DNA of 24,000 bases from Sphaerisporangium fuscum. GTDB lineage: Bacteria > Actinomycetota > Actinomycetes > Streptosporangiales > Streptosporangiaceae. The stretch's first letter is position 1, and the number at the start of each line of letters is the position of its first letter. The stretch is taken from positions 262,574 to 286,573 of the forward strand of contig NZ_JAHDTF010000005.1 of assembly GCF_018531465.1 (NCBI RefSeq). The letters are read 5' to 3'. Of the stretch, positions 1 through 24,000 are shown in pieces. The notes under the pieces are model-generated. The model was not told the DNA's origin. It saw only the letters and a program-made list of their open reading frames with translations, and made no database searches. Made by a program: the position numbers and the translations under genes.

Positions 1-396
1 GACGACCTCGAGCACCTCCTCGGGCTGCGGCCCGGTGCGCTCGGCCACCTCGGCGGCGAGCAGGGCGGCGGCCGCCCTGCTGTGGGCGATCTCCTCCTGG
101 CGGCGCGCGGCGAGGGCGTCCACCGCGAAGTGCGGCGGCGTGGCGATGAGCCGGAGGGGGCGGCCCGCGAGGCGGGTGACCAGGCCGAGGTCTTCGAGCC
201 GGGGGAGCATCCGCCGGAGCCCGGCGGCCGAGGTGCCGGCTTCGGCGGCGAGTTCGGCGAGGGTGGCCGGTCCGTGACGCAGCAGCGCCCGGTAGGCCCC
301 TTCTTCGGCGGAGGTGACGCCGAGCCCGTCGAGCAGCCGGCGGTCGGCGAGATCGGCGGCGCTCCGCTGGGGCGCCTTGCCGGGCGAGTCGAGCAC
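1..396 (-). CDS. TrmB/LuxR-type winged-helix transcriptional regulator, N-terminal part (3' end runs off the left edge)
   Basis: Not in the ORF track because there is no stop in the window. The reverse strand from GTG 396..394 reads VLDSPGKAPQRSAADLADRRLLDGLGVTSAEEGAYRALLRHGPATLAELAAEAGTSAAGLRRMLPRLEDLGLVTRLAGRPLRLIATPP... GC3 is high. The pattern matches TrmB-like HTH N-termini. The gene is divergent from the protease gene. Confidence 0.6.
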   Translation of the reverse strand, partial: MLDSPGKAPQRSAADLADRRLLDGLGVTSAEEGAYRALLRHGPATLAELAAEAGTSAAGLRRMLPRLEDLGLVTRLAGRPLRLIATPPHFAVDALAARRQEEIAHSRAAAALLAAEVAERTGPQPEEVLEVV

Positions 397-540
397 GGAT
401 CACACATTACGGGCAAGGCATCTGACCGTATGGCGGGTTTGCGACAAGTCGTTATCTAGCCGCCGGGAAAGCATGGACAGCGTCTTTGGACCCCGTTAGG
501 AATTCGGTTGATCTAGTTCTCGGATTCCGGAGGTCCGTTG

Positions 541-3500
541 ATGCGTCGATGGGTGGCGGCGGTCGTCGCCGTGGCGGCGGGGTGCGGCATCGGGCCCGCC
601 GCGTCGGCGGCGGCGGAGGTCCAGAATTCCGCCGTAAACGGTTCCAATACGCCCGCCGCGCCCGAACCGTTCGGAGCCGCGAGCACAGGACCTGCCGACG
701 TCACCCTGCTGACCGGCGACCGCGTCCACGTGACGGACCTCGGAGACGGCCACCAGGCGGCCACGGTCACCCCCGCGCCCCGCGCGGACGGATCGGTGCC
801 GAGCTTCCAGGTGCTGGAGACCACGGCCGGGCTCACCGTCGTCCCCGACGACGTCGCCGGCCTCGTCCCCCGCCGCCTGGACCCGGCGCTGTTCAACGTG
901 ACCACCCTGATCAAGGAGGGCGACGCCGACGCGGCCAGCGGCAGCGTGCCGCTGATCCTCACCTACACCGGCCCGGCGACCCTGGCGGCGGCCCCCGCCG
1001 TCCCGGCCACGCAGGTCACGCGCCGCCTGGAGAGCATCGGCGGCGCCGGGGCGTCGGCCGACAAGAAGCAGGCCGCGCGGCTCGGCGCGGCCCTGGCCGA
1101 GCTGGCGCGCGGCGGGAACAGGGCGGCCGCCGGCCCGCTCGCCGGGGTGGACAAGATCTGGCTGGACCGCAAGGTGACGGCCGTCCTGGACCACAGCGTC
1201 CCGCAGATCTCCGCCCCCGCCGCGTGGGCCGCGGGGTACGACGGCTCGGGCACGACGGTCGCCGTCCTGGACAGCGGGATCGACGCCGCCCACCCCGACC
1301 TCGCCGGAAAGGTCGTGGACGCCCGCGACTTCACCGGCGAGAACGACGTGCGCGACCACCACGGCCACGGGACGCACGTCGCCGACACCATCGCGGGCAG
1401 CGGCGCGGCCTCCGGAGGACGGCTGAAGGGCGTCGCGCCCGGCGCCAAGCTGCTCAACGGCCGGGTCCTCGACGCGGACGGATCGGGCAGCCTGTCCGGG
1501 ATCATCGACGGCATGGAATGGGCGGTCGCCGACAAGCACGCCGACATCGTCAACATGAGCCTCGGCGGCCCCGAGCCCGGCGGCCCGCTCACCGAGGCGG
1601 TGGACGAGCTGACGCGGCGGTACGGCGCCCTGTTCGTCGTCGCGGCCGGCAACCGCGGCTGCGACGCGTGCGTGGGGAGCCCGGGCGACGCCGCCTCGGC
1701 GCTGACCGTGGGCGCGGTGGACGGCTCGGACCGGCTCGCCGACTTCTCCAGCCGGGGTCCCGCCGCCGACTTCTCCGTCAAGCCCGACGTGACCGCGCCC
1801 GGCGTCGGCATCGTGGCCGCGCGGGCGAGCGGCACCTCCCTCGGCGAGCCGGTCGACGCGTCCTACACCAAGCTGTCGGGCACCTCCATGGCGACCCCGC
1901 ACGTCGCCGGGGCCGCCGCGCTGCTGCGGCAGGCGCGGCCGGGCATCCGGGCCGGCGAGCTGAAGGCCGTGCTGATGGGCTCGGCCGAGCGCCAGGACGA
2001 CACCACCGTCGACCAGCAGGGCGCCGGACGCGTGGACGTCGCCGCCGCCCTCGCCGACCCGGTGGCGGCCTCCGCCGGATCCCTGGACTTCGGCCGGGTC
2101 ACCTCCTCCCCCGGTGACCCGGCCGTCCGCAAGCTGACCTACCGCAACCTCGGCGGCTCTCCGGTCCAACTCGCCCTGAGGAGCGGCGACACGTTCGCCG
2201 TGTCGCCCGCCACCCTCACGGTGCCGGCCGGGGGCACGGCCGAGGCGACCGTCGCCCTCGACGCGGCGAAGGCCCCGGAAGGCGTGCTGCGCGAGGAACT
2301 GGTCGCGACGACGCCGCAGGGCGTGAACGTCCGCACCCTGCTGACCGGCGACGTGGAGGAGCCGCGCGTCCGGCTGCGGGTGCGGGGCATCGCCAGGGAC
2401 GGCCGCGCGGCCCGGGGCGGGTTCACCGTGCTCGACCTGGACAGGGGCACGCTCGTCGGCCGGGTGCTGCCCGGGGACGCCGACCAGCCGTGCTCGGAGG
2501 AGAAGTACGGCACGGGGACCTGCCTGCTCGTACCGCCCGGCACCTACTCGGTCCTCGGCCACATCTTCACCATGCCCGCCTGGCAGGACTCCACGGCGGC
2601 CGGGACGCCGCTCAACGAGAGCCTCACCGGTGACCCGGAGATCCGGATCACCAAGGACACCGAGGTCGTGCTGGACGCCCGTAAGGCCGTCGAAGTGAAG
2701 ATCCAGACCCCGGACCACCGCACCAAGCGCAACCTCGGGGCCGCGGCGAGCCTCATGTGGTACCGCGCCCCGGCGCAGGGTGACGCGGTGCTGCGGGGCG
2801 GCACGTACATCGGCCCGGGGTCGCAGATCGAGGAGCGGCTGTTCGTGCAGCCGACCAGGCGCGTCACCAAGGGCACGTTCGCGGTGTCCAGCCGCTGGCT
2901 GCTCGACGCGCCGGCCGTCACGATGAACGCCCTCGGCACCGAGCTGAACCCCGAGTACTACGACCCGAAGTGGTTCAGCGACTACTCGACCGACTTCCCG
3001 CGCCTGGACGGGGTGAAGCTCCTGCTCGCCGCCGACGCCGGGCTCGGCAGGCCCGAGGACCTCAAGGGGAGGAACCTGCGCGGCAGGCTCGCCCTGATCC
3101 GGCGCAGCGACGACATCCCCGTCGCCACCCAGTCCGGCAACGCCGCCGCCGCGGGGGCCGCGATGGTGGCGATCTACAACGACCGCCGCGGCGTCGACCC
3201 CTCGCCGGGCGGACCGGCCGCCAAGCTCACCGTCCCGACGGTACGGCTGTCCGGTGAGGAGGGCGAGAAGCTGCTGGGGATGGTGCGGCGCGTCCCGGTG
3301 CCCGTCCTGACCACGGGCACCGTGGCGAGCCCCTACCAGTACGACCTGCTGCTGCGCGAGCGGGGACGGGTGCCGGACGAGCTGTCGTACGTGGCGCGGA
3401 CCCGCTCGCTGGTCAAGGAGGAGACCGACTTCCGCGGCCAGATCGCGGGCGAGGCCACGGTGGACGAGGCCCGCTACGCCTTCGAGCCGTGGGACACCTA

Positions 3501-4386
3501 CTCGATCACGACGAACCGGCCGGTCGCACGGACCCCGCGCACCCAGGTGACCTACGTCATGCCGGACCCGGAGGTGCGGTGGAACAACGGCGTGACCACG
3601 CCCGAGGCGCCGTACAACTACGCCTGGCCGCGTCCGGAGACGCCGCACCTGCAGTTCCTGGACCCGGAGTTCCACACCTACACGGCCGCCGGCACGGCGC
3701 ACCGCTCCTGGCTGCGGCAGCCCATGGTGCCCGGCGTCAACCCGCGAAACCCGCTGCGCCGGGAGGGTGACGTGCTGCGGGTCTCGATGCAGGGCTTCGT
3801 GGACCCGGCCCGCAACTTCGCCTCGGCGTACTCCAACTCCTACGACCAGGGGCTGCGCACCGACTTCAAGCTGTACCAGGGCGACAGGCTGCTCACCGAG
3901 ACCAAGTACCTGCCGAGCGGCAGCGTCCTGCTCCCGGCCGAGGAAGCGGGATACCGCATCGAGTTCGACGTCGAGAACAAGGCGGCGTGGGCCAGGCTCT
4001 CCACCAGGACGAGCGCGGTGTGGACGTTCTCCTCGCGGCGCACCGCGGAGGGCGGGAAGACGGTGATCCCGCTGCTGCTCGCCGACTACGACGTGGCGCT
4101 GGACGCCGGGAACACGGGCGACCCGTCGTCCATCGGCCTGAAGCTGTACCACCAGCAGGGCGCGGAGGAGAGCAGGGTGAAGGACGTCTCGCTGGAGGTG
4201 TCGTACGACGACGGCGCCACCTGGCGGCCGGTGCGGCGGCTGACCTCCACCGGCACGAACGCCTACAAGGCCTCCCTCGACCGGCCCTCCGCGCGGAACG
4301 GCTTCGTCTCGCTCCGCCTGCACGCGGCCGACGAGCGCGGCGCCACGCTCCAGCAGGAGGTGATCCGCGCCTACGCCACGAGGTGA
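541..4386 (+). CDS. Secreted S8 (subtilisin-like) serine peptidase with PA domain, about 1281 aa
   Basis: Catalytic triad motifs are VAVLDSGID (Asp), HGHGTHVADTIAG (His) and SGTSMATPHVAGAAALL (Ser). The signal peptide is MRRWVAAVVAVAAGCGIGPAASAAA. A PA-like insert reads GRLALIRRSDDIPVATQSGNAAAAGAAMVAIYND. GGAGG at 529..533 lies 7 nt before ATG 541; the track starts at TTG 538. Confidence 0.92.
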   Translation: MRRWVAAVVAVAAGCGIGPAASAAAEVQNSAVNGSNTPAAPEPFGAASTGPADVTLLTGDRVHVTDLGDGHQAATVTPAPRADGSVPSFQVLETTAGLTVVPDDVAGLVPRRLDPALFNVTTLIKEGDADAASGSVPLILTYTGPATLAAAPAVPATQVTRRLESIGGAGASADKKQAARLGAALAELARGGNRAAAGPLAGVDKIWLDRKVTAVLDHSVPQISAPAAWAAGYDGSGTTVAVLDSGIDAAHPDLAGKVVDARDFTGENDVRDHHGHGTHVADTIAGSGAASGGRLKGVAPGAKLLNGRVLDADGSGSLSGIIDGMEWAVADKHADIVNMSLGGPEPGGPLTEAVDELTRRYGALFVVAAGNRGCDACVGSPGDAASALTVGAVDGSDRLADFSSRGPAADFSVKPDVTAPGVGIVAARASGTSLGEPVDASYTKLSGTSMATPHVAGAAALLRQARPGIRAGELKAVLMGSAERQDDTTVDQQGAGRVDVAAALADPVAASAGSLDFGRVTSSPGDPAVRKLTYRNLGGSPVQLALRSGDTFAVSPATLTVPAGGTAEATVALDAAKAPEGVLREELVATTPQGVNVRTLLTGDVEEPRVRLRVRGIARDGRAARGGFTVLDLDRGTLVGRVLPGDADQPCSEEKYGTGTCLLVPPGTYSVLGHIFTMPAWQDSTAAGTPLNESLTGDPEIRITKDTEVVLDARKAVEVKIQTPDHRTKRNLGAAASLMWYRAPAQGDAVLRGGTYIGPGSQIEERLFVQPTRRVTKGTFAVSSRWLLDAPAVTMNALGTELNPEYYDPKWFSDYSTDFPRLDGVKLLLAADAGLGRPEDLKGRNLRGRLALIRRSDDIPVATQSGNAAAAGAAMVAIYNDRRGVDPSPGGPAAKLTVPTVRLSGEEGEKLLGMVRRVPVPVLTTGTVASPYQYDLLLRERGRVPDELSYVARTRSLVKEETDFRGQIAGEATVDEARYAFEPWDTYSITTNRPVARTPRTQVTYVMPDPEVRWNNGVTTPEAPYNYAWPRPETPHLQFLDPEFHTYTAAGTAHRSWLRQPMVPGVNPRNPLRREGDVLRVSMQGFVDPARNFASAYSNSYDQGLRTDFKLYQGDRLLTETKYLPSGSVLLPAEEAGYRIEFDVENKAAWARLSTRTSAVWTFSSRRTAEGGKTVIPLLLADYDVALDAGNTGDPSSIGLKLYHQQGAEESRVKDVSLEVSYDDGATWRPVRRLTSTGTNAYKASLDRPSARNGFVSLRLHAADERGATLQQEVIRAYATR

Positions 4387-4396
4387 GACCGCCCGG

Positions 4397-4433
4397 GTGA
4401 CGGCCGTCGCCGCCTGATCGCGGCGGCCGTCAC
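4397..4433. terminator. GC-rich hairpin between convergent genes (putative bidirectional terminator)
   Basis: GTGACGGCCG(t)CGCCGC - ctgat(c) - GCGGCG GCCGTCAC. It lies between the protease stop (4384..4386) and overlaps the oxidoreductase stop (4430..4432). There is no clear U-tract. Confidence 0.45.
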
Positions 4434-5860
4434 AGGCCGTATTCCTCCAGGAGGCGGAGCCACACCTCGCTCACGGTCGGGAACGCCGGGACCGCGTGCC
4501 ACAGCCGGTCGAGGGGGACCTCTCCGGTCACCGCGACGGTGGCCGCGTGGAGGTGGTCGACGACCCCGGGCCCGGCGAAGGTGGCGCCGAGGAGGACGCG
4601 GCGGTCCTCGTCGACGACGAGTTCGGCCCTGCCGGTGTAGTCCTCGCCCTGGAGGTAGGCACCGGCGACCGCGCCGATGTCGTACTCCACGGCGCGCACC
4701 CGGAAGCCGCCGGAACGCGCCTGGGCCTCGGTCCGGCCGACCGCCCAGACCTGCGGATCGGTGAAGATGACCTGGGGGGCGCCCTGGTGGTCGGCGGTGT
4801 CGCGCATCGACGGCCGGTCGTCGGGCAATCCCCGCGCGCGGGCGGCGATCACGTCGCCGCACACCCGGGCCTGGTATTTGCCCATGTGGGTGAGCAGGTT
4901 GAGCCCGTTGACGTCGCCGACGGCGTAGAGCCACCCGTCCGGGACACCGGTGGCCCGCATGCTCGCGTCCACCTCGATCGGGCCGTGGGTGTCCAGGCCG
5001 GCCGTCTCCAGGCCGATGTCGCCCACCGCCGGGCGGCGGCCGGTGCCGACCATGATCTCGTCCGCCTCGATCTCGGCGCCGTCGTCGGTGCGGACGGTGA
5101 CCGGGCCGTCCGGTAGCGGGCGCTCGACGGCGACGGGCGAGCGGCCGAAACGCAGGTCGATGCCCGACTCGCGGAACGACCTGGCCAGCAGCTCGCCGGC
5201 GAACGGCTCGAACCGGGCGAGCAGGCGGTCGCCGCGCACGAGCACGGTCGTCTCCAGGGCGCCGAGGGCGTGTAGCGCCTGGGCCATCTCGCACGCGACG
5301 GCCCCGCCGCCGATCACCACCAGCCGCTTCGGCACCTGCTGGACGCCGGTCGCCTCGCGGTTCGTCCACGGGGACGCCTCCCGCAGCCCGGGGACGCCGG
5401 GGATCAAGGGGTCGCTGCCGGTCGCCACGACGACGGCGTGCCTGGCGCGCAGCGCCCGCGTGCCGCCGTCCGGCGTCGCCACGTCCACCCGCAGAGGGCC
5501 GGCCAGGCGTCCCCGGCCGCGGACGAACGTCGCCGGGAGGTTCTCGATCCAGCGCACCTGGCCGTCGTCGTCGAGGTGGGACACCGCCTCGTCGCGGCGG
5601 GCCAGCACCTTGGCGGCGTCGATCGGTCCGCGCAGCTCCAGTCCCGGCACCCGGCGCACCTCGCCCGCCAGGCCCACCGGCCGCAGCAGCGCCTTGCTGG
5701 GGATGCACGCGTAGTAGGCGCACTCACCGCCCGCCAGGCGCTCCTCCACGACGGCGGCCGTGAGGCCGCCCCGTACGGCGCGACCGGCGGCGGTCTCCCC
5801 GACCGGCCCCGCACCGATCACGATCACGTCGAACACGTCGTCGTCCATGGGCACCTGCAC
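4430..5860 (-). CDS. Class I pyridine nucleotide-disulfide oxidoreductase (dihydrolipoyl dehydrogenase / mycothione-reductase-like flavoprotein)
   Basis: FAD fold DVIVIGAGPVGETAA, redox-active GGECAYYACIPSK (CxxxxC), and NAD fold LVVIGGGAVACEMA. The C-terminal dimerisation motif reads AFPTVSE, with Phe where the canonical HPTxSE has His. Confidence 0.85.
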   Translation of the reverse strand: MQVPMDDDVFDVIVIGAGPVGETAAGRAVRGGLTAAVVEERLAGGECAYYACIPSKALLRPVGLAGEVRRVPGLELRGPIDAAKVLARRDEAVSHLDDDGQVRWIENLPATFVRGRGRLAGPLRVDVATPDGGTRALRARHAVVVATGSDPLIPGVPGLREASPWTNREATGVQQVPKRLVVIGGGAVACEMAQALHALGALETTVLVRGDRLLARFEPFAGELLARSFRESGIDLRFGRSPVAVERPLPDGPVTVRTDDGAEIEADEIMVGTGRRPAVGDIGLETAGLDTHGPIEVDASMRATGVPDGWLYAVGDVNGLNLLTHMGKYQARVCGDVIAARARGLPDDRPSMRDTADHQGAPQVIFTDPQVWAVGRTEAQARSGGFRVRAVEYDIGAVAGAYLQGEDYTGRAELVVDEDRRVLLGATFAGPGVVDHLHAATVAVTGEVPLDRLWHAVPAFPTVSEVWLRLLEEYGL

Positions 5861-5917
5861 CCCCGTTTTCGCAGGTCATGTCACTGACGCAGTCCTTCCC
5901 CGGTTCGGGCGGCGTGG

Positions 5918-6166
5918 TCACCTTCCGCGCCTCCACACCTTGGCGTGGGCGCGGAAGAGCGCCGGCATCAGCAGGTACACCACGGTGGGGACGACGATGC
6001 CCGTCAGGATCAGCGTCCGCAGGGGGAGCGGCAGCGGGGCGATCGACGAGCCGAGCAGCAGCTGAACCGACATGATCATCGCGTAGACGGCCACCCAGGT
6101 CAGGAACGCCCGGTGGTGGACGGACGGAGCGGGGGCGGACTGGGGGCGGGCGGGGGTGCTGGGCAT
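5918..6166 (-). CDS. Small (82 aa) two-TM membrane protein, probably co-transcribed with the oxidoreductase
   Basis: Internal ATG at 6166..6164 of track ORF 5918..6409: MPSTPARPQSAPAPSVHHRAFLTWVAVYAMIMSVQLLLGSSIAPLPLPLRTLILTGIVVPTVVYLLMPALFRAHAKVWRRGR. It has two hydrophobic helices and an AAGGGA-type SD upstream. The longer N-terminal extension overlaps the TetR operator region and looks non-coding. Confidence 0.6.
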   Translation of the reverse strand: MPSTPARPQSAPAPSVHHRAFLTWVAVYAMIMSVQLLLGSSIAPLPLPLRTLILTGIVVPTVVYLLMPALFRAHAKVWRRGR

Positions 6167-6198
6167 GACGGTCCCTTCGTTCGGAGCGATACGGAATC

Positions 6199-6258
6199 TC
6201 CAACTCACTGGTTGGAGTTTGGCACAGATGCCACCCAAACTCCAACCATTTAGTTGGA
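6199..6258. promoter_or_regulatory. Two copies of the palindromic operator TCCAAC-N6-GTTGGA in the divergent TetR promoter region
   Basis: TCCAAC tcactg GTTGGA at 6199..6216 and TCCAAC cattta GTTGGA at 6241..6258. Both are flanked by CAAAC/GTTTG-like extensions (ccaaaCTCCAACCa...). A third small inverted repeat (IR), TGGCAcagaTGCCA, lies between them. Confidence 0.6.
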
Positions 6259-6278
6259 ATCTGCCGTATGCTGAGGTC

Positions 6279-6866
6279 ATGGCATGGGACACAGCGCGCA
6301 CGAAGCAACTTCTCCTCGACGCGGCGGTCGACGAGTTCGCCGAACACGGGTTGCAGGGCGCGCGCGTCGACCGTGTGGCCGCCAAGGCCGGGGTGAACAA
6401 GGAGCGCATCTACCAGTACTTCGGCAACAAGCAGCAGTTGTTCGGCGCCGTGCTCCACCAGGAGCTCGAACGGCTCGCGGCCGCCGTCCCGCTGGACGCC
6501 GGCCAGGCCGCCGACCTCGGCGAATACGCCGGTCGGGTCTTCGACTACCACCGCACCCACCCTCAGTTGGTACGCCTGCTGCACTGGGAGGGCCTCCAGA
6601 GCCGGGAAGACGACGAAGTCCCCGCCGAGGCGGCCCGCAGCGCCCATTACGCCGAGAAGGTCGCCGCGCTCGCCGCGGCCCAGCAGGCCGGCACCCTCAC
6701 CGGCGCGATCCCGCCCGCCGACCTGGTGTACGCCGTGATCGCCCTGGCCGGCTGGTGGTTCTCCACCCCCCAGCTCGCCCGCATGATCAGGAGGGACGTC
6801 CCCGGTGACGGCCCCGCCGCCCGCCGCGAAGCCCTGGTCCGCCTCGTCCGCGCCCTGATCGCCTGA
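6279..6866 (+). CDS. TetR/AcrR family transcriptional regulator
   Basis: MAWDTARTKQLLLDAAVDEFAEHGLQGARVDRVAAKAGVNKERIYQYFGNKQQLF is a canonical TetR N-terminal HTH. ATG 6279 was chosen because the track start (6156) lies in operator DNA. Confidence 0.9.
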   Translation: MAWDTARTKQLLLDAAVDEFAEHGLQGARVDRVAAKAGVNKERIYQYFGNKQQLFGAVLHQELERLAAAVPLDAGQAADLGEYAGRVFDYHRTHPQLVRLLHWEGLQSREDDEVPAEAARSAHYAEKVAALAAAQQAGTLTGAIPPADLVYAVIALAGWWFSTPQLARMIRRDVPGDGPAARREALVRLVRALIA

Positions 6867-6948
6867 CGCTTCGGCCAAGGTCATCTCCCTGACCAGCCGG
6901 AGGAATTGCCCAGGTAGGCTGATTCCACTCAATGTGGAAGGTCTCGTG

Positions 6949-8394
6949 ATGACACGAGCACGACCAGCCGGGAGCCCACCGGACTCCATCCACCAGCTCA
7001 CCGGCGATCACGAGGAGAACAGCAAGAAGGATCTCCCGCGCAAGGCGTACGCCTCGCCTGGTCCGTCCGAGGACTCGGGCGACCACACCCGGGCGTACGA
7101 GCGCGGCGGCCCCTTCTGGGATCGGCGGCACGCCGAATTCCTGATCGAGGCGGGCCGACGGTTGTCGGCCTCGCTCAACACACGCCGCTGCGCACGGGCG
7201 ACGGCCGAACTCGCGACCTCACTGCTCGCCGACTTCGCCATGGTGGTGCTGCCCCATGGCCCCCGTCCGGCGTTCTGGCTACGCGCCTGGGCCGGCCGCG
7301 TCGAGGAGGGCACGATCCCGGCGGCGGCGACCGCCGAGGTCTCCGGCCTCGCCGACGCCCTGGCCGGGTTCCCAACCGCGCCCAGTAGCCGGCTCGACCC
7401 CGGGCGGATCCCCTGTTGGGTCCTGCCGGACGGGTTCGGGGAGGTGGGGCATGTGCTCGTGACGCCGCTGCCCGGTAACGAGGGCCCGGCGGGCGCCCTC
7501 CTGCTCGTCCGTGGCCAGGGCGCCCCGCCGTTCGACGAGGAGACCGAGATCCTGGTCCGGGTCTTCGCGGCCCGGGCAGGGGCGGCCGTCGCCGCCGCCG
7601 TGCTGTACCAGGAGCAGAGCGCCGTCAACCGCGTCCTCACGGAGGGGTTGCTGCCACCCCGGCTCCCCGAGATCGACCAGGTCGAGCTGGCGGGATCGCT
7701 GCACGCCTCCCAGCACGCAGGACTGATCGGCGGCGACTTCTACGACGTGTACCTGCCCGGAGGGGGCGGCACGGACACCGCCGGGCACGCGCCGTTGGTG
7801 ATCCTGGGCGACGTGTGCGGCAAGGGAGCGCGGGCCGCCGTGCTCGCCGGGCAGATCCGTCACTCCATGCGGACGCTGCTCCTCCTCGAAGACGACCCGG
7901 AGCGGCTCGTCGAGCTGCTCAACCGCTCCCTGCTGGCCTCGCCCGCGCCCGATTCGTACGCCACGCTGGTGCTGGCCGCTGTGCGCCCCGACCCCGGCGA
8001 CGGGCACGTCGAGGTGGACCTGAGCGTGGCCGGGCATCCCGAGCCGTTGATCCTCCGCGCCGACGGCCGCGTGGAGGTGGTGACCGCCCGGGGCACCATG
8101 CTCGGGGCGCTGCCGCGGATCGACCTCACCTCCGTCACCGTCCGCCTGGCCCCCGGCGAGCTCTGCCTGCTGTACAGCGACGGCATCACCGAGGCACTGG
8201 GCGGCCCCACCCGGGAGGAGCGGTACGAGCTGGAGCGGCTGCGATCCGCCCTGGCCACCTGCGCCGGGATGCCGGCCGCCGCCGTCGTGCAGCGGCTCGA
8301 ACAGATCACCACCGAGTGGATCGCCCGCGGTGACCAGGACGACCGCGCGCTGCTGGCCATCCAGGCCAGGCCGCGTGGCGGAAGGGCGACATGA
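6949..8394 (+). CDS. SpoIIE/PP2C-family (RsbU-like) serine phosphatase with N-terminal GAF-like sensor region
   Basis: PP2C motifs are GGDFYDVYL, VILGDVCGKGARAAVLAGQIR, LLYSDGITEA and DDRALLAIQ. GGAAGG at 6936..6941 lies 7 nt before ATG 6949. GTG 6934 or 6946 are alternative starts. Confidence 0.85.
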   Translation: MTRARPAGSPPDSIHQLTGDHEENSKKDLPRKAYASPGPSEDSGDHTRAYERGGPFWDRRHAEFLIEAGRRLSASLNTRRCARATAELATSLLADFAMVVLPHGPRPAFWLRAWAGRVEEGTIPAAATAEVSGLADALAGFPTAPSSRLDPGRIPCWVLPDGFGEVGHVLVTPLPGNEGPAGALLLVRGQGAPPFDEETEILVRVFAARAGAAVAAAVLYQEQSAVNRVLTEGLLPPRLPEIDQVELAGSLHASQHAGLIGGDFYDVYLPGGGGTDTAGHAPLVILGDVCGKGARAAVLAGQIRHSMRTLLLLEDDPERLVELLNRSLLASPAPDSYATLVLAAVRPDPGDGHVEVDLSVAGHPEPLILRADGRVEVVTARGTMLGALPRIDLTSVTVRLAPGELCLLYSDGITEALGGPTREERYELERLRSALATCAGMPAAAVVQRLEQITTEWIARGDQDDRALLAIQARPRGGRAT

Positions 8395-9425
8395 GCGACC
8401 CCACCGTCACCACCGATCTCAGGGCCGACGTCGAACGGTACCTGGAGCGCATCGGCGCGGCCGACGAGTACGGCGCCATCGACCTGGCACTGGAACTGCT
8501 GGACCACGGCGTACCCGCCGAGCGCCTCCTGCTGGAACTCGTCGCGCCCGCCCAGCATCGCGTGGGCGAACTGTGGGCGGCCAACGAGTGGTCGGTGGCC
8601 CGGGAGCACGGGGCGACGGCGGTCAGCGAGCGCGTGGTCGCCGCCATCGCCTCCAGGGCGCGCACCACCCCACGGCACGGGCGGGTCACGGTCGCCTGCG
8701 CCGACGGCGAGTACCACCAGCTGCCCACCCGTCTGCTCGCCGAGGTGCTGCGGCTGCGCGGCTGGCAGGTGGACTTCCTCGGCGCCAGCGTCCCCGGTTC
8801 GCATCTGGTCACCCACCTGCACCAGACGGGACCGGACGCCGTGGCGCTCGGCTGCGCGCTGCCCACACGGCTGCCCCGCGCGCACGCCACGATCATCGCC
8901 TGCCAGAGCGCCGGGACACCGGTGCTGGCGGGCGGGGCGGGATTCGGACCGGACGGCCGGTACGCCCGGCTGCTCGGCGCCGACGGTTGGGCGCCCACCG
9001 CGGACGCCGCCGCCGACCACCTCCAGGCCGGACTGCTGCCGTCCTTCCCGGCCTCGCCGCACCCCGTCTCCCATGTGGCCTGCGAGGAGTACTCCCACCT
9101 GCTGCGGCGCCGCGCCGATCTCACCGTCGGCACGATGGGGGCGCTGGCCGACGCCTACCCGCCCATGGCCTCCTACAGCCCACAGCAGCTGGAATCCACG
9201 GCCGACGACCTGGGGCACATCGTCGATTTCCTCGCGGCCGCGCTGTATGTGGACGACACCGCGCTGTTCACGGACTTCGTCCACTGGACCTGCGACATTC
9301 TTGCGGCCCGCCACGTCCCGGCCGACTCGGTGGCCCTGGGCCTGCGTCTCCTCCACGACGCCCTGCCCGACCTCCCCCGGGCCCGCACCCTGCTGACCGC
9401 GGGTGTTCAGGCCGCCCACCGCTGA
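8391..9425 (+). CDS. Cobalamin (B12)-binding-domain protein without a DNA-binding domain, plus a C-terminal helical domain of unknown function
   Basis: The N-terminal helical bundle (ELVAPAQHRVGELWAANEWSVAREHGATAV) is followed by a Rossmann-like B12 domain: VTVACADGEYHQLPTRLLAEVLRLRGWQVDFLGASVP...PVLAGGAGF. This gives an ExH motif with His present and Pro where the consensus has Gly. An ATGA start/stop overlap with the phosphatase gene lies at 8391..8394, with GGAAGGG just upstream. Confidence 0.75.
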   Translation: MSDPTVTTDLRADVERYLERIGAADEYGAIDLALELLDHGVPAERLLLELVAPAQHRVGELWAANEWSVAREHGATAVSERVVAAIASRARTTPRHGRVTVACADGEYHQLPTRLLAEVLRLRGWQVDFLGASVPGSHLVTHLHQTGPDAVALGCALPTRLPRAHATIIACQSAGTPVLAGGAGFGPDGRYARLLGADGWAPTADAAADHLQAGLLPSFPASPHPVSHVACEEYSHLLRRRADLTVGTMGALADAYPPMASYSPQQLESTADDLGHIVDFLAAALYVDDTALFTDFVHWTCDILAARHVPADSVALGLRLLHDALPDLPRARTLLTAGVQAAHR

Positions 9426-9592
9426 GGGCGTAGGCTGCTGGGGCACACGAAAACGCGGCCCGGTCGGTAGCCCGGGCGGCCACCGGCACGCTCGGCGGGC
9501 CGGTGGTCCTGTATCCGCCCTTCCAGGGATGTCCGGTGTGCCGGAAAGCGGCTTCGCCAAGCCGCCGGTCGGCATGCCTCTGGGAGGGCGTC

Positions 9593-10015
9593 ATGGTGTC
9601 TTTGTCGGTGTACTTCGACGGCTCGTTCTGGGTCGGTGTCCTGGAGCTTCATGAGGGCGGCGAGCTGCGCGCGACGCGGTTCGCCTTCGGGCCCGAGCCC
9701 ACCGATCCCGAGCTGTACGAGTTCCTGATGCGGCACGGCGTCGCCTTGCTCGAACGCGCCGCGGCCGCCCCCGCCGTGAGCGTGGACGCCCCGGCCGAGC
9801 GCAGGATCAACCCCAAACGCGCCGCCAAGCTGGCCGCCCGCGCGGCGGCCCAGGTGTCCCGGCGTGGCACGGCGTCGCAGGAGGCCCTGCGGCTGGAGTT
9901 CGAGACCCACAAGAAGGAGGCCGCGACCGGCCGCAAGGAGCGCAGGAAGGCGCTGGCGGAGCACAAACGCGAGGTCGCCCGCCGCAAGCGCCTCGAACGC
10001 CGCCGCGACCGCTGA
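9593..10015 (+). CDS. DUF2992 (YjdF-like) family protein
   Basis: MVSLSVYFDGSFWVGVLELHEGGELRATRFAFGPEPTDPELYEFLMRHG...RINPKRAAKLAARAA... ends in a lysine/arginine-rich tail. This is the characteristic YjdF-type N-terminus. GGGAGGG at 9582..9588 precedes ATG 9593. Confidence 0.7.
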   Translation: MVSLSVYFDGSFWVGVLELHEGGELRATRFAFGPEPTDPELYEFLMRHGVALLERAAAAPAVSVDAPAERRINPKRAAKLAARAAAQVSRRGTASQEALRLEFETHKKEAATGRKERRKALAEHKREVARRKRLERRRDR

Positions 10016-10044
10016 GCTCGACGGGCCAGGGCGGTCCCTCGACA

Positions 10045-10081
10045 GGCTACGGGGTTTCCCTCGGCGGGCTACGGGGTTTCC
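10045..10081. repeat. 15-bp direct repeat GGCTACGGGGTTTCC x2 (22-bp period) at a convergent gene junction
   Basis: The two copies are identical, at 10045..10059 and 10067..10081. The second copy contains the stop codon and last codons of the minus-strand membrane-protein gene. Confidence 0.8.
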
Positions 10082-10560
10082 TGAGCACACCTCTGCCGGT
10101 GTTCGTACAGCAGGCCGAGCCGGTCGATCCGCCACAGCTGCGCGAGCACGACGAGTGTCGCGCCGAAGACGGTCGGCCAGACCATGAGGGCGACCAGCCC
10201 CCATGCCAGCAGGGCGAACCCGGCGAGCCCGACGGGGATCAGCCACCGCAGGAAGGCCCCGTACTCGTGGGGCACCTGGGCCCGCTGGAGCAGCCACAGC
10301 TTCTCGCCGTAGATGCCCTTGGCCGCCCAGTCGCGGGGCTCGTCGACCGGGCGGAAGACGTGAGGATTGAGCCACAGCCAGACGACCACCGCGGCGACGG
10401 GGACCAGTGACCACCAGCCGATCCAGGTCCGGCTCCAGATGGCGACGATCATGCCGGGGATCGCGGCGAAGCGCGTGTAGACGCTCCAGGGGTTGGCGTG
10501 CCGCTTCCAGGCCTCGTCGGTCATGCGGAAGGCCTGGGCGACCGCGGCGAAGGACTTCAT
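10069..10560 (-). CDS. Integral membrane protein (4 predicted TM helices; DUF6653-like, assignment tentative)
   Basis: MKSFAAVAQAFRMTDEAWKRHANPWSVYTRFAAIPGMIVAIWSRTWIGWWSLVPVAAVVVWLWLNPHVF...VWPTVFGATLVVLAQLWRIDRLGLLYEHR. The start was set at ATG 10560 because upstream track codons run into the neighbouring promoter. Confidence 0.65.
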   Translation of the reverse strand: MKSFAAVAQAFRMTDEAWKRHANPWSVYTRFAAIPGMIVAIWSRTWIGWWSLVPVAAVVVWLWLNPHVFRPVDEPRDWAAKGIYGEKLWLLQRAQVPHEYGAFLRWLIPVGLAGFALLAWGLVALMVWPTVFGATLVVLAQLWRIDRLGLLYEHRQRCAQETP

Positions 10561-10580
10561 GCCCGGCACCTTCCACGCTG

Positions 10581-10603
10581 TGAACAAAAATCCAATCTGT
10601 TCA
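10581..10603. promoter_or_regulatory. Inverted repeat TGAACA-N11-TGTTCA in a 55-bp divergent intergenic region
   Basis: The arms TGAACA (10581..10586) and TGTTCA (10598..10603) flank an AT-rich spacer aaaatccaatc. The repeat sits between the divergent starts at 10560 and 10616. Confidence 0.35.
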
Positions 10604-10615
10604 TATGGAGATAGT

Positions 10616-11458
10616 ATGCCTTCGGCGCCCCCGCAGGAAGAGCGGGAACGAATCACCGGCCCGCCTCCTCGACGCGGCCACCGAAGGGATCACCTCATGC
10701 TGAACGACCTGCCCCACCTGTCCGCCGGCGAGGGACCGCCCCTGGTCGTCCTGCTCTACACCCCACAGGCGGCCAACCCGACGGGGGTGGCCCGCTGGTC
10801 CACCATGCGGCTGGTACGACCGTTCACCGGACACTTCAGCGTCCACGTCGTCAACCGCCCGCCCGGCCTGCCGCCGACGACGACGATGGCCGACCTCGCC
10901 GCCGTCTACGCCGACGCGATCAGGACCACCTTCGAGCACCCGGTGGCCGTGCTGGCCATCTCCACCGGCGGATCGATCGCCCTGCAACTCGCCGCCGACC
11001 ATCCCGACCTGGTGGACCGTCTCGTCCTGGCCGGGGCCGCCTGCACCCTCGGCCCCGTGGGCAGGCGCGCCCAGCGCGCGTACATCGAACGGGCACGCCA
11101 GGGCAGGCACCCCAGCCCGGCCCTGGCCGAGGTCGTCACGGAATCGAGGATCGGCCGGACACTGCTCAAAGGCCTGCTGTGGCTGTCGGACGCCGGCCGG
11201 CAAGATCACAGTGATGCCGTGACCGTGCTCAACGCCGAGGACGGCTTCGACCTGCGCGGACGGCTGGGCGACATCACGGCGGCCACCCTGCTGATCCAGG
11301 GCGACAGGGACGTCGTCTACCCGCTGGAGCTGGCCCGGCAGACGGTGGCAGGCATCCCGGACGCCCGGCTCGTCATCTACCCGGGCCGCACTCACAGCGC
11401 CACGTTCACCGACAAGCGCTTCGCACCCGACGCCCTGGCCTTCCTGACGGGCGGGTGA
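10616..11458 (+). CDS. Alpha/beta-fold hydrolase
   Basis: Nucleophile elbow VAVLAISTGGSIALQLAADHPDLVDRLVLAGA, acid region LLIQGDRDVVYP, and His region PGRTHSATF. GGAG at 10607..10610 precedes ATG 10616. ATG 10697 (MLNDL...) is an alternative start. Confidence 0.8.
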   Translation: MPSAPPQEERERITGPPPRRGHRRDHLMLNDLPHLSAGEGPPLVVLLYTPQAANPTGVARWSTMRLVRPFTGHFSVHVVNRPPGLPPTTTMADLAAVYADAIRTTFEHPVAVLAISTGGSIALQLAADHPDLVDRLVLAGAACTLGPVGRRAQRAYIERARQGRHPSPALAEVVTESRIGRTLLKGLLWLSDAGRQDHSDAVTVLNAEDGFDLRGRLGDITAATLLIQGDRDVVYPLELARQTVAGIPDARLVIYPGRTHSATFTDKRFAPDALAFLTGG

Positions 11459-11626
11459 CCGGTCCCGCCCGGAACGGCAAAGGGAGCGGCACATCTCGAA
11501 CGCATATTCGAAGAATCGGCCGAGGGTGCGTGGAGTCCGTTGCGAACACGTCCGAGATGTTGATATTGCTTGCGCTAGCGAGCCCGCCCGAGGGATCTCA
11601 GATCCTTTTGCTGGGAGGTGGGTCGC

Positions 11627-11911
11627 GTGGCGAGGTCGAGACAGCGCAGGCTGGTCCGGGGGCTGGAGGACGCCTCCACGGTGGTCAGGGCCACGACCGG
11701 CCTGCTCCGGCAGACGTCGAGCCTGCTCCGCCAGCTCGTCATGATCGTGGGATGGCTGGTCCTGCTGGCCGGCTCGGTACGACTGCTGCTCACCCCTACC
11801 GCGACACTCTCCCCCGAACACTTCCTGACCCCCGGCGCCGGCGCCGCCGCCGTCGCCCAGGGCCTGCTCCGGATGCCCGCACGCAAAGGACGATCGACTT
11901 CGGATCATTGA
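11627..11911 (+). CDS. Small single-TM membrane protein, copy A (hypothetical)
   Basis: VARSRQRRLVRGLEDASTVVRATTGLLRQTSSLLRQLVMIVGWLVLLAGSVRLLLTPTATLSPEHFLTPGAGAAAVAQGLLRMPARKGRSTSDH. GC3 is very high in this frame only. GGGAGG at 11613..11618 lies 8 nt before GTG 11627. The palindrome GGATCTcAGATCC sits at 11593..11605 just upstream. Confidence 0.55.
   Translation: MARSRQRRLVRGLEDASTVVRATTGLLRQTSSLLRQLVMIVGWLVLLAGSVRLLLTPTATLSPEHFLTPGAGAAAVAQGLLRMPARKGRSTSDH
11659..11887 (+). repeat. Left copy of a roughly 230-bp direct repeat (pairs with 14155..14389)
   Basis: Hand alignment against 14155..14389 gives 4 substitutions plus one 6-bp indel (GCCGTC). The repeat covers the core of the small membrane-protein ORF. 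Confidence 0.9.
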
Positions 11912-12138
11912 TACCTACGACCCCGCCGGCCTGCCACGCCGATAGCTCCGGCCACTTGTTGAGCAAGATGACGGAACTTGGAGTTTATAACCGTTTTAAC
12001 GGAAATGACTTCGCCACCCATGCGACCGATATTGTTATATCGGACTTAACATTATCGCAGGAGGGCACATGCGGCCCCTCTCCATGCTTTGATCAAGAAC
12101 CTCGGCGATGAAAAAGTTTCAGCCGGTGAGTCGATGGG

Positions 12139-12831
12139 ATGATTCGAAGCATGAGCGGCGCCGTCGTCGATCTCCTGGAACGGCCGACCTACACGATGTC
12201 ACAGGTCGACCGGCTGATCGGTCTACCCTTGGGCACCGCGCGACGCTGGGTCGACGGATATTCCCGTAATGGCCGCACTTACGAGCCAGTCGTCCGGCAA
12301 AGCCGCACAGGCGACATGATGGCGACATGGGGCGAATTCGTGGAAGCCCGGCTGCTCGCCGAGTACCGCAACGCAGGCGTCCCCATGATCAACATGCGGC
12401 CGGCCATCACCAAGCTCAGAGCCGAGACCGGCGCCCGGTATCCCCTCGCACACCTGGCCAATTTCGTGACACCACACGGCAAAGAGCTTGTGTGGCGGGT
12501 GCAGGAGCAGGTGCGCCTGCAGGCGGAGCTTCTTCTCGTCATACCACGCAACGGGCAGTTGGTCATGGCCGAAGCCGTCGAGATCTTCGTCAATGCCGTG
12601 GAGTTCGACGACGACACCGTGGTGCGCATGCTTCCCGACCTCAGAACTCCGGAGGTCAAGATCGACCCACTGCGCGCCTTCGGCGAGCCCGCGGTCCGGT
12701 CGGTGCCCACCGAAGTGATCGCCGAGCAGGTTCGGGCGGGCGACTCCGAGGAATTGATCGCAGATCTCTACGAGCTGCCGCTGGAACAGGTGCGGCAAGC
12801 AGTTTTGTTCGAGAAGCTCCGCAGCGCCTGA
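12139..12831 (+). CDS. MerR-like HTH + DUF433 domain protein (antitoxin-like)
   Basis: The N-terminus YTMSQVDRLIGLPLGTARRWV is HTH-like. The C-terminus KIDPLRAFGEPAVRSVPTEVIAEQVRAGDSEELIADLYELPLEQVRQAVLFE fits the DUF433 pattern. GC3 is lower than in neighbouring genes. ATG 12151 is an alternative start. Confidence 0.7.
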   Translation: MIRSMSGAVVDLLERPTYTMSQVDRLIGLPLGTARRWVDGYSRNGRTYEPVVRQSRTGDMMATWGEFVEARLLAEYRNAGVPMINMRPAITKLRAETGARYPLAHLANFVTPHGKELVWRVQEQVRLQAELLLVIPRNGQLVMAEAVEIFVNAVEFDDDTVVRMLPDLRTPEVKIDPLRAFGEPAVRSVPTEVIAEQVRAGDSEELIADLYELPLEQVRQAVLFEKLRSA

Positions 12832-12846
12832 CCTACCCGGACCACC

Positions 12847-13275
12847 ATGCCCCCCATAGATCCGCGAGGTCTGCGCTTCTTCGTCGACGAGACCTCCCTC
12901 GGCGTCGGCCGCGCGCTTGCTCTCCTACGCCGGGACGTCATCCACACCAGCCATCCGCTGATCCCAGAGGTACCGCTCGGCACTTTGGACGACGAGTGGA
13001 TCCCCAAGGTCGCCGCCAGAGATCTCGTCGTCATCACACGAGACAAGCGCATCCGTACCAAGCACGCCAAGGCGATGCTCTACGCCGAGCACAAAGCGCG
13101 AGTCTTCTGGATCGCCGGCAAGAGAGATCTGTCCAACTGGGACACGATGTGCCTGCTCACCCGCCGATGGGACGACATCGAGCGCGAGATCAAGGAACAC
13201 GGCCCGGGACCGTGGTTCATGGCGATCAATGAGTCGAGGCTCAGTGAGATGTGCATACATGGAGATCGGCGCTAG
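12847..13275 (+). CDS. PIN-like (DUF5615 / Mut7-C-like) putative nuclease, toxin-like partner of the DUF433 protein
   Basis: LRFFVDETSLGVGRALALLRRDVIHTSHPLIPEVPLGTLDDEWIPKVAARDLVVITRDKRIR matches the DUF5615 layout: an acidic D/E near the N-terminus, D-x-E/W mid-region, and T-x-D after a hydrophobic strand. It lies 15 nt downstream of the DUF433 gene. Confidence 0.55.
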   Translation: MPPIDPRGLRFFVDETSLGVGRALALLRRDVIHTSHPLIPEVPLGTLDDEWIPKVAARDLVVITRDKRIRTKHAKAMLYAEHKARVFWIAGKRDLSNWDTMCLLTRRWDDIEREIKEHGPGPWFMAINESRLSEMCIHGDRR

Positions 13276-13315
13276 GACGGAGCCCTGGTGCTGCCCACCC
13301 AACGACGAACCCCCA

Positions 13316-13334
13316 CCCTTCCGCGGCGGAAGGG
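13316..13334. terminator. Short hairpin between convergent genes
   Basis: CCCTTCC gcggc GGAAGGG lies between the stop at 13273..13275 (+) and the stop at 13340..13342 (-). Confidence 0.4.
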
Positions 13335-13339
13335 GCGCG

Positions 13340-13561
13340 TCATCCGCCCGTGGCGTCCTCGGCCTCCCAGCGCAGCAGGTCGCCTGGCTGGCACTCGAGC
13401 ACCTCACAGAGGGCGGCGAGAGTCGTGAAGCGCACGGCCTTGGCGCGGCCGTTCTTGAGTACCGCCAGGTTGGCGGGCGTGATCCCTACGCGGTCCGCGA
13501 GTTCGCCCACGGACATCTTCCGTTTGGCCAGCATCACGTCGATGTCGACGGCGATCGGCAT
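13340..13561 (-). CDS. XRE/Cro-type HTH transcriptional regulator (YozG-like, 73 aa)
   Basis: MPIAVDIDVMLAKRKMSVGELADRVGITPANLAVLKNGRAKAVRFTTLAALCEVLECQPGDLLRWE is the classic short YozG-type HTH. Its ATG overlaps the upstream gene stop (TGATG at 13563..13559). Confidence 0.85.
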   Translation of the reverse strand: MPIAVDIDVMLAKRKMSVGELADRVGITPANLAVLKNGRAKAVRFTTLAALCEVLECQPGDLLRWEAEDATGG

Positions 13562-14052
13562 CAGATCACCTCGTCCAGCTCGGCCTGCATCTGCGCCGCT
13601 TCGGCGTCGCGCGCGACGGCCTGGGCGAGCAGCATCCGCAGCACGAGCACGATGAGCGCGACCCCCAGGATGGCCACGCCGATCCCGCCCATGATGACGG
13701 TGACGCCCGGGTCGTCCCGCTGGCCCGGCGCATTGAGGGCCGTGACCGCGAACCACACGAGCGCAGCCGCCACGATGGCGCCAATGATGACATCCACGTA
13801 CCGGAAGGCGGCGTGGGAGAACACGGTTCCGCGTCGCACCATCGTCACCAGCCGCCACACGCAGACCCCGATGACCTGGATCGTCCCGATACCCAGGATC
13901 GTGATCACGCGCAGCGAGGTCAGCGGGAGCGACCCGTCCTCCGGGTCGTTTCCGCTGATCAACGTCCACACCATCAATGCCTGTACGGACACGGTGCCGA
14001 CGAGCATCACCACGAGCACGGCGCGCAGCGCGCGCACTGTCAGCTTCCCCAT
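13561..14052 (-). CDS. DUF2975-family membrane protein (4 TM)
   Basis: MGKLTVRALRAVLVVMLVGTVSVQALMVW...FRYVDVIIGAIVAAALVWFAV...VIMGGIGVAILGVALIVLVLRMLLAQA. It has the usual operon partnership with a YozG-like HTH. GGAAGG is the SD before ATG 14052. Confidence 0.8.
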   Translation of the reverse strand: MGKLTVRALRAVLVVMLVGTVSVQALMVWTLISGNDPEDGSLPLTSLRVITILGIGTIQVIGVCVWRLVTMVRRGTVFSHAAFRYVDVIIGAIVAAALVWFAVTALNAPGQRDDPGVTVIMGGIGVAILGVALIVLVLRMLLAQAVARDAEAAQMQAELDEVI

Positions 14053-14063
14053 GGCCCACCCTT

Positions 14064-14101
14064 CCATCGATTTGCGATGGAAATCTATCGAATTTCGATA
14101 G
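14064..14101. promoter_or_regulatory. Two perfect palindromes upstream of the DUF2975/HTH operon (candidate operators)
   Basis: CCATCG atttg CGATGG at 14064..14080, and the 17-bp perfect palindrome CTATCGAA t TTCGATAG at 14085..14101. Both share a TCGA core. Confidence 0.5.
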
Positions 14102-14428
14102 GTGAAGCAAGAGCTGACCCGGAGGGGCGGGCCGCCCTGGCCGCAAGCAGCGCAGGGGCTGGAGGACGCCTCCACGGTGGTCAGGGCGACGACCGGCCTG
14201 CTCCGGCAGACGTCGAGCCTGCTCCGCCAGCTCGTCATGATCGTGGGATGGCTGGTCCTGCTGGCCGGCTCGGTACGACTGCTGCTCACCCCTCCCGCGA
14301 CACTCTCCCCCGAACACTTCCTGACCCCCGGCCCCGGCGCCGCCGCCGTCGCCGTCGCCCAGGGCCTCCTCCGGATGCCCGCACGCAAACAGAGACCCGA
14401 CGCGGTCAGTCCTCGCCCACCACGGTGA
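14102..14428 (+). CDS. Small single-TM membrane protein, copy B (duplicate of 11627..11911 with different N- and C-termini)
   Basis: VKQELTRRGGPPWPQAAQGLEDASTVVRATTGLLRQTSSLLRQLVMIVGWLVLLAGSVRLLLTPPATLSPEHFLTPGPGAAAVAVAQGLLRMPARKQRPDAVSPRPPR. There is no convincing SD before GTG 14102. The 3' end overlaps the convergent hydrolase gene by 23 nt. This copy may be a non-functional duplicate. Confidence 0.4.
   Translation: MKQELTRRGGPPWPQAAQGLEDASTVVRATTGLLRQTSSLLRQLVMIVGWLVLLAGSVRLLLTPPATLSPEHFLTPGPGAAAVAVAQGLLRMPARKQRPDAVSPRPPR
14155..14389 (+). repeat. Right copy of the roughly 230-bp direct repeat (pairs with 11659..11887)
   Basis: See the left copy. This copy is identical except for 4 substitutions and a 6-bp insertion. 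Confidence 0.9.
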
Positions 14429-15527
14429 GGTCGTCGCCCAGAGCCGCCGCGATCTCGGCCGCGCGGGAGTGGTCGCCCAGGCGGCGGGTCAGGTACGCGG
14501 CGCCGTGGCGATGCCGGCGCGACCACCAGGCGGCGGAGCCGCCGATGCCGCCCTTGGCGATCTTGCCATGGTCGCGGACGAAGCCCAGCGTCCACGTGAT
14601 CCGGGTGCCGAAGACCTCATCGAAGTCCGTGACCTGCGGCTCCAGCAGCTCAGCGTGCAGCTCCGGCCCGAGCAGCCGGCGTACGGGACCGTCCTCGGCG
14701 GTGAGCTCCGCGAAGAAGCGGGCCATGGCGGTGGCGGTGGCGTGCAGGTTGACCGCGCCGAAGACCGACTGCCGCCAGGCCCGGGAGTTGGCCCGCTCGA
14801 CGTCGAGCACGCCGCCAGGGATCTGCAGCCACGGGGCCGCGTGCAGCAGGCGCGGCCAAGCCGGATCGGCGTACTCCAGGTCGGCGACGCGGCCCAGCTC
14901 GTCGTCCGGCACTCCGAACCAGGCGTCCAGGCCCAGCGCGGGGCGCACCACCCCGTCGTACACCTCGTGCAACGTGGTGCCGGCCGCCGCGCGCAGGATG
15001 CCGTCGACGAGGTGGCCGTAGGTCAGCGCGTGCTCGCCGAGCGAGCTGCCGGGTGGGTACTCCGGAGCCGCCGCCACCAGGCTCTCGCGCAGCGCGGCGT
15101 CGTCCAGCAGGTCCACCTCCGCCGCCGCGACCGGGAAGCGGGGCTGGCCGGCCCGGTGGGTGAGCACCTGCCGCAGCGTGGTCGCCTCCTTGCCGTTGAG
15201 ACCGTACGCGGGCCAGTGGCGGGCGATCGGCTCGTCCAGCGTCAGTGCGCCATCGCGCACCGCCACCAGGGCGGCGAGCGTGACGAACGACTTCGAGAGC
15301 GAGTAGGGCTGGACCAGCGTGCCCGCCTGCCAGGGACGGGTCCGCGCCGCATCGGCCCACCCCGCGTCGAGCCGGACGACCTCGCGCTCGTCCTTCCACA
15401 CCGACACGCCCGCCCCGGTCTCCCTGCCCTCGTCCACCAGCTTCCGGAAGACCTCGCGTACCGGCTCGTACCCATCCGCGACGAACCCTTCGACCTTCAC
15501 CCACGCTCTCCCTTCGCCGGAAGCCAC
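14406..15527 (-). CDS. Serine hydrolase, beta-lactamase/transpeptidase fold (class C / EstB-like esterase family), cytoplasmic
   Basis: The SxxK motif is in QPYSLSKSFVTLAALVAV. There is no signal peptide. Typical family length is about 370 aa. The start is GTG 15527; an internal GTG (VKVEGF...) is an alternative. Confidence 0.85.
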   Translation of the reverse strand: MASGEGRAWVKVEGFVADGYEPVREVFRKLVDEGRETGAGVSVWKDEREVVRLDAGWADAARTRPWQAGTLVQPYSLSKSFVTLAALVAVRDGALTLDEPIARHWPAYGLNGKEATTLRQVLTHRAGQPRFPVAAAEVDLLDDAALRESLVAAAPEYPPGSSLGEHALTYGHLVDGILRAAAGTTLHEVYDGVVRPALGLDAWFGVPDDELGRVADLEYADPAWPRLLHAAPWLQIPGGVLDVERANSRAWRQSVFGAVNLHATATAMARFFAELTAEDGPVRRLLGPELHAELLEPQVTDFDEVFGTRITWTLGFVRDHGKIAKGGIGGSAAWWSRRHRHGAAYLTRRLGDHSRAAEIAAALGDDLTVVGED

Positions 15528-15575
15528 AATAGTACCGCTACGGGGTATGGGTAGTACCGGCGTGGCTATTGTGGC
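15523..15575. promoter_or_regulatory. 10-bp inverted repeat GCCACAATAG...CTATTGTGGC enclosing two TAGTACCG direct repeats
   Basis: The arms lie at 15523..15532 and 15566..15575. TAGTACCG occurs at 15530..15537 and 15552..15559. The left arm overlaps the hydrolase GTG start. The element sits in the divergent region with the nitroreductase gene. Confidence 0.4.
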
Positions 15576-15675
15576 GGTTGTGTCGTCACATCCTGAGCCC
15601 CTTCGCCAACAGCCCGTGTTCCGCGCTCATGGTGATCTTGACGGAGGCGCTCGGACCGGTCCACCGGCGTCAGGT

Positions 15676-16245
15676 ATGAACACCCCGCAGCTCACATCGG
15701 CGCTACAGGGGCGTTTCAGTCCCCTGCGCTTCGATCCGAACCACCAGCTGTCCGACGCGGACGTCGTGACCGTGCTGGAGGCAGCCAGGTGGGCCCCCTC
15801 TGCCGGGAACGCTCAGCCCTGGTCGTTCCATGTGCGCCGGCGAGGAGAGGAGGGGCACGATCAACTTGTCGAACACCTCGCCGCGAGCTCACGCCGATGG
15901 GCACCCGCCGCCAGCGCGCTGGTCGTCAACATGGCTCGTCGCGAAGTCGACGACAGCGGCATGACCTACTCCGAGTTCGCCGACTACGACCTCGGCCAGG
16001 CGGTGGCCCACATGACTGTGCAGGCCCACGCGATGGGCCTGGCCTGCCGGCAGTTCCGCGCCTTCGATCTCGAAGGACTGCACGACACGCTCGGAGTCAG
16101 GCCCGGTTGGCACATCCTCACGATGACGGCCATCGGAGTTCCGCCCCGAGGCGACACGACACCGCCTGCACGAGAGCGCCGGAGCATCGTGGACCTACGA
16201 ACCGCAGGAGTGTCGTCTCCACCACACAGGCGTCTACAGGGGTGA
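15676..16245 (+). CDS. Nitroreductase-family protein
   Basis: RFSPLRFDPNHQLSDADVVTVLEAARWAPSAGNAQPWSFHV is the typical nitroreductase N-terminal signature. ATG 15676 was chosen because the track start (15319) is antisense to the neighbouring gene. Confidence 0.85.
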   Translation: MNTPQLTSALQGRFSPLRFDPNHQLSDADVVTVLEAARWAPSAGNAQPWSFHVRRRGEEGHDQLVEHLAASSRRWAPAASALVVNMARREVDDSGMTYSEFADYDLGQAVAHMTVQAHAMGLACRQFRAFDLEGLHDTLGVRPGWHILTMTAIGVPPRGDTTPPARERRSIVDLRTAGVSSPPHRRLQG

Positions 16246-16376
16246 GCAGGACGGGTCTGCGGTGAACACGCCCGATCCGCCCTCGGGGCCGGAGTCCTCC
16301 ACCGCGATCAAGTCCTCCGGCCCTGCCACCGCCGAGGCCGGCAGCGGGTTTCGTGGATCGGTCGCCGCGGGACGGC

Positions 16377-16405
16377 GGGTTCCTCCGCTGCCGGCGGAGG
16401 AACCC
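16377..16405. terminator. Perfect 12-bp GC-rich hairpin between convergent genes
   Basis: GGGTTCCTCCGC tgccg GCGGAGGAACCC lies between the nitroreductase stop (16245) and the DUF397 stop (16427). Confidence 0.5.
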
Positions 16406-16426
16406 CCGAATGCGCGGGGACGCGGA

Positions 16427-16639
16427 TCAGAAGTCGAACTCGCCCTTCTTGGCGCCGTCGATGAACGCACTCCACACACTCGCGCTCAACACGAACGGCT
16501 CCTTCTCCGGAGCCTCGGTATCCCTCACCCCCACCCGCCCACCGGCCAGCGGAGCCACCTCCAGGCAGTTCCCCTGGTCCGACCCACTCTTGGTCGCCTT
16601 GCGCCAGGCAGCCGTCCTCAGCTCATCGTTCAGGTCCAC
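16427..16639 (-). CDS. DUF397 (BldB-like) small protein
   Basis: VDLNDELRTAAWRKATKSGSDQGNCLEVAPLAGGRVGVRDTEAPEKEPFVLSASVWSAFIDGAKKGEFDF has the WRKS..S....CVEVA...V.VRD...P signature. Its GTG start overlaps the upstream XRE gene end by 10 nt. Confidence 0.85.
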   Translation of the reverse strand: MDLNDELRTAAWRKATKSGSDQGNCLEVAPLAGGRVGVRDTEAPEKEPFVLSASVWSAFIDGAKKGEFDF

Positions 16640-17448
16640 TGCTTCTCCGCCTCTCTGATCAACTCGATGGATGCATGCTGGGGCTGCGCCTCGGCACGCA
16701 GTCTGTCGTATCGGGCATGGATAGCTTCGACGTCTTCTGGACGATTCGAGACATGACCATGGATAGCGGATTGGATATACACCGTATCTGGGCTTCCAGG
16801 AAGCTGCGCGATCACGAAGCCGCCAAGGATGCCCGTGGTCACCCCTGCCGCCATTGGGACTACCTGGATGCCGATGCGGGGCGAATCTACAGCTTGCAGG
16901 AGGCTTGCGATCTGGCGTCGCATGATCTCCTTACTACCTATCAAGCGGTATAGAACGCCTTCGTCTAGCAGCGCGCGCAGAAGTGGCGGATTGGCCCGAG
17001 AGAATATGCCCTGTCGCTCCATCCGGGCGGCGACCGCCTTCTCCACCTGTTCGTCGGTAATGCCAGGTTCTCCCCGGATAACCGCTCTTGCTTACTCCTC
17101 CGTTTGCAGCAGGCCAGGTACCACAAGGGGTTCCCAGGTATGAAGCGTATGGGCCTCTCGTTCAATACCGAGCCACCCGCGAAACCAGTGAGGGCTCACC
17201 TCCCCGATCAATTGGTGCCACAGGTTGACGAGCTCTCCCCCTGCGCCCAGGGCGTCGTCGCAGCGGTGGACCAAGGCAGGACTGGGGGTTCGCTGTCCTC
17301 GCTCGATGAAACCCAGGAGGCTACGACTGAAGCGGGCGGCCTTGGCCAACTGCTCTTGGGTCAAATTCGCCCTTCGTCGGTATCTGCGAAGTTCGCCCCC
17401 AAAGAGGTCCAGCGAGCCCGCTGACGGTTTTTTCTGATAAGAGACCAT
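16630..17448 (-). pseudogene. WhiJ-like XRE HTH + DUF5753 regulator interrupted by an in-frame TAA (17094..17092)
   Basis: The N-terminal part, ...LTQEQLAKAARFSRSLLGFIERGQRTPS...VVPGLLQTEE, stops at TAA. The same frame continues ARAVIRGEPGITDEQVEKAVAARMERQ...DSPRIGIQVVP...HASIELIREAEKQWT. The family consensus is PGLLQTxxYARA, so the stop sits where Tyr (TAC/TAT) is expected. GC3 is lower than in the flanking genes. Confidence 0.75.
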
Positions 17449-18013
17449 CTTCTTCGTCCCGTCCGACCAGTGATGCTACAGCGGCACAGGGATGACACAG
17501 GTCGCCACGAACTGTCCCCAGAGTGTGCCCCGATTTGCGATGCAAAAAGTATCGGACCCAAGGCACCCTGTGAAGGGCTGCGGAATACACGCAGATCAAG
17601 CGCCCATCACTTATCCATCTCTCCACTCATAGCCAAGCGCGGCTCACATAGCCACCAGATATATCCGGATAAATGATGCGCGATATGTCCAAGAAAGAGG
17701 CTTCAGTATGCGCCTTTAGGCGAATGATCGCCGTACCGGGCCGATAGAGAGTTGTCGCTAATCGGTAAGCCCCACATGTCACCATCCGCCGAACGACGGC
17801 ACGGGATTGACCTGGCGACGACCCGCCACAGCGGTACCGAGCAAGGGCCCGCACAACGAGCGGGTCAGGGCGACCCGCTGACCGGCCGGTAGCCGTTGGC
17901 CGTGGCCGGGCGGTCGAGCGGCGGCAGCCGTCGGGTGGGCCACCACATATCGCGATCTGGACCCAACTCGACCCATCGAGGAGGTGGCGGCGTGATGAGA
18001 AAGGAGCGTTCAA

Positions 18014-18778
18014 GTGCACGAACACGAGGCCGGCACCGCCGCGGAACGGCGGCTGCTCACGTCCGTGCTCGGCAGTGGGACAGGGCCGAGCGGGCAGCCG
18101 CTCGGCAGTTGGACCAGATGGAGCCGGTCGCCCGTCCCCGAACCCCTGCTCGTCCAGGCGCGCACCGCCGCCCAGCTACACGAACTGATAAGTGCGGCCG
18201 AACAAATCATGCCGTACCGCCCCTCCCCGGCTCCGCCCCCGCACCGACCGATCGACCTGCCCGATGCGACACCGGCCGACCCCATTGTGCCCCCGCCCCC
18301 GCGTCGACCGGCCGACCTGCTGCAACCGGTCATCCATCCGACCGTCCCACCACCCACCCCACCCCATGGAGCACCGATGCCTGAGACACCGGACGGCGGT
18401 CTACGTACCGTCTGCTGGGACCTGCCCGGCGACCTGTCGATGATCGGTAAGGCGCGCGGAATGGTGAAAGAGATTCTCGCCGCCTGGGCCTTGCCTGATC
18501 ATCTGGCCGACGACGTGGTTCTCGCTGTCGGGGAACTGCTCGCCAACGCCATGACCTACGGGAAGCCACCGGTGAGGCTGTCACTGTGGCAGCGCGGAGG
18601 TGAGCTGTGTGTCCGTGTCTCCGACCACGGCCCGGAGCAGCCGCGTCATCTGGACCTCGGCATCGAGGCCGTACACGGCCGAGGCCTGGCCATCGTGGCC
18701 GCCCTCGCCCACGAACACGGCATCACGCCGCTTCCTGACGGGCCGGGGAAGACGGTCTGGGCGCTGTGGCGCGTCTAG
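18014..18778 (+). CDS. ATP-binding protein of the anti-sigma-factor/HATPase_c_2 type (AbaA-cluster-like) with a roughly 120-aa Pro-rich N-terminal extension
   Basis: The C-terminus CWDLPGDLSMIGKARGMVKEILAAWALPDHLADDVVLAVGELLANAMTYGKPPVRLSLWQRGGELCVRVSDHGP...GRGLAIVAALAHEHGI is typical of this type. A strong AAGGAG at 18001..18006 lies 7 nt before GTG 18014, and GC3 is high throughout the extension. ATG 18377 would give the usual roughly 133-aa form. Confidence 0.75.
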   Translation: MHEHEAGTAAERRLLTSVLGSGTGPSGQPLGSWTRWSRSPVPEPLLVQARTAAQLHELISAAEQIMPYRPSPAPPPHRPIDLPDATPADPIVPPPPRRPADLLQPVIHPTVPPPTPPHGAPMPETPDGGLRTVCWDLPGDLSMIGKARGMVKEILAAWALPDHLADDVVLAVGELLANAMTYGKPPVRLSLWQRGGELCVRVSDHGPEQPRHLDLGIEAVHGRGLAIVAALAHEHGITPLPDGPGKTVWALWRV

Positions 18779-18885
18779 GGAGCACCGCGAGGTCCACCGG
18801 TTGCCCGCCGTACGGCGGCGCCGGCTTCGCCGCACTTCCTCCCGCCGCCCCGGCGCCGAGGGAAAGCACCAGACACAGCGCCGGA

Positions 18886-18921
18886 GGAAGGACGCCGGCC
18901 GGCTCAGGCCGGCGTCCTTCC
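18886..18921. terminator. Perfect 15-bp stem hairpin downstream of the ATP-binding protein gene
   Basis: GGAAGGACGCCGGCC ggctca GGCCGGCGTCCTTCC. There is no U-tract on the + strand. Confidence 0.5.
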
Positions 18922-18961
18922 CCCGGAAATCCGGTTGGCCCGCCACCTAGGTAAACGGCCA

Positions 18962-19088
18962 GACAGTCGGCCCGGGACCGGCGTGAACGGGTGGGTGGTT
19001 GGCTCGGGGGCTTCTGGAGCAGGCGGACGGTTGGCCTCGGGCCGGCGTGAACGGGTGGGTGGTTGGCTCGGGGGGTTCGGGAGCGGAT
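18962..19088. repeat. Two tandem copies of a roughly 64-bp unit with a 33-bp identical core, upstream of the E1-like gene
   Basis: The core CCGGCGTGAACGGGTGGGTGGTTGGCTCGGGGG occurs at 18978..19010 and 19042..19074. Flanking bases are partly conserved (gtcggcc-cggga vs gttggcctcggg; cttctggagcagg vs ttcgggagcgg). A 64-bp period is not a multiple of 3, so this is not a coding repeat. Confidence 0.85.
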
Positions 19089-19150
19089 AGAACTGAGCGG
19101 TAATCACATTCTGGTCATCTCGGTCGGTCACGTGAAGGAGAAGCGGCTCC

Positions 19151-20239
19151 ATGCGATTACCTCGGGTGAAGGCGGAACACCGTCCGCACCGGTATGGCGA
19201 CGGGGTGATACGCATCGGAGGCGAGATCTACGGGCTCGCCGCCGAAATCAGTGATCCGAATGGATGGGCGTGGGCCGCGCTCGACCTGATGGACGGAACA
19301 CGCGAGACGCACGACATCATCGCCATTCTGTGCGATTCGCTGCCCGGGATTTCCCGCGGGCAGGCGCAGGTCGTCGTGGAGACCCTTGTGGCGTCCGGAT
19401 ACGTCGAAAGCGGCGACGACGCCGTACCTCCCGGGCTCCACGAGGACGAGGTGGAGAGGTACAGCCGCAACCGCGCCTTCTTCCGGCGGGCCGATCTCAC
19501 TCCGGGCGAGCACGGGTGGGAGGCACAGCTGCGGCTGAAGTCCGCGCGGGTGCTCGTCCTCGGTCTGGGCGGCACGGGAGGGCACGCGGTCTGGGCGCTG
19601 GCCGCCGCCGGAGTCGGAGCGCTGCACTGCGTCGATCCCGACGTCGTGGAGTTGTCCAACCTGAGCCGCCAGGTGCTGTACGACGAGGAGGACGTGGGCA
19701 GGCCGAAGGTCGAGGCCGCGCTGGACCGGCTCCGGCGGACGAACTCGGCGATCGAGGTGACCGGCGAGCGGCGCCGGATCTGCTCGCGGGACGACCTGGC
19801 CGCGCTGGTCGGCGGCTTCGACGTGCTCGCGCTCTGCGCCGACGAGCCGCGCGGCACCGACGGCGTCCGTATCTGGGCCGACCAGGTGTGCGCGGCGGCC
19901 GGCATTCCCTGGGTGGGCGGCGGCTACAACGGGCCTCTGGTCACCGTGGGCGTCTTCGGGCCCGGTGGCACCTGCTACGAGTGCCTGAGCGCGGCAGAGC
20001 AGGCCCGTCTGCGGCCCGGCACACCCGTGGACCTGGGAGGGCCGGGGGCGCTGGCCACCACTGCCGGGATATCGGGCCAGCTCACCGCGCACGCGGTGAT
20101 CGCGCTCCTCACCGGCGTGCCGCGCCTGACCCCCGGCTACGTCACCGGGGTCAACCTGATCGCGCCCGAGCACCACGTGTACGTACGCCACCCACCGCGC
20201 CCCGGCTGCCCCACCTGCGGGCCGGGCGAGAGGTCCTGA
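19151..20239 (+). CDS. E1-like adenylyltransferase (ThiF/MoeB/MccB superfamily) with N-terminal PqqD/RRE-like peptide-binding domain, 362 aa
   Basis: E1 core motifs are ERYSRNRAFF, the Gly-rich loop VLGLGGTGG, VDPDVVELSNLSRQ, GRPKV and LALCADE, plus two CxxC pairs (CYEC at aa 275-278, CPTC at aa 353-356). N-terminal aa 1-90 reads ...GDGVIRIGGEIYGLAAEISDPNGWAWAALDLMDGTRETHDIIAILCDSLPGISRGQAQVVVETLVASGYVE, which is RRE/PqqD-like. AAGGAG at 19135..19140 lies upstream of ATG 19151. Confidence 0.85.
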   Translation: MRLPRVKAEHRPHRYGDGVIRIGGEIYGLAAEISDPNGWAWAALDLMDGTRETHDIIAILCDSLPGISRGQAQVVVETLVASGYVESGDDAVPPGLHEDEVERYSRNRAFFRRADLTPGEHGWEAQLRLKSARVLVLGLGGTGGHAVWALAAAGVGALHCVDPDVVELSNLSRQVLYDEEDVGRPKVEAALDRLRRTNSAIEVTGERRRICSRDDLAALVGGFDVLALCADEPRGTDGVRIWADQVCAAAGIPWVGGGYNGPLVTVGVFGPGGTCYECLSAAEQARLRPGTPVDLGGPGALATTAGISGQLTAHAVIALLTGVPRLTPGYVTGVNLIAPEHHVYVRHPPRPGCPTCGPGERS

Positions 20240-20389
20240 CACCCGGCGGGCGGCCGGACCGTCGAGATCTTGTGGGGGAACGTTCACGTCTCGACCCGCC
20301 CTCGACGTGCGATGACAGGTTCCTTGACCCTGGGTTGTCATTGCATGGATCATCCAATACGTCCTTTCCCCTCCGCAGAAAGGCACGAC

Positions 20390-20497
20390 ATGGAAGAGCC
20401 GAAGTACGACGACGAGCCGGCGCCGGTCGTAGAGATCAGCATTCGGCTTCTGGACCGGGCCGAGACCACCGCGGTCAGCGGTTCCATCGGTAATTGA
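20390..20497 (+). CDS. 35-aa candidate precursor peptide MEEPKYDDEPAPVVEISIRLLDRAETTAVSGSIGN (C-terminal Asn)
   Basis: AGAAAGG at 20377..20383 lies 6 nt before ATG 20390. GC3 rises from about 50% in the preceding in-frame codons to about 80% within this ORF. A 12-13-bp terminator-like hairpin starts 9 nt after the stop. The ORF sits 150 nt downstream of the RRE-E1 gene on the same strand. Confidence 0.5.
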   Translation: MEEPKYDDEPAPVVEISIRLLDRAETTAVSGSIGN

Positions 20498-20505
20498 AAG
20501 CCGTG

Positions 20506-20533
20506 GCGGGCGGGCCCCTCGGGGCTCGCCCGC
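20506..20533 (+). terminator. GC-rich hairpin immediately after the small ORF
   Basis: GCGGGCGGGCCCC tc GGGGCTCGCCCGC has one G-U pair, and the effective loop is cctcgg-like. Confidence 0.5.
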
Positions 20534-20545
20534 TCGACCGTTCCC

Positions 20546-20584
20546 GGAGGCCGGATGGCCCGGATCGAGGTCCGGGCCACCTCC
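20546..20584 (-). terminator. Hairpin downstream of the minus-strand serine hydrolase gene
   Basis: The 9-bp stem TGGCCCGGA tcgagg TCCGGGCCA is extended by GGAGG/CCTCC across a 5-nt bulge. It lies 15 nt beyond the stop at 20599..20601. Confidence 0.4.
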
Positions 20585-20598
20585 CGTGGAGCGCGGCG

Positions 20599-21804
20599 TC
20601 AGGAGGTGAAGGCGGCCAGGCCGATGGTCTGGAGAAGGGCGGAGTCGCCCTTGGTGGTGGAGTTGACCGAGGCGACGATGCGGCGCTGGAGGTCGCGGGT
20701 GGCGAACATCCCGGTGCTGTAGCCGTAACGGCTGCCCGTCTTTCCGTAGATGGTGGCGCCGCCGGTGAGCTTCATGACGGTCATGCCCATGGTGTAGGCG
20801 GCCGGCTTGTCGTTCCCGGGGTCGTCGTCTCCGTCGTACATGACCACGCCATCCCGGACGGTGAACATCTTCTCCAGTTGGGCGGGAGGGAGGAGGCGGC
20901 CCCGGAAGAGGGCGGTCATGAAGCGGTCCAGGTCGTCAGTGGTCGAGATCATCTCACCGGCGGCCCAGGTGATGCTCTGGCTCATCTCCGTCACGTCCAC
21001 CAGTTCGGTCTTCCCGTCCTCGCCCCTGACGGCCATGTACCCCTTGGCGTGCGGCCCGGGGATGCGGATGCCGTCGCCGGGCAGGGTGGTGTGCTTCAGG
21101 CCGAGCGGGCGGACGACCCGCTCGCGCACCACGTCCTCGTACGACCTGCCGGTGATCTTCTCGATGAGCATGCCGAGCAGGATGTAGTTGGTGTTCAGGT
21201 AGTGCTGCTTGGTACCGGGCGTGAACTCCATCGGGTTCTTCGCGACGCCCGCCATCCACTGCTCCGGCGTCCACTTGTCGTAGCGGTGGTCGAGGATCCA
21301 CTTGTCGTCGTCGGGGAAGGTCGGGGCGGGCAGGCCACTGGTGTGGTCGAGGAGCTGCCCGACCGTGACGGGCGGGAAGGCGGCGGGCAGCAGGCCGGGG
21401 AGGTACTCCTGGACGGTGCCCTCCAGGTCGACCTTCTTCTCGGCGACCAGCTGGAGGACGACGGTGGCGGTGAAGACCTTGGTCACGCTGCCGATCCGGA
21501 ACCTGGCGCCGTCCGGCACCGGCCGCCCGGTCTTCAGGTCGCCGACACCCGACTTGCCGGTCCAGGAACCGGCGGTGCCGCGCACCTGGACGAGGGCGCC
21601 GGTCGTCTGCGCGTTCGGGAGACCGGCGATGGAGGCGCACATCGCCTCGGCGTTCAGCGGAGGGAGCGAGGTCGCGCCGACGGCGCTCGTGGCCGCCGAG
21701 CACACGGGCCTCGGCGCCGGCGTGGCGGACGCCGCCAGTGCGGGAGAGAGGGACCCCGCCACCACGGTGGCGGCCAGGGCGAGGGTCACGACCGGCTTGT
21801 ACAT
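20599..21804 (-). CDS. Secreted serine hydrolase, beta-lactamase fold (S12 D-alanyl-D-alanine carboxypeptidase / R61-like)
   Basis: The signal peptide is MYKPVVTLALAATVVAGSLSPALAASA. The SxxK motif is in FRIGSVTKVFTATVVLQLV, and the YxN motif is in HYLNTNYILLG. GAGGAG lies 5 nt before ATG 21804; the track start (21897) is upstream of the SD. Confidence 0.85.
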   Translation of the reverse strand: MYKPVVTLALAATVVAGSLSPALAASATPAPRPVCSAATSAVGATSLPPLNAEAMCASIAGLPNAQTTGALVQVRGTAGSWTGKSGVGDLKTGRPVPDGARFRIGSVTKVFTATVVLQLVAEKKVDLEGTVQEYLPGLLPAAFPPVTVGQLLDHTSGLPAPTFPDDDKWILDHRYDKWTPEQWMAGVAKNPMEFTPGTKQHYLNTNYILLGMLIEKITGRSYEDVVRERVVRPLGLKHTTLPGDGIRIPGPHAKGYMAVRGEDGKTELVDVTEMSQSITWAAGEMISTTDDLDRFMTALFRGRLLPPAQLEKMFTVRDGVVMYDGDDDPGNDKPAAYTMGMTVMKLTGGATIYGKTGSRYGYSTGMFATRDLQRRIVASVNSTTKGDSALLQTIGLAAFTS

Positions 21805-21814
21805 ATCTGCTCCT

Positions 21815-21843
21815 CGATGGGATCTTCGTCGGTGATCCCATCG
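21815..21843 (-). promoter_or_regulatory. 10-bp perfect inverted repeat abutting the SD of the S12 hydrolase gene
   Basis: CGATGGGATC ttcgtcggt GATCCCATCG on the + strand. On the mRNA strand the 3' arm ends directly at the GAGGAG SD. Confidence 0.35.
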
Positions 21844-21985
21844 TTGCTTCGGCCGCCCTCGCGGCGGATCGCCTGTGCGAGCGGTCTTCCGACTCACCCG
21901 GCGGAGGGATCCGGCGGCCGACGGCCTCGCGCCACTCCCCCGGAAGGACGAGGCCCGGACCCGTGCGTATCGGCGGCTTCGATGG

Positions 21986-24000
21986 TCAACGGGCGGGCGG
22001 GAACGGCAGGGGGTGGGTGTGGAGGATGTCGAGGCGGGAGACGGCGCGGGTGAGGGCGACGTAGAGGCGGTTGAGGCCGCGGGGTTCGGCCTCGGCGATG
22101 GCGGCGGGCTCGGCGACGATGACGTGGTCGAACTCCAGGCCTTTGGCGAGGGTGGCGGGGACGATGGCCACCCGGGTGGCGGCGCCGAGCGTGGCGGGGC
22201 CGGTGACGGGGACGCCCTCCTTCTCCAGGGCGGTGGTCAGGTCGTCGGTGTGGGTGTCGGCGGCGATGACGGCGATCGAACCCTCGTACTCCAGGGCCTC
22301 CCGTACCGCGGCGACGACGGCGGCCTGCGGATCGGGCACCTGCCGGACGCGGAGCCTGCCGTCGGCGCGGAACGAACGCGTCAGGGGGACCTCCACGTCG
22401 AGCGCGGGAAGGAGGCGGTTGGCCAGCTCGACCACGGCGGCGGGGACGCGGAAGCCTGTGGTCAGCGCGACGACCTGCCCCTCCGGCTTGCCGAGGTGCG
22501 CCAGGTGCTCGCGCCAGTCGCGGGCGGCCCACGGTGTCGTGCCCTGGGCGAGGTCACCGAGCACGGTGATCGAGCCATGGGCGCTCCTGCGGGCGACGGC
22601 GCGGCACTGCATGGGCGACAGGTCCTGCGCCTCGTCGACGATCACGTGACCGTAGCGCGCCGGGCGCTCCAGCAGGCCCGCCACCTCGTCGATCAGCACC
22701 AGGTCGGCCGCCGACCACTTGGCGCTCCGATAGCTACGCGGCGGCCTCGTCCACAGGATCGCCGCCTGCTCCTCCTCGGTGAGGACCCCGGCGGCGGCCC
22801 TGGCGAGCACGGCCGGGTCGCCGAGCAGGCCGGCCACCACCTCCTCGGGGCGCGCCGCCGGCCACACCTCGTCCACGAACGGCGTGACCGCCCTGCCCAT
22901 CTTGCGGGTCCAGACGGCGTTCGGCGTGGCGCCGCGCGCTTCGGCGTGCCGCCGCAGCGCCTCCACAGTGCGCGAGATCACGCGTTCGCGCCCGACGGCG
23001 TACGGCAGGGCCTCGCGGCGGGTGTCGTCCACGATGCGGCGCAGGTCCTCCTCCGGGACGCGCCAGCGGTAGGAGCCGTCGGGGACGCTGATCGGCCGGG
23101 TGGGCTTGCGGACGCGCTCGTACAGCGCCCGGCGGAGGACGACCGCCATGCGCGCGTCGTGCTTGATCGCGGCCGCGGTGCCGGTGTCCGCGGCGAGCCT
23201 CACGACTGCGCCGTCGCCGGCCCGCTTCCCGGTCGTGGCGAGCGGTGCGCGAGCGAGCAGTTCGTCCACGGTGGTCTGCTCGACGTCGACCTCGCCGAGC
23301 GCGGGGAGCACGGCCGAGATGTACCCGAGGAACGCGCGGTTCGGGCCGAGGACCAGGACTCCCGCCCGCTGCAGCCGGTCGCGGTGGGCGTACAGGAGGT
23401 ACGCCGCCCGGTGCAGGCCGACGGCCGTCTTGCCGGTGCCCGGCGCGCCCTGCACGCAGATCGACTCCTCCAGCCCGGCGCGTACGAGCCGGTCCTGCTC
23501 GGGCTGGATGGTGGCGACGATGTCACGCATGGGGCCGACGCGGGGACGCTCGATCTCGGCCGCCATGATGCGGCTGGCGGAGCCGAGGTCCTCGCCCAGC
23601 TCCAGCCGTTCGTCCTCGAAACCGGTGAGCGTGGTGCCGGCCCAGCCGAAGCGGCGGCGCACGGACACGCCCTGCGGGTCGGCGGCACCGGCCTGGTAGA
23701 AGATCCGGGAGACGGGGGCGCGCCAGTCGATCACCACGGGCGGTTCGCCGGAGTCGCCGGAGATGTGCCGCCGGCCGATGTAGTAGCGCTGACCTCCGTG
23801 GTCGCCGGCGTCGGCGCCCCTGCCGAAGTCGAGCCGGCCGAAGAACGGCGGGCCGTCGGGGAGTTCGCCCAGCTCCTTGGCGAGGCTCTTGAGGTGGCGT
23901 CCGAGCCGCTCCGCGCTGTACCGGTCGCCCGCCACCTGCTCCCCCACGATGACGTTCAGCCGGGCGCCGTCGAGCATGCGGCGCAGACCCGTCCGGCACC
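21986..24000 (-). CDS. helD: HelD-like UvrD/Rep-superfamily ATPase (RNA polymerase recycling factor; HelR-type), 5' end outside the window
   Basis: FFGRLDF...YYIGRRHI...VIDWRAPVSRIFYQA, Walker A VQGAPGTGKTAVGLHRAAYLLY, Walker B HVIVDEAQDLSPMQ, and C-terminal VALTRAVSRLDILH. The frame stays open upstream of the first ATG (23977) to the window edge. Confidence 0.85.
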   Translation of the reverse strand, partial: CRTGLRRMLDGARLNVIVGEQVAGDRYSAERLGRHLKSLAKELGELPDGPPFFGRLDFGRGADAGDHGGQRYYIGRRHISGDSGEPPVVIDWRAPVSRIFYQAGAADPQGVSVRRRFGWAGTTLTGFEDERLELGEDLGSASRIMAAEIERPRVGPMRDIVATIQPEQDRLVRAGLEESICVQGAPGTGKTAVGLHRAAYLLYAHRDRLQRAGVLVLGPNRAFLGYISAVLPALGEVDVEQTTVDELLARAPLATTGKRAGDGAVVRLAADTGTAAAIKHDARMAVVLRRALYERVRKPTRPISVPDGSYRWRVPEEDLRRIVDDTRREALPYAVGRERVISRTVEALRRHAEARGATPNAVWTRKMGRAVTPFVDEVWPAARPEEVVAGLLGDPAVLARAAAGVLTEEEQAAILWTRPPRSYRSAKWSAADLVLIDEVAGLLERPARYGHVIVDEAQDLSPMQCRAVARRSAHGSITVLGDLAQGTTPWAARDWREHLAHLGKPEGQVVALTTGFRVPAAVVELANRLLPALDVEVPLTRSFRADGRLRVRQVPDPQAAVVAAVREALEYEGSIAVIAADTHTDDLTTALEKEGVPVTGPATLGAATRVAIVPATLAKGLEFDHVIVAEPAAIAEAEPRGLNRLYVALTRAVSRLDILHTHPLPFPPAR

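What the first reader, a model, noticed from the sequence alone, without database searches (positions are those of the whole stretch)
11659..14389. A 2.27-kb cassette bracketed by roughly 230-bp, roughly 98%-identical direct repeats that duplicate a small membrane-protein gene
Seen in sequence:
- 11659..11887 and 14155..14389 differ by only 4 substitutions and one 6-bp indel.
- They bracket 11888..14154, which begins with a conspicuously AT-rich 250-bp stretch.
- The bracketed segment carries two self-contained two-gene modules: HTH-DUF433/PIN-like, and XRE-HTH/DUF2975.
- Each repeat is the core of a small single-TM ORF. The two ORF copies have unrelated N-termini and unrelated C-termini. Copy A has a good SD, while copy B has none and runs 23 nt into the convergent gene.

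Inference:
- This is a recent insertion or duplication event.
- Possible mechanisms are integration of an island carrying a homologous gene fragment, or recombination between paralogues.
- No integrase or transposase is visible, so the mechanism is unclear.
- The repeats should allow precise excision by homologous recombination.
Basis: partly seen in the sequence, partly recalled or inferred. Interest (0 to 1): 0.6.

Follow-up and report, generated by a model that had tools for sequence, protein, structure and literature searches.

The report
Orphan gene fragment in patchwork locus
The 230-bp direct repeat is real, but its second copy is a dead internal piece of a small membrane-protein gene sitting at a seam between separately acquired gene patches in a rearrangement-prone Sphaerisporangium locus, not the end of a mobile island, so this is an ordinary recombination scar.

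Summary
11659-11887 and 14155-14389 differ by 4 substitutions and one 6-bp indel, and they are the only two copies in the 10.1-Mb genome.

The interpretation needs changing.
- Copy A (11618-11911) is the complete gene. It belongs to a small single-TM family found only in Sphaerisporangium ("fam0") and keeps the conserved leader and N-terminus.
- Copy B is only an internal fragment, about codons 14-90. To its left lies the XRE/DUF2975 module. To its right, 16 nt away, lies the stop codon of the serine hydrolase. Its "C-terminus" is the antisense of that gene's conserved end.
- The DUF433/PIN pair is not foreign. DUF433-PIN-DUF397 is a conserved backbone in Sphaerisporangium and Streptosporangium.
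- Against that backbone, the extra DNA is 13257-16428: XRE/DUF2975, fragment B, serine hydrolase and nitroreductase.
- XRE/DUF2975 is a separate 0.8-kb unit found in unrelated contexts in many genomes.

I found no integrase and no recurrence of the cassette as a unit. No close strain was available, so an empty site could not be sought.

Best reading: a scar of illegitimate or homology-assisted recombination in a locus that is a hotspot for gene gain. RecA could delete the 2.5 kb between the repeats. Interest is low.

The parts
10697..11458 (+). alpha/beta hydrolase, 253 aa from the start used by database homologues. It is the last gene of the left accessory patch (DUF2992, DUF6653, hydrolase), which is not found at this locus in the congeners examined.
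   Evidence: Pfam Hydrolase_4/Abhydrolase_1. Closest homologues are 84-86% identical, in Streptosporangium and Nonomuraea. The C-terminus is conserved almost to the last residues. No hit at E<=1e-5 (tblastn) in the fam0 loci L015-L024 of ten congeners; at E<=1e-8 in six more loci, L026-L031.
11463..11617 (+). Conserved fam0 leader. It holds the inverted repeat TCGAA-N6-TTCGA, a strongly conserved block TTGATATTGCTTGCGCTAGCGAGCCC, and a hairpin just before the Shine-Dalgarno sequence and the GTG start.
   Evidence: Alignment with 10 congeners. BLASTN matches of relatives begin at window 11463-11496.
11618..11911 (+). fam0 copy A: the complete small single-TM gene (97 aa), with the native N-terminus and a short Arg-rich tail, ARKGRSTSDH.
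   Evidence: Aligns from residue 1 with homologues of 10 congeners. The tail resembles short-tailed family members such as ...RWWRSTRP and ...RRGRTRRP. The family is found only under Sphaerisporangium names or in unnamed environmental contigs.
11659..11887 (+). Direct repeat, copy A (codons about 14-90 of fam0).
11888..12019 (+). About 130 bp with no match anywhere: the last 8 codons of fam0A plus its probable 3' untranslated region.
   Evidence: No match in the own genome or in relatives.
12020..12138 (+). AT-rich promoter and leader region of the DUF433/PIN operon.
   Evidence: Alignable with the equally AT-rich region upstream of DUF433 in Sphaerisporangium and Streptosporangium loci.
12139..12831 (+). 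HTH_66 + DUF433 protein (230 aa), the predicted antitoxin.
   Evidence: Pfam. 75-82% aa identity in the 7 closest Sphaerisporangium and Streptosporangium loci (60-69% in three more distant ones), always followed by a PIN gene or a remnant of one. PIN-COG2442/DUF433 pairs were predicted to be toxin-antitoxin systems in PMC2701414.
12847..13275 (+). PIN_10 nuclease-like protein (142 aa), the predicted toxin.
   Evidence: Pfam E = 2.6e-14. 81-92% aa identity in relatives. Homology to relatives ends at about 13251-13256.
13257..16428 (.). 3.17 kb that interrupts the conserved PIN-terminator-DUF397 junction. It holds XRE/DUF2975, fam0 fragment B, the serine hydrolase and the nitroreductase.
   Evidence: Homology to relatives stops at about 13256 and resumes at about 16429. 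In G017 the same junction is 93 nt long.
13332..14135 (-). Self-contained XRE(HTH_26)/DUF2975 operon with its palindromic operator region. XRE is 13340-13576. DUF2975 is 13561-14100, with a likely true start at 14085.
   Evidence: Pfam. 79-93% nt identity in many genomes, with homology ending at the same two points and unrelated flanks.
14136..14154 (.). 19-nt junction of unknown origin. It contains CAGCGCAGG, which also occurs 10 nt upstream of repeat A.
   Evidence: The short match is not significant on its own.
14155..14389 (+). Direct repeat, copy B: an internal fam0 fragment without leader, Shine-Dalgarno sequence, native N-terminus or native tail.
14390..14405 (.). 16-nt spacer between fragment B and the stop codon of the serine hydrolase.
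   Evidence: Identity to the G019 orthologue stops at the stop codon.
14406..15527 (-). Serine hydrolase of the beta-lactamase family (EstA / CubicO type).
   Evidence: Pfam E = 3e-51. The C-terminus ...DDLTVVGED is conserved to the last residue in homologues. The closest homologues are 85% identical, in Nonomuraea.
15640..16245 (+). Nitroreductase-family gene, the right end of the extra DNA.
   Evidence: Pfam. Not found within 8 kb of DUF433/PIN in 15 loci.
16427..16639 (-). DUF397 gene, where the conserved backbone resumes.
   Evidence: 83-89% aa identity in the best loci (80% in L034); adjacent to PIN or DUF433 in relatives.

Best explanation
The repeat is a recombination scar, not the ends of a mobile element.

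Copy A is the functional fam0 gene. Copy B is a promoterless internal fragment of fam0, either of A itself or of an allele about 2% diverged. It lies exactly at the seam between two separately acquired patches: the XRE/DUF2975 unit and the serine hydrolase-nitroreductase pair. Together these fill the otherwise conserved PIN|DUF397 junction.

Most likely mechanism: two versions of this hypervariable locus recombined, with homology on one side and an illegitimate join on the other. One version was fam0-DUF433-PIN. The other had fam0 abutting the hydrolase. The result placed a partial fam0 copy downstream of the resident DUF433/PIN. Later erosion by neighbouring insertions may have helped.

Shown:
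- the anatomy of both copies
- that DUF433/PIN is a resident of the locus
- the extent of the extra DNA
- that XRE/DUF2975 is an independent unit
- that no recombinase gene is present

Inferred:
- the recombination mechanism and the order of events
- that RecA can delete the roughly 2.5 kb between the repeats
- that loss of the DUF433/PIN pair would be penalised by toxin-antitoxin addiction
For: 1. Only copy A aligns with congeners from the leader and residue 1. Copy B starts at codon 14.
2. B's right flank is 16 nt followed by the hydrolase stop codon. The hydrolase C-terminus is conserved to its last residue, so B's 'tail' is fortuitous antisense.
3. B's left flank is the upstream end of the XRE/DUF2975 unit, whose homology in 9 congeners and in soil-metagenome contigs stops at 14113-14135.
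4. DUF433-PIN lies downstream of fam0 in G017, G014, G001 and G003. It is adjacent to DUF397 in Sphaerisporangium and Streptosporangium. In the window, homology breaks at about 13256 and resumes at about 16429.
5. The PIN|DUF397 junction also holds an unrelated 5-kb gene set in Streptosporangium sp. NPDC006007, so it is a recurrent gain site.
6. XRE/DUF2975 is never next to DUF433/PIN in 15 loci and sits in unrelated flanks in every genome examined.
7. No integrase lies within 250 kb on the contig, and the variable regions of relatives hold no mobility genes.
8. The flanking hydrolases have their closest homologues in other genera and are not neighbours there.
9. PMC5361080 describes the same kind of outcome for Rhs/T6SS loci: a conserved anchor and orphaned partial copies, explained by homology-facilitated illegitimate recombination.
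Against: - No conspecific or near-identical genome exists in the databases searched, so neither hypothetical parental allele has been seen.
- The two junctions of B show no significant microhomology.
- Whether tail A is the native fam0 tail rests on a weak 3-5-residue resemblance.
- fam0 copy A is itself in a non-ancestral position. In four congeners fam0 lies upstream of SpoIIE-B12, whereas here it lies downstream. The history therefore involves more events than I can order.
- A single-crossover integration gives the same final topology.
Confidence: 0.5

Rival explanations
1. Cassette integration. A circular DNA of about 2.5 kb carried a 5'-truncated fam0 fragment, DUF433/PIN and XRE/DUF2975. 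It integrated into the chromosomal fam0 by a single (Campbell-type) crossover, or through an integrase supplied in trans. This duplicated the 229-bp homology, and the segment can excise again as a circle.
For: Direct repeats of the shared homology flanking the insert are exactly the Campbell topology. Copy A keeps the native 5' end and copy B lacks it. The segment has lower GC, 0.53-0.67 against 0.71. The genome encodes 27 tyrosine-recombinase matches elsewhere that could in principle act in trans.
Against: - DUF433/PIN is a resident, syntenic part of this locus and is linked to DUF397 across two genera. Both donor and recipient would need independently broken PIN|DUF397 junctions.
- The unit is not seen elsewhere: DUF433/PIN and XRE/DUF2975 are never adjacent in 15 + 9 loci.
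- B's tail is not a native fam0 3' end.
- There is no integrase, replication or transfer gene in or near the segment.
- A 229-bp att site would be unusually long.
Confidence: 0.15
2. Templated filler. Fragment B was copied in situ from copy A, 2.3 kb away. The copy arose by a template switch during replication or break repair while the XRE/DUF2975 and hydrolase patches were being joined, in the manner of microhomology-mediated break-induced replication (MMBIR). B was therefore never part of a full second gene.
For: B is an internal piece bounded within 16-19 nt by two unrelated patches. Its only relative in the genome is the nearby copy A. A 7-9-nt match, CAGCGCA(GG), abuts B's left end and recurs 10 nt upstream of repeat A. 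Using congeners as outgroup, B carries 3 derived changes and A carries 1, as expected for a copy that decays.
Against: The microhomology is not significant. Long templated insertions of this kind are poorly documented in actinomycetes (my knowledge). The 1.7% divergence would have to have accumulated afterwards.
Confidence: 0.2
3. Assembly artefact: a chimeric join or a strain mixture created the second copy.
For: The genome is a 94-contig draft with 6.95% estimated contamination. No reads were available to check it.
Against: The two copies differ at 4 sites plus an indel. Both junctions of B are unique sequence in the middle of a 354-kb contig. No alternative-haplotype contig carries fam0. 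A 230-bp repeat is shorter than typical read pairs, so assemblers resolve it.
Confidence: 0.04

Closest known systems
Orphaned partial gene copies in Rhs / CDI / T6SS effector loci, explained by homology-facilitated illegitimate recombination (Kirchberger et al. 2017, PMC5361080; de Vries & Wackernagel 2002 and Prudhomme et al. 2002, as cited there)
   Same: A conserved anchor gene borders a variable region. New DNA is added without mobility genes. A partial copy of the anchor is left downstream as a direct repeat, which can later mediate homologous deletion or swapping.
   Different: fam0 is a roughly 100-aa membrane protein, not a polymorphic toxin, and there is no immunity gene. Fragment B lacks both ends rather than keeping an alternative 3' tip. 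The mechanism is inferred here, not demonstrated.
Campbell-type (single-crossover) integration, and integrative elements that duplicate part of a protein-coding target gene, such as e14 / phage 21 in E. coli icd (recalled from memory, not checked here)
   Same: A direct duplication of a gene segment flanks inserted DNA. The upstream copy stays intact and the downstream copy lacks its 5' end.
   Different: There is no integrase. The 'insert' contains the resident DUF433/PIN genes of the locus. The downstream copy does not carry the native 3' end. The unit does not recur elsewhere.
PIN-COG2442 (DUF433) type II toxin-antitoxin pairs, including winged-HTH-DUF433 fusions such as Rv2018/Rv2019 (Makarova et al. 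2009, PMC2701414)
   Same: An HTH-DUF433 gene is followed 15 nt later by a PIN-like gene. The pair is conserved as a pair in relatives.
   Different: The toxin belongs to the PIN_10 family. Neither toxicity nor neutralisation has been tested. Several relatives carry truncated PIN genes.
Flexible genomic islands / gene-gain hotspots between conserved flanking genes
   Same: Each species has a different set of ordinary accessory genes between the same conserved neighbours. Patch borders fall within about 20 nt of gene ends. There are no mobility genes.
   Different: Here one conserved border gene has been partly duplicated inside the hotspot.

Membership tests
Site-specific integrative element (integrase plus att repeats) | Recombinase gene within or next to the element | tested here: not met
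   Pfam on all cassette and flanking ORFs. The nearest PF00589 match on the contig is about 256 kb away.
Site-specific integrative element (integrase plus att repeats) | Direct repeats (attL/attR) at both ends | tested here: met
   229/235-nt repeats, although far longer than usual att identity segments.
Site-specific integrative element (integrase plus att repeats) | The same unit recurs in other genomes, or an empty site exists in relatives | tested here: not met
   DUF433/PIN and XRE/DUF2975 are never adjacent in 24 other loci. An empty site could not be tested because no close strain is available.
Campbell-type integration of a circle carrying a gene fragment | Inserted DNA is foreign to the locus, and the downstream copy keeps the native 3' end of the target gene | tested here: not met
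   DUF433/PIN is syntenic with relatives. B's tail is a spacer plus antisense of the hydrolase end.
Homology-facilitated illegitimate recombination / orphan-fragment displacement | A partial copy of a conserved anchor gene lies next to DNA absent from relatives | tested here: met
   Fragment B lies inside the 13257-16428 extra DNA.
Homology-facilitated illegitimate recombination / orphan-fragment displacement | Illegitimate junction with microhomology, and an identifiable donor allele | tested here: inconclusive
   There is only a 7-9-nt match near the left junction, not significant. No donor or parental allele is in the databases.
Simple tandem duplication | Both copies continue into the same flanking sequence on at least one side | tested here: not met
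   Flanks on both sides are no more similar than shuffles.
PIN-DUF433 (COG2442) type II toxin-antitoxin | Adjacent co-directional DUF433 and PIN-like genes, conserved as a pair | tested here: met
   Pfam HTH_66 + DUF433 and PIN_10. The pair is found in 10+ loci.
PIN-DUF433 (COG2442) type II toxin-antitoxin | The toxin arrests growth and the antitoxin neutralises it | not testable with these tools
   Needs expression tests.

The most novel reading that the evidence does not exclude
The fam0 core serves as a reusable homologous docking site. Strains of this species would exchange the segment between the repeats (DUF433/PIN plus XRE/DUF2975) as a RecA-excisable and re-insertable cassette, with no recombinase of its own. 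Fragment B also lies antisense in the 3' untranslated region of the serine-hydrolase transcript, where it could pair with fam0A mRNA over 229 nt. The duplication would then be maintained for function and would not be a decaying scar.
Probability: 0.07. Interest if true: 0.5.

Novelty: new member of a known kind. Interest (0 to 1): 0.2.

Why it matters
The result is mainly a correction. What looked like a small island with att-like ends is a junction scar in a locus that is a hotspot for gene gain. The genes inside the 'cassette' include the oldest residents of the locus. It gives a clean natural example, in a little-studied actinomycete genus, of gene patches being added with borders within about 20 nt of gene ends and without mobility genes. 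It also shows how a partial copy of a border gene can arise, and that copy may later drive deletion. The practical consequences are limited to annotation (copy B should be called a pseudogene fragment) and a predicted 2.5-kb deletion polymorphism.

Tried and rejected
- Empty site: searching 19 congeners, 200 genomes of the family, exact-protein look-up, a 5.8-billion-protein search and SRA runs found no relative closer than about 80% at fam0. This decisive test was therefore impossible.
- Which 3' tail is native, by local alignment against congeners' tails: no signal for either tail.
- Residual homology beyond the repeat ends, which would suggest old paralogues homogenised by gene conversion: none found, so I rejected it.
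- A third fam0 remnant upstream of SpoIIE, where congeners have fam0: none. Homology to congeners upstream of SpoIIE begins at about 6911.
- A 66-nt match to the repeat start in G003 contig 59 is a chance hit inside an unrelated coding region.
- Rfam, tRNA and promoter/terminator scans of 11300-14600 gave nothing useful.
- PADLOC and NCBIfam gave no assignment for the cassette proteins beyond generic HTH hits.
- An unfiltered tblastx of the window against the loci was uninformative because of high-GC noise.
- Genome G036 is unpublished. It appears only among the weak hits, and no claim here rests on it.


Full report
**Observation.** The direct repeat is real. 11659-11887 (229 nt) and 14155-14389 (235 nt) align end to end with four substitutions and one 6-bp insertion in copy B, and identity drops abruptly on both sides. 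The differences are:
- two synonymous changes (codons 25 and 83 of ORF A)
- two replacements (T61P and A74P)
- an in-frame Ala-Val insertion

The 10.1-Mb genome holds exactly these two copies, and the second matches at E = 9e-106. Sequence beyond either end is no more similar than shuffled sequence. That excludes old paralogues homogenised by gene conversion.

**The small gene.** Database names place the window in Sphaerisporangium. I call the small ORF family fam0. Its members are 90-160 aa long, have one hydrophobic helix and match no Pfam family. The family was found only under Sphaerisporangium names or in unnamed environmental contigs, and the closest non-self member is 80% identical. The congeneric species genomes with a match each carry a single copy (17 of the 19 listed), at 75-82% nucleotide identity. 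Copy A aligns with them from about 150 nt upstream of the start codon. That stretch is a strongly conserved leader with a TCGAA-N6-TTCGA inverted repeat and a hairpin in front of the Shine-Dalgarno sequence. The alignment continues through the N-terminus. The C-terminal tails of the family are variable. Several members end in short Arg-rich tails (RWWRSTRP, RRGRTRRP) that resemble A's ARKGRSTSDH. Copy A is therefore the complete, expressed gene.

**Copy B.** Copy B begins at codon 14 of fam0 and has no leader, no Shine-Dalgarno sequence and no native N-terminus.
- *Left flank.* This is the promoter-distal end of the XRE/DUF2975 unit. Homology of that unit in nine congeners and in soil-metagenome contigs stops at 14113-14135. 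That leaves 19 nt of unknown origin.
- *Right flank.* Only 16 nt separate the repeat from the stop codon of the serine hydrolase. Identity to the G019 orthologue ends at that stop codon. The hydrolase C-terminus ...DDLTVVGED is conserved to the last residue in ten homologues.
- *Consequence.* The 'C-terminus' of ORF B is a spacer plus the antisense of another gene's coding end, not a fam0 tail. B is an internal fragment.
- *Decay.* With congeners as outgroup, B carries three derived changes, A carries one, and one is ambiguous. This fits a decaying copy.

**The bracketed segment is not one unit.**
- DUF433-PIN lies a few kb downstream of fam0 in G017, G014, G001 and G003.
- In a wider search, DUF433-PIN is followed within 90-360 nt by a convergent DUF397 gene in both Sphaerisporangium and Streptosporangium.
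- The AT-rich region from about 12020 to 12138 aligns with the equally AT-rich region upstream of DUF433 in those genomes. It is the operon's own promoter region, not a sign of foreign origin.
- In the window, homology to this backbone stops at about 13256 and resumes at about 16429, the stop codon of DUF397. In G017 the same junction is 93 nt long and contains a terminator hairpin.
- Relative to the backbone, the extra DNA is therefore 13257-16428: XRE/DUF2975, fragment B, serine hydrolase and nitroreductase. None of these occurs within 8 kb of DUF433/PIN in 15 other loci.
- In Streptosporangium sp. NPDC006007 the same PIN|DUF397 junction holds a different 5-kb set of ordinary genes. The junction is a recurrent site of gene gain.

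**XRE/DUF2975 is independent.** The 0.78-kb operon, from the XRE stop codon to about 50 nt beyond its palindromic operators, occurs in 54 of 201 sampled genomes of the family and in 32 of 90 genera. It is usually present once, at up to 93% nucleotide identity in other genera. That is higher than for any other gene of this locus. Flanks are unrelated in all nine congeners examined and in soil-metagenome contigs.

**The rest of the locus is a patchwork.**
- The conserved left neighbours in congeners are a polysaccharide deacetylase and an Rce1-like protease. Here they lie just left of the window. About 12 kb of other genes separates them from fam0A.
- In four congeners SpoIIE-B12 follows fam0, but here it precedes fam0.
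- The alpha/beta hydrolase to the left of fam0A and the serine hydrolase to the right of B have their closest homologues (84-86%) in Nonomuraea and Streptosporangium, where the two genes lie on different contigs.
- Patch borders fall within about 20 nt of gene ends.
- Neither the window nor the variable regions of relatives contain an integrase, transposase or transfer gene. The nearest tyrosine-recombinase match is about 256 kb away.

**Mechanism.** All models must explain a complete fam0, then resident DUF433/PIN, then an internal fam0 fragment wedged between two unrelated patches.
- *Favoured (0.5):* recombination between two versions of this hypervariable locus, with homology on one side and an illegitimate join on the other. 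Later erosion by neighbouring insertions may have contributed. This needs the fewest breaks of the conserved PIN|DUF397 linkage. It matches how orphaned partial copies are explained in Rhs/T6SS loci (PMC5361080).
- *In-situ templated copy of A during repair (0.2):* this fits the internal-fragment anatomy equally well, but the junction microhomology is not significant.
It requires the resident DUF433/PIN to have been on a circle, a native fam0 tail that B does not have, and a unit that is seen nowhere else.
- *Assembly artefact:* unlikely but untested, because no reads exist.

The anatomy is shown. The mechanism and the order of events are inferred.

**Consequences (inferred).** RecA-dependent recombination between the repeats, which start 2,496 nt apart, would delete both two-gene modules. 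It would leave fam0 with B's fortuitous tail. The DUF433/PIN pair belongs to the predicted PIN-COG2442 toxin-antitoxin class (PMC2701414). If it is active, it would penalise that loss.

**Verdict.** This is a new example of a known kind of event, a partial gene duplication at a recombination junction in a gene-gain hotspot. It is of low general interest.

Noticed in passing
window 13332-14135; loci L004, L006-L009, L011-L014: The XRE(HTH_26)/DUF2975 operon behaves as a sharply bounded 0.78-kb unit. It occurs in 54 of 201 genomes and 32 of 90 genera of the family, mostly once per genome. Identity reaches 93% nt across genera, higher than for neighbouring genes. Flanks are unrelated in every genome and in soil-metagenome contigs. 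It carries no mobility gene and no terminal repeats. How it spreads is unexplained.
   Followed up: partly
window 11463-11617: The fam0 leader is conserved across 10 congeners. It holds the inverted repeat TCGAA-N6-TTCGA, an almost invariant block TTGATATTGCTTGCGCTAGCGAGCCC, and a hairpin with varying stem sequence just upstream of the Shine-Dalgarno sequence. It has no Rfam match. It is probably an operator plus a regulatory leader.
   Followed up: partly
window 6911-9425 versus 11618: In four congeners (G002, G018, G007, G003) fam0 lies immediately upstream of the SpoIIE-B12-binding gene pair. Here it lies 2.2 kb downstream of that pair, and a TetR gene occupies the old position. So even the intact fam0 copy is not at its ancestral place.
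   Followed up: partly
window 10697-11458 and 14406-15527: Both hydrolase genes flanking the fam0 copies have their closest homologues (84-86% aa) in Nonomuraea and Streptosporangium rather than in Sphaerisporangium. This suggests separate horizontal acquisitions.
   Followed up: partly
L018 (G003) and L020 (G007), fam0 homologues: Two congeners carry an extra 7-residue unit (21 nt) within the GLLRQxS-LLRQL region of fam0. This is a heptad-like internal repeat that expands and contracts.
   Followed up: no
L017 (G001), L018/L037 (G003), L032: In several relatives the PIN gene next to DUF433 is truncated or missing while DUF433 and DUF397 remain. The toxin half of the pair is being lost repeatedly.
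   Followed up: no
window 570-663: ARAGORN calls a 94-nt tRNA-Pro(CGG) inside the subtilase ORF (538-4386). This is probably a false positive.
   Followed up: no
whole genome G000: The assembly is reported as 100% complete with 6.95% contamination. No second haplotype of this locus was found, but the figure is worth keeping in mind for other duplications in this genome.
   Followed up: partly

What the first reader, a model, noticed from the sequence alone, without database searches (positions are those of the whole stretch)
19151..20533. Orphan two-gene module: RRE-fused, catalytically intact E1-like adenylyltransferase plus a 35-codon ORF ending in Asn (candidate microcin-C-like or novel E1-dependent RiPP)
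Seen in sequence:
- The 362-aa protein keeps every E1 adenylation element: RYSR, GLGGTGG, VDPDVVELSNLSRQ, RPK, the ADE acidic site, and two CxxC pairs about 78 aa apart.
- It carries a roughly 90-aa N-terminal domain with a PqqD/RRE-like pattern (WAALDLMDGTRETHDIIAIL...VVETLVASGYVE).
- A short ORF with its own SD and terminator hairpin follows 150 nt downstream and ends ...GSIGN-stop.

Established knowledge:
- E. coli MccB (350 aa) has the same layout: an N-terminal peptide clamp, an E1 fold and a 4-Cys Zn site. It adenylates the obligatory C-terminal Asn of MccA.
- Longer MccA precursors exist (Yersinia, Bacillus, cyanobacteria).
- PaaA (pantocin A) is another RRE-E1 RiPP enzyme.

Inference:
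- This is a minimal peptide-modifying E1 system in an actinomycete.
- The window contains no MccC-type exporter, MccD/E or MccF. It also has no YcaO partner (as in TOMM C-proteins) and no E2, JAMM or beta-grasp protein (as in Ub-like systems).
- It therefore does not fit any described cluster architecture.
Basis: partly seen in the sequence, partly recalled or inferred. Interest (0 to 1): 0.85.

Follow-up and report, generated by a model that had tools for sequence, protein, structure and literature searches.

The report
Actinomycete E1-like enzyme with precursor peptide
A real two-gene unit, an ATP-using E1-like enzyme with a built-in peptide-docking domain plus its 35-residue substrate peptide, belongs to a large, uncharacterised family of modified-peptide gene clusters in actinomycetes, and the family's pattern points to ring closure of the peptide tail rather than a microcin-C-type nucleotide antibiotic.

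Summary
ORF 19151-20239 encodes a 362-aa protein with an N-terminal PaaA/MccB-type peptide-recognition domain (RRE) fused to an intact ThiF/E1 adenylation domain. A 35-codon ORF (20390-20497) lies 150 nt downstream, with a promoter-like site, a Shine-Dalgarno sequence and a -33 kcal/mol hairpin.

The short ORF is a true precursor gene. A homologous peptide sits next to all 30 full-length homologues examined. 146 relatives at 50% identity share the leader motif I-x-I-R-x-L-D-K-x-E-T-T.

The microcin-C reading is only partly supported. The window peptide and its nearest relatives end in Asn, but 71% of 154 distinct family tails do not, and 31 contain no Asn. The conserved features are:
- a tail of about 8 residues;
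- Ser, Cys, Lys or Thr at tail position 3;
- Gly at position -2.

I therefore favour adenylation of the C-terminal carboxylate followed by attack of Ser30, giving a 6-residue macrolactone. This follows IndF/GrcB logic and yields an AIP-like product. It is inferred, not shown.

"Orphan" holds only for the window clade. Most relatives add a PqqD-fused, YydH-like M50 membrane protease, and many add an M14 carboxypeptidase or DUF6879. The family is uncharacterised in the literature I could search: a new variant of a known kind.

The parts
19151..19435 (+). N-terminal peptide-recognition (RRE, PaaA/MccB clamp-like) domain of the E1-like enzyme, aa 1 to about 95
   Evidence: PaaA (5FF5) aligns over aa 4-204. 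12 of 35 family members hit Pfam PaaA-like_N and 2 hit PqqD. The AF2 model shows strands 4-6, 19-23 and 30-34 followed by helices 39-46, 53-63 and 69-81. The full-length Foldseek match to MccB includes this domain.
19436..20239 (+). ThiF/E1 adenylation domain (aa about 96-362) with a Cys4 zinc site; the end coordinate includes the stop codon
   Evidence: Pfam ThiF E 1.7e-43. GxGGxG, SNLxRQ, K186, D231, Y259 and C275/C278/C353/C356 are invariant in the family. D231 and Y259 align with the MccB catalytic residues D214 and Y239 (residue roles from PMC8323819). The crossover loop (aa 280-300) has no Cys.
20324..20353 (+). Promoter-like site in front of the precursor gene (TTGACC, 18 nt, GATCAT)
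   Evidence: 1 site found against 0.0 expected in shuffles. This is a consensus match only; function is not shown.
20377..20383 (+). Shine-Dalgarno-like AGAAAGG, 6 nt upstream of the ATG
   Evidence: Read from the sequence.
20390..20470 (+). Leader part of the precursor peptide (aa 1-27, MEEPKYDDEPAPVVEISIRLLDRAETT), carrying the family motif I-x-I-R-x-L-D-K/R-x-E-T-T
   Evidence: I16, I18, R19, L21, E25 and T26 are invariant or nearly so in the alignments. The peptide HMM finds a homologue beside 26 of 30 E1 loci. 146 relatives at 50% identity were found.
20471..20497 (+). Tail (putative core) AVSGSIGN plus stop codon: Ser30 at tail position 3, Gly34 at -2, Asn35 at the C-terminus
   Evidence: Tail statistics over 154 distinct tails: length 8 in 83; Ser/Cys/Lys/Thr at position 3 in 128; Gly at -2 in 80; Asn last in 45.
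20502..20536 (+). GC-rich hairpin (13 bp stem plus 2 further pairs, no U-tract). It is a likely terminator shared with the convergent gene 20599-21897(-).
   Evidence: -33 kcal/mol, z = -3.41, 0 of 200 shuffles fold as well. The consensus terminator scan found none because there is no T-run.

Best explanation
The two genes form a minimal RiPP (ribosomally made, post-translationally modified peptide) unit. It belongs to a large, uncharacterised actinomycete family built around an RRE-fused ThiF-like adenylyltransferase.

Proposed mechanism:
1. The leader's beta-strand motif (I-S-I-R-L-L-D-R-A-E-T-T) docks on the enzyme's N-terminal RRE.
2. The flexible 8-residue tail AVSGSIGN threads into the adenylation site.
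3. The enzyme uses ATP/Mg to adenylate the C-terminal alpha-carboxylate of Asn35.
4. The side chain at tail position 3 (Ser30 here; Cys, Lys or Thr in other members) captures the acyl-adenylate.
5. AMP is released, leaving a six-residue macrolactone, cyclo(Ser30-Gly-Ser-Ile-Gly-Asn35). Other members would give a thiolactone or lactam. The net change is -18 Da.
6. In most relatives a PqqD-fused, YydH-like M50 membrane protease would then remove the leader. The window clade has lost that gene, so leader removal is either done by an unlinked protease or omitted.

Shown: the domain architecture, the intact catalytic residues, the conserved enzyme-precursor pairing, purifying selection on the peptide, and the positional constraints on the tail.

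Inferred: which carboxylate is activated, the nucleophile, the ring, the proteolysis step and any biological activity. The strong core conservation among Streptomyces species hints at a signalling or physiological role rather than an antibiotic one.
For: **Enzyme**
- RRE + ThiF architecture with all ATP, Mg and Zn residues present.
- Tyr259 and Asp231 match the catalytic Tyr239 and Asp214 of MccB (roles from PMC8323819).
- The crossover loop has no Cys and the window has no beta-grasp carrier gene, so thiocarboxylate or thioester chemistry is unlikely.

**Pairing**
- A precursor lies next to the E1 gene in 30 of 30 full-length loci: 26 of the main type and 4 of a second type.
- Gene order and strand vary, which argues for functional rather than accidental linkage.
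- pN/pS of the short ORF is 0.25-0.70.

**Tail constraints, 154 distinct tails**
- Length is 8 in 83 tails and 7-10 in 150.
- Position 3 is Ser in 104, Cys in 11, Lys in 9 and Thr in 4. That is 80 of 83 among the 8-mers; p = 4e-27 for Ser against tail composition.
- Every common residue at that position is a nucleophile.
- Gly is at -2 in 80 tails (p = 3e-15), as in the GG tails of E1 substrates.
- The last residue varies (N, S, G, A, T, E, Q), as expected if only its alpha-carboxylate matters.
- In tails such as GPSSNPSG versus VPSNPSGN the inner motif shifts by one place, but Ser3 and the total length of 8 are kept.
- The second precursor type obeys the same rule (TFSGNQAN, TFCDKADS).

**Enzyme versus tail ending**
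- No E1 alignment column separates Asn-ending partners from the others.

**Precedent**
- RRE-ThiF enzymes activate a carboxylate that an intramolecular nucleophile then attacks: IndF (C-terminus to Trp, PMC12150305), GrcB (thiolactone) and EnfB (imide) (PMC12596934).
Against: - No chemistry was observed. The mechanism rests on conservation patterns only.
- Ester (Ser-to-C-terminus) formation has no precedent among ThiF-like enzymes in the reviews I read.
- Ser is 26% of tail residues, so part of the Ser3 signal could reflect protease or RRE recognition instead.
- The invariant Glu25 in E-T-T is an alternative carboxylate.
- Asn is about twofold enriched at the last position (45 of 154, p = 3e-6) and is fixed in the window clade. 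This model does not explain that.
- The role of the M14 carboxypeptidase, which co-occurs with tails not ending in Asn, is also unexplained.
- The window has no protease or exporter gene, so a mature secreted product is not assured.
Confidence: 0.4

Rival explanations
1. Microcin-C-like system. The enzyme adenylates the C-terminal Asn35, a succinimide forms, and a second NTP is attacked to give a peptidyl-nucleotide with an N-P bond. The product would be a Trojan-horse aspartyl-tRNA synthetase inhibitor. In relatives whose tails carry residues after an internal Asn, the M14 carboxypeptidase would first trim back to that Asn.
For: - The best structural match is full-length MccB.
- The equivalents of D214 and Y239 are conserved.
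- The window peptide and its closest relatives all end in ...SIGN, and nearby Streptosporangiaceae tails end in N.
- Asn is the commonest last residue (45 of 154, twofold enriched, p = 3e-6).
- 123 of 154 tails contain Asn.
- M14 presence tracks the tail ending. Of 17 M14-positive loci, 16 have tails not ending in Asn; of 10 M14-negative loci, 8 have tails ending in Asn.
- Long MccA precursors (17-56 aa) with later proteolysis are known (PMC6495379, PMC8323819).
Against: - A C-terminal Asn is 'the only strict requirement' of known MccA peptides (PMC8323819). Yet 109 of 154 tails do not end in Asn and 31 have none.
- Asn-free precursors sit in intact peptide-ThiF-M50 operons without M14.
- This model does not explain the conserved Ser/Cys/Lys at position 3 or the fixed 8-residue tail length.
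- There is no MccC-type exporter and no MccE/F/H-type immunity gene in the window, nor conserved across the related loci. A producer of an AspRS poison would be expected to have them.
- No E1 column distinguishes Asn-ending partners.
- The M14 association is confounded by phylogeny: all M14-positive loci are Streptomyces.
Confidence: 0.2
2. PaaA/GrcB-type side-chain activation. The enzyme adenylates the invariant Glu25 of the E-T-T motif (or Asp/Glu at tail position 2 in other members). A neighbouring nucleophile (Ser30, Thr26/27 or a backbone amide) closes a lactone or imide ring. The residues after the ring act as a follower.
For: - Glu25 and Thr26 are invariant in every alignment.
- The spacing E-T-T-x-x-S/C is fixed relative to the RRE-binding strand.
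- By sequence the N-domain is closest to PaaA.
- PaaA and GrcB both activate Glu side chains (PMC12596934).
- Lys at position 3 co-varies with Ile replacing the second Thr (ETI...xxK). This suggests contact between the motif and tail position 3.
Against: - Invariant residues at the leader-core junction are equally expected for enzyme or protease recognition.
- A mere follower should not be held to about 8 residues with Gly at -2.
- In the second precursor type, the acidic residues before T-F-S vary in number and spacing.
- Asp/Glu at tail position 2 is absent from the window clade.
Confidence: 0.2
3. A decaying remnant. After losing the M50 protease and DUF6879 genes, the window's pair no longer makes a product, or the enzyme serves another substrate.
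For: - No homologue of the M50-like, M14-like or DUF6879 genes was found in the 24 kb window.
- No Sphaerisporangium fuscum or Sinosporangium entry appears among the 120 best M50-like homologues, although six other Sphaerisporangium entries do.
Against: - All family-invariant enzyme residues are intact in the window protein.
- The two-gene arrangement persists in three species of two genera, with different flanking genes.
- pN/pS of the peptide within this clade is 0.36-0.45.
- The peptide keeps its own promoter-like site, SD and terminator hairpin.
Confidence: 0.07
4. A housekeeping or sulfur-carrier E1 (ThiF/MoeB/MoeZ), a TOMM docking protein, or a Cap2/Bil-type defence E1, with the short ORF being accidental.
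For: - NCBI labels it 'HesA/MoeB/ThiF family protein'.
- The adenylation domain scores best against MoeB by sequence (E 4e-28).
- PADLOC E1-E2 models hit aa 128-231.
Against: - Every NCBIfam score is far below its cutoff, e.g. MoeB 120.8 bits against 266.
- The extra RRE domain is absent from MoeB and ThiF. Foldseek covers only about 60% of the query against them.
- There is no catalytic loop Cys, no rhodanese domain, and no ThiS/MoaD, YcaO or E2 gene in the window.
- The PADLOC hits cover only the generic Rossmann segment.
- The short ORF is conserved in 30 of 30 loci.
Confidence: 0.03

Closest known systems
MccB/MccA (microcin C7, E. coli; PDB 3H5N, 6OM4)
   Same: - Two-domain enzyme: an N-terminal peptide clamp (RRE) plus an E1 adenylation fold with a Cys4 zinc site.
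- It is the best structural match (TM 0.71-0.75).
- The catalytic Asp and Tyr are conserved.
- The substrate is a short ribosomal peptide whose C-terminus enters the active site.
- The window peptide ends in Asn.
   Different: - Sequence identity is only about 23%.
- The precursor is 35 aa with a conserved leader motif rather than a heptapeptide.
- The family does not require a C-terminal Asn.
- There are no MccC, D, E or F genes.
- Relatives carry an M50 protease instead.
IndF/IndA (Streptococcus pneumoniae indolylamide RiPP, PMC12150305)
   Same: - A minimal cluster built on an RRE-ThiF enzyme and a short precursor.
- The C-terminal carboxylate is adenylated and then captured by a side chain a few residues upstream, forming a small C-terminal macrocycle (-18 Da).
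- A metalloprotease removes the leader.
- The core starts E-D-T-T, compared with E-T-T here.
   Different: - The nucleophile there is the Trp indole nitrogen, giving a 4-residue ring. Here Ser (or Cys/Lys) is proposed, giving a 6-residue ring.
- The protease is M16 rather than M50.
- A transporter is present there and absent here.
- The host is a Firmicute.
PaaA/PaaP (pantocin A; PDB 5FF5)
   Same: - It is the closest relative by sequence over the N-terminal domain (alignment aa 4-204, E 7e-25; Pfam PaaA-like_N hits in 12 of 35 family members).
- It is an RRE-E1 RiPP enzyme.
   Different: - PaaP has a Glu-Glu-Asn core in the middle of the peptide, followed by a long follower.
- Here there is no EEN, and the conserved features lie in a short C-terminal tail.
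GrcB (streptococcal thiolactone RiPP) and EnfB (enterofaecin), reviewed in PMC12596934 and PMC12250964
   Same: Both are RRE-ThiF enzymes that make small C-terminal rings by ATP-dependent dehydration. Family members with Cys at tail position 3 would give thiolactones.
   Different: - GrcB joins a Glu side chain to a C-terminal Cys, the reverse orientation.
- Its cluster has radical-SAM partners.
- Both come from Lactobacillales.
AgrD/AgrB autoinducing peptides (staphylococci)
   Same: This is a works-like comparison only. The predicted product is a short peptide whose Ser or Cys side chain is esterified to its own C-terminus. A membrane-embedded peptidase is encoded alongside in most relatives.
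   Different: The enzymology is unrelated: AgrB is a cysteine endopeptidase that cyclises during cleavage. The ring there has 5 residues. No signalling role has been shown here.
YydH (Bacillus subtilis yydFGHIJ M50 protease)
   Same: The partner gene found in most relatives is labelled 'putative peptide zinc metalloprotease' or 'PqqD family protein'. It carries an HExxH motif in a polytopic membrane protein.
   Different: It is absent from the window. The Pfam M50 score is below threshold (E 3e-4 at best), and it is fused to a PqqD-like N-terminal segment.

Membership tests
RRE-fused ThiF-like RiPP adenylyltransferases (MccB, PaaA, GrcB, EnfB, IndF) | N-terminal RiPP recognition element fused to a ThiF/E1 adenylation domain | tested here: met
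RRE-fused ThiF-like RiPP adenylyltransferases (MccB, PaaA, GrcB, EnfB, IndF) | Intact nucleotide- and Mg-binding residues (GxGxxG, Arg/Lys, Asp) and the active-site Tyr | tested here: met
   G138-G143, R173, K186, D231 and Y259 are invariant. They align to MccB D214 and Y239.
RRE-fused ThiF-like RiPP adenylyltransferases (MccB, PaaA, GrcB, EnfB, IndF) | A conserved short precursor gene next to the enzyme | tested here: met
   30 of 30 full-length loci. pN/pS below 1.
RRE-fused ThiF-like RiPP adenylyltransferases (MccB, PaaA, GrcB, EnfB, IndF) | ATP-dependent modification of the precursor | not testable with these tools
   Needs in vitro reconstitution and LC-MS.
Microcin C-like (mcc) systems | Precursor ends in Asn (the only strict requirement, PMC8323819): the window peptide itself | tested here: met
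   The peptide ends ...GSIGN-stop. The same ending is found in L081 and L083.
Microcin C-like (mcc) systems | C-terminal Asn conserved across the enzyme's precursor family | tested here: not met
   45 of 154 distinct tails end in Asn and 31 have no Asn. Asn-free operons are intact.
Microcin C-like (mcc) systems | Minimal cluster mccABC: an MccC-type export pump beside mccA and mccB | tested here: not met
   No transporter family was found among the window ORFs. None is conserved in the related loci.
Microcin C-like (mcc) systems | Product carries a nucleotide on the C-terminal residue through an N-P bond | not testable with these tools
   Needs mass spectrometry.
Pantocin-type (PaaA/PaaP) | Precursor with an internal Glu-Glu-Asn core and a follower peptide | tested here: not met
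   No EEN in the 35-mer or in the family consensus.
TOMM/LAP E1-like docking proteins | A YcaO cyclodehydratase partner (and usually a dehydrogenase) in the cluster | tested here: not met
   No YcaO in the window or the related loci. The nitroreductase at 15319-16245 is not SagB-type and is absent from related loci.
ThiF/MoeB/MoeZ sulfur-carrier E1 | Scores above the curated family cutoff, a beta-grasp GG carrier partner, and a loop Cys or rhodanese domain | tested here: not met
   NCBIfam scores are 120 bits or less against cutoffs of 150-650. No ThiS/MoaD in the window. No Cys in aa 280-300.
Cap2/Bil defence E1 | A fused or adjacent E2, plus a JAB or target protein | tested here: not met
   PADLOC hits cover only aa 128-231 of longer E1-E2 profiles. 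There is no E2 or JAB gene.

The most novel reading that the evidence does not exclude
The family makes a new RiPP class: small peptides whose Ser, Cys or Lys side chain at a fixed position is joined to the peptide's own C-terminus by an E1-like enzyme. This would be the first ester- or lactam-forming ThiF-like reaction. Because the products would resemble AIPs and the cores are near-identical across many Streptomyces species, they could be a previously unrecognised class of actinomycete signalling peptides.
Probability: 0.3. Interest if true: 0.75.

Novelty: new variant of a known kind. Interest (0 to 1): 0.58.

Why it matters
ThiF-like RiPP enzymes are a small group of characterised cases (MccB, PaaA, GrcB, EnfB, IndF), and each turned out to perform a different reaction. 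A 2025 survey counted 27,400 RRE-ThiF fusions, most of them unexplored (PMC12150305).

This window gives the smallest possible entry point, one enzyme and one 35-residue peptide, into a family spread over Streptomyces, Streptosporangiaceae, Micromonospora, Nocardia, Amycolatopsis, Saccharothrix and an Acidimicrobiales MAG.

The comparative data yield a precise, cheap test: a -18 Da product that depends on Ser30, against a +NMP product that depends on Asn35. If the ring model holds, it adds a reaction type to E1-like enzymes and points to possible cyclic-peptide signals in antibiotic-producing actinomycetes. If the microcin-C model holds for the Asn-ending clade, these would, as far as the literature I searched shows, be the first characterised actinomycete peptidyl-nucleotides (predicted mcc-like clusters in Actinobacteria are mentioned in PMC8323819).

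Tried and rejected
1. **Co-folding.** I built enzyme-linker-peptide chimeras with a paired alignment (A4).
2. **Partner genes in the window.** tblastn with M50-like, M14-like, DUF6879, PepN and AfsR-like proteins from related loci found nothing better than E 0.06.
3. **Rfam.** No RNA family matched 18700-20700.
4. **Terminator scan.** The consensus scan found none because the hairpin has no T-run. Folding shows the hairpin directly.
5. **Lasso-peptide reading.** I considered this because of the Thr near the leader end. I rejected it: there is no acidic residue at core positions 7-9 and no lasso cyclase or B-protein gene.
6. **Nitroreductase at 15319-16245.** I considered it as a TOMM dehydrogenase. 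I rejected it: it is not SagB-type, three unrelated genes separate it from the pair, and it is absent from relatives.
7. **PepN next to seven Streptomyces loci.** This is probably conserved chromosomal synteny. It is not present in other genera.
8. **Literature.** Searches and reviews gave no description of this family. A 2021 review mentions unnamed actinobacterial mcc-like clusters with asnS, but its supplement is not held. The 2019 mBio table contains no actinomycete entries.
9. **Specificity-determining column.** I looked for an E1 alignment column that tracks Asn-ending precursors and found none.
10. **M14 as a trimming enzyme.** The M14-tail association is real in counts, but I did not use it as strong evidence because all M14-positive loci are Streptomyces.
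Full report
**1. What is in the window**

The window matches Sphaerisporangium fuscum: the database protein P0001 is 100% identical over its 344 aa. ORF 19151-20239 (+) encodes 362 aa. It scores Pfam ThiF at E 1.7e-43 over aa 122-336.

- RYSR at aa 103-106
- GLGGTGG at 138-144
- VDPDVVELSNLSRQ at 161-174
- RPK at 184-186
- ADE at 230-232
- C275-x-x-C278 and C353-x-x-C356, 78 residues apart

In an alignment of 35 family members at 55-74% identity these residues are invariant or nearly so. NCBIfam models for ThiF, MoeB, MoeZ, UbaA and TcdA all score far below their cutoffs, for example 120.8 bits against 266. The protein is therefore not one of the housekeeping E1s.

**2. The N-terminal domain**

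Taken alone, aa 17-59 hit Pfam PaaA-like_N only weakly (E 0.052). Four further results settle the assignment.
- 12 of 35 family members hit that model (best E 8e-7) and 2 hit PqqD.
- A sequence search of the PDB aligns PaaA (5FF5) over aa 4-204, E 7e-25.
- The AlphaFold2 model is confident (mean pLDDT 89.4, pTM 0.88). It shows three strands followed by three helices, the RRE layout.
- Foldseek ranks full-length MccB first (E 1e-24, TM 0.71-0.75, about 368 aligned columns) and PaaA next. MoeB and ThiF cover only the C-terminal 60% of the query.

The two residues named as key for MccB catalysis are D214 and Y239 (PMC8323819). They align with D231 and Y259, and both are invariant in the family. 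MoeB has Ala at the Tyr position. The crossover loop (aa 280-300, the only low-confidence stretch of the model) has no cysteine.

The conserved N-terminus (M-R-x-P-R-V-K-x-E-H) supports the ATG at 19151. The NCBI record starts 18 codons later.

**3. The short ORF**

ORF 20390-20497 encodes MEEPKYDDEPAPVVEISIRLLDRAETTAVSGSIGN. It starts 150 nt after the E1 stop codon.
- AGAAAGG lies 6 nt upstream of the ATG.
- A sigma-70-like site lies at 20324-20353. One was found against 0.0 expected.
- A 13-bp GC stem follows at 20502-20536: -33 kcal/mol, z = -3.4.

The same 35-aa sequence is on record in the protein collection from the same contig, though unnamed (P0214).

**4. Is the short ORF a real gene linked to the enzyme?**

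A scan of one genome per species returned 556 relatives of the enzyme. Thirty of the 80 loci kept are full-length, with the RRE domain, at 43-67% identity. They come from Streptomyces, Microbispora, Sphaerisporangium, Micromonospora, Amycolatopsis, Saccharothrix and an Acidimicrobiales MAG.

A profile built from three peptides, then from twenty, finds a homologous short ORF within a few hundred bases of the enzyme gene in 26 of the 30 loci. Its position varies:
- downstream on the same strand in Streptosporangiaceae;
- upstream and divergent in most Streptomyces;
- upstream on the same strand in others;
- sometimes as two tandem copies with different tails (L008, L011, L029, L032).

The four remaining loci (L004, L013, L019, L022) carry a second, distantly similar type directly upstream. 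Examples are ...VVIEFVEVDLDTEPVTFSGNQAN and ...VIEFVEYEQRMTFCDKADS. All 30 loci therefore have a precursor next to the enzyme.

Between the window and its relatives, differences concentrate at third codon positions, and pN/pS is 0.25-0.70.

A word-indexed search found 152 peptide homologues. A full profile search of 1.84 billion representatives found 146 at E ≤ 1e-3. All are unnamed 'hypothetical' proteins without Pfam families.

**5. What the family's clusters look like**

I clustered the neighbouring ORFs of the 30 loci and ran Pfam and NCBIfam on representatives. Three recurring partners emerged.
- **An M50-like membrane protein of about 400 aa.** It lies directly after the enzyme gene in at least 19 loci. 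It has a PqqD-like N-terminal segment and an HExxH motif. Pfam M50 scores only weakly (E 3e-4). Database sources label it 'PqqD family protein', 'putative peptide zinc metalloprotease protein' (the YydH label) or 'Peptidase M50'.
- **An M14 carboxypeptidase-like protein.** It is found in 17 loci (E 3e-9), all Streptomyces, on the peptide side.
- **DUF6879**, in some loci.

No transporter is conserved.

None of the three partners has a homologue anywhere in the 24 kb window. The window's other genes encode an S8 subtilase, a pyridine-nucleotide-disulfide oxidoreductase, TetR, a SpoIIE phosphatase, a B12-binding protein, hydrolases, a PIN/HTH pair, two beta-lactamase-family proteins, a nitroreductase, an XRE/DUF397/HATPase_c_2 trio and a UvrD-like helicase. 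None is RiPP-related.

The two closest relatives of the window enzyme are from Sinosporangium siamense (74% identity) and S. album (72%). They are also bare enzyme-peptide pairs, with different flanking genes. Their peptides are MDGLKYEDDASPLVEITIRLLTRLETTSLSNSIGN and ...HISIRLLHRFETTDLSNSIGN.

The next relatives, L082 and L085 (66-70% identity by tool and alignment), have the full peptide, DUF6879 and M50-like set. No S. fuscum or Sinosporangium protein is among the 120 best M50-like homologues, although six other Sphaerisporangium entries are.

The two-gene state is thus a derived but maintained condition of one small clade.

**6. Test of the microcin-C reading**

Known MccA peptides share one strict requirement, a C-terminal Asn, and the minimal cluster is mccABC (PMC8323819). 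I collected 154 distinct tails, meaning the residues after the E-T-T motif.
- The last residue is N in 45, S in 34, G in 30, A in 15, T in 11, and another residue in the rest.
- Asn is about twofold enriched at that position over tail composition (p = 3e-6). Even so, 71% of tails do not end in Asn.
- 31 tails have no Asn at all.
- Two such precursors, SDGSGSGAT in Nocardia vinacea and SDSGGGSAE in a metagenome contig, sit in intact peptide-ThiF-M50-like operons.
- No exporter or MccE/F/H-type gene is present.
- No column of the enzyme alignment separates Asn-ending partners from the others.

One pattern favours the reading. M14-positive loci almost always have tails with residues after an internal Asn (16 of 17), and M14-negative loci mostly end in Asn (8 of 10). 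That would fit trimming back to Asn. However, all M14-positive loci are Streptomyces, so phylogeny confounds the association.

The window peptide therefore meets the MccA criterion, but the family to which its enzyme belongs does not.

**7. What is conserved instead**

- The leader motif I-x-I-R-x-L-D-K/R-x-E-T-T is invariant or nearly so.
- Tail length is 8 in 83 of 154 tails and 7-10 in 150.
- Tail position 3 is Ser in 104, Cys in 11, Lys in 9 and Thr in 4. That is 128 of 154 overall and 80 of 83 among 8-mers; for Ser alone p = 4e-27 against composition. Every frequent residue at this position is a side-chain nucleophile.
- Gly is at -2 in 80 tails (p = 3e-15).
- In pairs such as VPSNPSGN and GPSSNPSG the inner S-N-P-S-G motif slides by one place. 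Ser3 and the total length of 8 are kept.
- In 10-mers the nucleophile keeps its distance from the C-terminus (-6 in 9 of 13). In 7-mers it keeps position 3.
- The second precursor type obeys the same rule (TFS..., TFC..., length 8-9).
- Lys at position 3 goes with E-T-I instead of E-T-T.

**8. Mechanism**

By established knowledge, ThiF-like enzymes activate a carboxylate as an acyl-nucleotide. In RiPPs, different nucleophiles then attack that intermediate:
- MccB: succinimide, then an N-P bond;
- PaaA: a Glu side chain;
- GrcB: Glu to Cys thiolactone;
- EnfB: C-terminal imide;
- IndF: C-terminus to Trp indole

(PMC12596934, PMC12250964, PMC12150305).

The only carboxylates always present in these precursors are the C-terminal alpha-carboxylate and Glu25 of E-T-T. 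Three features fit best with adenylation of the C-terminus and capture by residue 3: the fixed tail length, the small residue at -2, and the free choice of last residue combined with a fixed nucleophile at position 3. For the window this gives cyclo(Ser30...Asn35), a six-residue macrolactone. I put this at about 0.4.

The rivals are:
- MccB-type nucleotidylation of Asn35, at least in the Asn-ending clades (0.2);
- Glu25 side-chain activation (0.2);
- a decaying remnant (0.07);
- misassigned housekeeping, TOMM or defence E1 (0.03).

None of the chemistry is shown.

**9. Novelty**

The two 2025 reviews of ThiF-like RiPP enzymes list no actinomycete member. Literature searches for ThiF-like RiPPs in Streptomyces or actinobacteria returned nothing that describes this family. 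The IndF study notes 27,400 RRE-ThiF fusions and 'several' unexplored network clusters. The general kind is therefore known and anticipated.

A 2021 review mentions unnamed actinobacterial mcc-like clusters that include asnS. I saw no tRNA-synthetase gene in these loci and could not read that paper's table.

My rating is a new variant of a known kind: a real, widespread and uncharacterised family with a specific prediction. It is not a categorically new system.

**10. Verdict**

Interest is 0.58. The finding is a good genome-mining lead with a cheap decisive experiment. It is less surprising than first scored, for three reasons:
- the 'orphan' architecture is a reduced form of an ordinary RiPP cluster;
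- the microcin-C hallmark fails across the family;
- uncharacterised RRE-ThiF clusters are already known to exist in large numbers.

Noticed in passing
window 18962-19084 (+): Two tandem copies of a 59-nt direct repeat (88% identical, 64-nt spacing) share an exact 33-nt core, CCGGCGTGAACGGGTGGGTGGTTGGCTCGGGGG. They lie between the HATPase_c_2 gene and the E1 start. There is no other copy in the window or in the 88 loci fetched. They may be an operator or regulatory element for the E1 gene.
   Followed up: partly
window 18881-18926: A 20-nt inverted repeat (95% complementary, 6-nt loop) lies about 100 nt downstream of the HATPase_c_2 gene (stop at 18778). It looks like a terminator.
   Followed up: no
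window 16427-18778: A WhiJ/BldB/AbaA-like trio is present: DUF397 (16639..16427, -), an XRE regulator and an HATPase_c_2 protein (18014-18778, +). The XRE gene is split into two ORFs. 17448..17092 carries HTH_31 plus the first 30 positions of DUF5753, and 17046..16630 carries DUF5753 positions 48-178. This suggests a frameshift, a pseudogene or a sequencing error.
   Followed up: partly
window 19151-19204: The NCBI protein for this gene (P0001, 344 aa) starts 18 codons downstream of the ATG at 19151. It therefore omits the conserved N-terminal strand (P4, K7 and H10 are nearly invariant in the family), so the deposited start is probably too short.
   Followed up: yes
L004:4903-4970, L013:4906-4980, L019:4886-4954, L022:4911-4982 (all +): A second, divergent precursor type lies directly upstream of the E1 gene in Saccharothrix and Amycolatopsis loci. 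The leader is (V)VIEFVEV followed by an acidic stretch. The tails are TFSGNQAN, TFCDKADS, TFSGTDSEA and TFSPNGGQS. AfsR/SARP-like NB-ARC-TPR regulators flank these loci.
   Followed up: partly
L008, L011, L029, L032 (about 4680-4905, - strand; L032 551-800): Two tandem precursor genes with different tails, GDSGGNGGS and GDSNSQGA, sit next to one enzyme gene. These two cores are almost identical across dozens of Streptomyces species (27 and 18 protein clusters). Such conservation is unusual for an antibiotic RiPP and hints at a physiological or signalling role.
   Followed up: no
family precursors (P0125, P0430, P0441, P0452, P0472, P0474; L003): There is covariation in the precursors. When tail position 3 is Lys instead of Ser, the motif E-T-T usually becomes E-T-I (for example ETI-ENKCMCG and ETI-GRKSIDG).
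   Followed up: no
Streptomyces E1 homologues (e.g. L011, L016), aligned to window aa about 285-300: Streptomyces-type enzymes carry a conserved insertion in the crossover-loop region (RDLRLAPGQDE-x-VASPRMPWNP). The window type has ARLRPGTPVDLGGPG there. This is the loop that helps clamp the peptide in MccB (role from PMC8323819).
   Followed up: no
window 12139-13275 (+): An HTH_66/DUF433 protein is followed by a PIN_10 protein, a likely toxin-antitoxin pair. It lies in the lowest-GC part of the window (62% against about 72%).
   Followed up: no
window 15319-16245 (+): A nitroreductase-family protein lies 3 kb upstream (E 7e-17). It is not a SagB/ThcOx-type dehydrogenase and is absent from related loci, so I judge it unrelated to the E1 module.
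   Followed up: yes

What the first reader, a model, noticed from the sequence alone, without database searches (positions are those of the whole stretch)
20390..20497. The short ORF behaves like a real leader-core precursor peptide gene
Seen in sequence:
- AGAAAGG sits 6 nt upstream of the ATG.
- In-frame codons upstream of the ATG (20312-20389) have about 50% GC3, against about 80% inside the ORF.
- An acidic, proline-containing N-terminal part (MEEPKYDDEPAPVVEISIRLLDRAE) is followed by a small-residue C-terminal part (TTAVSGSIGN).
- A strong hairpin starts 9 nt after the stop.

Inference:
- The amphipathic VVEISIRLLDRAE stretch could be a leader helix or strand recognised by the RRE.
- The Ser/Thr/Gly-rich tail could be the core.
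- Such a gene is too short for standard gene callers and would normally be left unannotated.
Basis: partly seen in the sequence, partly recalled or inferred. Interest (0 to 1): 0.7.

Follow-up and report, generated by a model that had tools for sequence, protein, structure and literature searches.

The report
Precursor peptide gene beside ThiF-like enzyme
The 35-codon ORF is a real, conserved gene that most likely encodes the substrate peptide of the neighbouring MccB/PaaA-type ThiF enzyme, and it belongs to a widespread actinomycete peptide family for which I found no paper or named protein family.

Summary
All four sequence observations hold: the Shine-Dalgarno-like site, the GC3 step, the peptide sequence and the hairpin. 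The decisive evidence is comparative. Of 80 informative loci that encode a homologue of the adjacent ThiF gene (19151-20239), 79 carry an intact 35-46 codon ORF next to it. Each ORF has a start codon, an SD-like site and the motif I-x-I-R-x-L-D-K-I-E-T-T, followed by a variable tail of 7-11 residues. The invariant Arg uses six codons, and variation at the conserved residues is three-periodic. The enzyme model matches MccB and PaaA over its full length, with intact adenylation residues.

The tails follow a rule anchored at the C-terminus. Ser or Cys sits at position -6 (Ser30 here). In the Streptomyces forms, Lys sits at -5 instead. I infer that the enzyme adenylates the C-terminal carboxylate and closes a small ring. 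This is untested.

A terminal Asn is not conserved across the family, which argues against microcin C chemistry as the family rule.

No paper, Pfam model or NCBIfam model describes the family. Expression and modification remain unproven.

The parts
19151..20239 (+). MccB/PaaA-type ThiF-like adenylyltransferase, 362 aa. It has an N-terminal RRE-like peptide-binding domain (about residues 1-95) and a C-terminal ThiF adenylation domain.
   Evidence: Pfam ThiF, E = 1.7e-43. By sequence against solved structures: PaaA 5ff5 matches residues 4-204 (E = 7e-25) and MccB 3h5n matches residues 99-280 (E = 7e-24). The AF2 model has pLDDT 92. Foldseek gives full-length matches to MccB (E = 6e-26, TM 0.72-0.77) and PaaA. 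R173, K186, D231 and the four zinc-site Cys are invariant in 54 homologues.
20308..20345 (.). Inverted repeat TGCGATGACA / TGTCATTGCA that brackets the -35-like hexamer. It is a candidate operator.
   Evidence: Repeat I2, 10 nt arms, 90% complementary. Its function was not tested.
20324..20353 (+). Promoter-like site TTGACC - 18 nt - GATCAT, 37 nt upstream of the ATG.
   Evidence: It is the only sigma-70-like match in 18700-20700; shuffled sequence gives a mean of 0.0 matches. This is a consensus match only.
20377..20383 (+). Shine-Dalgarno-like AGAAAGG, 6 nt before the ATG.
   Evidence: Read directly from the sequence. SD-like matches of at least 4 nt sit upstream of the chosen start in all 86 family peptide genes, though the start was chosen partly by that score.
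20390..20497 (+). Precursor peptide gene: 35 codons plus the stop.
   Evidence: An intact homologous ORF lies next to the ThiF homologue in 79 of 80 informative loci. The exact sequence is in the NCBI protein set.
20435..20470 (+). Conserved leader-type motif ISIRLLDRAETT (residues 16-27). The family consensus is I-x-I-R-x-L-D-K-I-E-T-T.
   Evidence: Arg and Leu are invariant in 63 distinct tails. Arg is encoded by 6 different codons and Leu by 4. At the six conserved residues, entropy by codon position is 0.36 / 0.06 / 1.01 bits.
20471..20494 (+). Variable core-like tail AVSGSIGN (residues 28-35). It includes Ser30 (20477-20479), at position -6 from the C-terminus, and the terminal Asn35.
   Evidence: Ser or Cys is at -6 in 56 of 72 ETT-type tails among the 50%-identity representatives; 0 of 10,000 core shuffles reach that count. 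Tail classes follow the clades of the ThiF tree.
20506..20533 (+). GC-rich hairpin 9 nt after the stop, a likely transcription terminator. The next gene is convergent.
   Evidence: Free energy -33 kcal/mol, z = -3.4. Hairpins of unrelated sequence follow about 47% of family peptide genes at z < -1.5, including between the peptide gene and ThiF in Streptomyces.

Best explanation
ORF 20390-20497 is a translated gene. It most likely encodes the precursor (substrate) peptide of the ThiF-like enzyme encoded 150 nt upstream.

Proposed mechanism:
1. The peptide gene probably has its own promoter, and transcription ends at the hairpin.
2. The conserved segment ISIRLLDRAETT docks on the enzyme's N-terminal RRE-like domain.
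3. The 8-residue tail AVSGSIGN reaches the adenylation site.
4. The enzyme uses ATP to adenylate a carboxylate, most likely the C-terminal one on Asn35.
5. A side chain within the peptide attacks the acyl-adenylate and closes a ring. The conserved candidate is Ser30, at -6 from the end. The product would be a six-residue C-terminal macrolactone. In relatives it would be a thiolactone where Cys replaces Ser, or a five-residue lactam in the Streptomyces forms with Lys at -5.
6. The leader would then be removed after E-T-T. About half of the related loci encode a membrane HExxH protease for this step. The window encodes none.

What is shown: the gene is conserved as a protein, it is linked to a MccB/PaaA-type enzyme, that enzyme has an intact active site, and the tails obey a rule anchored at the C-terminus.

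What is inferred: binding, the site of adenylation, ring closure, cleavage, and any biological role.

My confidence is about 0.85 that this is a real gene and the enzyme's cognate peptide. It is about 0.35 for the specific ring chemistry. The single confidence number given (0.75) refers to the gene-and-cognate-substrate claim together with carboxylate adenylation by the enzyme, not to the specific ring.
For: Gene reality:
- 79 of 80 informative ThiF loci, from Streptosporangiaceae, Nonomuraea, Streptomyces, Plantactinospora and other genera, hold an intact 35-46 codon ORF beside ThiF, on the same strand.
- The invariant Arg is encoded by CGC, CGG, AGG, AGA, CGT and CGA. The invariant Leu uses 4 codons.
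- Entropy at the conserved residues, by codon position, is 0.36 / 0.06 / 1.01 bits.
- The clear indels inside the ORF are in-frame, for example a 30-nt insertion in L002. The upstream intergenic DNA is poorly conserved.
- The profile finds 93 representatives among 1.84 billion proteins. Nearly all are 30-50 aa and match through to their C-terminus.

Enzyme:
- See for the domain, structure and conservation evidence.
- R173, K186 and D231 align with MoeB R73, K86 and D130. They have the same spacing as the EnfB residues R167, K180 and D225 reported as essential (PMC12250964).

Linkage:
- The peptide gene stays adjacent to ThiF even though its side switches: upstream in Streptomyces and Planobispora, downstream elsewhere.
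- None of the window's other neighbours recurs with ThiF beyond 0-2 of 80 loci.
- ThiF clades match tail classes.

Chemistry clue:
- Ser or Cys is at -6 in 56 of 72 ETT-type tails, against 44 of 72 for the best position counted from the motif. Lys is at -5 in 20 of 20 ETI-type tails.
- Known ThiF-like RiPP enzymes adenylate a peptide carboxylate that is then captured by a nucleophile within the peptide: a backbone amide nitrogen for EnfB, a Cys thiol for GrcB, a Trp indole nitrogen for IndF, and the Asn side-chain amide for MccB.
- In relatives, the membrane HExxH protein weakly matches the daptide intramembrane metalloprotease model (E = 1e-7, below the curated cutoff).
Against: - There are no transcript, ribosome-profiling or mass-spectrometry data for this or any family member.
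- Whole-ORF pN/pS is only moderately below 1: pooled 0.60, range 0.17-1.0. The N-terminal half is weakly constrained.
- The window lacks a protease, an exporter and the DUF6879 gene that accompany many relatives.
- The -6 rule fails in about 20% of ETT-type tails, for example GLNQSEA and GDSGGNGGN.
- The sequences are phylogenetically related, so the counts are not independent events.
- The hairpin has no T-tract.
Confidence: 0.75

Rival explanations
1. Microcin C-type chemistry. The enzyme adenylates the C-terminal Asn35, which cyclises to a succinimide. A second ATP then gives a peptidyl-AMP with an N-P bond. The product would be a Trojan-horse aspartyl-tRNA synthetase inhibitor.
For: - The peptide ends in Gly-Asn. 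Asn is the last residue in 39 of 63 distinct family tails.
- The best structural matches of the enzyme model are MccB crystal structures.
Against: - The last residue is Ser, Thr, Arg, Ala, Gln or Gly in sister clades of the same enzyme family. AFSQGNST sits next to VCSNSTGN in the tree. A family-wide mechanism therefore cannot depend on a terminal Asn.
- No homologues of MccC, MccD, MccE or MccF were seen in the window.
- The precursor has a long conserved leader that MccA lacks.
- The gene order is reversed.
Confidence: 0.12
2. Pantocin-type chemistry on the conserved Glu. The enzyme adenylates the side chain of the near-invariant Glu25 in E-T-T and forms a small ring there. The variable tail would then be a follower sequence rather than the core.
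For: - PaaA is the best RiPP-enzyme match by sequence and is the only solved chain whose match includes the N-terminal domain (residues 4-204, E = 7e-25).
- Pfam PaaA-like_N is hit weakly in a relative (25.3 bits, just under the 27-bit cutoff) and is listed in the precomputed Pfam annotation of several relatives.
- Glu is present at this position in 60 of 63 tails.
- ThiF-like enzymes can act on Glu side chains, as PaaA does (PMC12150305).
Against: - There is no Glu-Glu-Asn triplet.
- This model does not explain why Ser/Cys at -6, or Lys at -5, keeps a fixed distance from the C-terminus while its distance from the Glu varies from 5 to 8 residues.
- No PaaB-like oxygenase is present.
Confidence: 0.1
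3. A real small protein that is not the enzyme's substrate. Examples would be a regulator or partner subunit of ThiF, or a C-terminally activated tag or sulfur carrier in the manner of ThiS, MoaD or Pup.
For: - ThiF-family enzymes classically activate the C-terminus of small proteins.
- The gene pair is conserved without other biosynthetic genes in the window's clade.
Against: - At 35-46 aa the peptide is too short for a beta-grasp fold, and it has no C-terminal Gly-Gly.
- The C-terminal residues are hypervariable, which is the opposite of what a carrier or tag shows.
- The enzyme carries the MccB/PaaA-type peptide-binding N-domain, which MoeB and ThiF lack. MoeB and ThiF match only the C-terminal domain.
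Confidence: 0.04
4. Not a gene. The ORF is a chance reading frame in GC-rich DNA, and the conserved element is only the terminator or 3' UTR of the ThiF gene.
For: - Chance ORFs are common here: ten ORFs of at least 20 aa overlap 450 bp.
- The hairpin is strong.
Against: - Conservation is at the amino-acid level, with synonymous codon turnover.
- Hairpin sequences are not conserved between loci.
- In Streptomyces the ORF lies upstream of ThiF.
- There is no Rfam match.
Confidence: 0.02

Closest known systems
Microcin C7 system (MccA heptapeptide and MccB), Escherichia coli
   Same: - A two-domain enzyme: a peptide-binding N-domain plus a ThiF adenylation domain. MccB is the best structural match (TM 0.72-0.77).
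- A short ribosomal peptide whose C-terminus enters the adenylation site.
- The window's peptide ends in Asn.
- A hairpin follows the precursor gene.
   Different: - MccA is 7 aa with no leader/core split; here a conserved 12-residue motif precedes a variable tail.
- The terminal Asn is not conserved in this family (39 of 63 tails).
- No mccC, mccD, mccE or mccF homologues were seen.
- The peptide gene is downstream of the enzyme gene and has its own promoter-like site.
- The host is an actinomycete.
Pantocin A system (PaaP and PaaA), Pantoea agglomerans
   Same: - The precursor is about 30 aa and has a recognition sequence.
- The N-terminal domain is homologous by sequence (5ff5, residues 4-204, E = 7e-25).
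- Pfam PaaA-like_N appears in relatives.
   Different: - PaaA modifies an internal Glu-Glu-Asn, and that triplet is absent here.
- There are no PaaB or PaaC genes.
- Conservation here points to the C-terminal six residues.
Firmicute ThiF-like RiPP enzymes that cyclise a peptide C-terminal region: EnfB (enterofaecin imide), GrcB (thiolactone) and IndF (indolylamide)
   Same: - An RRE-ThiF fusion and a short precursor with a leader motif and a C-terminal core. EnfA's leader motif is (V/I)RKA; here it is I-x-I-R-x-L.
- The enzyme adenylates a carboxylate, which is then captured within the peptide (PMC12250964; PMC12150305).
- This is the mechanism I propose here.
   Different: - A different phylum, and an unrelated core sequence.
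- The proposed nucleophile is Ser, Cys or Lys at a fixed offset from the C-terminus.
- There are no radical SAM partners.
- The accessory genes in relatives are an HExxH membrane protease and DUF6879.
Staphylococcal autoinducing peptides (AgrD processed by AgrB)
   Same: This is an analogy of product geometry only. The nucleophile (Cys, or Ser in some species) sits at a fixed offset from the C-terminal carbonyl and closes a small thiolactone or lactone ring. This comparison rests on my own knowledge.
   Different: - The ring is made by the membrane protease AgrB through acyl transfer, not by ATP-dependent adenylation.
- There is no sequence relationship.
- A signalling role is speculative here.

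Membership tests
ThiF-like-adenylyltransferase RiPP system (precursor plus RRE-ThiF enzyme) | A short ORF adjacent to, and co-oriented with, a ThiF enzyme that carries an N-terminal peptide-binding (RRE-type) domain | tested here: met
   The peptide gene starts 150 nt after the ThiF stop, on the same strand. The enzyme matches MccB and PaaA over its full length.
ThiF-like-adenylyltransferase RiPP system (precursor plus RRE-ThiF enzyme) | A conserved recognition (leader) segment and a variable core among homologous precursors | tested here: met
   The motif I-x-I-R-x-L-D-K-I-E-T-T is conserved. There are 63 distinct motif-plus-tail sequences among the loci, and 91 distinct tails once database hits are added.
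ThiF-like-adenylyltransferase RiPP system (precursor plus RRE-ThiF enzyme) | Intact adenylation residues (Arg, Lys and Asp of MoeB/MccB/EnfB) and the zinc Cys4 site | tested here: met
   R173, K186, D231, C275, C278, C353 and C356 are invariant in 54 homologues. The first three align with MoeB R73, K86 and D130.
ThiF-like-adenylyltransferase RiPP system (precursor plus RRE-ThiF enzyme) | The enzyme modifies the peptide in an ATP-dependent reaction | not testable with these tools
   This needs co-expression or an in vitro assay followed by mass spectrometry.
ThiF-like-adenylyltransferase RiPP system (precursor plus RRE-ThiF enzyme) | A leader peptidase and/or exporter in the cluster | tested here: not met
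   None is present in the 24-kb window. A membrane HExxH protein is present in 37 of 80 related loci.
Microcin C-like peptidyl-nucleotide | An obligatory C-terminal Asn in the precursor | tested here: inconclusive
   The window's peptide ends in Asn. Across the family only 39 of 63 tails do, and non-Asn clades are interleaved with Asn clades.
Microcin C-like peptidyl-nucleotide | Accompanying mccC (efflux), mccD/mccE (aminopropylation, immunity) or mccF (peptidase) genes | tested here: not met
   The Pfam and NCBIfam scans of the ORFs I tested around the pair (roughly 10.5-24 kb of the window) show none. The convergent beta-lactamase-family gene recurs in only 2 of 80 loci.
Pantocin A-like | A Glu-Glu-Asn core triplet in the precursor | tested here: not met
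   The peptide has EE only at residues 2-3, not followed by Asn. The conserved block contains a single Glu.
Pantocin A-like | A PaaA-type N-terminal domain | tested here: met
   Residues 4-204 align to PaaA 8-205, E = 7e-25. A close relative gives a sub-threshold hit to PF21475 (25.3 bits against a 27-bit cutoff), and the family is listed in the precomputed Pfam annotation of several relatives.
ThiS/MoaD-type sulfur carrier or ubiquitin-like tag | A beta-grasp protein of about 65-100 aa with a conserved C-terminal Gly-Gly | tested here: not met
   The peptides are 35-46 aa, have no Gly-Gly, and their C-terminal residues vary.
Any named protein or RNA family for the ORF itself | A match to a Pfam, NCBIfam or Rfam model | tested here: not met
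   NCBIfam gives no hit for the peptide or for 34 homologues. No Pfam domain is recorded for the 113 homologue clusters. Rfam gives no match.

The most novel reading that the evidence does not exclude
These peptides may be a new class of actinomycete cyclic peptide signals. A ThiF-like enzyme, rather than an AgrB-type protease, would close a five- or six-residue C-terminal lactone, thiolactone or lactam ring, giving a product with autoinducing-peptide-like geometry.

Three observations fit a diversified pheromone system rather than an antibiotic:
- The tails are hypervariable and track the enzyme clades.
- Some genomes carry several paralogous loci.
- In Streptomyces the pair is flanked by Opp/Dpp-type peptide importer genes and, in about half of the eight loci, a SARP-type regulator.
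Probability: 0.2. Interest if true: 0.8.

Novelty: new variant of a known kind. Interest (0 to 1): 0.62.

Why it matters
RiPP pathways built on ThiF-like enzymes are a small but growing group. The reviews I read cover microcin C, pantocin A, GRC, enterofaecin and the indolylamide peptide. All come from Proteobacteria or Firmicutes.

This locus belongs to a family found in many actinomycete genera. I found no paper and no Pfam or NCBIfam model for it.

The rule anchored at the C-terminus (Ser or Cys at -6, or Lys at -5) makes a concrete chemical prediction that a single co-expression and mass-spectrometry experiment can test. If the prediction holds, it adds a new ring-forming reaction to ThiF-like enzymes and a compact two-gene route to small cyclic peptides. 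It may also add a new type of signalling peptide in antibiotic-producing bacteria.

For genome annotation, it gives a sequence motif that turns many "hypothetical 40-aa proteins" into recognisable precursor genes.

Tried and rejected
Searches that could not run or returned nothing:
I re-ran it with a 45-aa first row.
- Pfam, NCBIfam and Rfam have no family for the peptide or its RNA.
- Gene-position look-ups for the peptide (P0234), ThiF (P0001) and the S. fuscum DUF6879 protein (P0317) found no record, so I could not see NCBI's gene calls in context.
- Five literature searches, including the motif string 'LDKIET' and 'DUF6879', found nothing on the actinomycete family.

Analyses that gave weak answers:
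- Whole-ORF dN/dS was a weaker test than hoped: pooled 0.60, and about 1 in two groups. I relied instead on site-specific codon turnover and entropy by codon position.
- The consensus terminator scan finds nothing because the hairpin has no T-tract.
- The fold of the intergenic region is not significant, z = -1.25.

Ideas considered and rejected:
- A larger cluster that includes the nitroreductase (15319-16245, a possible SagB-like dehydrogenase), the whiJ-like genes or the HATPase gene. None of these recurs next to ThiF in the 80 loci, and I saw no YcaO homologue among the ORFs I scanned.
- The convergent beta-lactamase-family gene as an MccF-like immunity gene. It belongs to a different protein family and recurs in only 2 of 80 loci.
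- The longer 75-aa ORF starting at TTG 20270. Conservation starts only around the ATG.

I did not try to model the enzyme-peptide complex, because the structure tool takes a single chain and only unaltered window or database sequences.

Full report
**Source and observation.**
The window comes from Sphaerisporangium fuscum or a near-identical strain: the ThiF protein is 100% identical to an NCBI entry from that species.
- The ORF runs from ATG 20390 to TGA 20497 and encodes MEEPKYDDEPAPVVEISIRLLDRAETTAVSGSIGN.
- AGAAAGG lies at 20377-20383, 6 nt before the ATG.
- GC3 is 28/35 inside the ORF and 13/26 in the in-frame codons upstream.
- A 13-pair hairpin at 20506-20533 starts 9 nt after the stop. 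Its free energy is -33 kcal/mol, z = -3.4.

On their own these features are weak evidence. Ten ORFs of at least 20 aa overlap this 450-bp stretch, and the GC3 excess has p of about 0.02.

**Is it a gene?**
I aligned homologues of the upstream ThiF protein and used the alignment to scan one genome per species. The scan returned 164 related stretches, and the best 80 were kept.

A motif scan, an SD-aware choice of start codon and an HMM check gave the following:
- 79 of 80 informative loci carry an intact short ORF beside ThiF, on the same strand.
- One locus is cut off 35 nt after ThiF, and one (L025) has no such ORF.
- The ORFs are 35-46 codons long at the ATG or GTG start supported by the alignment. 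The automatic start picker extended four of them (L038, L070, L071, L080) to 50-72 codons.
- An SD-like match of at least 4 nt lies upstream of each chosen start, although the start was picked partly by that score.
- They share the block I-x-I-R-x-L-D-K-I-E-T-T.

The conservation is at the protein level.
- The invariant Arg is written with six different codons and the invariant Leu with four.
- At the six best-conserved residues, nucleotide entropy by codon position is 0.36, 0.06 and 1.01 bits.
- In an alignment with the closest relatives, the clear indels inside the ORF are in-frame, and the DNA upstream of the ATG is poorly conserved.

Whole-ORF pN/pS is only moderately low (pooled 0.60), because the N-terminal half drifts freely. 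A profile of the family finds 93 representatives among 1.84 billion proteins. Nearly all are 30-50 aa long and are matched through to their last residue.

**The partner enzyme.**
Gene 19151-20239 is a ThiF-family protein.
- By sequence it matches PaaA from residue 4 to 204 and MccB from 99 to 280.
- Its AF2 model (pLDDT 92) matches MccB crystal structures over the full length (E = 6e-26, TM 0.72-0.77), then PaaA. MoeB and ThiF cover only the C-terminal domain.
- The N-terminal domain has three strands followed by three helices. From general knowledge, that is the usual RRE layout.
- R173, K186, D231 and four Cys are invariant in 54 homologues.
- R173, K186 and D231 align with MoeB R73, K86 and D130. 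Their spacing matches the essential residues R167, K180 and D225 of EnfB (PMC12250964).

The enzyme therefore looks catalytically competent and has a peptide-binding domain.

**Anatomy of the peptide family.**
After the conserved block comes a tail of 7-11 residues that differs between clades. Examples are AVSGSIGN here, TSSNSVGN, AFSQGNST, VCSNSTGN, ADSSGNSN, TWTPSHGNSN, and QNKAVSR in Streptomyces. Tail classes follow the clades of the ThiF tree.

The tails obey a rule counted from the C-terminus.
- Among 50%-identity representatives, 56 of 72 ETT-type tails have Ser or Cys at -6. No core shuffle out of 10,000 reaches that count.
- The best position counted from the motif reaches only 44 of 72.
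- All 20 ETI-type (Streptomyces) tails have Lys at -5.
- Ser and Cys interchange at -6 in otherwise similar tails, for example NTYSGNSNS and TTYCGNSNS.
- In the window this residue is Ser30.
- The last residue is Asn in 39 of 63 distinct tails, and otherwise Ser, Arg, Thr, Ala, Gln or Gly.

**Context.**
Only the gene pair is conserved.
- The window's other genes recur next to ThiF in 0-2 of 80 loci. These are a whiJ-like HTH/DUF397/HATPase set, a nitroreductase, two beta-lactamase-family genes and a helicase.
- The closest relatives have unrelated neighbours.
- About 37-38 of 80 loci add a membrane HExxH protein of about 400 aa and a DUF6879 protein. The HExxH protein weakly resembles Pfam M50 and the daptide intramembrane metalloprotease model.
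- Neither gene is in the window. S. fuscum does have a DUF6879 gene on another contig.
- In Streptomyces the peptide gene lies upstream of ThiF. The pair sits beside Opp/Dpp-type importer genes in seven of the eight Streptomyces-type loci and, in four of them, a SARP-type regulator.
- Strong hairpins of unrelated sequence follow about 47% of the peptide genes, including between the peptide gene and ThiF in Streptomyces.
- A promoter-like site (20324-20353), bracketed by a 10-nt inverted repeat, lies between ThiF and the peptide gene.

**How it most likely works.**
- Shown: the ORF is a conserved coding gene tied to an enzyme of the MccB/PaaA type.
- Inferred: the conserved block binds the N-terminal domain, and the enzyme adenylates a carboxylate of the tail.

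The known ThiF-like RiPP enzymes all activate a peptide carboxylate that a nucleophile within the peptide then captures. The only residue held at a fixed distance from the C-terminus is a nucleophile. I therefore favour closure of a six-residue ring between Ser30 and the C-terminal carboxylate. The equivalents would be a thiolactone with Cys and a five-residue lactam with Lys. Cleavage after E-T-T by the HExxH protease, where that gene is present, is a further guess.

**Rivals.**
- Microcin C chemistry fits the window's terminal Asn and the MccB-like fold. It does not fit sister clades that end in other residues, nor the absence of mcc accessory genes.
- Pantocin-like chemistry on the near-invariant Glu25 fits the PaaA similarity. 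It does not fit the missing Glu-Glu-Asn triplet or the rule anchored at the C-terminus.
- A carrier or tag role is contradicted by the peptide's size, the lack of Gly-Gly and the variable C-terminus.
- A non-coding terminator element is contradicted by the codon evidence and by the gene's position upstream of ThiF in Streptomyces.

**Comparison with the literature.**
Two 2025 reviews and the IndF paper list five ThiF-dependent RiPP types. None mentions Streptomyces, actinomycetes or this motif. Five full-text searches found nothing on this family. The library is incomplete, so a description elsewhere cannot be excluded.

This claim does not hold. The exact peptide is in NCBI's protein set, and 113 homologue clusters were found, named "hypothetical protein" where a source names them at all.

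**Limits.**
- There are no expression or chemical data.
- The counts come from related sequences and are not independent events.
- The ring chemistry is a prediction, not a result.

Noticed in passing
window 20308-20353: A 10-nt inverted repeat (TGCGATGACA / TGTCATTGCA) brackets the -35-like TTGACC of the only promoter-like site between ThiF and the peptide gene. It may be an operator for a regulator of the peptide gene.
   Followed up: partly
window 16427-18778: This stretch holds a whiJ/abaA-like gene set: DUF397 (16427-16639, -), an HTH_31/DUF5753 regulator (-) and an HATPase_c_2 protein (18014-18778, +). The regulator is split into two ORFs (17092-17448 and 16630-17046), so it is probably frameshifted or a pseudogene. 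The set is not conserved next to ThiF in other genomes.
   Followed up: partly
window 19151-19207: NCBI's protein for the ThiF gene (P0001, 344 aa) starts at Val19. The first 18 residues (MRLPRVKxEH...) are conserved in homologues and form the first strand of the N-terminal domain. The annotated start is therefore probably too far downstream.
   Followed up: yes
L057, L058, L065, L071, L074, L076, L077, L079, L080 (for example L074 6329-9070 and L076 1690-3300): In the Streptomyces-type loci the peptide gene lies upstream of ThiF, and the 7-residue tail always has Lys at -5. Seven of the eight Streptomyces-type loci whose flanks were annotated have Opp/Dpp-type ABC importer genes beside the pair, in varying arrangements, and four have an AfsR/SARP-type regulator.
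   Followed up: partly
L004 4050-5261; L007 5681-6895 and 7693-8451: Two accessory genes recur in about 37 of 80 loci. One is a membrane HExxH protein with a weak match to the daptide intramembrane metalloprotease model (E = 1e-7). The other is DUF6879. The DUF6879 AF2 model is confident (pLDDT 93) but gives only a weak phospholipase-D-like fold match (E = 5e-4, TM 0.42), and the family has no invariant His.
   Followed up: partly
L007, L008, L009, L014, L018, L031, L033, L066: In these loci one ThiF gene is accompanied by two different precursor genes. Their cores are of the AFSQGNST type and the VCSNSTGN type. The second precursor gene is followed by a second DUF6879 copy.
   Followed up: no
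L018, L025, L041 (Microbispora rosea ATCC 12950); L006 and L007; L004 and L017: Single genomes hold two or three paralogous ThiF loci with different tails. L025 is the only complete locus without a detectable peptide gene.
   Followed up: partly
window 11500-18000, including 12139-13275: This stretch has lower GC (0.61-0.68) than the rest of the window (about 0.70-0.77). It holds an HTH_66/DUF433 gene followed by a PIN_10 gene, which looks like a toxin-antitoxin pair. The stretch may be an accessory or acquired region.
   Followed up: no
window 20556-20579: A second, perfect 9-bp hairpin (TGGCCCGGA / TCCGGGCCA) lies 20 nt beyond the stop of the convergent beta-lactamase-family gene (20599-21897, -). 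It is probably that gene's terminator.
   Followed up: no
window 20360-20387: In the minimum-energy fold of the intergenic RNA, the Shine-Dalgarno-like AGAAAGG pairs with an upstream CCUUUC. That pairing could mask the ribosome-binding site. The fold is not better than shuffled sequence (z = -1.25).
   Followed up: no
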